Assembly: GCF_001194135.2 (NCBI RefSeq)
Contig: NC_068986.1
Span: 7,080,436-7,144,435 of the forward strand
Direction: 5' to 3'
Origin: Octopus bimaculoides
Lineage: Eukaryota
Length of the DNA stretch: 64,000 nucleotides
Shown: piece after piece, positions 1 to 64,000 of the stretch
How positions within the stretch are numbered: position 1 is the first letter of the stretch
How the letters are laid out: every line of letters begins with the position of its first letter
The notes under the pieces: generated by a model
The model's database searches: none
Told to the model about the DNA's origin: nothing
The model's input: only the letters and a program-made list of their open reading frames with translations
Position numbers and translations under genes: made by a program

Positions 1-11909: not shown

Positions 11910-12779
11910 CAGAAGGTGGTATCAAAATGTTCCCAGACTAGTTCTGTAGCATACCAACAGATGGCAGCACACGGTTGTGTGTGCAGTGAGTGCTACCAGT
12001 GACCTTCACAAAGTAGTGTGCCAAGTGACATCACTGTGTTCACTTTGTAAGTTGTGAAATTTGTGATTTTCTGATCACGTGTATATTGTAGTCTGCGATT
12101 TTGTCATGGTCAGGAAGTTGGAACAAAGAGCCAACGTGAGATTTTGTGTTAAGCTTGGGAAGTCTGCTACAAAGACATTGAGCATGCTTCAAAAAGCTTA
12201 TAGTGATAAGGCAATGGGTCATAGACAATGTTCCGAGTGGCACAGGCACTTCAAAAGCAGAACATCCCTGGAAGATGATGAGCAATCTGGAAGACTGGCT
12301 ACAAGCGTCACCCCTGGGAATGTGATATGGTTCATCAAAAATTTGTCCTCCAGGGCCAGACCATCAACTGAGTTCTACTGCAACATTCAGCATAAGTGAC
12401 TGGATCTGTGGAGCACAAAGAATTGGATTCTTCACAACAATGCATCCTGTCACCAAGCTCTCCTCATTCGTGAGATTCTCACCAAAAGCAACATGGTATC
12501 ATTTCCACACCTGCCCTATTCACCAGATTTAGCACCTGTGAACTTCTTTCTTTTCCCCAATATAAAAATGCTGCTCAAAGGTTGCTGTTTTAACACTGTT
12601 GTCGAGATTCAGAGTGAATCACAGAAGGTGCAGGTCGGATTCCAAAAGTGGCAGGAACACTGGGACTGGTGTATTGCTGCACAACGTAAATATTTCAAAG
12701 GAGATAATGCTAAAACTTCGGTAAATAAGTTATTTTTTATCAAACATAACTAGCCTGGGAACTTTTTGCTACCACCTGG
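11910..12779 (+). mobile_element. Internally deleted mariner transposon (second family)
   Basis: ITRs TA|CAGAAGGTGGTATCAAAATGTTCCCAGACTAG and TAGCCTGGGAACTTTTTGCTACCACCTGG|TA; peptides EQRANVRFCVKLGKSAT, EDDEQSGR, HLPYSPDLAPVNFFLFP. Confidence 0.92.
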
Positions 12780-14289
12780 TATTTTGATGGGTAACAAATT
12801 GGTAAAGAAAACATTCTTTTAAAAGGGGGTATTTTCCTTTCTACTATCCTTTGAACAGCCATGTATCTCAAATTTTTAATGTTTTGCAAATTTTTACTAT
12901 CCTAAATATTATGATCATTTGTAGCAAAGAATAATGAAGCCATGTTATTTCTCCAAGGTACCAAGTTGATCCATACTTTGATCCATGCAGATTTTCCACC
13001 AAAATTTAGTAGCATAAAACATATACACATCATAACATTCATTATAATAAAAAGGTATACATGCATAAAGAGCTTACACACAAATACTTGCATACTAAAG
13101 AGACATACAACTATTATAGGAGTGTACATACATCCATAGAGACTTGTACTAACATCAAGCAAAACCATGTCAATTTGTTAGTGACTAGCTTAGGATTATT
13201 GAGACCCTGACTTACCACCTGTCATAATTTTGTAAAAGTAGACATCAAAATATTAGAAATGTTATATTACAATTACAATCCAGTTATGGAAATGAACATC
13301 ATTTAACATTTGTTCTCCATGGGTTGAATGACTTTACAGGAGCTGGCAACTCAAAGAGGAACTGCACTAGGCCCCAAATGTCTGTTTTGGCATGGTTTCT
13401 TTGGCTGATTGCCCTTCCTAACACCAACTACTTTACAGAGTGTGGACTGTGCGCTTTTAATGTGGCACCAGCACAGGCACTTTTTACAAAGCTAAATACA
13501 TTTACACACAAGTCAAAATATACATTTACAAATATAATAACATTCATGCATGCACAGATGCATACATGCCTACCTACCTGATAACTCAATCTTAATGAAA
13601 TAGCCTTGTTTCTCAGTTAAAAACTAGGTTTTTTTTAAATTATTCTATTTATTTTTCTATTCTTTTGTTGAGAAACTTAAAAATACAACCAGAAAAACAT
13701 TTATGGTACATACTATACAGTATGATGTTACTCCAACAATGAACAATGTCAGCTATAGGAAAGACTGTCCTGGCATAAATACAGAGAACATTTGGTGTAC
13801 ATTTCCATTAAAACATCCACCCAAAGTAAATATAACAGGTATCATATAGTTAATTTCGAAAGAAAAGAAACATTATATACTGTTACAGAACTCAACCACT
13901 CTGCAGATGTGAACATTTCTTTCAAAGTCAGTGACAGAAAGAATATTCAGAAACAACTGCTTCAAAACCTACATCTCAACCAAACTATTAAATTCACCTT
14001 TCACTTAAAATAATGGGTACATTTTAGTTACATACTAAATGTCTAAGAGATAATCCAAAACATGAAAGACTTCTTTCTGTTTAGAGCATGAGCTAGACAG
14101 TTCAACAGGAGCCAAGGCAGAGAATTGCACTGAACTCCAATGTCTGCTTTGACATGCTTTCTATGCCTAGATGCTCTTCCTAGTGCCAAACACTTTACAA
14201 AGTGTATTAGGTGCTGCTTCTGTAGCACCAGCACTAACAAGATCACCAAGTAACTTGTATGAGTTAATAAGTCCCTCAATTGGACAAGA

Positions 14290-14830
14290 GTGGATGCATG
14301 GTCAATGGTAAATATGCACTTGAGGAGAGAAAGGTGCTAAGTGGCTGTGCTTGTGAGGGAAAGTGCCCAAACCACTTCTCACAAGTGGAAGCACTGCAAG
14401 ACAATATGTTGGGTTGTTTTTCAAACCAAATTTTCTGAATAGTTCCCAATCACATGTGGATTGAAGCAGGGTTGTATCCTTCTTATACCTGTGACACCTT
14501 TTGGACTCCCTCCAGACAATCCAGGTGATGACACGAGATACCATTTTGCTGGTAGACTATTTAACATAGGCATATTTTGATCTCATTGACTCCTACCAAC
14601 ATTCAGTGCATCTCAGTCTCAATACACAGATGACCATGTTACTCTTTATCACACATCAGGAACCTCAGCAATCAGTCAACAACTTCACCAGTTAATCTGA
14701 TTATTTCAGCCTCACAGTAAATATCAAGAAGACTGAAGACTGACCTCTCTGATTTCAACATCATCTTGAATACTTTTCCTCACTGCAAGTTGACCACTTT
14801 CCCTATTTTAAAGTATTCTTTCCAATAAAT
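14290..14830 (+). mobile_element. Old RTE/BovB-like RT fragment (distinct from the dominant RTE family)
   Basis: KCPNHF..LQDNMLG, FPITCGLKQGCIL, GRLFNI and LTVNIKKTE motifs with stops and frameshifts. Confidence 0.65.
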
Positions 14831-15149
14831 GTGCTTTGAAAAAGGATGTAGAATAGTACCATTTATCTTTCTTTTATTGTTTACTTATTTCAGCCTGTAA
14901 TTGTGTCCATGTTAGAGGACTACCACTGGTGGTCCTAAACTTTTACTGATCCTCATTCTTTAAATAGTAGTTAGGAAATGAAGGAGTTTAAAGTTGCTAC
15001 CCTCAGTTGTGTTTCTTGCCTTGAAGTAGGTCATCTGGAATTCTATATGGTAGAAGACCCAGTTGCTTTTTGAAGACATCTATTTTCATGCCATGTAGGT
15101 CTCTCAAGTCTTTTGGTAGGATACTGTAAAGCTAAGGGCCTTTGAATCC

Positions 15150-16990
15150 TAAGCTATGATAGTATTTGGACTTAAATCTGGATGGCAAGGATGGGATCTT
15201 TGGCACTATGCAGGGGTGTCTTGTTCTGGAATTAGCATAGCTTTTAATGCCAAAGTTTGGTACAAATCCTTCCAGACATATATTATTGTCTATCTTTTCT
15301 GTCTTTGCTCTAGGAAGCAGAGTCTTAACTGTTTTCCCAGCAGCTGATCTGCTGCATCAAGACAATCCTCTTAATGTAGCAACATTAGACTGCTTCAAGT
15401 TCTGCCATTAATTTTACATTATGTAGTGACTACAATTGGGAAACGTTCTCCAAAAGACCATCATAGTTTCCTGCCCTCTTTTTCTGAAAGTTTTTTGAAT
15501 CCATCTCCCAAGCCATCAACATTGCTTTGCTTCATTATTCATGTTTTTGCCCAGGTCATGTACTGATAGTGGTGTTGAGACTGCAGTCCCTCCACTGCAG
15601 AGTATTTTGTCTGCATTGCATTTAACTTTGTGTGCTGATAGTGGAGGGTTTGAAACTTTTCAGCATTAAATTGATTATCATTTTTTTTTTAGTCAACTTA
15701 TAAATAGCCTTTAGGTTATGTTACAGGTGTGTAACGAGTTCTTTATCACTTGTGATACTTTCTTATCGTCTGCATTGCTAGCATAGATGGCTGACTGTAT
15801 AGCTGATGGCAAGTCTGAGAGAGCCACTACAAAACAGCAGTGACCCCAATCAGTACCCCGTGGGACTCCACTCACTATTATCATTTCCTGGGGGAAGGTC
15901 CCATTGGCTATTACTGACCGACTTCTAACTTTTAAAAGTCATGCAGCCATTCTCCAAGCTTTCCAACTATGCCTTGAACATGTAGTCAGTGACATATTCT
16001 ATGATCAACTTTATCAAAGGCTCTTGCAAAACTAAGATAAATATATCCACATTGCTTGAATAGTTGCACAACAGTTTTAACAGCCAGTCATAATGTTGTA
16101 GGAGCTGTGTCAGACAGGTTCTTCCTGATCAAAAACCGTGTTGGGTGTAAATTAGCAAGTAATTTTCTTCAAGGAATGTGATTAGTTACCTCCTGACATT
16201 TCATTCTACGACTTTGCTGCAGTGAAGTTAGAGATATGTCTTTAATTTTTAACATCTCTGTTTCGACTTTTATAAATAGGGATATAGTTAAGCCTTGATT
16301 TAACACACTTAGAAGCTTGCTAATTACAAGGAAACTCTGGAAGACACGAGAATCTATTAGGGCTAGTTGCTTATTCAATATTCGCTTATCCTAGTGGGGC
16401 TTGCAGTTTCGGGAGCCATTTTCTTGAAAGAATGATCCTACCCTGCAAGGCTTTGGGGCTGTTTCTTTAGCAAATTTATAGAAAGCTTTAAGGTTTGTTT
16501 TACATTGTGTATAACCCTGCCTTCTTTTTCTGCTCTTTCTTTTACACGGGAGTATTGCAAATTTTTCTTAATCTCCAGCAATGTCGTTTTACGATAGGAT
16601 TTTTGGTTGTTTATTTTGGTGGTTTTCAACCTTTGTTCTTCATAAGAACTTTCCTCTCACTGGGAATTTTGTTCTTGTGCAGTCAACTTTTCTCTCTAGG
16701 ACAAATTTTATGCATTACTGACATAAATTGCTTATAGATGTCAGGTGTGGAGACAGTTCTACCAATTCTCTCCCTAGAGTCTGGATACTTCTTATAGATT
16801 GCATACCTGCTGCTTCCTTTAGCCATACATTGTCAGCTCTATTACATTTGTGATCCGAGACTAGCATCAGTATCACTTTCACATTATGAAGAAGTTCCAT
16901 ATTATTTGTGAAGCAGAGATCCAGGATATTGTTTACCTTGTTTGGGTGGAGAACCACTTATCCCATAAGATGCTGGTGAGAATGAGGATG
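15150..16990 (-). mobile_element. Decayed CR1/L2-like LINE (endonuclease end plus RT)
   Basis: NNILDLCFTN..SDH (EN end), TQHGF.SGRTCLTQLLQHYDWLL, AFDKVDH-like, SGVPRGT and ADD remnants. Confidence 0.85.
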
Positions 16991-17284
16991 GGTTCTGCTC
17001 ACTTTTCTTCACATCACACTCTCTCTCATATATATATGTATTATTGTATGAATGGGTAGATATATACATATGTGTAAGCACAGTAAACAATATATACATT
17101 TACATGCACCCGGTCCATTGCCTAAAGTTTTTAGCGTTGGGAAGGGCACCTAGCCGTAAAAATTAAGTCTCAATTAAACTTACAAGAGAAATGTGATTCC
17201 CTTATCAGTCAACTCATGCCAGAATGGAAAGCGGATGAAAAATGACGATGACAATAATCAGGATGTAAACAGGTAGAAATATCA

Positions 17285-17318
<34 letters not shown>

Positions 17319-17404
17319 TAAAGATTTACAAGCGTGCGTGAACGCGTGTTGCGTGTGTGTATACACACACACATACATATAAATAATTATATATATAAAG
17401 AGAA

Positions 17405-17520
17405 ATATATGACACTGGCCAACGTCTTCGGTTATTAGGTTGCTTCCCTTTATATTGTGAGTTCAAATTCCGCTCAAGCCCACGTTGTCTTCATCTCGAG
17501 GTTTGCAAAATTAGTACTGA
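17405..17520 (+). mobile_element. Decayed tRNA-derived SINE head
   Basis: GTGAGTTCAAATTCCGC..GCCCACGTTGTCTTCATC; B-box-like GTTCAAATTC. Confidence 0.5.
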
Positions 17521-19489
17521 ATCTGATATGATCGTTTTTAGCCTCAGAAGATGGAACCCGAACATAACCAACATCTAATGACTGAAGCTAGTGATATATA
17601 ACAACAAAATATATAGATATACAGACACATATTCATACATATACAACCGTGTGTGTGTCTATACACACATCTGCTAGCGTATCTACTACGTGTAACGGTT
17701 GAGTTTGGTGAACAGTTATTTTTGTAAATAAAGCTATTGTGACGACGAGTTTGTTGCAATTTAACAGCTTTAAATATACATAGTATGTTTTCGATATAGG
17801 TACAGAAACTACTTCGCATGAGTGGGGGGAGGGGGAGGTTTACATTGTTGTTTATGTTATTGGGTTAGAATATCATTAATAATGTAATGAAATACTGTGT
17901 AAAATATTAAGTTAGCTCAATGGTGACGTTTAATGTTGATGAAGGCAAACTGATTGAGTGGCGAACAAAATAACAACTAATATGAAACAGTAAAGGAAAT
18001 AATGTAGATAAAAAAATATCTGTTCTAGATTCACAGTCCAACTTCAATAATAATAATAATAATAATAATGATATTTTGTAGATCAGCGACACAATAACAG
18101 CATAATACTATGTTTGAAAGTGGTCAAAGAGACTAAAGTTGTGGTGTTGGTGTTCAGTTTCAACCCCACCCAGTTTTTTTTTTTTGTTTTTTTGTTTGTT
18201 TGGGTGTTTGGTATGGTTTACTTTTTTTAATTACTTGGTATTGCAACGACCAAAGAACCTTTACAAAAACAAAACTAGAAGATTATTGCTAATGAATAGC
18301 GAAATATAAAGTGAAGTTAAGGAATAAAATGTTGAAGTAAAAGGAAGTCGAAGACAATGTTATTTTAGTCTCCAATATACAAAGGACTTCCTGTACACAC
18401 ACCAACAAGCACAGTCGACAGTAAAAGACATAATAGTCATTAAATTTAAGTTAGTTGATCTTTAATTACTTCATGGAAATATGAATTAATTCCTTAATAT
18501 CAATGGACAGAACTAAAAAGGAAATTATTTAAAATTGTAGCCTTTCTAAAACACAAGAGCCTGTCACCATGTGGCGTAGCTTAATAATAATAATAATAAT
18601 TAACCCTGTAAGGAATAGAGAGAAATATATGCGGGAAAATAGCGATCATTACGTGAAATAAGCAACTTAAAACATTTGATATGGATAGAAGAGAAATATT
18701 ATATGAGATATGGTTAAAGATTTAGAAGGTGAGAGAAATTACAGACGGTCTACCATAGATTTAATAACCGAGTGGAAGGCAATAGATATTTGTTCTATAA
18801 CAGAATTAAATGGTATCTAACAGAAATTATTTTAACAAACAGCAACAGCTGTAACAATGTCTAATGACTAATAAAGCTTTTAACACGGAAGTACACATGG
18901 AAAGCACACGTCGACACGACATAGGTGTATCTTTGTCGATGTTGTTGGTTCTAATATAAACAAGACATCATTATAAAGACATATACACACACTTCAATAT
19001 AAACACACACACACATAAATATCTGTATATACACAAGCACACACACTATTTAAAGCTTCAAGACGTTTATAACTATCAAGATTATTCAGTTTTCCAGAAA
19101 TATAGACAATAATAATGATAATAAACAAATAATTGAAATTGCAGAAACGTTTCAAAGCGGACAATTATTAATTCGTTATTGACGAATTTCAATGAAACTC
19201 ATAAACTGATTGATAAATGTCCAAAGTTCTCTTGATAAAAATAATTATTGGTGTCTAGTAAGAACGAATATAATTCAAGGAGCTAAACTATAATTTAATG
19301 AACACAAAATATAAATCGATCAAACGAAAAATAACCGAATAGAGAGAAATCGCAACAAATTTTCTGGACGCTTTTCGGTGAGGTTATTTAATGGTCTCTT
19401 TTTCAGTGGCAATAATTATTTTTAAAGGCGCTTACATCAAATTTTAGTGATAATATTTTTTTAACTTAAACCCATGGATTTGAGCTTAC

Positions 19490-19640
19490 CTTGTGTTAAA
19501 TTTCGGGCCATTTCTTATCCGAAATGCTACTCATAATTTTCGTTCACGACTAGTTGCCAGTAAAAATGGCCGCCATAAGCTGTGTATAGAAACTATGAAG
19601 ATTTGTTAGCGTGACCCAGAACAAAGCAGAGTCGACACTT
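19490..19640 (-). promoter_or_regulatory. Candidate promoter/first exon of a minus-strand gene
   Basis: Local CpG enrichment; strong donor CAAG|GTAAGC at 19490/19489; palindrome ATGGCCGCCAT (YY1-like) at 19566-19576; CCAAT-like boxes around 20330-20370. Confidence 0.55.
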
Positions 19641-20959
19641 CGGTTAGGAGATGCGGTTCACTTACAACCACCTAAACATACCAAATCAGCCCATTTTTTA
19701 CACTTTCTAACATTATAAAGTACGAAAAGATACTTTTAGAAAAACAATTCTTAAGAATAAAAGTATAAAAATAAGTACAATTCATTATTTTTTAGATGTT
19801 TGCGTAGATGTATGGATCATACTGCGCAGTTGTATATGACATTCCTCCGCCGAAAAATTAGTTTTCATTTTCTCTTCAATTAAGCTCTTGTCAAATACTT
19901 GTATGATAAATCACAATAAAATGAAATATGTTACTGGTATTTTATAAATGATTTTATATGAAAAGAAGCCAAACCAGAAAAAATAGATAAAAAGCTTGAA
20001 GAAAGTAGTACCAAAGACTGCTTACTCAAGCCCTTGAGTTGATGAATGAAACCCCTGCATATAATAGTAGATCGTTGTCTGAAAATAAAGATAAACTCAC
20101 TCCTCACTTAAATGCTAACCTTCTAAGTAAGACAAGGTAGCTTTAAATTTTACACAAATACTACCTAAATTGCAAAAAAAATTTTATCCCCATATTTTAT
20201 TGTTTTTATATTGGCAAGGTAACGAAAAATAGCTCTTTTATACTATCAACTACAACAACGGGCTACGTGCACAATTCCTAATTCGTCATGTTGATTAGTC
20301 AATGGTGAAATTATAAAGCCGAATAGATATTTTGATTGGTTAATACACTTGAACCTCATTAAACATTGGCTTAATCAGGAAATGGCAATTAAATTTTCTC
20401 AAAGATTTCGAATTCTTCCAAAATATTTATGACAACTTTTCACGAAATATTTGTATCTTTTTATTAATTTTTTTGAAAAATTGACTATAAAAAGTTATAT
20501 TATTTCAAACAATAATTCATTCTTTTACACACACACATACAAGCACATACATACATACGTATATACATATTGTGGACGAATTTTTGGCAAATATCTGGCC
20601 AAAATCTTCCAGAATTATCACGTTAAGAAAAACCGTCATCATTTCTATTTCTGTCAGCTTTTCCAAGCTGACATGGATTGGACTGGTCATCATAGTTCTT
20701 ATTCTGTACTGACTTCCTAATGGTACAGGGACCACGTCTCAATCGTGCATTATATTTTTTACATGTTTTCTATTGCTGGATGCTTTTCCTATCGCTAACC
20801 ACTTCACAGCATCCACTGGGTATATTGTACTGTAGTACCAACACTAAAGAGGTTACTATGACCTCCGCGACACTAAAGAGCTCTCTCTATTCTCAGCTGT
20901 GTCCATTTGTACACCAACCAGTGAGTACCAAGTGTTTTTTTCTTTTTTGTAAAAGTGAA

Positions 20960-22370
20960 GTGTTTTTTGTTCAGCTCTTGGAAATCTAATACTGGCTTTA
21001 TGCTTCGTCAGCTGCACCACTGCCATCAGTTGTAGCACTCCAGTCTCCATTTCCTCCTTCCAAGGGATCAGAATACCTTCCTTGATCTACTGTTCCACCT
21101 CTCCCTCGAACTCACTTCTGGTATCCCCTTTCAGGGTATGCTGATAGCAACCTACTGTGTTTTTAAACATCGGAGGATCTCCCTTCCAGAACCATTCCAT
21201 TGTCCACTGCCAACTATCAAACACAGCCCGAAAATCCTTTTCTGTAATAGTATGTGCAGCATATTTTTCTTTGCAGCTCTCACCACTCTCCTGTTGCAGA
21301 CTCATGGCACATAGCGCCCCTGCATCACTGAACACTATACCAACTTCATTGACTGTGATACCTCCCAAATGGACTATGGTGTCCATCCCCATCGCCACAT
21401 CAACTCTGTCCACCACACGGTTGATCACAATCACATGCAACCTCAATCTCGTTTCTTGTACCACCATCTCCAAGTCGCTACTTCCTCTGCATTCAACTTC
21501 CATATTGTCAACAGCCCTTACACGACTCACTCCACTCCATTCTTCCACCACCTCCGGAGTCATTAGGGTTGTTGAGCGGCCCGTGTCCACGAGGGCTTGT
21601 TACACCTTTCCATTCACCATGACATCTATTACTGGCAACGACTGCATACACGCCTCTATTTTTTTGAAAGGGTCTCCCTTAGACCCTTTCCCTGAATGCA
21701 TTCACTGGTGATGTGGCCTATTTTTCAGCATTGATAGCAAAATTACTCCAGGCCTGTGTTCCTTGCAGTCTCTCACCATGTGTGAACCCTGACACTGAAA
21801 ACACTGCCCTTTGAAGGGTCACACACGTTTCTTGTTTGATCCCTTCTCATTGTTGCAGTTGCTGCTAAAGATGTCATACTGCAACACGAATTGATGACTC
21901 TGGTCCGAGATATTACCTCTCCCATGGAGTGAATATTTGGCAGCTTTTGCAGTTTGACCGACATGTGGTCAGGAAATCCTGTGACAAATGCTAATTTAAC
22001 TGTTCCAAGCATCATCCCTGTATCCCAAGAGTCTAGCCAATCTCCTGATTTTGTTGGCAAACACATCGACCTGTTCACCTTTTCACCTGTCCACTTTGCT
22101 TTCCCCAGTCAACCATATGCATAAATGGCCCTTCTGTAAAAGCCTTCATCAGCTGGCCTTCTATTTTTTCTGCGCTTAACTAGTCCTTCTCCATTTCCAG
22201 GTATAGCGCCAATGCTGATCCATTGAGGTACAACAGTATGAAACTCGCTAGGTAATCTATACCTTGGAGTCTTGCCACCAACTTAATTTTTTGCAGCCAA
22301 GCGGCGACATCTCCTTTGCCACAAAATGGCCTAACCGTCTCGTTCAAAACACAGACCATACCTGTCATTT
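20960..22370 (-). mobile_element. Gypsy/Ty3 LTR retrotransposon remnant: gag, two CCHC knuckles, aspartyl protease, RT start
   Basis: gag-like FCGKGDVAAWLQKIKLVARL; CFQCQGSHMVRDC plus a frameshifted second knuckle; ALVDTGRSTTL protease; GVLQLMAVVQLTK at the RT start. Confidence 0.9.
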
Positions 22371-22413
22371 NNNNNNNNNNNNNNNNNGGGGGGGGGGGGC
22401 AGGCAAAATAGCT

Positions 22414-22720
22414 TGTGATGCGAAGGAGGAAAAAGACAGAAGCAAAGAGAGAATTGTAATAGTCTTACCTATCGGTCTGTAAAGGGTCGCTCACAACATC
22501 CACATGCTCTGTTTCGATCTGGAAGATTCGTTTAACGTCCACATGCTCCGTCCATCACCGTACTGTCTAATACACCTGCTCTGATGCACTGTCTGCTGCC
22601 AACTGACTGCTTGCGCCTCGCTGACTCCACATGTTCACCGCAGCCCTTCTGGTGGAACCCACAAGCCCCACTTCCAATAGGACATGCCTATTCCCTCACT
22701 TCTAGTCTTTCCCTACAACA
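22414..22720 (-). mobile_element. Probable 5' LTR of the adjacent Gypsy remnant (307 bp)
   Basis: Minus strand TGTTGTAG...CATCACA (TG..CA termini) immediately upstream of gag; a gap at 22371-22387 obscures the PBS. Confidence 0.65.
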
Positions 22721-23867
22721 CAGCCTGGCTCATAACCCACATTTTCTTCAAAAACTAAATGGAGAATTTATTTATGCCATGCCAAATGAGATAAATGGAT
22801 GTAACAAACAGAGCCAATGGCTTACTTTTTTTTTTTATTAATGCTATTCCTCAGTTATTCAAGACACCTATTGATCTGCAAAGTTGAAGAAATGAGGAGT
22901 TATGATGCTCCTGTCTTTCCCAGTAGTATTACTGGAATTAGTGTAATAGCTAATGTTAGAAATCAAACCTTACCCTCTCTTTACCAACACAAAATTAAAT
23001 CTTCTAAATCATCTCTCTCTTGTTAGGTGTTACTAATGACCTCTCCTGATAATTTCCTAACGTAACAAAAATTAAATCCCAAATACTAACTTTGTTCTTA
23101 AAAGACAGAAAATATTGAACAATTAGCTAACTCTCCACAAAGCTCAAGAGAGACTCACAATGGAATACTGTTCTTACATCTTAGAAGAAGTTGTTGTTAC
23201 ATACAAAAACATCCAAGGCCTGATCTAAAAGAAGGTCATCTGATTGATTTGCAAGGACTCATACTTTACCCTTTGGTGCATGTATTTGTGGATCATCTCT
23301 CTATCATTTACACTATAACTTCAACAGCATTTACTCTTCTGGATTAGATAGCTGCATCCAAGCCCATCCTCTCATGCCAATTCTAGCCATTATACTTGAT
23401 CATTTCTCACCAGAACAACAAACTTCTGAAATTCACTTCCTACCCTCATTTTACCTTCACCACCAACTAGCAGAAATTCTAGGTAAACATCAAGTGCATT
23501 AATCTAATCATACTCAAAGAATCTCTCAAGGTCATAGGCACACTCCTTTTTCCTAAATAATACTTGTTACTTATTGCTGTATTTAAGCAACCTTATTTAA
23601 ATGAAATAGTGTGAGTCAGTTCCCAGTAATGGCTGCTTGATTATTAAGCCATATATAAAGTCTCCTCTTATGTTATCTAGTTATCTATATAATCATAACA
23701 CAACGTAGCATTAGCATAGAGAAACCTTGTGTCAATGATTCCATTTACAAGAACTTTACTATGTATTTCACAATGCTCACCATTATTCAGATAGAGATAT
23801 TACTCTCTAAAAGAAAAACGTCCAACTAATTTCATAACATAATTCAATTTTTCATAAATACTAAACT

Positions 23868-25096
23868 CGTCATCATCATCATCATCATCTGCCTTCCATG
23901 CTGGCATGGGTGAGACGGTTTGAAAGGAGTGGTCCAGGCAGAAGCCTACACCAGACTTCTGTGTACTGTTTTAGCAGGATTTTTACAGCTTGATGCCCTT
24001 CCTGGCACTGACCACTCAGCAGAGTGAACCGAGTGCTTTTTACGTGGCACAAGCAGAGGTCATTTTTGGCAAGGTTTTTACAGCTGGATACCTTTCCAAA
24101 TGCCAATCACTATACAGTGTGGAGTGGATGCTTTTTAAGTGGCACCAACACTGACAGAGTAACGAAGTAACTTGCAAGACAAGCATCCTTTGAGAAGAGG
24201 TGGGGAGCATTGGAGGAGCGGATCCTGTGTCAGATGATGAAAGGTTATAGTGAGACAGAGAGACAGAAAAAGGTGTCTTGCTGTAGAGGAGGTACAAGGT
24301 TACCTGGCCGGGGAGAAAGATCAAGAATGAAGACAGAAACAGGTGTGCTGCCACAAAGGAGATACATGGTTACCCAACCTGAGGGGAGTGCAGGAGAAGG
24401 AGGGAGAGAGTGGGAGACAGCAGGATAGAGATGGTGGTAAGTGACAGTTCTTACTCTTGAGGTTTGAAGGTCATAATAATATGCGGCAGGATATTGGCAA
24501 AGAAGTGTGATTAGAGAGTGCAGAGGGGAGGAAGTGAATGGTGAAAACCTAGGCATATATAGAGCTGGGGGTGGGGGTTACCGGACAGCAATGGTACAGA
24601 GAAACAAGGCCATGAGGACTGGATTGGGGAGTGAGAGGTAGGCATAATGCATGAAGGAGGAAATGTGAGGAAGAGAAGAAATGAAACGATGTAGATTAGT
24701 TTGATGGGGTAAGGTGTGTTAAAAGTTTTCTTGTTATTTGTAGATAGAACACACAGATCGGGGGGGGGGGCTAGCAGATAGCAATGATACAGTGAGACAG
24801 GGCCAAGAGGAGAGGATTGGGGAGTGGAAGGTAAGCATAGTGCATGAAGTGGAAATATGAGGAAGAGAAGAAATGTAGAGATGTGGTTTGGTTTGTTGCG
24901 GTAGGGTATGTGAGAAGTTTTCTTGTTAAGTGTAGGTGGGACACACAACCCTTCTAGAACTTAGTTTCGCTGACATGGGTAAGTTTTCTCAAGACCCTCA
25001 TATCTCCATACATCTCAGTCCATTGTCATTTCCTCTGTGAAACCCAGCATCCTGAGATCAATCCTTACCACTTCATCCCACATCTTCCACAGGTAC
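23868..25096 (-). mobile_element. RTE LINE 3' part: ORF end, long 3' UTR with an internal duplication, (GAT)n tail
   Basis: CATCAT tail plus the CCATGCTGGCATGG hairpin at about 23870-23910; KMWDEVVRIDLRMLGFTEEMT at 25020-25090; duplicated blocks at about 24589-24755 and 24781-24950. Confidence 0.85.
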
Positions 25097-25104
25097 CATC
25101 CATT

Positions 25105-25948
25105 GCCATTGTACTTAGATTTTGTTGACCTGAAGAAAGCTTTCAACAGAGTCACCAACTCTGTTATCTGATGGTCTCTAAGGAAGTTAGGAGTAGAAGA
25201 GTGGCATTTTAGAGTTGTACAAGTCATGTACAGTGGTGCTGTCAGTAAGGTGAGAGTCGGCCATGAATACAGTGGTGAATTTAGCGACAAGTAAGGGTTC
25301 ACCAGGGTTCAGTTTTTAGTCTGCTCTTATTCATCATAGTCCTCCAAGCCATAGCAGAGGAATTTAAAACTTGCAACCCATAGAAACTACTCTATGCTGA
25401 TCACCTTGCTCTTATTGCAGAATGTATAGTAGTATTGGAGAAGAAATTCCAGGCATGGAAGAAAATCTTGGAATCAAAGGGTCTTAAAGATAACCTAGCA
25501 AAGACCAAAGTTGTTGTTAGAAAGAAAGCAGACAAGACTTTCTGTCAGGTAAATGGCCTTGCTGAATATGTAGGAGAGGGGTTGGAAGCACTAGCATAGC
25601 TAGAGTGTGCGCTGCCCCCAGACCCCACAAAAAACACATATTGCTTATAGCTGACCCAAAAGTGGCACCCCTTTAAAAGTTCCACCTGAGGTAGACTGCC
25701 CCTACCACTCCTCCCTAGCTATGCTAGTGGTTAGAAGTAATTCCATTCACTGCACCCAATGTACACTATGGATACATAAGCGGTGCAGTGGTGTCACAGG
25801 TAGATTAACAGGCAAAGCCGTCTTTCTGTGTTGCAGATATGTAGGAAAAATATGCACTCAGAACACATGGGAACTAGACTCTCTGAAATGCCCAAGAGGT
25901 TCTCTTGAGGTTGTAGATAGTGTTTGTTACCTAGGTGACCAGATTAGT
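25105..25948 (+). mobile_element. RTE RT segment inverted relative to the adjoining 3' part
   Basis: PLYLDFVDLKKAFNRV, VHQGSV, LLYAD, WIHKRCSGVTGRLT, YLGDQIS on the + strand. Confidence 0.88.
25589..25729. mobile_element. 141-bp MITE with 15-bp perfect TIR and 8-bp TSD (hAT- or P-like)
   Basis: GTTGGAAG|CACTAGCATAGCTAG ... CTAGCTATGCTAGTG|GTTAGAAG; removing it restores a continuous RTE sequence. Confidence 0.88.
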
Positions 25949-26689
25949 TAAAATTACCCAAATACAAAAATTTAACATGAAATAACTTCTAAAATACAAA
26001 ACTTTGTCAAAAATGTTGAAAGTAGATCGTGTTCAGAGTGAGCAATCACACCAGTATACGTAGTTTCAAACTGTTTAGTTAAAAGAGAATAATTTTTAAA
26101 ATCTGTGAATGAAACTGAAGAGGTCCCATCTCTTTGATCTTGGTCACCAGTTCAGCCTTGGTGATGCAGGCTAGGTCATAATTTTTTGCTTGGTCAGTCA
26201 GCCTATTTAGCAATAAATGAACACTGAGACTGAGCTTTTGATAGTCAAATGACTGAATTATCACACACATATTTGACATTTTAAATGAAGAAAAGTTTTG
26301 AAGGAAATATTTCTAAATGTAAAATTTTTAGTGAATGCAGAAATGGCAGTTTGCAAATGTGAAAGTAACTAAACAGAATAAACTAGATCTGCTGGAACCA
26401 GTCCCAGATATTAATGAACATCAATCTTGATAACAAAAATATAATGGTGTATGCTGACTCATCAAAATATTATATTTTTTCCAAACTACAAAGTCTTCCG
26501 TATTTTCTGACTTATTTTTCTTGTCTCAATGAATTTAATTCAAAGAACTTTACTTTGTGGGAATAAGACTTTTTAAGACTGGGAAATTTAAGTATATAAC
26601 AGTGAAAGCATACATTTATTTGTCTGCTGTTCTCTCTTCCATCCATACAACATTCAATAAATATACCACCACCACCACCACCAACGTCG

Positions 26690-27290
26690 TCATCATCATC
26701 CTCATCATTTAATGCCCATGTTTCACATTTGCATGGGTTGGATGGTTTGACAAGAACCAATGTGTCAAAGGACTGCATTAAGCTCCAATTTTATCTTTAG
26801 CATGATTTCTATGGCTGGATACCTTTCCTAGCACCAACCACTTCACAGTGTGAACTGGGTGCTTTTATCCTGTCATCCACCCTATTGAGGTTACCATTCA
26901 ATTTGCAGAACTACAAGCCCTTAGGTAGATGTGGAAGGTGCAGCTTCATGCTTGGGGATGAGGGGATTACTATGAGAGAGGGTTTCTGCAGATGGGCTGC
27001 TTGGCTACTCACATCTAGTATGGACAAAAAAAAAAGGGGGAAGGGGAGGGAATGATCAGTAGGACCTGCAAGGTATAGAATGGTGTTAAGGGGCCCAGAT
27101 GGCAAAAGTTGAGTAGAAGTAGGTGGGTGGATGGGTCATTTGTAAGGTTGTATAATGAGGTGAATGAGGGTGGTAGGGTAGACTGCCAAAATGGGTAGGG
27201 TTGAAAGAGGATAAGACAAGAGCCAAGAGGTATGGATGATAGAAGGCTGCAGAAGAGGAGGGGCAGCAAGTACATCAGTAAGTACAATTT
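26690..27290 (-). mobile_element. RTE-tailed retroelement remnant
   Basis: CATCAT tail, TGCATGGGTTGGATGGTTTGAC..GGCTGGATACCTTTCCTAGCACCAACCACT and a purine-rich body. Confidence 0.65.
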
Positions 27291-29207
27291 GTTGGAATCA
27301 GTAAATGTTTCCTCTCAGATTCATCTGGAATACTCTCAAACATATCAATAATAATTAGTATTACCTGATAGATTATTTTCAATTAATTAATAATTGATAG
27401 AATATAATCTGTAATATATAATACCAGACATACTTTTGGGTGATGAATAATGGTAAAAGCCTTTGATTAAGGTTACCTGTGTAAATGTGATTTCTGTGCG
27501 AAGGAGACGTTTCTTGTTTAAAATGAAGAAAATATGGGCGATTGCAAATCTCTCAACAACATTTTATCTGAGAGCCTTCTCTGGATATGTCAATGAACAA
27601 AGCCACAATATTACAATATTTGTTCCATCCATCAAAAGTACTCATGATTGAAACCAACTCATGTAAAAGGGTGAACAAGCTGAAAGAGGGAAAATATACT
27701 TTTCTTTCAGACTACACTTTCATACTTATCAGCATTGAACCTCATAACAAATATAATCTTCTTGCTGAAAAGTTAATGAACAATACAGTCAATAGACTCC
27801 TAATAAAAGTATGAGAGATATTTTCTGGTCAAAGGATGGCCATTAATATTCATCAAGGAAATTCAAAGGCTGATAATTCTTACTGTAATTGTAAAATAAT
27901 TAATATAATTAAAAAAAGATATAAAAATGAATGATTGTTGAATATTAGAAAAGAATTATGACCCACTGTCATTCTGTTGAAGAAGTTGAAAGTTAGTGGT
28001 AAATCCTGTTTTTCATCATTTGATATGGTAGATTTCAAGGAATGAGTCATCTCCTTATGGAGGGAAAGCAAAGCAGCTAGACAGTGATACAATAAAACCA
28101 TATCACAACTTCATACCAGCATCAAGAAGTGAACTATCACATAGCATTACACTACTTCCTCTTCTCCTTATCCTCCTTTATGCTCTTGCAGTCACTTTTG
28201 TAACATTAAAAAAAAATAATTTATGTCTTAAACAAATATGTGGCAGAAAAGTTTCATGGAGTTAATACTTCTGCTGACAAAAAATGGATTTTCTCTGAGT
28301 GGAGGGCAGATTGTATGATATTTGTGTGTTAAGTGTGATAGCGTAAGCTAGTAAAACATGGACATTGAATGCAGAGGATGTGCAAAATCAGGAATGAAAT
28401 GAGGCAAGAATGCTCTGCAAGATGTGTAATGCGAATTGTGAATGAAGAGTGGAGGATAAATGAACAAAGAGAAAAACTGGGTATAAGAAAAACTGATGTT
28501 AGTCTGCAAGAGAGTTGACAATGTGTGTATGTATGGACAAGTGAGTTGTAAGGAGGACGACAGTTTGGTAAAGAAGCGCCAGGCAATCTAATTGAAAGGA
28601 ATTCATAGTAGAGAAAGATGAAGAAAGAATGGGTGAAGGCTTATCTCATCATGAATGAGATGATATGTGATCATAAGTAACAAAATGTTGTGCTGGTGAA
28701 GACTCATTCAAGCCCCACAATCATGGGAAAAAATGGATGGAAAATTATGATGACAATGACGATGATGATGCTTTGTAAACAATAACAATATTGGTTGTAG
28801 GTTTTGAATGGACCTCTGCATTTCTGACAGTAAAAGAGACAGAGGGGTGTTGGTGAAACTCAGGGGAAATAAATAATAAAGTTTTTCTGTTTGAGACTCC
28901 AGTTTATAGACAATTTTGAGCAAATTTCTCAACCACAAAGTCATATTTGTATTGTTAATTCTTTTATTTGCTGCACAGTTTAAAAACCTACTTTGTTTAA
29001 ACACTTGACACCTAACAGATGCAGACACAGCTGTGTGGTTGAGAAACTGTGGTTAAGTGGCTTCTGGTATAGCCCTGGGATGATCGAAGCCCTATGAGTG
29101 AATTTAGTAGAGGAAAATTGAAAGAAACTCATTCTGTGTATGTGTGTGTGTGTATGTATGTATGTAGCAGGAACATTAGCAAAGTCCCAACCACCAACAG
29201 ATCTTAG

Positions 29208-29251
<44 letters not shown>

Positions 29252-29776
29252 GGTCCATCTGTTAATCAGTGGTCATATCACTACCAACATTAATAGCTGC
29301 AGGAACTTATGCCACTCAACGATGGTTGCTAGTCTGCTGACGCTCATCTGTCACAGACACACACAAACTGATTCATCATGGCTTTATATCCCTATCTCTT
29401 TCTCTGTCATTGTAAACATGTGTATGTGTGGGTATGTGTGTTTTTTTGTCTTCCTGTATTAGCATCACACACTGTGAGTGTTATTATCATACAAATGGTG
29501 TTTTCATTTCCAAATTTGCATGAAAATGTTTCCAGTAATGGGAAAATATTTTACTTGGAAACAAGTGAGGCAACAAGAAGGGCATCTGGATTTAAAATTA
29601 TGTTCAACTTTTGAAAGCATGCTTTGTGGTTGAATGAAATCTATTTATTTTCATGAAAATTATGGAGTCTGTTAATTGTCAAAGGAATTACTCTATATTA
29701 TAAAGTATTTTTGGATTATAATCTGCAGAGAGAATATACAGGCCCAACAACTTGATGATTACGATTTCAATGGATC

Positions 29777-30195
29777 ATCATCATCATCATCAACTTCATA
29801 ATTTAATCCCTATTTCTCCGTGCTTGCATGGACTAGATGGTATTTGTTGAGACAGATTTTCTACAGGTGGATGCCCTTCCTGTTGCCAACCCTCACCTGT
29901 TTCCAAGGAAGGTAATATTTCCTCCAAGACCAGACTTATTTTTATGGAAGACTGGAAATGAAGGATACGGCTTGTTTGATGGTAACATTCATTTACAACC
30001 ATCGCATGAAGCCAAGGCAAGGAGACAGTAATACACACGCACACACATGACGGGCTTCTTTCAGTTTCCATCTTCCAAATCCACTCACAAATTTTTGGTC
30101 TACTATACCAGAAGACACTCACCCAAGGTACCACACAGTAGGACTGAACCTGAGACTATGTGGTTGGGAAGCAAACTTCTTACCATACAGCTATG
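29777..30195 (-). mobile_element. tRNA-derived SINE with an RTE-like 3' end
   Basis: tRNA-like head at about 30130-30195 (reverse complement GGTAAGAAGTTTGCTTCCCAACCACATAGTCTCAGGTTCAGTCC); CATCAT tail at 29777. Confidence 0.8.
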
Positions 30196-31435
30196 CTAAT
30201 GATCTATGTTTATGTATTCGACAACATTCAGAATATATGACTTGGCAATGGAGATATAGGAAGCAGAAGCTGAAAGAAGTCAAGCATTCCACCAAAGCCA
30301 CAAATTCTATATATGACTATATAGCTACTAGACTTGTTCTAAAACAATTTTGTGATAATAATTCCTAGAGAGAACATACAGGTAACTCTGAAATGACCAT
30401 TCTTTGCTAGTTAGGTTGACATGACTCAACTAATCTTGAAGCTGTTGGTGAGTCTAAAGATCATGGTGCGGACATTGATAAGGGTGTAGTGGAATATTCA
30501 GCAATCAACCAATGTCGTGATTCACTGGAATGTTGCTTACATAATCAGCAAATTTGACCAGTTGCAACTTTGCATGTAAAGAAAATTACGCATGTGATCA
30601 ACAAAATCTGGCCAATCATGACTTCATGTCGAAATGGGCTGCAGCAACCATATCAACTTTTGGCATGTTCCCTTCTGAGCCGATCAATAGGTATAAAATG
30701 ACACACACATGCAACTGCAATCCAGAGACCTATGGGATGTAGCTGAGATGACAAGGTAGACTGATGGTGCACAGGTACAGGCTGAGCTAATGTCATTGTA
30801 ATGAGCTATCTGCTGTAACACAACTCACTGTAACTTTTTGAATGCTATTACAATAACACTCAAACCTTTTCAATAAGAATTAAAGTGTGTTCATAAAAAC
30901 CACAATAGATATCGTCATCTTCTTCTATGTACAACTTTTGACTTCCAACGCTAGAAATAACAGCCAGCACCCCAGAACTAACATCCGCAGTCACATACAA
31001 CTCCTAGCAGTTAGTGATTCAGCACAAATACAAGTGTTCACGACACATCCTCCAACCACAAGGATTTTGTATTCTTTCATGCCTTGCAGCTACACCGTTC
31101 TCATTTGCTAACACCATAATTGGATTAAAAAAAAAACAACTTTAGAATTAATAAAATTTGGGGAAACAGTTGAGACTATTTTAGCTATAAGCATGGGTAT
31201 GGCTGTATGGTTAAGAAATTTGATTTGTAATCATGTGGTTCCCAGATCAATCCCACTACATGGCACTTTAGTGAGTGAAATTGGTTGATTGAAATTGCAT
31301 AGAAGCATGTCAGATGAATAGTAATGAGTTATAGTTTCTCATTCCTATCAGCTAACACTGGCAAAATCTTTGGAAAAGGTCATGGCCAGTGTTGTAGTGA
31401 ACTTCCTCTCTCTATTATATATAAATACTTATGAA

Positions 31436-32021
31436 TGTAGCAGGTAACAGCTAACCTTTGGGTGCTGTTTTAGATCCCGTTGTGTCTACCACTCTGATTG
31501 GTTGGTACTGGCGCTATTTGTCTCTTACTCTATCACATGCCAAAATGCAACCCAACCAATCATAGCCTCCAAGTAAGTCACGTGAGACAGTCTTTTCTAA
31601 ACAGCATTTGAGCCTACCATTAGCTATCAAAATCTCGAGGTCTGTTGGTTTCAGACTTTCTATAGTCTAACCACTGACCGCATTGCAGTGATCTCCATCT
31701 TCATCACCACCATCATGTCTCTCACCAATGTTGTCAACTATATCTACACTGCACCGGTTCTAACATATCGCTGTTCGTGAGTTTTCCTCACCAGGGTTAA
31801 CAGCTAACATACAACCCATGCAAATGCATGTAGATATCTGAATAAATGTCCATCAACCACTTTCATTCAGCTTGTGTATATATATGTGTGGCCACAATAA
31901 ACGTATTTAAAGTTATCACCTTTGTTCCATGTATTTCTTCATCGGGGTTTTCTACCAAACGAGATTACAGCCTTCTGAGTGAGTCACATTAGGTGGCTCA
32001 ACAACAACATACCCATCTATA
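31436..32021 (+). mobile_element. 5' LTR (586 bp) of a CsRn1-like Gypsy element
   Basis: Starts TGTAG and ends CTATA (near-inverted termini); two AATAAA; its 3' part is repeated at 34203-34544; followed by A plus a PBS-like sequence. Confidence 0.8.
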
Positions 32022-32405
32022 ATGATGACCCCAATGTAACATGGACACTTATCCTTCTAAAATGTTGACCCCGACACAACATGGACACTTATCCTTCTAA
32101 AATAGTGACCCCCGACACAACATGGACACTTATCCTTCTAAAATGGTGACCCATGATGTTCAAGACCACCACATCATCTATAATGGTGAACCCCGATGTG
32201 GAAAACATATCCTTCTATAATGGTAACCTCGATGTAGCATGGAACACACATGATGACCCTGATGCAGAATACATCAACTTGACTATCCAACTATAATGGT
32301 GACCCGACGTGTAAAACACACCACAATGTTCCAGACCACTATCCATCTAAAATGATGACCACGATGTTCCAGACCACTAAACCAACTAAAATGGTAACAC
32401 AACAC
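32012..32405 (+). repeat. Array of about 10 units: LTR-end copy + tRNA-Trp PBS-like motif + variable spacer
   Basis: PBS-like starts at 32023, 32063, 32103, 32144, 32184, 32221, 32251, 32297, 32353 and 32392; consensus CCWTCTAWA-A-TGGTGACCCCGA(C/T)GT. Confidence 0.85.
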
Positions 32406-32419
32406 AGCACAGCACACAC

Positions 32420-32720
32420 TACAGGCCCGTTGACTTACCAAATGTGGACCCCACATCTTATGTCCTGCGACTCAGGTCATTCTTTGCTGACCTGCCACCA
32501 ATGCTTCCTCATGACCAGTCTATTTCTTCTACAGAATCTCCAGATATTTCTACCTGGACTCACATGTTTGTAAGAAATGATGCCGTCAAGGGACCACTCA
32601 CACCTCCCTACACTGGACCCTATCATGTTCTTAGAAGCACACAGAAACTGTTCTCTGTGGACATTCATGGAAAAAAAAGAAACTGTCACTATCGAAACAT
32701 TTATGCCACTTGCTGATACA
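32420..32720 (+). mobile_element. Gypsy integrase C-terminal fragment (GPY/F module)
   Basis: DPTSYVLRLRSFFADLPP...THMFVRNDAVKGPLTPPYTGPYHVL..TQKLFSVDIHGKK, typical of CsRn1-like integrase tails. Confidence 0.88.
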
Positions 32721-33239
32721 CCCATCATTTCACAAACACTGCTNNNNNNNNNNCACAAACACATTCTTCATCTTACAGGACATTCTGGCAGATCGGTTCA
32801 TTGGCTGAAGAAACTGTCTCAGACTATTTACATTTCTTAACTTTGCCTTGCCAGTGACTGTTCTGGAGAATAGACTTATGTTGCTATAGACACCACATTC
32901 ACATTTTTTCTCTTTCTGTATCATTGTACAAATATGCTTTGTTCTATTTGGTTGGACATCTTTCTTTGCTGAATGTTTTTCCTTGTATACTTGCATTGTA
33001 ATTTTCACATTGTTCCAGTTTTGATTGTTAAATATTTTGTTCATATTTAAAAAAAATTTTTGCTCAACATTCATACATACATATACACATATATGCTGTC
33101 TGCCTCATGCTATCCACTCCAACACATTTCTAGGTTTATTCTAGCAGAATGCTTTTCTCATCTGGCAAAAAGCTCTTTACATGTTTTTGTCATGTGTTTC
33201 TTCTCTGGTTTGTAGGATAGACAAACCACCTCTTATAAA

Positions 33240-34200
33240 TGCATAACAGAAGCCAGCCAAGGTAGCACTGGCATTGGCCACGTTCGGATGGTGCTTTTTC
33301 TGTGCCACCAGCACAGGGATCACAACTACAATTTCCATTTGGTTTTTATTTTGATATACTTGACTCAATAGGTCTCCTCAAGCACAGCAGGTCGCCCTAA
33401 GATCCAAGGTAAGCACAGCAGGTCGGCCTATGATCCAAAGTACTTTTGAGTGAGCTGGGACTAGTTATGCGAAACTGGTGTAGGATCCAGTAGTGAAATC
33501 ACTTTATTTGTTGGGTCTTCGCAGTCACAGCAAATCTCCAGAGGTCTCGGTCTTTCGCCATTGCCTCTGTGAGGCCCAACGTTCAAAGGTCATGCTTGAC
33601 CACCTCATCCCATGTCTTCTTGGGTCTACCTCTACCTCGGATTCCTTCAACTGTTTGGGAGTGGCACTTCTTCACACATCTCTCCTCATCCAATCATGAC
33701 CATACCAGTGCAATCGTCTCTCTTACACGCCACATCCGGTGCTTCTTACGTCCAACATTTTTCTCAGGGCGCTTACACTCTCTCGTGTGTGCACACTGAC
33801 ATTACACATCCAGCGGATCATGCTAGCTTCATTTCTTTCGAGCCTATACATGTCCTCTGCAGTCAGGGTCCCTGTTTCACTGCCGTGAAGCATGGCAGTT
33901 TGCACACATGCATCGTACAATCTACCTTTCACTCTCTGAGCGAGAGGCCCTTTGTCACCAGTAGTTGTAGAAGCTTTCTAAACTTTGCCCAGGCTATTCT
34001 TATTCTAGTGGTAACACTCTCAGAGCATCCACCCCCACTACTAACTTGGTCACCAAGGTAGTGGAAGCTATCAACTACTTCTAGTTTCTCCCCCAGGAGT
34101 GTGATGGAATTTGTTTTCTGAGCATGTGTGGTGTCTATTGCCCCTGTGCATCTGCCGCACATGAAAGCTAGCTTCTCGGTTAACCTCTTTCTAATCTCGG
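33240..34200 (-). mobile_element. 5'-truncated RTE LINE (ORF C-terminus plus part of the 3' UTR)
   Basis: LEVVDSFHYLGDQVSSGGGCSESVTTRIRIAWAKFR, RLYDACVQTAMLHGSET and the 3' UTR module GTGCTGGTGGCACAGAAAAAGCACC. Confidence 0.92.
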
Positions 34201-34202
34201 AG

Positions 34203-34544
34203 TGTGTTGGTTCTAGACTTTCCAAAGTCTAACCATTGACCATATTGCAGCGATCTCCATCTTCGTCGCCATCATGTCAACAACATCTACACAGCACCAA
34301 CACACTGCACCGGTTCTAACATATCGCTGTTCGTGAGCTTTCCTCTCCAGGGTTAACAGCTAACATACAGCCCACACAGATGCATCTAGTTATATGAATA
34401 AATGTTAATCAACCACATTGAAGACATTTAAAGTCACCACCTTGTTTCATGTCTTTTTTTTTTATACCGTTTTCCTACCAAATGAGATTACAGCCTTCTG
34501 AGTGAGTCACATTAGGTGGTTCAACAACAACCCGCCCATCTATA
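34203..34544 (+). mobile_element. Partial second LTR (probable 3' LTR)
   Basis: Direct repeat of about 31642-32021 (e.g. ACTGCACCGGTTCTAACATATCGCTGTTCGTGAG; GAGATTACAGCCTTCTGAGTGAGTCACATTAGGTGG); ends CCCATCTATA with no PBS after it. Confidence 0.85.
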
Positions 34545-35439
34545 GTGTCTTTCTTACTCAGGCAAAGCCACAAGAATAACAAACCGAAACAAAAGATATT
34601 CATTTATTATCAAATTCTTGTAGAACATATTCGAAGGGAGGCTAGAAAATATTGTAACATTAAAAGGATTGCTGTGGAGTTGATCCCAGAAAGAAGATAT
34701 TCAGTAAAAACGTCCACTTAAAAACAGGAAGAATCGATTAACAAGGGAGATAATTATGGTTTTATCAGGTCGAAAACTGTTCATTTCAATTATCAAATAC
34801 TCCATATGTAAACACCATTTATTTAAACAGTTAATATTTAAAGATTTCATATTCATTAAACCATGCCCACCATCTCTCTATCCGTGTGTGTGTGTTTATC
34901 TGTAGATATTTCCCATATATTAACTTTTAGAATGCAGCAAAACAAGAAATCTATGCTTATGAATATGTTTTTGAAGTTGAACTTTTAAAGCGAGATATCA
35001 TCTAGTTTACGATACTTAGTTTATGTTTTCTTTTTTAAAATAAACGTATCTTAAAGTTTCCAAGAAGTTTCCCTTTTCATAACATTTATACCGCACAATA
35101 ATGATGTATAAATGATCAAAGGTAGTGTAATTTGGGAAAAAAGGATTCTAATAAAATATATAATTATTTTTCGGTGTACAATAACCAAATTACCGCATTA
35201 CTACACTGTAATACTTATTTTGTTGTATTAAAAACAGCTGTTAATGTTTTCTTAGGATACACCTCAGGAAAATTCTATTGAATTACTGATACACTAGAAG
35301 GTAAAATGAATGAATGTCTTTTCTTTGGCAAGAACATCAAATCATTTATATTTTGCCTGGAGATTGTTCATCCATTAGAAGCCCAACACTAATTAACGCA
35401 GTCCATTAATTAATATATATTACCCATCACCTAATTATC

Positions 35440-36420
35440 TTCCCCTGTCTACCAGGTGTCGCTGTAGTCGGCACAGTGTCACGTAAATATAAACCAAAGA
35501 CGGCGATGGAGGATGTTTACCGATTCACGAAATAATAAAATATTGCAGGTTTGTTTACTTTAAACATTTTTATATTTGCTTCCACGCAACGATACGTGGA
35601 AGTTATAGGGATTATTTTCCGCTCTGCAGTAATATTGTGCACTGAATATGTACCAAGTTAGGCGTGAATTATACTGGAGGTAGTCGTCTGCAATGTTCAG
35701 CTGAGAGCTTCTGGTCGTCAGAAGAATTAAGGGATTTCAAGAAACGTTTGCAGCCACCATATTCCGGTCGTGTTTTTAATTATATTACACAATCTTCATA
35801 GAATTATACACATAAACATTTTCTGTTTACTTTGTCTTTTATTTGCTCGCAAATTGCCATTAATTGTTATTTTCTAATTGTAATTATATTTAAAACTTTC
35901 TATGTCATACAATTTTTTACAGGCACACATACACACCCACATGGGTGTGTGAATGCGCTCGCGTGTGGGTGTGTGTGTATATATATATATAAAAACAAAC
36001 ACATATATATACGGGCGTGACTGTAAACAAGGGAAGAAAAAGAATACTTGATACTTTCAGTTGAGTGACATCATTCATTACTGAATCTTAACATATTCTT
36101 ACTCCGAGTGCCTTGATGTCGACCTTCGAACAAAACAACGACAGGCATCTATAAATTCAAGATAACCATCTGCGAGAATTCAATTTCGAATAAGAAAAAA
36201 AGAGTATCGTTATGTGTGTGTGTGTGTGTGTGTGTTTAAAGCAACAGCCAAAATATTTTTCCGGTATCTGTTCCGGCAATTTACGTTCCGACGGCGACAC
36301 CTGCAAAACCCCTCCACATGTCACCGAAGATGCCCAACTCGGCATCGTGTCGTCGCAGACGTTGCCGTCTTGAACGCAAAAAGCGAGAACAGATACTGCA
36401 AGGCATCCTGTCTACCGTTT
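35440..36420. promoter_or_regulatory. CpG-rich promoter-like region; candidate site of the WDR37 non-coding first exon
   Basis: Unique sequence with two CpG-rich patches (35440-35770 and 36240-36420); WDR37 exon 48207 has a splice acceptor and needs an upstream exon; candidate donor GCAG|GTTTGT near 35549. Confidence 0.45.
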
Positions 36421-37359
36421 TTTAACAGTTTTAATATTGCACCACTCTGAATGGCTACTTTTTTTTTTATCGACCCTGAAAGGCTATATATATGTTTGTG
36501 CGTGTGTCCTCGCCATTGTTTTACGTCCGCTTTCCATGCTGACATGGGTTGGACGGGGCGTTACGTTCGGAGTAACACACCTATGCGAGGGTAATGGTGA
36601 CCTAAGACAGGTGAGGAGAGATTGGAGAACTTTATCTCGCTTGCTTTTAACTTTTGGCTTGGTTCTTATGGCTGGTTGCCCTTCCTAACACTAAACCACT
36701 TTAATGAGCTTACTGAATGCTTTGTTGTTTTGTGGCACTAGCACCAGAGAGGTGTTATGTCCTCAACAAGACTAAAGGTTGCCTCATAACCTCGTACTTA
36801 ACAGAATGCACCAGCTCCAGAAAGGTAGCTATGCCCTTGATATTGCTAAAGGGAACTCACCCCACTACATTTTTGCTCATTTGCCAACATTTTTTACAGA
36901 GTGAGAAGCATGAATGATAGTAATGAGAAGGCTGTGTGATATGGAGTGGAATGATAGGAGTAGTCTATATTCTAAAGTGTGAATCTTCAAGGCAATATGA
37001 CTGAGATAAGGAGATGACTGAGGTCTATGTGAGCCAGGAGATAGTGGTGACAGAGGCCCATGGTATGTGAGAAAAGGAATGAATGTTGTAACAGAGAGAG
37101 AGGGACACAGAAAGATGACAAGCGGTAGAAGAGATAAGAGTGTACTATGTACAAGTGGTCAAATGTTGCCATCTTTACATTGGTGATGAGATGAGTTTGA
37201 GGGGTTGATTGGTGAAAGTGCTAGCAAGTAGGTAGGTCCTGTAACAGTGAGTGACACAAAAAGTGATAGGAAGAGGAAAGAATATGTACAATGGCATCTT
37301 TAGTTACACTGATTGGAAGTTGTGTATGACAAACTGAAGAGATTCACTGCAATCTTCAA

Positions 37360-37459
37360 GGCGAAGGTAAACAATACACGCATCACCCGTTTTCAGAGTT
37401 TAGGGCTAGGGTTAGGGTTACAATGAAAATGGGTGGTGTGCATATTCTTTACCTCTGCC
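37360..37459. mobile_element. Small foldback element with internal TTAGGG repeats
   Basis: 34-bp inverted arms (26/34 matches) at 37360-37393 and 37426-37459 around TTAGGGCTAGGGTTAGGGTTA (37400-37420). Confidence 0.7.
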
Positions 37460-37624
37460 ATTTTTAATCCCACTGGAAGCTGGGTACAGTGTAAATAGAG
37501 GTGGTTGTGATAGAGAGATGAGAAATAGGTGTGAGTGAAGAGAGAACAAAGTATGGGTGAGAGAGTGCAATGTGTGGTGAACCGTAGAGAAATTCACTGT
37601 TGCTGTTAGTCACTCCAACAGCCT

Positions 37625-40600
37625 TCATTATCATCACCATCATTTAACATCCATTGTCCATGCTGGCATGGGTTGGGCGGTTTGACCAGGGCTAGCAAGC
37701 TGGAAGGCTGCACCAGACTCTCGTCTGATTTGGCATGATATCTATGGCTGGATGTCCTTCCTAATGCTAACAACTCTGAGAGTTTAAGTGGGGGTGGGGG
37801 TGCTTTTATGTTCTACCGGCGCAGGTGCCATTTGCATAACACCAATATCTGCCACAGCTACAATTTTACTTGGCTTGATGAGTCTTCTCAAGCATGGCCT
37901 AATGCCAAATGTCTTGATCATTTGTCATTGCTTCTGTAAGGCCCAACACTTGAAAGGTGCTTTTCATGTGCCACTGGCATTGGCCACCTTGCCTTCGTGA
38001 GGCCCAACACTTGAAAGGAGTGTTTTATGTGCCACTGGCATGAGTGTCAGTTATGTGACACCAGCATTGGCCACGACTACAATTTCACTTGACTTGATGG
38101 GTCTTCTCAAGCACAAAAGTCTTGGTCACTAATCATTGTCTCCATGAGGCCCAATGTTTGAAGATCAGGCCTCACCACCTCATCTCATATCTTCCTAGGG
38201 TTTACCTCTTCCACAGGTTTCCTCCGCAATTAGAGATTGGCACTTCTTTGCACAGTTGTCCTCGTCCATATGCATCACATGACCATACCAGCGCAGTCGT
38301 CTCTCTTGCACACCACATCTGATGCCTCTTATGCCCAACTTCCAGTGAAGCATACTGGCTTCATTTCTTTCAAGCCTATATATGTCCTCGGCTGTCACAG
38401 CCCATGTTTCACTGCTGTGTAGCATGGCTGTTTGCACACAGGCATCATGCAATCTGCTTTTCATTCTGAGCGAGAGGCCCTTTGTTGCCAACAGAAGTAG
38501 GATCTCTCTGAACTTTGCCCAAATTGTTCTCACAGCTACACTCTTGGAGCATCCATCTCCGCTACTAACTTGGTCACCTTGATAATGGAAGCTATCTACT
38601 ACCTCTAACTTACTCCACTGGCAGTTGATGGTGTCTATTTTCGGTGTTTATTGTACTTGTGCATCTTCAACACAAAAGCTATTTTCCCTGTTAACCTTCC
38701 TCTGATATTGCTGTACCTCTTATGTGTCCATAACTTACACCAGGTACATCTTGGAGTTTCTACCTATGCTTTTTCTACCTATGCTTTTTCTACCTATTGA
38801 GCAGGGTCATCTACCTGATGGGATTTGTGATTTGTCTGCCTTGCTACTTACTAAGACTTTGGTTTTTGCTAGGTTAGCTTTAAGGTCCTTTGATTCTAGA
38901 CCTTGCTTCCATACCTGAAACTTCATCCCTAGTTCTGGTAGTGATTCAGCTATAACAACAAAGTCATCAGCATAGAGGAGCTCTCAGGGTGGCCTGTCTT
39001 AAATTCCTCTGTTATTGCCTGGAGGACTATGATGAACAAGAGGGGGCTGGGGATTGATCCTTGGTGAACCCCTACTTCTACCCGGAATTCTTCGCTGTAT
39101 TTGTTGCTAACATTCGCCTTACTGACAGTGTCCCTGTACATGATTTGTACAGCTCTCACCAATTGCTCATCTATCCCTAGTTTCTGCATTGACCACCAGA
39201 TAAGGGATTGGGGAACCCTGTCAAAGGCTTTCTCCAAGTCAACAAAAGCTAAATACAGAGGTTTATCATTGACTATGTATTTCTCCTGCAGCTGCCTTAC
39301 CAGAAATTTAGCATCACTGGTGCTTCCTGGCACAAAACCAAACTGCATCTCAGCTAGACTATCTCTCTCCCTAATTAGTTGGGTTATCACCTGATCCAAC
39401 AATTTGATACCTCTGTAATCATTTTTATGTAAGGCATCACTTTTACCTTTTTAGCAGTTGACTGTGGTCTGCTACACCATTGGGTATGATTCCTTTGTGT
39501 ATCAACTGATTTACAATATGGGTGACTAACCCATAACCCACACTGCCAGATATTTTAAGCATCTCAGTGGTGACTCCTGTTGGGCTGGGAGCTTTCCCTG
39601 TCTTCATATCCTAAATTGCTTTATCTACCAAGGTACTATTGATTCGGATAACTGGTGCCTCATTTGGATCAACATTTGGCAAACTCTCCTCCTCCTCCTC
39701 CCCAGTGGCATTTCCAAGCTCCTTTCTTTGCAGAATCATTAAGTGCAAGTGAACTCTCATCCATGTGGACACGTTTCTTTCTTATTGCATCACAGTTTGC
39801 TCTCACACACTTTCTTGCAATCCCAAACACTTCAAGTCTTGTCACTGAACATAGGCAAACTTCTTCTTTTCTGCTTCTTCCCTGGCTAGATATACCTGTC
39901 TCCTAGCTTCCCTTCTGGCTATCTGATACAGTTCCATGTTGTCCTCACTCTTCCAGGCCTAGTTCTTTGCTCTAATATCCTTGTCTACTGCATTGTTCCA
40001 CCACGACGATGTCACCCTAGGACTGGATGGGACTTTGCACCAGCCACAGATTTGGTCTGTGGCACTCAGCAAGCTATTCTGTAGGAATTCTCAGTTGCCC
40101 ACAATGTCACAAATTTGTAGCTGTTCCCCCGTCTCATCAAATTTCTCAGTTAGGATGTCCTTAAATCTCTGGCCATGTGAAGGGTCCTTAAGCTTCTAAA
40201 TCCTTCTTTTCCAGATTGGTCTGCTTCTTGGCTTCCTTCCGGCCTGATATCTAAACTCACTCATGACTAGTCCATGCTGGGTGGGTGGCTGTTGGGTACA
40301 TTCTTCACCAGGGAAGGTCTTTGTATTGAGGAGCAACCATACATTCTGCTGTCTGGTGAGAATGTAATCAAGTTGGCTAGCAGCGTCACCTGATTGTTAG
40401 GTTATCAGGTGGCTGACTTCTTAAAGTTAGTGTTGTAGATCAATAGGTTATTGGCATCACAGAACTCCAGTAGCCTTGTCCTCCCTTTGTTCAATTTCAT
40501 GGCCCCCATGAATACCATGCTGCCTGACATGCCCGTTGCAATCCCCAACCATGAAGATGCGATCATTGACACTTGTCTTTGAGGTAGCCTGCAGAAGAAC

Positions 40601-40860
40601 ATCAAAAAAGTGGTCCTTATCTTCATTTGGTAGGCCCGCTTGTAGGGTGTAGGCAGAGATAATTGTTGCTATACTATTCTGTAAAACTAGCCTGAGCTTA
40701 AGTACTCTATTGTACACTCTGACTACCTCTATGACCTTATTCTCCTATTTCTCTGCATAAAGTATACCCACACCACCCACATTGTCACTGTTACCTTCCC
40801 AGAAGATTTTATACCTCTGAGTTTTGCCTGTTAGGAACCTGGCTGAAGCTCCTCTCCATC
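37625..40860 (-). mobile_element. Near full-length decayed RTE LINE (APE endonuclease + RT + 3' UTR)
   Basis: EN: TIISAYTLQAGL, MVGDCNGHV, EFCDANNLLIYNTNFKK; RT: QFGFVPG, LAFVDLEKAFDRVP, GVHQGS, SPLLFIIVLQ; ORF end GRGKP; tail CATCATTTAACATCC at about 37640. Confidence 0.95.
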
Positions 40861-41948
40861 TTACTTCTTGAATGCAACATATATCAACATTCAATCATTA
40901 TCTCAACAATCTCCCTAGACATACCTTTCAATGTGCCTACATTGACAGTACCAACTCTGAAAACTGGGAAAGGGCTGTGGGAGGGAGCATGAGAAGGAGA
41001 GAGGGTATTCAGCACCTGAAATGAAGGTTTCATGACATGTCACATCAGCTGTTTTTGCTTTGACCTACCATCATTCAAACATGTTAACATTGTTGCTCCT
41101 ATTGGAGTGAGTGTAATGTAAGCATTGTAAATATAAGCATTATTGCCGCAAACATAAATAGGCCAATATTTAAACTAAGTAAATGAGCCACTATTGGTTA
41201 GTCCATTATATAGAGAAAGGAGTAGGTGGTTTGTTAATTTACTAAGTAACACATCTTCTTTTGGTGCCTGCAGTAGTGTGGATGATTGCTNNNNNNNNNN
41301 NNNNNNNNNNNNNNNNNNNNNNNNNNGGGGGGGGGGAGGGTAGGGGAGCCATGCAAGTCTTCTGGCGCAGAAGTGAGGCAGAGCCTTGTAGAGGTTTCCA
41401 GTATGAGATTTCTGGTATAGATGGTGAGGGTGAGAATGGGTGGGCACGTCGTGGACAAGTAAAGGCCAGCTTCATCTCAGGAAATAGCAGCCAAGATAGA
41501 AAATCATTAGTGAGGCAGAGAGAGAGAGAGGAGTGATTGAGAGATGAATCTAGGGGCATGAGTAATGGAAGTAAGAGAAAGGCTTGGTGTAAGGGACATA
41601 GGTGATAGTGATAGAGATTATGGACAGATGAACGATAGGGATATAAAATGTGAAGGACGAAAGATAGGGAGCAAGTGATATGATGTTAAAGAGATGAGAG
41701 GCTATTGACCCTCTCTTACAACCGACTCATCCACGTCATTTCCCTCTCTTTCATCCTTCCCCTATCCACTACATTATTATTATTATTATTCTGTTGCATT
41801 TGTCTGCTTCTCTTCTGCCAGTCATCACCTATTCTCCCCTTCCCCCAACTTATTAATTACACAACCATGCCTGTGCCTATATACACACTTATATATCATA
41901 CATATGTGTGTGTGTGTATATATCTGCATGTATAAAAGTATGTGTGTA

Positions 41949-42290
41949 TCTATATATATAAAAATGAGAATGTGTGTCTGTCTGTCTGTGTGTGTGTGTG
42001 TGTGTGTGTGAATCCCTAAAACTCGAGAACTACACAACCAATTTCATTCAAATTTTACAGATGCCTTACTTAGGGTTCCAGTTGTGTTTTAGTCAAAAAA
42101 AATTTTTAACTTCTTGCAGAGTTCGAGCACACGGCAACATAATATCTCCTCCACTATTTAAGTATTACGTGTCAAAAGTGAAACAAAAACACTCATGTCA
42201 AATACTTTCACTTTAAAAATGAAACTATTCTACTAACTGAAACAATCACATTTCGATACTGGAATGACAGATACTTTCACAGAGAGAGAA
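41949..42290 (+). mobile_element. Non-autonomous Helitron/DINE-like element, 5' part
   Basis: A|TCTATATATATAAAAATGAG start, (GTCT)n/(GT)n tract, then CTCGAGAACTACACAACCAATTTCATTCAAATTT core; runs toward the gap. Confidence 0.55.
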
Positions 42291-42348
42291 AGAGAGAGAG
42301 AGAGATGTATATGTATACATATACATGTATATGTACACCATTTCGATA

Positions 42349-43272
42349 NNNNNNNNNNNNNNNNNNNNNNNNNNNNNNNNNNNNNNNNNNNNNNNNNNNN
42401 NNNNNNNNNNNNNNNNNNNNNNNNNNNNNNNNNNNNNNNNNNNNNNNNNNNNNNNNNNNNNNNNNNNNNNNNNNNNNNNNNNNNNNNNNNNNNNNNNNNN
42501 NNNNNNNNNNNNNNNNNNNNNNNNNNNNNNNNNNNNNNNNNNNNNNNNNNNNNNNNNNNNNNNNNNNNNNNNNNNNNNNNNNNNNNNNNNNNNNNNNNNN
42601 NNNNNNNNNNNNNNNNNNNNNNNNNNNNNNNNNNNNNNNNNNNNNNNNNNNNNNNNNNNNNNNNNNNNNNNNNNNNNNNNNNNNNNNNNNNNNNNNNNNN
42701 NNNNNNNNNNNNNNNNNNNNNNNNNNNNNNNNNNNNNNNNNNNNNNNNNNNNNNNNNNNNNNNNNNNNNNNNNNNNNNNNNNNNNNNNNNNNNNNNNNNN
42801 NNNNNNNNNNNNNNNNNNNNNNNNNNNNNNNNNNNNNNNNNNNNNNNNNNNNNNNNNNNNNNNNNNNNNNNNNNNNNNNNNNNNNNNNNNNNNNNNNNNN
42901 NNNNNNNNNNNNNNNNNNNNNNNNNNNNNNNNNNNNNNNNNNNNNNNNNNNNNNNNNNNNNNNNNNNNNNNNNNNNNNNNNNNNNNNNNNNNNNNNNNNN
43001 NNNNNNNNNNNNNNNNNNNNNNNNNNNNNNNNNNNNNNNNNNNNNNNNNNNNNNNNNNNNNNNNNNNNNNNNNNNNNNNNNNNNNNNNNNNNNNNNNNNN
43101 NNNNNNNNNNNNNNNNNNNNNNNNNNNNNNNNNNNNNNNNNNNNNNNNNNNNNNNNNNNNNNNNNNNNNNNNNNNNNNNNNNNNNNNNNNNNNNNNNNNN
43201 NNNNNNNNNNNNNNNNNNNNNNNNNNNNNNNNNNNNNNNNNNNNNNNNNNNNNNNNNNNNNNNNNNNNNNNN
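42349..43272. other. Assembly gap (924 N); other gaps at 8390-8399, 9731-9791, 22371-22387, 32744-32753, 41291-41326, 44613-44622 and 46451-46665
   Basis: N runs visible in the sequence. Confidence 1.
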
Positions 43273-43323
<51 letters not shown>

Positions 43324-43824
43324 TATAGCCCAGGTGATAGGCATGGCATCTGAAGCCACCTCAAGGTGGGTGAGGTCAATAAGCAATCACAAGTACAACC
43401 TTCTACTGTGGGAAACTAATTCAATCTTCACTGACCCACTCGGATGAAGCAGAGGGGGAGGGATCCTGAAAAACTTTATGATGTAGAAGGGTTTCTGACA
43501 TTGCAATGGATTCAGAAAAACTTGCAATACCCCTTAGCAGCCCCTGCAGTTTCTGCATAGGGCAAAGCGCTTCCTCTTTTAACTCCCCACCCCACCATGG
43601 GGTTATAATCTAAGCTCTGTCCTTGTGAAGCACATCCCCATGTTCTCATTCATCCAACGTATGTATATGTCTTATTTTAAATATGATATACAGAGTAATT
43701 GAAATTTTTGGTGAATTCAATTTGCAGAGCATATACATATGTAACCAGAAGACTGTAAAAATTTGGTATGTCAACAACATACCAAATTTTCCACTCTTCT
43801 GGTTTGATATATTCTATATATCAT

Positions 43825-44560
43825 CATCTTCTTCATTTAATGTCCATGTTCCATGTTGGCATGGGTTGGATGGTTTGACAAAGATCCAATGAGTCAAGGG
43901 CTGCATTGTACTCCAGTGTCTGCTTTGGCATGGTTTCTATGACTGGATGCCCTTCCTAACACTAACCACTTTACAATGTGTACTGAGTGCCACCTGCACT
44001 AATGAGATCACTATGTAACTCACAAGTCAACAAACCTAGGGAGGGAGGATACTGCCCCTGTATGCCAGATGGGTTTTAAGGTATGGGGAAAGAGATTGGA
44101 GTAGAACAGGTTCTTGTTGTAGAGGAGCTACATGGCTACTCCCATTTAGGAGAGAGAAAGTGTGAACAAATCAGAGGTGTCTCCAAAGCAATAGACTGGT
44201 GATGAGGTGTCCAAGTGGAACCACAGGTAGCAGGAGCAGTAATGGGTGGTGGGAATAGGAGTTTGCAAGAGTGGTGGAGAGAAGAGATAGCAAAGTGGGA
44301 GATGGAGGCAGGCAACGTCTGTAATGATTGAGGCAAGGGATGCATGAGTTAGAGGGGTTACAGTGATAGTGGTAGTATAGTAGTAATGATACTGTTGATA
44401 GGGAAAGAAGAGAGAGAGTGAAAGATATGACATATCTGGGTAGACTGCAGGAGCAGAGGTGTAATACATGAGGAAAGATAATTTGGTGGTTTGGGGAGGG
44501 AGATGGCCACTGTAATGTGGGTGCGGAGAACAATATTAATGAATAAAGAATGGTTAACAA
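43825..44560 (-). mobile_element. RTE-tailed retroelement remnant with a purine-rich body
   Basis: CATTTAATGTCCATGTTCCATGTTGGCATGGGTTGGATGG..CTGGATGCCCTTCCTAACACTAACCACT, as in other copies. Confidence 0.65.
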
Positions 44561-44571
44561 GTGATATTCTG

Positions 44572-44612
<41 letters not shown>

Positions 44613-44694
44613 NNNNNNNNNNGAGATGGCCACTGTAATGTGGGTGCGGAGAACAATATTAATGAATAAAGAATGGTTAACAAGTGATATTCTG

Positions 44695-44733
<39 letters not shown>

Positions 44734-45068
44734 CCTGTCTTGGTTTGTGTTTGCCACCTTGGAATCCTCTGTTTAGTGGGTCGATCCACTACTCAGGAAG
44801 AGACTATTCTAGAGTACGTTCTTGCCTTATCTTTGAAACGTCTAGTTAGAATAGAGGCAGCTGACGAAGGATTTATTCCAAGTGGCTATCTGTTTTCCTA
44901 CGTGTTCGTTCCGTTGTCTGTAGTTCATTTTTCTAACGTCCTGTACCCTGATATGCATCTATATACACATGTAGATGTAAGTATGTACATATATGTGGGT
45001 ATACATGCATACATATTCCTTGTATTATTATATCATCGAACGCACGCATCCATTTGCAAGTAAGTTCT

Positions 45069-45107
<39 letters not shown>

Positions 45108-45124
45108 AATAAACATAATTAAAG

Positions 45125-45220
45125 GATGGAGCCTGGTGCAGCCTTCTGGCTTGCCAGTCCTCAGTCAAATCGTCCAACCCATGCTAGCATGGAATGCGGA
45201 CGTTAAACGATGATGATGAT
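45125..45220 (+). mobile_element. Short RTE 3' end
   Basis: GGAGCCTGGTGCAGCC...CCCATGCTAGCATGGAATGCGGACGTTAAACGATGATGATG. Confidence 0.9.
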
Positions 45221-48200
45221 ACGCACACACACACACACACACATGCATACATCTATACAATATATCCCCATGCAGTGCTTTGAGAAGTCAGTTTCATTAT
45301 GATGGGATGATGGGCACGTTTTCACGAGAACTTCATATCACCAGATATCCTGGTCCTTTGCCATTTCCTGTGAGACTAAGTGTCCTGGTGAAGGCTGACC
45401 ACTTCAACTTATGTTTTTCTGTGTCTTCCTTGTTCACAGGCTCTGGCTATGTTTAATGATTATCACTTCTGTATACAGCTATCTTTGTCCATACACATCA
45501 CATCTGTATCAGTGCAGTCTTCTTTAATGCATACTATATCTGAATCCTTTTATGCTTAGTCTTTCAGTACATTTATACTTTGACATTTATACATTCTTAT
45601 ATTGCACATCCAACAGAGAATGCTAGGTTAATTTCTTTCCAGTAGAAACCATACCAAAGTCAGATGAGCTGTATATATGTATATATATGAATCATCATCA
45701 TTTAACATCTGTTTTCCATGCAGGCATGGGTTGGATATATATATTTATGTATGTAATATATGTGTGTGCGCGTATGTATGTATAATCATTTAACATCTGT
45801 TTTCCATGTTGGCATGGGTTGGATGTATATGTATGTATGTATGTACTGTAAAAACTTATGTAATTTACGCACTTTTTTTCACAAAAGTATAAATAAACTT
45901 TAGGGTATGTATAAATTACATGAGTAGATCATTTCCAGAAATTTTTTTTGTTGATAAAAGATGTATAAAACATAAACATTTGTACAGAAAAATAATGACT
46001 TAAATATAATGAAGTTGACTTTTATTTATGTTGGATTGTATAATGCTTACTTTTTCTGTATAAATTTACTGAAACCATTAAATGGTTAACTAGCTTTTGA
46101 AGTCTGACGTTCATGCTGGTAAATACGGTTTGGGCCATATTTTACATTGCTTGGAGTTTCTACCTATTGTAATGGAGCACCATTCACATACATAGTGATA
46201 TGGATATTCCTAACTGAAAAAATGTAATGATATGGATAATCTTGATTGTATGGTTTTATTTTTGTCTGTTCATTACTTGGCACAGTTTTAAGTTTGTCAC
46301 ACTGTTTACACCAATTTCAAACATTAGCTTCATTAGCATTAAAATGCCTTCCAGCAGCTCTATCGCCACATTCAAATGAATATTCAACATATTTAATTTC
46401 TCCTTCACAGTAAACGATTCATAAATTCTGCCCATACTGATAATGATGGTNNNNNNNNNNNNNNNNNNNNNNNNNNNNNNNNNNNNNNNNNNNNNNNNNN
46501 NNNNNNNNNNNNNNNNNNNNNNNNNNNNNNNNNNNNNNNNNNNNNNNNNNNNNNNNNNNNNNNNNNNNNNNNNNNNNNNNNNNNNNNNNNNNNNNNNNNN
46601 NNNNNNNNNNNNNNNNNNNNNNNNNNNNNNNNNNNNNNNNNNNNNNNNNNNNNNNNNNNNNNNNNAACAAGAAAAGGCGGAAAAGAATTCTGTTTACATA
46701 ATCAGTTTGATCAGTCACCTTCCTCTGTCAGTTGAGTAAAGCGTCATCCAAGCTGATGTTTATTGGTAATTAAACTTAATTTGCAACACCTGTGCATATT
46801 TATCAGCTTTGTTTTTGTTGGTAATTCTTATCAGCAACTTTTCCTCTGATCATGATTTGAGAAGACATACAGCCGTATGCTAAAGATCAGACATAATCTC
46901 TTGTGGGCAAGAAATGTAAAATAAAGTTTATAATAAACAACACAAACACTTTGTAATTTAATAGCTTTCAGTGTGATACCTGTTAAACAGAAATTATTTT
47001 TATTTAATGAAAATTTGATAAAATCTAATCATGAGCAAGTGAAATTATGCTAAATACAACTAAATTGGAAACCTTTTCCCCCTAGCTATATCAGAAATTC
47101 TGAAAACTTTTGGGTGTGAATTTTACATGAGTAGAAGCTTTTTTTTACCAAATTTTATCCTGAAAATGACCTGCATAAATTATACAGGTGCACAGATTTA
47201 CATGGGTTTTTATGGTATGCTAGTTAACTCAAAGCAGAGACCCTGACAGGTGCTACTACTTTGGGTCAGAATAGATCTGGGAGCAATAGTGGCTAGGAGA
47301 TGGTTCCACACTCCACCAAACTCTGGAACCCCTGTACCAGAGTTCCACAACTAGATACAGTTTAAAGCCAAAACCACCTGAGTGCAGATGCAGAAATACC
47401 CTTGGTTACTGTCAGGGCATGCAGTAAAACCACTGGGAGTAAGGGATTCCCAGCAGCTGTTAGAACATCCTTCTAGGAGAGGGACATTCTGATGTAAAAC
47501 CTGCTCTTTCACATGATTATTGGACTTCTAACTTTGGCTCGTTGTTCGATACTAATTATAGAGACTCAGAGAGTGGTACTTATGTTGTACAAGTGTTTAA
47601 TCTTTATAATCCAGTGATGTAGAAATGCTTCTTTTTATGGTGACCTCATTTGTCATTCCATCTACTGAAAATCCCGTGGTGATGGAGGAGTGGTGACATG
47701 TGCAGACCTAACAAGTTATAACTTTTGTTTCTCACTTATGTTTGAAACAAAGCAGGCCTGCAGCAAGACTGAATAGTCATCTGAGAGGTCATGAATGGAA
47801 AGTCAGAATTGCTGTTGACAACAAGGAAGCATAGGGAGATGGCAACCACCATATGCATATATGTATGTACATGTCCTGAGTATAACATTAAACTGCATCC
47901 GGTGGTGAGGCACCTGTTGGGGAGTTTTGGTGTTGTGGGGAGAATGGAGTCACCCCTTAATTACCATTACTTCCAGTTCTGTTCTGACGTGGAACAGTAG
48001 TACCTGCCTGGGTTCCATCTATGGGTTAGAAAGATTTCTTCAAGAAAATTAAGGTTTTTTTTTTCCTGTGACTATTTCTATTCAGCTTATATTCATCTCT
48101 TTAAACTGCCTAACACATCTTCTTTTCTGTATTATTATTATTATTATTATTATTGTTATTATTATTATTATTATTATAATTATTATTGTTGTTGTTATGT

Positions 48201-48298
48201 TTTCAGAGTATAACATTGCTTGTGTTTGATATTTCTCAAACATAGAGCGATTAGGCTGAAGGAGCCTACTCTAAGATTCTTGTGAACTCAACTCCAAT

Positions 48299-48450
48299 AT
48301 GTTTATGGATTTGAGCACTAAGCAAAGCAAAGTGAAAAGTTCACAATCAGCATATCGAAGGCACAGAGGAGTTCATAGAGAGGGACATACTATCACAAAC
48401 ATGAACCGTTACGATCTTGATTCAGACAGTATTTTGCCACCAGAATTGCG
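48299..48450 (+). CDS. WDR37: WD repeat-containing protein 37, first coding exon (exon begins at acceptor 48207; 92 nt of 5' UTR)
   Basis: Acceptor TTTTCAG|48207; in-frame TAA upstream of ATG 48299; MFMDLSTKQSKVKSS...DSDSILPPEL+CG|GTAAGT (phase 2), which joins the next exon in frame. Confidence 0.85.
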
Positions 48451-48977
48451 GTAAGTATTGTAAAATGTCAATTTAACATTTCTCATTGTTGGTTTATGAA
48501 AATTTTATTGTAATAAAAATTAGTTTATAATGCATTTTCATAAATGTTTTATTGTTTTTATATGTTGAAGAAAATGATTTCAAATAATTGAAAGAGGACA
48601 CAGATCCAACAGTCCATTGGCTCATTGGAATCTCTACCTAATTCTTAGTCTTCATATCTTGTTACGAGAGAAGATACACTATTATCTTCCCTAGTTCCTT
48701 ATGAGGGTCTCATTTAACATAGATTAATTAAATGGTCTCTATATAGTGGACTTCTAGTTTATAAAAAAGTTGTAGGTAGTCATAACGTCTGTCCAATTGA
48801 TAAATGAAATGATTAAATGACAATTAAACATCTTTGTTATGGATATAAGAAATTGTCAGTGTGGTCTAACATAAACTGTTGATATTTCCAACACTGTTCT
48901 GACAACCTATTAATTTGGTGTGTGAACTTTATTGAATAAAAGCATTAAAGATATGCATTTCATAAAGAAAAAATGAA

Positions 48978-49118
48978 ATCATCATCATCATCATTTAATG
49001 TCCGCTTTCCATGCCAGCATAAGTTGAACGATTTGACTGAGGACTGGTGGACCAGGAGGCGACACCAGGCTCCAATCTGATTTGGCAGAGTTTCTACAGC
49101 TGGATGCCCTCCCTAACG
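48978..49118 (-). mobile_element. Short RTE 3' end (WDR37 intron)
   Basis: CATCATCATTTAATGTCCGCTTTCCATGCCAGC...CAGCTGGATGCCCTCCCTAACGC. Confidence 0.88.
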
Positions 49119-49629
49119 CTTGCTTGCTTGCAATGTTACCCAGCCAAACTGGTGCACAATGGGAAAATACTATGAATTAAGTTTCCCTTGAAATGTTAAT
49201 ACGAATGGAATAAAATAAATATAATAAAATCACTGTATGCACATGAAACAATAGAGATCAAAATAACAATGTCATAACATATTTAAGTGCATGCAAACAT
49301 GGGATGGCAATTGTTGTGCTCTGTTTGGGTGTTTACAAGAAAAGTTATTACTGTTATTTTTTTTTGTTAATAGCTTTGAATTCTAATTTAAAGTTATTTT
49401 GAAGCAGTTACCTTCATGAATATGAATGAACTTTTGTTTAGTCATCAGCTTTATGGAACAGGTATTTGTTTTTATAAGAGCTAAAAAGTTAGGGAAAAAT
49501 AAAAGTGCGACTTTTAAAATTTTGAACAATCTTACATATACTAAAATCTCATGTGTGTCTCATCAGTAATTGCTCTCCCTGTTTTCCAACTATGCTGAGT
49601 TTCTGTAGTTTGTGACTTATCATTCAATA

Positions 49630-50170
49630 ATTGACCTTATCAAAAGCCTTTGTTGTCAAGATATATCACATCCAAGTTTGAGTGATTCAGTAATTGTTTC
49701 AACACCCAATCATAATGCTGCAAGAGCTGTGTAAGGCAGCTTCTTTCTGAGTAGAATCCATGCTGGGTGTCAGGGAGCTAACCGTTATCTTTGAGGAATG
49801 CGATCAGTTTCTTACTGATAAGGCTTTCCATGACTTTGCTGACATGGGAGGTGAGAGAGACAAGTCTATAATTTTTAGTATCTGCTCTGCTACCTCTATT
49901 ATGGACATATTATGTCTTCCTTTAACATTCTGGGAAGTCTCCCAGTTGTGAGGAAGCTCTGCAAGAGGATCTGTAGTGGTCTTGCTAGAGCTCCTTTGCA
50001 TTTCTTTAGGAGGATTGCTGGGAATCCATCAGGACCTGTGGCTGAGTTTGAGCTCATTTCATCAATGGCTGATATTAAATTCATTTCTTCTGTTTTGATG
50101 TTATCAATAATTGCCATCTCTTTGTGTAAAGCTGTGGTGCTGAAGATCTCACCAGCATATCTACTTGTCT
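49630..50170 (-). mobile_element. CR1/L2-like LINE RT fragment (same family as 15.1-17 kb)
   Basis: SATGPDGFPAILLKKCK..LARPL, LTSHVSKVMESLI, PDTQHGFYSERSCLTQLLQHYDWVL, DVIYLD. Confidence 0.9.
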
Positions 50171-50659
50171 AGTAGATATGTCGCGAGACAGTCAAAACAA
50201 TAGGACTGGACTGCGATTACTCAGACAACACACAGAAGTTGCACTGATTCCATGAACGATACTGAAATCAACCTCCAATATGGCCATACTAATCTCCATC
50301 CTCTCACCAACCAAAAACCTAGAATAGCTTACACTCCTACATTATGGCTGAGTGATTAGCAGTATACAAGTGTATGCAGCTGTATGACATGAAGCTATCT
50401 GCACGTCTTGGCCATTTTTGTTACTACATCTGAAGGCATTGCAACTTGTTTTATTTTCTAAAGGAACACTTATTAAAGTTGTAGAGACGAAAGCTGGCTC
50501 TTGGTGAAGCATCTTTTAGTTGTTTTACTTAACTTCTGGTTTGGGTCTTTTTTTTTACACCTTCACTATTTCAGCTTTGACTTACAAAACACATCTGCTG
50601 CAAGAAACACATTCCCCTTTTCTTTCTTTTTATGTATAACAATATTATTTTCTTTACAG

Positions 50660-50730
50660 GACTAAACTGTATCGGTTATTTGGACAAATTGAAAGGGAGT
50701 TTGAGAAAGTTTATTCTGAAAATGTATCTT
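50660..50730 (+). CDS. WDR37: WDR37 coding exon 2
   Basis: TTTACAG|G...T|GTAAGT; (R)TKLYRLFGQIEREFEKVYSENVS matches the WDR37 motif LFGQIEREFENLY as I recall it. Confidence 0.95.
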
Positions 50731-50847
50731 GTAAGTATTTTATTTTTCTCACATGTGTTTAGATCATTTGTTTATTTTAATATAAAAAAAGGTGAATAAA
50801 ATAATTTATTACAATTTCAACATAATTCACCATTAGAATACTTTTTA

Positions 50848-50956
50848 GGTCGGCCCGAGGCTATAGTAGAAGACACTTGCCCAAGATGCCACGCAGTGGG
50901 AATGAACCTGGAACCATGTGGTTGGTAAGCAAGCTACTTACCACACAGCCACTCCT
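50848..50956 (-). mobile_element. tRNA-derived SINE head (well preserved)
   Basis: Reverse complement GGAGTGGCTGTGTGGTAAGTAGCTTGCTTACCAACCACATGGTTCCAGGTTCATTCCCACTGCGTGGCATCTTGGGCAAGTGTCTTCTACTATAGCCTCGGGCCGACC. Confidence 0.88.
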
Positions 50957-51911
50957 AACAGCAGATATATTATAACTATTTCTAGATACTATATTATGAA
51001 TGTTTTTGCTGCAAATATAATGGTGGCAATTTGAATATCATTGTCTGCTTCTCCATTGTGGTATAAATTTGATGGAAATTTTAATGAGAATAAACTTCAA
51101 TTTGAAAAAAGATTGGAAATGAATAAGCCTCAAACACTAATCATAGGAAAAAAAAAAGATGAATGAAAATCTCTTTATGAAAACAGAAGATAACATTTTC
51201 TTTTCTTTATTCATGTTTTCATAAAAACATAGAATTATTTAAAATTATGGTTAGGAGAATATACAAACTCAGGGAGGAATCATTTAACTTTGGAAGCCTT
51301 GTTCAGTGCAGTCATGTTAACCCTGTTTCTCAAGCACTACTCATATCAAGAAAGCACCTCTAAACATGAAATATCCAGCTTTTAGAGTCCTCATTGTTGC
51401 CCCAAATGCTGGGCTTCCCTATCATCAAGGATCTTTCCTGGTAAAATCACATCCTTAGCGTAGCTAAGACTACACCCAAAAGACTATCCTTTCTCTCTAG
51501 GACCAGAAGATATTTTAGCCCCTTATAGCTGCTGACGTCTGGGATGCTGCTTTCTATGCATACATTCAGGGCAACATCCAGAGAAGGGTCACTTGGCTGA
51601 TTGGCACCTCATCACTAATGGACATACTCCTGTCTGCCAGCCTAATTTATGATTGCCTTATATAGTAATTGATCTTAGGATATTGAGTGGGGAAGTAAAC
51701 CAGGTACATTTTCTCTGAGGAACAACAACAAACTGTGAAATGGTCTAACTCTTCTTTCCATGCATCATGGGGAATAGCCTAATTTGCATATTTATGCACT
51801 TTAGAAATTTTAATGCATTATATTACAATCTGCTTTTAGTCATAGTTAGTACATTTTATTTATCTAATCCAAATGCAGTTATGCAATAAGTGCTTCTAAC
51901 TTTGAAGTCCA

Positions 51912-51961
<50 letters not shown>

Positions 51962-52095
51962 GGTATGGATGTGGCTAAAATGTTTGCTTTGCACCCATAT
52001 GGTTTTGAGTTCAATCCAATTGCATAGCATCTAGGACAAGTATCTTTTGCTATAGCTCTGAGCTATGAGTGGATTTGGTAGATGGAAACTAAAAG
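51962..52095 (+). mobile_element. tRNA-derived SINE (decayed)
   Basis: GGTATGGATGTGG...GAGTTCAATCC...GGACAAGTATCTT...GAGTGGATTTGGTAGATGGAAACT. Confidence 0.75.
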
Positions 52096-52099
52096 AAGC

Positions 52100-52690
52100 T
52101 TGTCATGTATATCATCATCATCATCATTTCTATTTTCCATGCTGGCATGGGTTTGAAGGTTTGACTGGTACTAGTAAGTCAGCTGCACCAAGCTCTAGTC
52201 TGTTTTGGTTTGGTTTCTATGACTGGATGCCCTTCCTAATGCCAACCACTTCACAGAGTGTACTGGGTGTCTTTAATGTACCACTGGCACAGGTGCCTTT
52301 AACATGCCACCAGCATGGGTGCCTTTTCTGTGTCACTGGCACTAGCTACAACTACAATACCACTAAGCTTGACATATTTTCTTAAGTGCAGAAATCACCA
52401 ACAGTCTGAGTCAGTTATCATCTCTGTGTGACTCAACATCCAAAGATCATGCTTCACCACCTCATCCCACATCTTTCTGAGTCTATCTCTACCACAGGTT
52501 GCCTCCACATTTAGAGATTGGAACTTCTTCATGCAGCTCTCCTCATCCATATGCATCACATGACCATACCATTTCAGTCTTCTCTCTTGCACACATCTGA
52601 TGCCTCTTATACCCATTTTTTCTCTTAAGGCATTCACACTGTTGTACATTTACATTAACCTTGCACATCCAATGAAGCATACTAGCTCAT
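52100..52690 (-). mobile_element. RTE ORF end plus RTE-type 3' end
   Basis: LREKMGIRGIRCVQERRLKWYGHVMHMDE..RKMWDEVVKHDL; CATCAT tail at about 52110. Confidence 0.85.
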
Positions 52691-52944
52691 ATCTCTTTGT
52701 CGTAACATCACATACTGATTAAAAGCAATGTCACCATTCTTACAAACACTGGCATTTGTTTGCAGTCCTCTGTGAAAACATGTCCAGCTAGTGTGTTGTT
52801 CATGTTTAAAAGGGAAATATTACCTTGTTTGGAAGCAGGAAACAATTGAGGGTTTGGAACAGGAAGAACCTTGACATAGAAAATCTGCTGCAACAAATTT
52901 TATCTGAGCCTTGCAAGTGTGAGAAAGTGGATGTTAAAATTATA

Positions 52945-53800
52945 TATATCATCATCATCATCGTTTAACATCCCTTTTCCTTGCTAGCATGGGTGGGACG
53001 GTATCACAAGAGCCAGTCAGGCCTAAGCCTGCACCAGACTTCTGTGATTGTTTTGGCAGGTGTTTTACAGATGGATGCCATTCTAACATCAACCATTCAG
53101 CAGAGTGGTCTTAGTGTATTTTACATGGCACAAGCACAAGTGAGGTGAGTAGTGTTTTTATATGGCACAAGCACAGGCAAGGTCAGTTTTGGCAAAGTTC
53201 TTACAGCTGGATGCCCTTCCAAACACTGACCACTTTACAGTGTGGACTGGGTGCTTTTAATATATATATTAAAACACATGTCTTGTTGTAGAGGAGGTAC
53301 ATGAATAATATCATCATCATCATAAATGATGATGATGATATTAATCATGTACCTCCTCTGCAGCAAGACATGTGTTCCTACCTCTGTCTCTCCATCACAC
53401 TTGAACCTTTCATCATCTGATACAAGATCACCTCCTTTAGTGTCCCCTCTTTCACAGGATCGTTGCCTTGCAAGTTACTTGGTGACTCTGCCAGTGTTGG
53501 TGGCATGCAAAAAGCATCCTTTCACACTGTGAAGTGGTTGGTATTTAGAAGGTCATCCAGCTGTAAAAATCATGCCAAAACTGACTTCACGTGCACTTGT
53601 GCCATGTAAAAGCATTCTGTCCAGTTTGTTGGGTAGTTGGTGCTAGGAAGGGAATCCAGCTGTAAAAACCGTGACAAAACAGACACAGAAGTCTCATGCA
53701 GGCTCCTGGCTGGCCAGCTCCTGTCAAACCATCTAACCCATGCCAGCATGGAAGGTGGATGTCAAACAGCAACAATGACGATGATGATGATGATGATATA
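52945..53800. mobile_element. Head-to-head pair of RTE-type 3' ends (52945-53260 minus; 53340-53800 plus)
   Basis: Tails CATCATCGTTTAAC at about 52950 and GATGATGATG at about 53790; shared CAGCTGGATGCCCTTCC / GGTCATCCAGCTG cores in opposite orientation. Confidence 0.8.
53273..53376. repeat. 104-nt near-perfect palindrome
   Basis: 51-nt arms at 53273-53323 and 53326-53376 with 3 non-Watson-Crick positions. Confidence 0.95.
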
Positions 53801-53859
53801 TATTGTAATTTTGCTTAGGCAAACTGATACTTCATCTGTTGCTAGAACTCAATATACAT

Positions 53860-54135
53860 ATCATCATCATCATTTAATGTCTGTTGTCCATGCTGGCATG
53901 GGTTGGATGGTTTGACCAGAGTTGGTAAGCTGAGGGGCTGCACCAGACTCCAGTCTGATTTGGCATGGTTTCTATGGCTGGATGCTCTTCCTAACACCAA
54001 CCACTCTGAGAGTTTAATAGGTACTTTTATATGTCACCGGCATGGATGCCAATTTCGTGACACCAGTATCTGCTACAACTGTGATTTCACTTGGCTTGAT
54101 GCATCTTCTTCTCAAGCACGGCATATAGCCAAAGT
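53860..54135 (-). mobile_element. RTE 3' end
   Basis: CATCATCATTTAATGTCTGTTGTCCATGCTGGCATGGGTTGG..., same as 37640-37900. Confidence 0.85.
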
Positions 54136-54289
54136 TTTCATTTTGCAGAGTTGGGAAAACCGTAATAAATGACTTCAATGTTAAATGTTCTCAATGAAAT
54201 GAGTTCCCAGTTTTTCATATACTTTGTTCCATAATGTTTCTCATTAGTATTCAAAAAGCTTTGTATGAATTATTTTTCTATTTTCCAAG

Positions 54290-54406
54290 TACAAGAGAAA
54301 GTTGAAGCTTTAAATGAACGCCTTGAGTCATATACAAACTGTAGCATTGATAAACCAGCTCCAGATATTACAGATTCATCAGAAATATCTGCCAAACCCA
54401 AAAGAT
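54290..54406 (+). CDS. WDR37: WDR37 coding exon 3
   Basis: TTTTCCAAG|TA...T|GTATGT; (L)QEKVEALNERLESYTNCSIDKPAPDITDSSEISAKPKR; phase 1 to 1; resembles vertebrate LRREIDTLNERL. Confidence 0.9.
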
Positions 54407-55719
54407 GTATGTATTTTATATGAATTTTATTTCTTTTTTGATGTGTATTCTGATTGTACTTAAAACTAATTTCCTGTGGGCCACAACAATATTCATGGAA
54501 TTATGTTAATGAAAAATTCCTCAGGCCATATTTTTTCTAAATCCCACATTACAATAGACATATCACAGTATTTGTCATTGTGATTGTAGGATAAGGTTTT
54601 TTATGTCTGACTTAGGTCAGATATGTGACTTACTAATCAACTTTAAGAGTGATTTGCTTTTTATTGAGGAAAAAAAATTGGAAAATGCTATAAAAGTGAT
54701 AAAAGTAAGAAGAAAACAAAAGAAACTGAATTTTGTCAATGTTTAATGTAACATCTGCAGAGATTAAAAGCCATCTTATGTTTGACAACTGCCATAAAAA
54801 AAAAGTGAGAAATTAAAAATTGAGAAAGAAGTCATACAAAGTAACATTGCAGGTCATAAATTATTGAATTAACCCTTTCGTTATTGTATTTATTTTCAGA
54901 TGCTCTGTGTTTTTTTCAATTAAGAAAGAATTTAGTAAAATAACGTAGTTATCATTAAGCTAGTGTTAGGAACATAAATTGTGACTAAGGTTTGATGGAA
55001 AATTTTTATTCAAAATATCATAATGCATTATAATTATTATTATTAATCTAGATTCTTTATTACACAAAAGATTATCCAATTGTTCTTTCAGTTTGTTGAT
55101 ATTTCCTCTGTATTATACCCCTTCTATTTTTTGAGAGGGTATTGAAGTCCTGTCTTTTGAACCCCATTCTATTGTAGTATTTAGTTCTGTTCTAAATTAG
55201 ACTGAAACTGTTGGCCCTGTGGGGATCTACTTGGTTCCAGGATTTATATAACTTTCAATGCCAACCCACTAGGTCTTCTGGATATAACTTACACCATAAA
55301 CTTGATGCCTTTGCTCCAAGGAGTAGAGTCTTTAAGCTACATCATCACCATAATCTTCATCATCATCATCATTTCTATGCTAGCATGGATTGGATGGGTT
55401 CTGTAATGTCTCACCATTCACTCTGGTACTTTGTCATCTCACATACAAAGCAATAAAATTTTTTAAAAATCAGAATTTGATGCTTGAGATTAAAGCATCT
55501 ACTTTGGTTGGTTGAAAGTCAGATAGTTAGTTTAGTGTAATTGTATCACATCTGTCTTGGTTATAAATGTGTGGTTTGAGTTCCACAGGTAACTGTCTGC
55601 CCCCTTTTTTTTTTTTAAGCCAATGTGCTATAAGCTTTTGTTTAGTGTTGAATTCCCTTTCAGATATACCTTTAGTAAAGTCTTATTTCTTGAGTAATTT
55701 GGAAGCTTTTCTTATTCAG

Positions 55720-55905
55720 CTGCAAGTCAAATTTCACAGAAGATCAAGTCAACCTATAAAGTATCAACTAGTAAAATAGTCTCCAGTTTTCGGACAGCTC
55801 CTACTGCATACAATTTAGTGAGGGAGTATTCTGGGCATCGTGATGGAGTATGGGAAGTCAGTGTGTCAAAAGCTGGGCATCCAGTTTTAGGTACAGCATC
55901 TGCAG
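55720..55905 (+). CDS. WDR37: WDR37 coding exon 4 (start of the WD40 repeats)
   Basis: CTTATTCAG|CT...G|GTAAGT; (S)[61 protein letters not shown], matching the WDR37 motifs KIVSSF, GHRDGIWDVSV and VLGTASAD. Confidence 0.97.
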
Positions 55906-56427
55906 GTAAGTTAATTGCTTGATTGCTTGTTGCATATAAGTGATTGTTTATTATATTTATAGTTAATCAACATACATCTCTTCAAAGAAATCACTTCTAT
56001 GCCGTAGCATGTGATAGACTCATTTATTATTTTGATCACCACTAGTTTCCTGGGACTAAGGTTTCATATTATTCTGGTTACATATAAAAAGGTAACATAT
56101 ATATTTCATTAATAATTCACTTCAAATTAATACAATTTGAATTTTTCCAATTATTAGTAATATAACATTATTTCTATTTACTCTGTTTTGACAGGTCTGA
56201 TCTATGATCCTCATGGGGTGTCTTATTCCTGGCTATGTTCATTTTACTTGATTGAATTTGAAATAGGAACCTTGATATCTAAACTCAGGCTGATAATAAT
56301 CTTGTTCACTATGTCACTGACATCTATACGTTTAATTTGTAATTTGTTATGGCAAAGAACAATCTTGATCATTGTATCAACTTCTACAAAAGAAATGAAT
56401 ACTCTGAATGACGAATAACCATTATAT

Positions 56428-56487
56428 AAGACTCCTAGCAGTTCCAAAGACTCCTAGCAGTTCCAAAGACTCCTAGCAGTTCCAAAG
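56428..56487. repeat. 19-bp tandem repeat, three perfect copies
   Basis: (AAGACTCCTAGCAGTTCCA)3. Confidence 0.97.
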
Positions 56488-58008
56488 CACAAAGCAAAGG
56501 TCAAACCAAATTCCTCTTTGTCTCTGACCCACTGAAATGTCTGATAGAATTCAGAGAATATGCAATATGCATAACTCAAGGTCTGGGTTCAAATACCACT
56601 CTTTTCAGATGTTTCACCAAAGTCTCAGGAACGGCTAGAATATAAATGGAGGATCTATAACATGCCATACTTTTGTAGAAAGTCCTGTAAAGGAGAAATA
56701 AAGGAGACTTGTTAAGACTGGAGGGAGGAACATAATGAAAATAGAGACACCTAAGTGAGGAATGACTGAATATATGATGTGGGAAAAAGTGATCAAAGGC
56801 TCTAAGGAATATAATTTCCATACTGAAAGATAAATACAGTAAAAACCTATAAAATCAAAAAATAGTCTATATAGCACTCGTTGGAAACAAAATAATATAG
56901 CTAGTGCCGATATTAGCTGAGTATGGTTGGCTTTTAGTGAAAAAAAAAATATATTTAAGCAATTTAAAATGTAACCTCAAATGTAATACATGCATCAGTG
57001 ATATTGAGAATAAGCGTCCATTTGCCATTAGTTTATAGTTAAAGACTCCTTGTCTGAATCGACAATGTAAATATATTTCCAAGGATAAGACACCTGATGT
57101 TGACTGAAGATTAAACCAAATGAAATATATTTTAGGTACAAATCTTGAAAAGGTTTCATCTCTAAAGATGTCACTAAGACACTTTATTTCATGTTGCTCC
57201 AGTTCACTCAGCTGTAGAAATGAGTTGTGACGTCACTGGTGCCAAGCTGTATCAGCCTTTGCCTAAGTCTAGTATGCATGGGTGACTGCTGGTCTTCCAT
57301 AAACAACCTTGCCTGGACTTGTGCCTTGGAGGGGAACTTCCTAGGTGCAATCCCACAGCCATTCATTTTTTATGAACAATAACTTATTCCAAACATTTGG
57401 ACATTTAATTTCTTAAAATTATTTAGGAAAAATTTCACTTTCACTTTTAATTTTTTTTTAAAGCCACAAGGCTGTAATTCTGTTATTTTTATATCCTGGT
57501 GTTGGATAAATAATTGAATGAAGCAGGGGGAAAGAAAGTATTCACACAATACACTACGGTTATTGTTACATGAGGTTAAATGCTGCCTGACAACAGCTCA
57601 CAGCAAACTGCTTCCTTAATCAATTGCTCACCGTTCTTTATTTTATAGCAATGAGTCATTCCACTTATAGTCACTTGGTGGGTGGTCAGAATCCTTCCAC
57701 AACAGTTATTCTTTGAGTTGGTAGTGCAACCTTGTTAATTTTGGCTACAGTAATTATAAGAAGCTACTCAAAACAAAATCCTATTAAATTCCAGATTATT
57801 GCAGATGATGATGACAATGGTAGTGGTACCACCAATGTCTGTTATTCTCATGATTCTCTCCAGCTTTGATGTTTCTCTGGGTTACCTATTTCACATCTCA
57901 GCTCCTTCCTGCCGCTTGGAGAAGCAACCCTTTCTTTAATCCATGCATTGTCCTGAGTACGGCCATCAGCTAGGTACTCTCAATAGGTCAGGTAGTTAGG
58001 GTTAGGCT

Positions 58009-58044
<36 letters not shown>

Positions 58045-58047
<3 letters not shown>

Positions 58048-59280
58048 TCATCATCATCATCATCATCATCATCTTCCATGCTGGCATGGCTTAGATGGTT
58101 TCATAGGAGCTGGCTAGGATGAAGACTGCTCCAGGCTGCAGTGTCTGTTTTGGTATGGTTTTTATGGCTGGATACCCTTCCTAACATCGACTGCCACACA
58201 GTGGTCTGAGTGCTTTTTATGTAGCACCAGCACTGGTAAGGTCACCAAGTAACTTGCAAGACAAAGATCCTTTGAGAGGGGAGGGAGCATTGGAGATGAA
58301 AAGTTAGTGTGGTAGGCAGAAACAGGTGTCTTGATGTAGAGGAGATACATGGTTACCTGGTTGGGGGGTGGGGGTGGAGAGAGAGTGAGAGAGATGGTGA
58401 AGTGAAGTGTCAGGACATACTCAAAAGGAACGGGGATCAGAATATAAATGGGATGGTAGAGTAGAGCAAGGAGGGAGAGATGGATGATAGCAAAGTTCCA
58501 GGAGATACCCTCAAGGTACGGGTGTCATTATATAAATGGCAGGATATTACTAAAAGTGTGTGAGTGATGAGTAGAGACTTCACATGGATGCAGAGAGGAG
58601 TGTGAGGGTTGTGAATGCAGTGCCTGGTGAAACCTGGGTGTATAAAGGGGGTGGGGAACTATGGGATAGCAATGATACAGTGAGCAGGGCAGGGAGGACT
58701 GGATTGGGGAATGAGAGGTAAGCATAGAGCATGAAAAGAGGAAATGTGAAGAAGAGAAGAGAAGATCATCATCATCATCGTCATCATCATCGTTTAACGT
58801 CCGCTTTCCATGCTAGCATGGGTTGGACGATTCGACTGAGGACTGGTGAAACCGGATGGCAACACCAGGCTCCAATCTAATTTGGCAGAGTTTCTACAGC
58901 TGGATGCCCTTCCTAACACCAACCACTCAGAGAGTGTAGTGGGTACTTTTACGTGTCACCCGCATGAAAACGGCCACGCTCGAAATGGTGTCTTTTATGT
59001 GCCACCCGCACAAGCCAGTCCAGGGGCACTGGCAACGATCTCACTCGAAAATCCTACGGGAGCCAGTCAGGCGGTACTGGCAACGGCCACGCTCAAAATG
59101 GTGCATCTCATGTGCCACCCGCACAAGAGCCAGTCCAGGGGCACTGGCAACGATCTTACTTGGCTTGCCGGGTTTGGTTTTTGAGGTAGGGTGTGGGAAA
59201 AGTTTTATTGTTACATGTGGGTGGAACACACAAGGCTTCTAGAATTCAGTTTCACTGAAGTGGGCAGATCTTCTCAAGAA
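58045..59280 (-). mobile_element. RTE-tailed element (family of 23868-25000) with a younger RTE 3' end nested at about 58766-59168
   Basis: 58660-58765 and 59170-59280 rejoin to match 24781-24990; the insert starts with a CATCATCGTTTAACGTCCGC tail. Confidence 0.82.
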
Positions 59281-60589
59281 CCATTGAAAATGGCAAATTC
59301 ATTATGAATATTAATCTTACTCATTAATTTAATTACAAATCTTAATGGAAAACATTTGTTATACCCCTGCTTGAAATTTGGTGGCATTGGGTGTGGCAGT
59401 ACAACCAATTCAGCAACCACCATATGCCACTGATATATGTATGACACCCTTCTTTTCAGTTGCATTGGTTGCTTGGTGCTATTGTAGAAGATACCTGCCC
59501 TAGGGGCTATGCAGTGGCACTGAAATTACAACCATATGGTTGCAATGTGAGCTTCTTAATCATATACAAAGTTGTATAATTTACTGGTTTGGCATTTCAT
59601 AATTTAATTATTCCATATTATTGGAATTAAAACTGTATCAGTTATAGTGGAATTTTTTTAGTCTCAGGATAATTGAGATTTTTGCTCTTGAATGGGTTAA
59701 CAAAATCTCTGAATCTCACTTCATTTAATGCCTGTTATTTCATTCTGCACACAAATTTATTAACTTATAAAAATAGAAACAGATGTACTTAAAGTGTTTA
59801 AAAATTGCATTGTTCAAACTGGTTTTTTTTAATGGTTTTCTCAGTGAAGTTTAAGTTACAATTTATAACATTTATTGCAAAAGCGTTATGTGAATAGTAA
59901 TTTTTCTAAAATGATTCATATACATTTTTACGAACACCGTTTTGGTTTTTCTCTGTATAATTATATAAAATATAAATATGTAATTATAAGTATCATCCAA
60001 GTGGATTGCAATTATAACAGAAAACGAGATGAAGCAATCATAATAGATAGCATTGAAAGAAGACAGACAGTTCAATAAACATGTTCACAAGCTGTTGTAG
60101 CTTCTTTGTCTTTCCTTCTTTCTCTTGCTATTGACTGCTGTTCAGATATTATTGACTACCATATTTATATGAGTATTTTATACACCTTTTTGTTGATTTT
60201 TAAACTTAAATATTAGGTGTGCACATTATAGACGAGAATTAAATGTGTCAAGTTATCACAATGTTTGTGATGGCATGATGGAAGTTTGTTAGTTGTATCT
60301 ATTGTCCAAGCAAACTGATGATTCACTGTAACAATGTTACATTTTTCTATAATGAGAATGCATTAAATTTTTAGTACAATTGTTAGACACAAGACCCTTG
60401 GAATTACTGCTATCAAACCTGAGTACACAAGGCCAGAATGTAATGATATTACCATTGTCAAAATATTCTTTGAGTTATTTAATGTGAAAATTAATAAAGC
60501 AATAAAGATTATATATAGATACTGTCATTATCAAAGTATAAGCTGTAAAAAAAATTAAAAACCCCTATTAGTTAAATAATATAATTATT

Positions 60590-60958
60590 CTAATGAATAT
60601 AAAAATCAAAATCAAATGGAAATTGCAGTTGTGATCCCCCGTACCGGTGGCACATAAAAATCACCATCCAAACGTGGCTGATGCCAGCGTTGCCTTGACT
60701 GGCTTCCGTGCTGGTAGCACATAAAAAGCAACAACCGATCGTGGTCATTGCCGGCCTCCTCTGGCCCCTGTGCTGGTGGTACATAAAAAGCACCCACTAC
60801 ACTCTCAGAGTGGTTGGCGTTAAGAAGGGCATCCAGCTGTAGAAACACTGCCAGATCAAATTGGAGCCTGATGCAGCCCCCTGGCTTCCCAGACCCTAGT
60901 TGAACCGTCCAACCCATGCCAGCATGGAAAACGGACATTAAACGATGATGATGATGAT
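60590..60958 (+). mobile_element. RTE 3' UTR with three internal modules and a (GAT)n tail
   Basis: GT(A/G)C(C/T)GGT(G/A)G(C/T)ACATAAAAA(G/T)CA at 60641, 60708 and 60770, followed by the standard 3' end. Confidence 0.92.
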
Positions 60959-61949
60959 CCATCATATACATGTCTGTTGCATGAACTAAAGTTTTTTTCA
61001 TAATGAATGTGTTTAGATTTGGCATTATGTCTTTTATTGCCTTCCATACTTATTGGATTTTCTCAGGTTAACCCTCAAGAGTAGACCTTACACTTTTACA
61101 GCCTGTACTCGTCAAGTTCAAATGTCACAGTTTTAAGTGGATGTTTCAGCAATTATAATACATCAGACTCAGCACTTCTTTTTCTTATACATCATAATAG
61201 AAAAAAACAGATTGTATTATACATGAGCTGTTTTTTCCAGGACTGCTTATATGGTGTGCATTATACATTGGTGCTCTTTATATTTGAATACATATTTTAC
61301 TGTCTTAGTCTCTCTCTCTTTCTCTCTGCCTCTCATTCAGATATTTATAGCATAACACACATAAAAACAAATTTGACATAACTGAGTTTGTATTGGAACT
61401 CATAAATTACAACTGAAATCTTCACGTGTTTTTGGATCCAGACTGGAATGCCAATCATTTTAGAAATGCTGGTTGCAGTTGCATACATTTATCTTTCTCC
61501 CACCATACACTTGCATTATTTCTTCATCAACATAGCCATTTGTTTGAGTGCTCTCTGTAATCTTATCATGCATTTTTAATCATTCAAATTTACATAATTT
61601 ATGTCAAAAGTAATTATGTAAAAATGTGTCAGGTGAATCATGTTTGACCTTGGATAATTCTGAATTCATTCCTCAATCTTCATAACCATTTTAAGATTGG
61701 TGAGATTGATGTGATTCGACAATTATGAAGTCAGTGGATGAGGTAAGGGGTAAGGAGAAAATTTGAGAGTGATAATATTCAAAGGACTGGGGGATGGGTA
61801 AAAATTTAAATGGAGGTAGGGAATGAGTGATTTAGCAAAATGAAATGGCATGTGAGCAGCCACTGCAAGGAGTATTAGTCCCTATTGAAAGGGGAGGACA
61901 AAGAGGCAGTAACTGCAGGTTGCAGTGTATTGATAATTGATTCCATGTT

Positions 61950-62900
61950 AATCTATAAGGTGATCTTTTTGTTTTGGTGGGGGGTAGCAAGTGAAATGAA
62001 GTCTGGGATGTTTGGTAACAAAATTGTGGGAATAGCAGCAGTCTAGTCTAGATCAGACTTGAGATGAACAGGAACTGTTTGGAGCTCGAATATGTTTGGC
62101 TTTAAACAGAATGACCAGCATTTTTGGATGTAATTTTTGTTGTGTTGTGGAAAGATTGAGAGATGTACAGAGTTCTTCCTGATTTTAATTGTTTTGTTCA
62201 TACCAAGTGTGGAGTAGAAGATCTAAGAGAGAAGAGGGATGAAAGCCTTAGATAGGAAGTTTGGTGGTTTGCAGTTCAATGTTTTGTTGATGTCAAGTTG
62301 TTTTTGCCTGAATTCTCTCAAAGAGAAGGACTCATTCATGAGTAACATAGAGAAATATATCTCCAGTAGATGCAACTTCATGGACTCTTTCCTTATAGTT
62401 ATTGAGAACGATGAAGGATTCAGGCTGTTGGGAAATATGGTTTTTAATAATTGTCTCTATCACCTTTGAGATGTTGAGAGTGAAATAAAGTAAGAATTTG
62501 TGGAGAAAAGGTGTAGCATCTCTTGATATGGGTTACTCTGCAACATGTTTCCAAAGACTGAGAGAGAAGTAAGTGGAAAGGAAGTAATTAAAAAGTTTGG
62601 TGAGGATAGGAACTAGCACTGGAATGATTTGTTTTACTGTAATGGAAGGATCACTGTAAGAACTATTGAAGTAGTCCGGTTGGATATGTGTGAAGTTGGG
62701 TGAGACCCTTGGAATCTTTTGCTTACTGAGGAATCAAACTGAGATGCAAGATGCAAGAACTAAGGATACAAGATTTTATGTCAACTGATAGGGTAACCTC
62801 CTGTTGTGTCATCTATGGTTGTGGACCATTGTATCTGATGGTAGGTTGCCATTGAGGATCTTACTATGCATAGCGAAGTGTTGTTAGCACATTGTGATAT
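61950..62900 (-). mobile_element. Ancient LINE RT remnant (CR1/Jockey-like)
   Basis: Reverse-strand remnants IPVLVPILTKLFN, ISKVIETII, STGDIFLYVTHE and LDINK with many stops. Confidence 0.5.
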
Positions 62901-63235
62901 TATATTTCCTTGCTAGAAACCTTGCAACAGTAGGAATATTAAACCGAGCTGTGTGTTGAGAATACCAACCCCACAGTATTTTGTCCAACTTTTTATTAAT
63001 TCTAGCAGCCATTGTTCTACATACTTATCCTTGTTCACTTCTATTCTTTTAACATACATGCCTATCAAAAAAAACTATTATTTTATCAACCTAACAAAGA
63101 AATACACAACATGAATTTAAAATCTTATACATATTCTGTGCTTAGTATTTCTTGAAATAAAATATTTTCCTCTAAGATCACAATTGATATTTCTTGAAAA
63201 TTATAAGTAATTTTATTATTTTTGATTACTTTTAG

Positions 63236-63420
63236 ATCATACGGCCCGTATTTGGTGCATTGAATCAGGTGTTGCTTTACAGCAGTATATTGGCCATCAA
63301 GGTTCAGTTAACTCAATCCGATTCCATCCTAATCAAGATCTAGCCTTAACAGGCTCCGGAGACAGAACTGCGCATATATGGAAAATGCAGTTTACTTTAC
63401 CGTCCCATTTGGAATTTATG
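63236..63420 (+). CDS. WDR37: WDR37 coding exon 5 (gene continues beyond the window)
   Basis: TACTTTTAG|AT...ATG|GTTAGT; (D)[61 protein letters not shown]; WD40 GH...WK signature; matches WDR37 GHVGSVNSIKFHP. Confidence 0.97.
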
Positions 63421-63535
63421 GTTAGTACTATGAAATATCTACTTTTATTTATTTGAAATTAATAGCATACTTCCACCTTTCAGGACTGTTTTAGTTTCAT
63501 GTGATGTTGAACAAATTTCTTTTGCTGTCATGATT

Positions 63536-63708
63536 GGTGTGGCTGTGTGGTAAGAAGTTTGTTTTCCAATCACATGGTTCTGGGTTCAGTTCTACTGTAT
63601 GGCACCTTGGGTGAGTGTCTTCTACTAAAGCCTCAGACTGACCAGAGCCTTATTAGTGGATCTAGTGGACAGAAACTGAAAGCAGCCTGTCATATGGATG
63701 TGGGTGTG

Positions 63709-63715
<7 letters not shown>
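63536..63715 (+). mobile_element. tRNA-derived SINE ending in (TA)n
   Basis: GGTGTGGCTGTGTGGTAAGAAGTTTGTTTTCCAATCACATGGTTCTGGGTTCAGTT...GGCACCTTGGGTGAGTGTCTTCTAC. Confidence 0.85.
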
Positions 63716-63758
<43 letters not shown>

Positions 63759-63760
<2 letters not shown>

Positions 63761-64000
63761 GGGGTTGGACAAAATAATAGAAACACCTAGCATCATAATT
63801 TTGAAATATCTATAAAACCGTCAAAAGCTTGTTTATTTCTATGTTTTTATTTATTTATTATTAGTGTTGCTCAATATGTTTTGCTAAAATTGCTGTTTCT
63901 TTTCAGATATAATCAGAAAAAGGTAATTAAAATTCATTAAAATGACAGATCTATAGGACTTTCAAAGAGGTCAAATTGTTGGTGCTTGTATATAAGGCAC
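63759..64000 (+). mobile_element. Tc1-like transposon 5' end inserted in (TA)n
   Basis: TA|CCGGGGTTGGACAAAATAATAGAAACACC ITR-like start; ATG 63942 MTDL*DFQRGQIVGA, a Tc1 transposase N-terminus with stops. Confidence 0.85.

What the first reader, a model, noticed from the sequence alone, without database searches (positions are those of the whole stretch)
32012..32405. Poly-PBS array: about 10 tandem [LTR terminus + tRNA-Trp primer-binding site + variable spacer] units behind a Gypsy LTR
Seen: the LTR ends CCCATCTATA (32021), followed by A and ten related motifs at 32023, 32063, 32103, 32144, 32184, 32221, 32251, 32297, 32353 and 32392 (spacing 30-56 nt): TGATGACCCCAATGT, TGTTGACCCCGACAC, TAGTGACCCCCGACAC, TGGTGACCCATGATGT, TGGTGAACCCCGATGTG, TGGTAACCTCGATGT, TGATGACCCTGATGC, TGGTGACCCGACGTG, TGATGACCACGATGT, TGGTAACAC. 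Nine of the ten are preceded by a copy of the LTR end (CCWWCTAWA-A). The spacers differ apart from the first three. Known: TGGTGACCCCGACGTGA is complementary to the 3' end of eukaryotic tRNA-Trp, the primer of CsRn1-like Gypsy elements, and many deviations here are CpG-decay type. LTR elements normally carry a single PBS. Inference: the repeated unit is exactly the pair of cis signals (integrase att end + priming site) needed to make a valid cDNA terminus, so any unit could prime and still give an integrable end. Alternatives are a decoy for tRNA-Trp or its 3' fragments, or a CRISPR-like record of aberrant plus-strand transfers. No age polarity is evident: the best tRNA matches are internal units. 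I do not know of a description of this architecture, but novelty is unverified.
Basis: partly seen in the sequence, partly recalled or inferred. Interest (0 to 1): 0.85.

Follow-up and report, generated by a model that had tools for sequence, protein, structure and literature searches.

The report
Repeated primer-site modules in octopus retrotransposon
Behind the left long terminal repeat of an old, gutted octopus Gypsy-type retrotransposon, the short stretch that holds the repeat's end and the tRNA-Trp priming site is repeated ten times; other copies of the same element lineage carry two or three such modules, so this is an unusual inherited leader layout whose function is not shown.

Summary
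Window 32010-32424 holds ten head-to-tail modules. Each has about 13 nt like the LTR end, a tRNA-Trp PBS-like 15-17-mer and a 7-28 nt spacer. Nine junctions match TCTAWAATGGTGAC with at most 2 mismatches, against 1.4 expected.

The host element is a CsRn1-like Ty3/Gypsy relic: two LTR copies 80.6% identical, and only the integrase C-terminus left inside.

The array is not private. Three other insertions of the lineage, on three Octopus bimaculoides chromosomes, carry 3, 3 and 2 modules. Window modules U7 and U9 are the orthologues of their modules 1 and 2, so the seven extra modules lie on the LTR side. More distant octopod families have one PBS (B, D) or a module that straddles the LTR boundary (C).

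Spacers fall into two or three related types, so they are not CRISPR-like. The 13-nt junction TCTAAAA|TGGTGA is the best-kept part.

No internal priming is seen in this lineage: both available 3' LTRs stop before module 1, and in the less decayed copies internal modules bind tRNA-Trp weakly.

Most likely this is a heritable, RT- or slippage-generated reiteration of the U5-end/PBS junction, expanded in this dead copy. It is a new variant of known leader repeats and PBS duplications.

The parts
31631..32022 (+). Left (5') LTR copy. Its last 170 nt are homologous to the LTRs of the O. bimaculoides relatives. It ends ...CCCATCTATAA.
   Evidence: Direct repeat with 34193-34547: 80.6% identity over 361 aligned nt, K2P 0.23. 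Hits to the LTRs of L006 and L002 at 77-80%.
32010..32424 (+). Array of ten modules U0-U9, each made of an LTR-end-like 13 nt, a tRNA-Trp PBS-like 15-17 nt and a spacer. Unit lengths are 40, 40, 41, 40, 37, 30, 46, 56, 39 and 46 nt. PBS parts start at 32023, 32063, 32103, 32144, 32184, 32221, 32251, 32297, 32353 and 32392.
32284..32339 (+). Module U7, the best tRNA-Trp match (TGGTGACCCGACGTG). It is the orthologue of the LTR-adjacent module 1 of relative L006, that is, the ancestral first PBS.
   Evidence: Alignment with L006 5248-5400. Edit distance 2. Duplex energy -26.9 kcal/mol.
32379..32424 (+). Module U9 (TGGTAAC...), the orthologue of L006 module 2. It is followed by the internal deletion junction at about 32420-32425.
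   Evidence: Homology to relatives' integrase region starts exactly at 32425.
32425..32840 (+). Integrase C-terminal fragment, the only coding remnant. It has a frameshift in the A-run near 32668-32676 and a 10-N assembly gap at 32725-32734.
   Evidence: ORFs. It is 78% and 70% identical in protein to O. bimaculoides proteins and 87% and 81% identical in DNA to L001 and L002.
33499..34186 (-). 5'-truncated LINE fragment inserted just upstream of the right LTR. It is not part of the element.
   Evidence: 68% identical to the longer LINE copy at 38085-38697. RT-like ORFs.
34193..34545 (+). Right (3') LTR copy. It ends ...CCCATCTATAG and is followed by unrelated flank, with no module after it.
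   Evidence: No profile hit there.

Best explanation
This is the 5' LTR-leader junction of an old, internally deleted CsRn1-like Ty3/Gypsy retrotransposon of an octopus. A module of about 40 bp has been reiterated ten times. [quoted passage not shown]

Shown: the reiteration is a heritable trait of this element lineage, with 2-3 modules in three independent O. bimaculoides insertions.

Inferred origin: a misaligned template switch of reverse transcriptase, or replication slippage, across the U5/PBS junction made the first duplicate. Once two modules exist, unequal exchange or further RT switching changes their number and length.

Shown for two insertions: the LTR-adjacent module is the one that primed, because their 3' LTRs end before module 1. 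The other modules travel in the leader.

Shown: the 13-nt junction core TCTAAAA|TGGTGA is held much better than the rest of each module. Inferred: this hints at some use, for example as a fallback annealing, initiation or strand-transfer site. A related family shows that a downstream module can take over priming and move the LTR boundary.

In the window the array is a fossil. Seven extra modules (U0-U6) sit between the LTR and the ancestral first PBS (U7). At least the U1/U2 duplication is probably younger than the insertion.
For: Array and statistics.

Element identity. There is an LTR pair. The integrase fragment continues into the integrase core in relatives, and the break is at 32425. Relatives carry RVT_1, RT_RNaseH_2, Integrase_H2C2 and rve. 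The PBS is the tRNA-Trp complement. The CsRn1 clade is defined by a Trp PBS and a CHCC Gag (PMC2582038), and the gag motif CWYH..KFKDQAEKCTQPC can be pieced together from copies.

Family trait. L006 has 3 modules, L009 has 3 and L002 has 2. All are confirmed by the profile at 14-28 bits, and they lie on three different chromosomes. L002 differs from L009 by loss of about one module.

Orthology of U7 and U9 with L006 modules 1 and 2, with U8 as an extra 39-nt duplicate.

Core conservation. Mean majority frequency is 0.86-0.98 for the att core, 0.88-0.90 for the PBS 5' part, 0.64-0.70 for the PBS 3' part and 0.44-0.51 for the spacer. A 15-nt invariant block TCTAAAATGGTGAAC (16 columns counting the preceding T) is the longest invariant run among three leaders whose mean column identity is 76%.

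Priming from module 1: the 3' LTRs end without modules.

Boundary shift in family C: the last ~33 nt of the LTR are a decayed copy of the PBS plus the following 22 nt, p<=1e-4 in two copies.

Age: U1 and U2 are 93% identical, against 80.6% for the LTR pair.

Precedents. Tandem repeats in LTR-retrotransposon UTRs are common. A partial PBS duplication occurs in 14% of HIV-1 isolates (PMC3185550).
Against: Only four copies with an intact LTR-leader junction and only two 3' LTRs could be examined, because no eukaryotic genome could be searched by DNA.

The origin mechanism is not shown. It could be RT template switching or host replication slippage.

Uniform neutral decay does not obviously explain why the junction core is so much better kept than the spacers. 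If internal modules are functional, 'they ride along' understates them.

The two window LTRs are very divergent (80.6% plus indels), and no target-site duplication was found. They may therefore not date one single insertion, which weakens the age argument.

The U1/U2 age difference rests on 41 nt. My own binomial estimate is p about 0.04, and no tool computed it.
Confidence: 0.6

Rival explanations
1. Functional poly-PBS. Every module is a usable pair of integrase att end plus priming site. tRNA-Trp can prime at any of them and still give an integrable cDNA end. The array therefore buffers the element against PBS decay, or against host factors that target the PBS.
For: The junction core is conserved. 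The last module is invariant in three copies. Family C has a PBS relic inside its LTR end, so a downstream module did take over priming at least once in a related lineage. Nine of the ten window modules bind the 18-nt tRNA-Trp 3' end better than the 1% tail of the background. Hosts do target PBS sequences with 3' tRFs and zinc-finger proteins (PMC8931336, listed).
Against: Both available 3' LTRs end before module 1. In the less decayed copies the internal modules are poor tRNA matches, with duplex energies of -14 to -23 kcal/mol against -28 to -31 for module 1. The PBS 3' half is not conserved. No modules were found at other LTR ends in about 200 kb of related loci. The window element lacks gag and pol.
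Confidence: 0.2
2. tRNA read-through origin. Each ~40-nt module is a DNA copy of the 3' half of tRNA-Trp, from the 3' CCA back to the anticodon CCA, which is exactly 40 nt. It is made when plus-strand strong-stop synthesis runs past m1A58. It is then inserted between U5 and the PBS by a microhomology-guided strand transfer (TGG), so new modules enter at the LTR side.
For: The LTR-proximal modules have periods of 40, 40, 41 and 40 nt. Module U1 aligns in register with tRNA complement 20-36 (TGGACACTTATCCTTCT against TGAACACGCAACCTTCT), with p=0.008 against shuffles and 0.0105 against the genomic background. The related element L021 copies the tRNA complement to at least nt 28, including an exact in-register 11-mer, so read-through products do become heritable in this clade. 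Families B and C give p of about 0.004-0.01. The extra window modules are LTR-proximal. Read-through beyond tRNA position 54 is discussed in PMC8599865, which says such cDNA cannot be integrated.
Against: The att part of the modules fits the LTR end (10 of 13) better than the tRNA (8 of 13), and the 4 nt before TGG never match the tRNA; this is my own count. The B-type spacers are not tRNA-like. U0-U2 share derived differences, so they copied each other rather than the tRNA. The anchored alignment test was negative for most modules. The LTR ends themselves are not tRNA-like. The host tRNA-Trp is unknown.
Confidence: 0.12
3. Private minisatellite. The whole array arose at this locus after insertion by replication slippage and has nothing to do with the element's biology.
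For: Only this copy has ten modules. U1 and U2 are 93% identical, against 80.6% for the LTR pair. The element is dead. The relationships between units look like ordinary minisatellite turnover: U3 resembles U8 at 85%, and there are two or three spacer types.
Against: Two or three modules are present in all three other insertions of the lineage with an intact junction, on other chromosomes. U7 and U9 are orthologous to modules of L006. This reading can therefore explain the extra modules at most, not the architecture.
Confidence: 0.06
4. A decoy or sponge for tRNA-Trp 3' fragments, or a CRISPR-like record of aberrant strand transfers.
For: 3' tRFs do target PBS sequences. The array offers many near-complementary sites.
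Against: No small-RNA data are available. The spacers are related to each other, not unique acquisitions. Half of the window modules have lost the TGG that pairs with the CCA end.
Confidence: 0.02

Closest known systems
CsRn1 clade of Ty3/Gypsy LTR retrotransposons (CsRn1, PwRn1, AgCR elements; PMC2582038)
   Same: tRNA-Trp PBS directly after the 5' LTR. A Gag with a C-X2-H-...-C-X3-C (CHCC-type) motif. The Gypsy domain order RT, RNase H, integrase.
   Different: Described members are reported with one PBS. Here the U5-end/PBS junction is reiterated 2-10 times. Clade membership was not tested by RT phylogeny.
Partial PBS duplication in the HIV-1 leader (MAL and subtype A type 23-nt insertion; PMC3185550)
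   Same: A natural, heritable tandem duplication of PBS sequence just downstream of the PBS in a reverse-transcribing element.
   Different: It is a single partial copy without the U5 end. Here there are whole modules that include the LTR end, up to ten in a row.
Tandem repeats in the LTRs and UTRs of LTR retrotransposons (for example the cranberry survey, bioRxiv 10.1101/2021.07.15.452536)
   Same: Short tandem arrays (period 2-49 bp, about 2-8 copies for the Ty1-copia elements of that survey) in the untranslated regions next to the LTRs. Their number varies between copies.
   Different: Those repeats are not reported to consist of the PBS and the LTR terminus.
Bipartite or dual tRNA binding sites of Ty3 and Drosophila Gypsy (PMC1635307)
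   Same: More than one site on the genomic RNA that pairs with the primer tRNA.
   Different: Those are two different sites at opposite genome ends that pair with different tRNA regions. They are not tandem copies of the same site.
Primer complementarity extended beyond 18 nt (lentiviruses up to U54, PMC8599865; MusD up to nt 22, bioRxiv 10.1101/2025.05.12.650695)
   Same: The leader sequence behind the PBS continues to match the primer tRNA. This is seen here in relative L021 and, weakly, in the window modules.
   Different: The known extensions are 4-5 nt. L021 reaches at least nt 28. The window array repeats the whole unit.

Membership tests
Ty3/Gypsy LTR retrotransposon | Two LTRs in direct orientation flanking the internal region | tested here: met
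   Window 31631-32022 and 34193-34545. L006 has both LTRs at 92.3% identity.
Ty3/Gypsy LTR retrotransposon | pol domain order RT, RNase H, integrase, with a Gypsy-type integrase zinc finger | tested here: met
   Met in relatives only: RVT_1, RT_RNaseH_2, RT_RNaseH, Integrase_H2C2 and rve in L003, L008 and L021. The window copy keeps only the integrase C-terminus, and Pfam found nothing in that fragment.
CsRn1 clade | PBS complementary to the 3' end of tRNA-Trp | tested here: met
   Module 1 reads TGGTGACTCCGACGTG in L006 and TGGTGACCCCCGATGTGA in L009, and window U7 reads TGGTGACCCGACGTG. The tRNA-Trp complement is TGGTGACCCCGACGTGA. The human tRNA sequence was used because the host tRNA was not available.
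CsRn1 clade | Unusual CHCC motif in Gag | tested here: inconclusive
   L002 has CWYYSKFKDQAEKCTQPC and P0013 has CWYHRKFKDQADTRTQPC. Each copy carries one substitution, so the full motif is only seen by combining them.
CsRn1 clade | 4-bp target-site duplication | tested here: inconclusive
   L006 has CATG and TATG at the inferred ends, 3 of 4. No duplication is recognisable around the window element.
CsRn1 clade | RT or integrase phylogenetic placement within the clade | not tested
Functional multi-PBS element (internal modules used for priming) | 3' LTRs or solo LTRs that end with one or more modules | tested here: not met
   The window right LTR and the L006 3' LTR end before module 1. The profile finds no modules elsewhere. 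This rests on two 3' LTRs only. A related family (C) does carry a PBS relic inside the LTR end.
CRISPR-like spacer record | Unique, unrelated spacers between conserved repeats | tested here: not met
   The spacers fall into related types: A in U0-U2 and U5, B in U3, U7 and U8.

The most novel reading that the evidence does not exclude
The modules form a working, self-renewing priming region. Downstream modules can take over tRNA-Trp priming and so move the LTR boundary, as the PBS relic inside the family-C LTR suggests. New modules are added on the LTR side by reverse transcriptase itself, templated by the 3' half of the primer tRNA, which would explain the 40-nt period. The leader would then be a growing record of aberrant plus-strand strong-stop events, and a reserve of priming sites against CpG decay or host factors that target the PBS.
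Probability: 0.12. Interest if true: 0.8.

Novelty: new variant of a known kind. Interest (0 to 1): 0.55.

Why it matters
LTR elements are taught as having one PBS that fixes the inner edge of the 5' LTR. This lineage carries the U5-end/PBS junction as a variable array. A sister family has a PBS relic inside its LTR. Together they give a natural system for three questions:
- how the LTR boundary and the priming site evolve;
- how often reverse transcriptase mis-transfers at the PBS;
- whether spare priming sites help an element survive CpG decay or tRNA-fragment and zinc-finger silencing aimed at the PBS.

There is also a practical point. PBS-based LTR annotation tools assume a single site and would misplace the boundaries in such elements.

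Tried and rejected
1. My first guess, from reading the integrase C-terminus, was BEL/Pao. I dropped it when relatives showed Gypsy-type Pfam domains.

2. Spacers as longer copies of the LTR end. A right-anchored alignment against five LTR ends gave a summed p of 0.66, so LTR homology stops at about 10-13 nt.

3. A module absorbed in the LTR end of family A. The last 45 nt of the LTR, compared with the tRNA complement or with the copy's own first module, gave p of 0.06-0.98. The profile found no hit inside LTRs or deeper in the leaders.

4. 'All four octopod families repeat their own LTR end downstream of the PBS.' This is significant only in families A (best p 0.001, but 0.14 in L006) and C (p 0.0002-0.03). 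It is not significant in B and D, where p is about 0.4.

5. Anchored extension alignment of the sequence after the PBS to the tRNA was negative for most modules.

6. A metagenome scan for two junction motifs 15-45 nt apart returned 8 contigs. All are unrelated repeats or coding repeats.

7. An IMG/VR scan for two Trp-PBS starts returned 4 phage coding regions that match by chance.

8. Rfam and ARAGORN found no tRNA or other RNA family in the region, and no tRNA gene in the window or in 11 loci, so the host tRNA-Trp is unavailable.

9. The Logan contigs L019 and L020, which carry a gag relative, have no recognisable PBS module.

10. Several literature searches were swamped by 'PBS' in the sense of buffer. 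No paper describing tandem U5-end/PBS arrays was found within the searchable library. This is absence in that library only.

Full report
**1. The observation**

Window 32010-32424 reads as ten head-to-tail modules. Each module has three parts:
- about 13 nt that resemble the LTR end (TATCCTTCTAAAA and variants);
- a 15-17-mer that resembles TGGTGACCCCGACGTGA;
- a spacer of 7-28 nt.

The unit lengths are 40, 40, 41, 40, 37, 30, 46, 56, 39 and 46 nt. TRF reports period 40/41 for 32016-32152 and period 38 for 32320-32393.

The junction motif TCTAWAATGGTGAC, allowing up to 2 mismatches, occurs nine times in the 64 kb. All nine are here and on the + strand. Shuffles give a mean of 1.4, and 0 of 100 reach 9.

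The edit distance of the PBS parts to the 17-mer is 2-5 for nine units and 7 for U9. Among 40,000 background positions none is at or below 4.

A profile HMM of the att-plus-PBS part scores the ten units at 11.5-24.8 bits. The best background hit in the window and in ten related loci is 6.3 bits.

The 17-mer is the complement of the 3' end of tRNA-Trp, as printed for the human gene in 10.1101/400127. The host's own tRNA-Trp could not be found.

U6 lacks the LTR-end motif and U9 is a poor PBS.

**2. What carries the array**

The sequence 31631-32022 is repeated at 34193-34545. The two copies are 80.6% identical over 361 aligned nt, with 47 gap columns.

Between them only 32425-32840 is coding. 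It is an integrase C-terminus with a frameshift and a 10-N assembly gap. A 5'-truncated LINE fragment lies at 33499-34186 on the minus strand.

The integrase piece is 78% and 70% identical in protein to two Octopus bimaculoides proteins. At the DNA level the similarity to their loci starts exactly at 32425. In those loci the reading frame continues upstream into the integrase core. The window copy is therefore an internal deletion derivative, and the array abuts the deletion junction.

Fuller relatives carry RVT_1, RT_RNaseH_2, RT_RNaseH, Integrase_H2C2 and rve, which is the Gypsy arrangement.

A tRNA-Trp PBS and a CHCC Gag define the CsRn1 clade (PMC2582038). A CWYH...C..PC motif can be pieced together from two copies. 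I did not test clade membership by phylogeny.

My own first guess, BEL/Pao, was wrong.

**3. The array is not private**

Gag and integrase relatives led to three other insertions of the same lineage, on three O. bimaculoides chromosomes. All three keep the LTR-leader junction.
- L006 (CM046610.1) has both LTRs, 92.3% identical, and three modules.
- L009 (CM046617.1) has three modules, whose junction motifs start 34 and 39 nt apart.
- L002 (CM046604.1) has two modules. It differs from L009 by loss of about one module.

The profile confirms all eight modules at 14-28 bits. Every copy of the lineage that I could inspect therefore has at least two modules. The sample is four copies, because no eukaryotic genome could be searched by DNA.

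**4. Polarity**

Window U7, with its long spacer, aligns with L006 module 1. U9 aligns with L006 module 2. U8 is a 39-nt extra duplicate between them. The deletion removed module 3 and everything up to the integrase C-terminus.

The seven modules U0-U6 thus lie between the LTR and the ancestral first PBS. The LTR-proximal modules are the most regular, at 40, 40, 41 and 40 nt. U1 and U2 are 93% identical, against 80.6% for the LTR pair. This suggests that at least that duplication is younger than the insertion. The evidence is weak, because it rests on 41 nt.

Other unit relationships look like ordinary minisatellite turnover. U3 resembles U8 at 85%, and the spacers fall into two or three related types. 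This excludes a CRISPR-like set of unique spacers.

**5. What is conserved**

Across the 18 modules of the four copies, the mean majority frequency differs by part:

| Part of the module | Mean majority frequency |
|---|---|
| 7-nt att core | 0.86-0.98 |
| First 6 nt of the PBS | 0.88-0.90 |
| PBS 3' half | 0.64-0.70 |
| Spacer | 0.44-0.51 |

In the three less decayed copies the last module carries a 15-nt invariant block, TCTAAAATGGTGAAC (16 columns counting the preceding T). This is the longest invariant run in leaders whose mean column identity is 76%.

The two CpGs explain the faster loss of the PBS 3' half. They do not explain the spacers. The junction is therefore under some constraint, or it is repeatedly regenerated. 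I could not tell which.

**6. Is more than one module used?**

The position of the primer defines the inner edge of the LTR. Priming at module k would therefore put modules 1 to k-1 into both LTRs.

The two 3' LTRs available end before module 1: the window at 34545 and L006 at about 9454. No module was found at any other place in about 200 kb of related loci.

Duplex energies with the 18-nt 3' end of tRNA-Trp are as follows:

| Site | Energy (kcal/mol) |
|---|---|
| Perfect PBS | -36.4 |
| Module 1 of relatives | -28 to -31 |
| Internal modules of relatives | -14 to -23 |
| Window modules (except U9) | -15.7 to -29.2 |
| Window U9 | -5.1 |
| Background 1% tail | -14.4 |

So there is no sign of internal priming in this lineage, although the sample is tiny.

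A more distant octopod family (C; loci L004 and L008) points the other way in principle. The last ~33 nt of its LTR are a decayed copy of PBS nt 4-10 plus the 22 nt that follow the PBS. The p value is at most 1e-4 in both copies. There a module straddles the LTR boundary, so a downstream PBS must have become the working one.

Families B (L003, L005) and D (L021) have a single PBS and no significant repeat of the junction.

**7. A second lead: the tRNA itself**

In L021 the sequence after the PBS stays colinear with the tRNA-Trp complement to at least nt 28. This includes an exact in-register 11-mer, TTTGAACACGC. That is far past the m1A58 and U54 stops described for lentiviruses (PMC8599865) and past the 22 nt reported for MusD.

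Window module U1 also aligns in register with tRNA complement 20-36, with p=0.008 against shuffles and 0.0105 against the genomic background. The 40-nt period equals the distance from the anticodon CCA to the 3' CCA.

Several points count against a tRNA origin of the whole module:
- The att part fits the LTR end (10 of 13) better than the tRNA (8 of 13).
- The 4 nt before TGG never fit the tRNA.
- The B-type spacers are not tRNA-like.
- U0-U2 share derived changes, so they copied each other.
- Stricter tests were negative.

The simplest reconciliation is that the module is the LTR end plus an extended PBS. The host tRNA-Trp sequence would decide this.

**8. Comparison with what is known**

- Tandem repeats in the UTRs next to LTRs are common.
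- A partial PBS duplication behind the PBS occurs in 14% of HIV-1 isolates (PMC3185550).
- Ty3 and Drosophila Gypsy have two different tRNA-binding sites at opposite genome ends (PMC1635307).
- Engineered two-PBS retroviral vectors exist. This is from my own knowledge and was not retrieved.

In the searchable library I found no description of a natural, heritable array of U5-end-plus-PBS modules. That is absence in that library only.

**9. Verdict**

The functional readings are unproven.

The best-supported account is a reiterated U5-end/PBS junction with these features:
- it arose by misaligned reverse transcription or by slippage;
- it is inherited with 2-3 modules;
- it is primed at the LTR-adjacent module;
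- it was inflated to ten modules in this dead copy.

It is a new variant of known leader repeats and PBS duplications. Two points remain open: the conserved junction core, and the moved LTR boundary in a sister family.

Noticed in passing
L021 3097-3136 (ENA ERZ21867824 ctg123228l; element 2697-9236): A complete octopod Gypsy element with a single tRNA-Trp PBS. Its leader stays colinear with the tRNA-Trp complement to at least nt 28, with an exact in-register 11-mer TTTGAACACGC covering the T-loop and T-stem. That is much further than the 18-22 nt described for retroviruses.
   Followed up: partly
L008 minus strand about 8646-8750; L004 6480-6560: In octopod family C the last ~33 nt of the LTR are a decayed copy of the PBS (nt 4-10) plus the 22 nt behind it (p<=1e-4). 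The LTR end (16 nt in L008) recurs right after the PBS. The LTR boundary therefore lies inside a tandem module.
   Followed up: partly
L005 6165-6215; L003 1085-1130: About 465 nt inside the leader of family-B elements lies a relic of the family-D junction: an LTR-end-like CCTTTACCCAAAT, a truncated PBS and the T-arm extension. It may be a trace of recombination between element families.
   Followed up: no
L014 1700-2780; L015 520-970 (JGI metagenome contigs): Unrelated 38-39-nt tandem arrays with the unit GGTTCTAAAATGGTGAGNTGGAAGGATCAYTTAGTTTG. They share the 13-mer TCTAAAATGGTGA by chance and have no tRNA-Trp continuation.
   Followed up: partly
window 31663-31680; L019 1-15: The U3 part of the window LTR contains GTCTAACCACTGACC, which looks like an antisense tRNA A-box and D-arm. 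A Logan contig with a related gag starts with TCTAACCACTGAGCC. This may be a SINE or tRNA-derived piece inside the LTR.
   Followed up: no
window 32725-32734: A run of 10 N (an assembly gap) lies inside the integrase fragment, so the true distance there is unknown.
   Followed up: no
window 33499-34186 (-), 38085-39402 (-): Two copies of a LINE with RT-like ORFs. The first is 5'-truncated and ends 6 nt before the right LTR.
   Followed up: partly
window 44500-44608 and 44623-44731: A perfect (100%) 109-nt direct duplicate, 123 nt apart start to start. Elsewhere in the window, SINE-like repeat families have 5-13 diverged copies.
   Followed up: no
window 33380-33442: A 31-nt tandem repeat of two copies, 90% matching (AAGCACAGCAGGTCGCCCTAAGATCCAAAGT), lies between the integrase fragment and the LINE fragment.
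   Followed up: no
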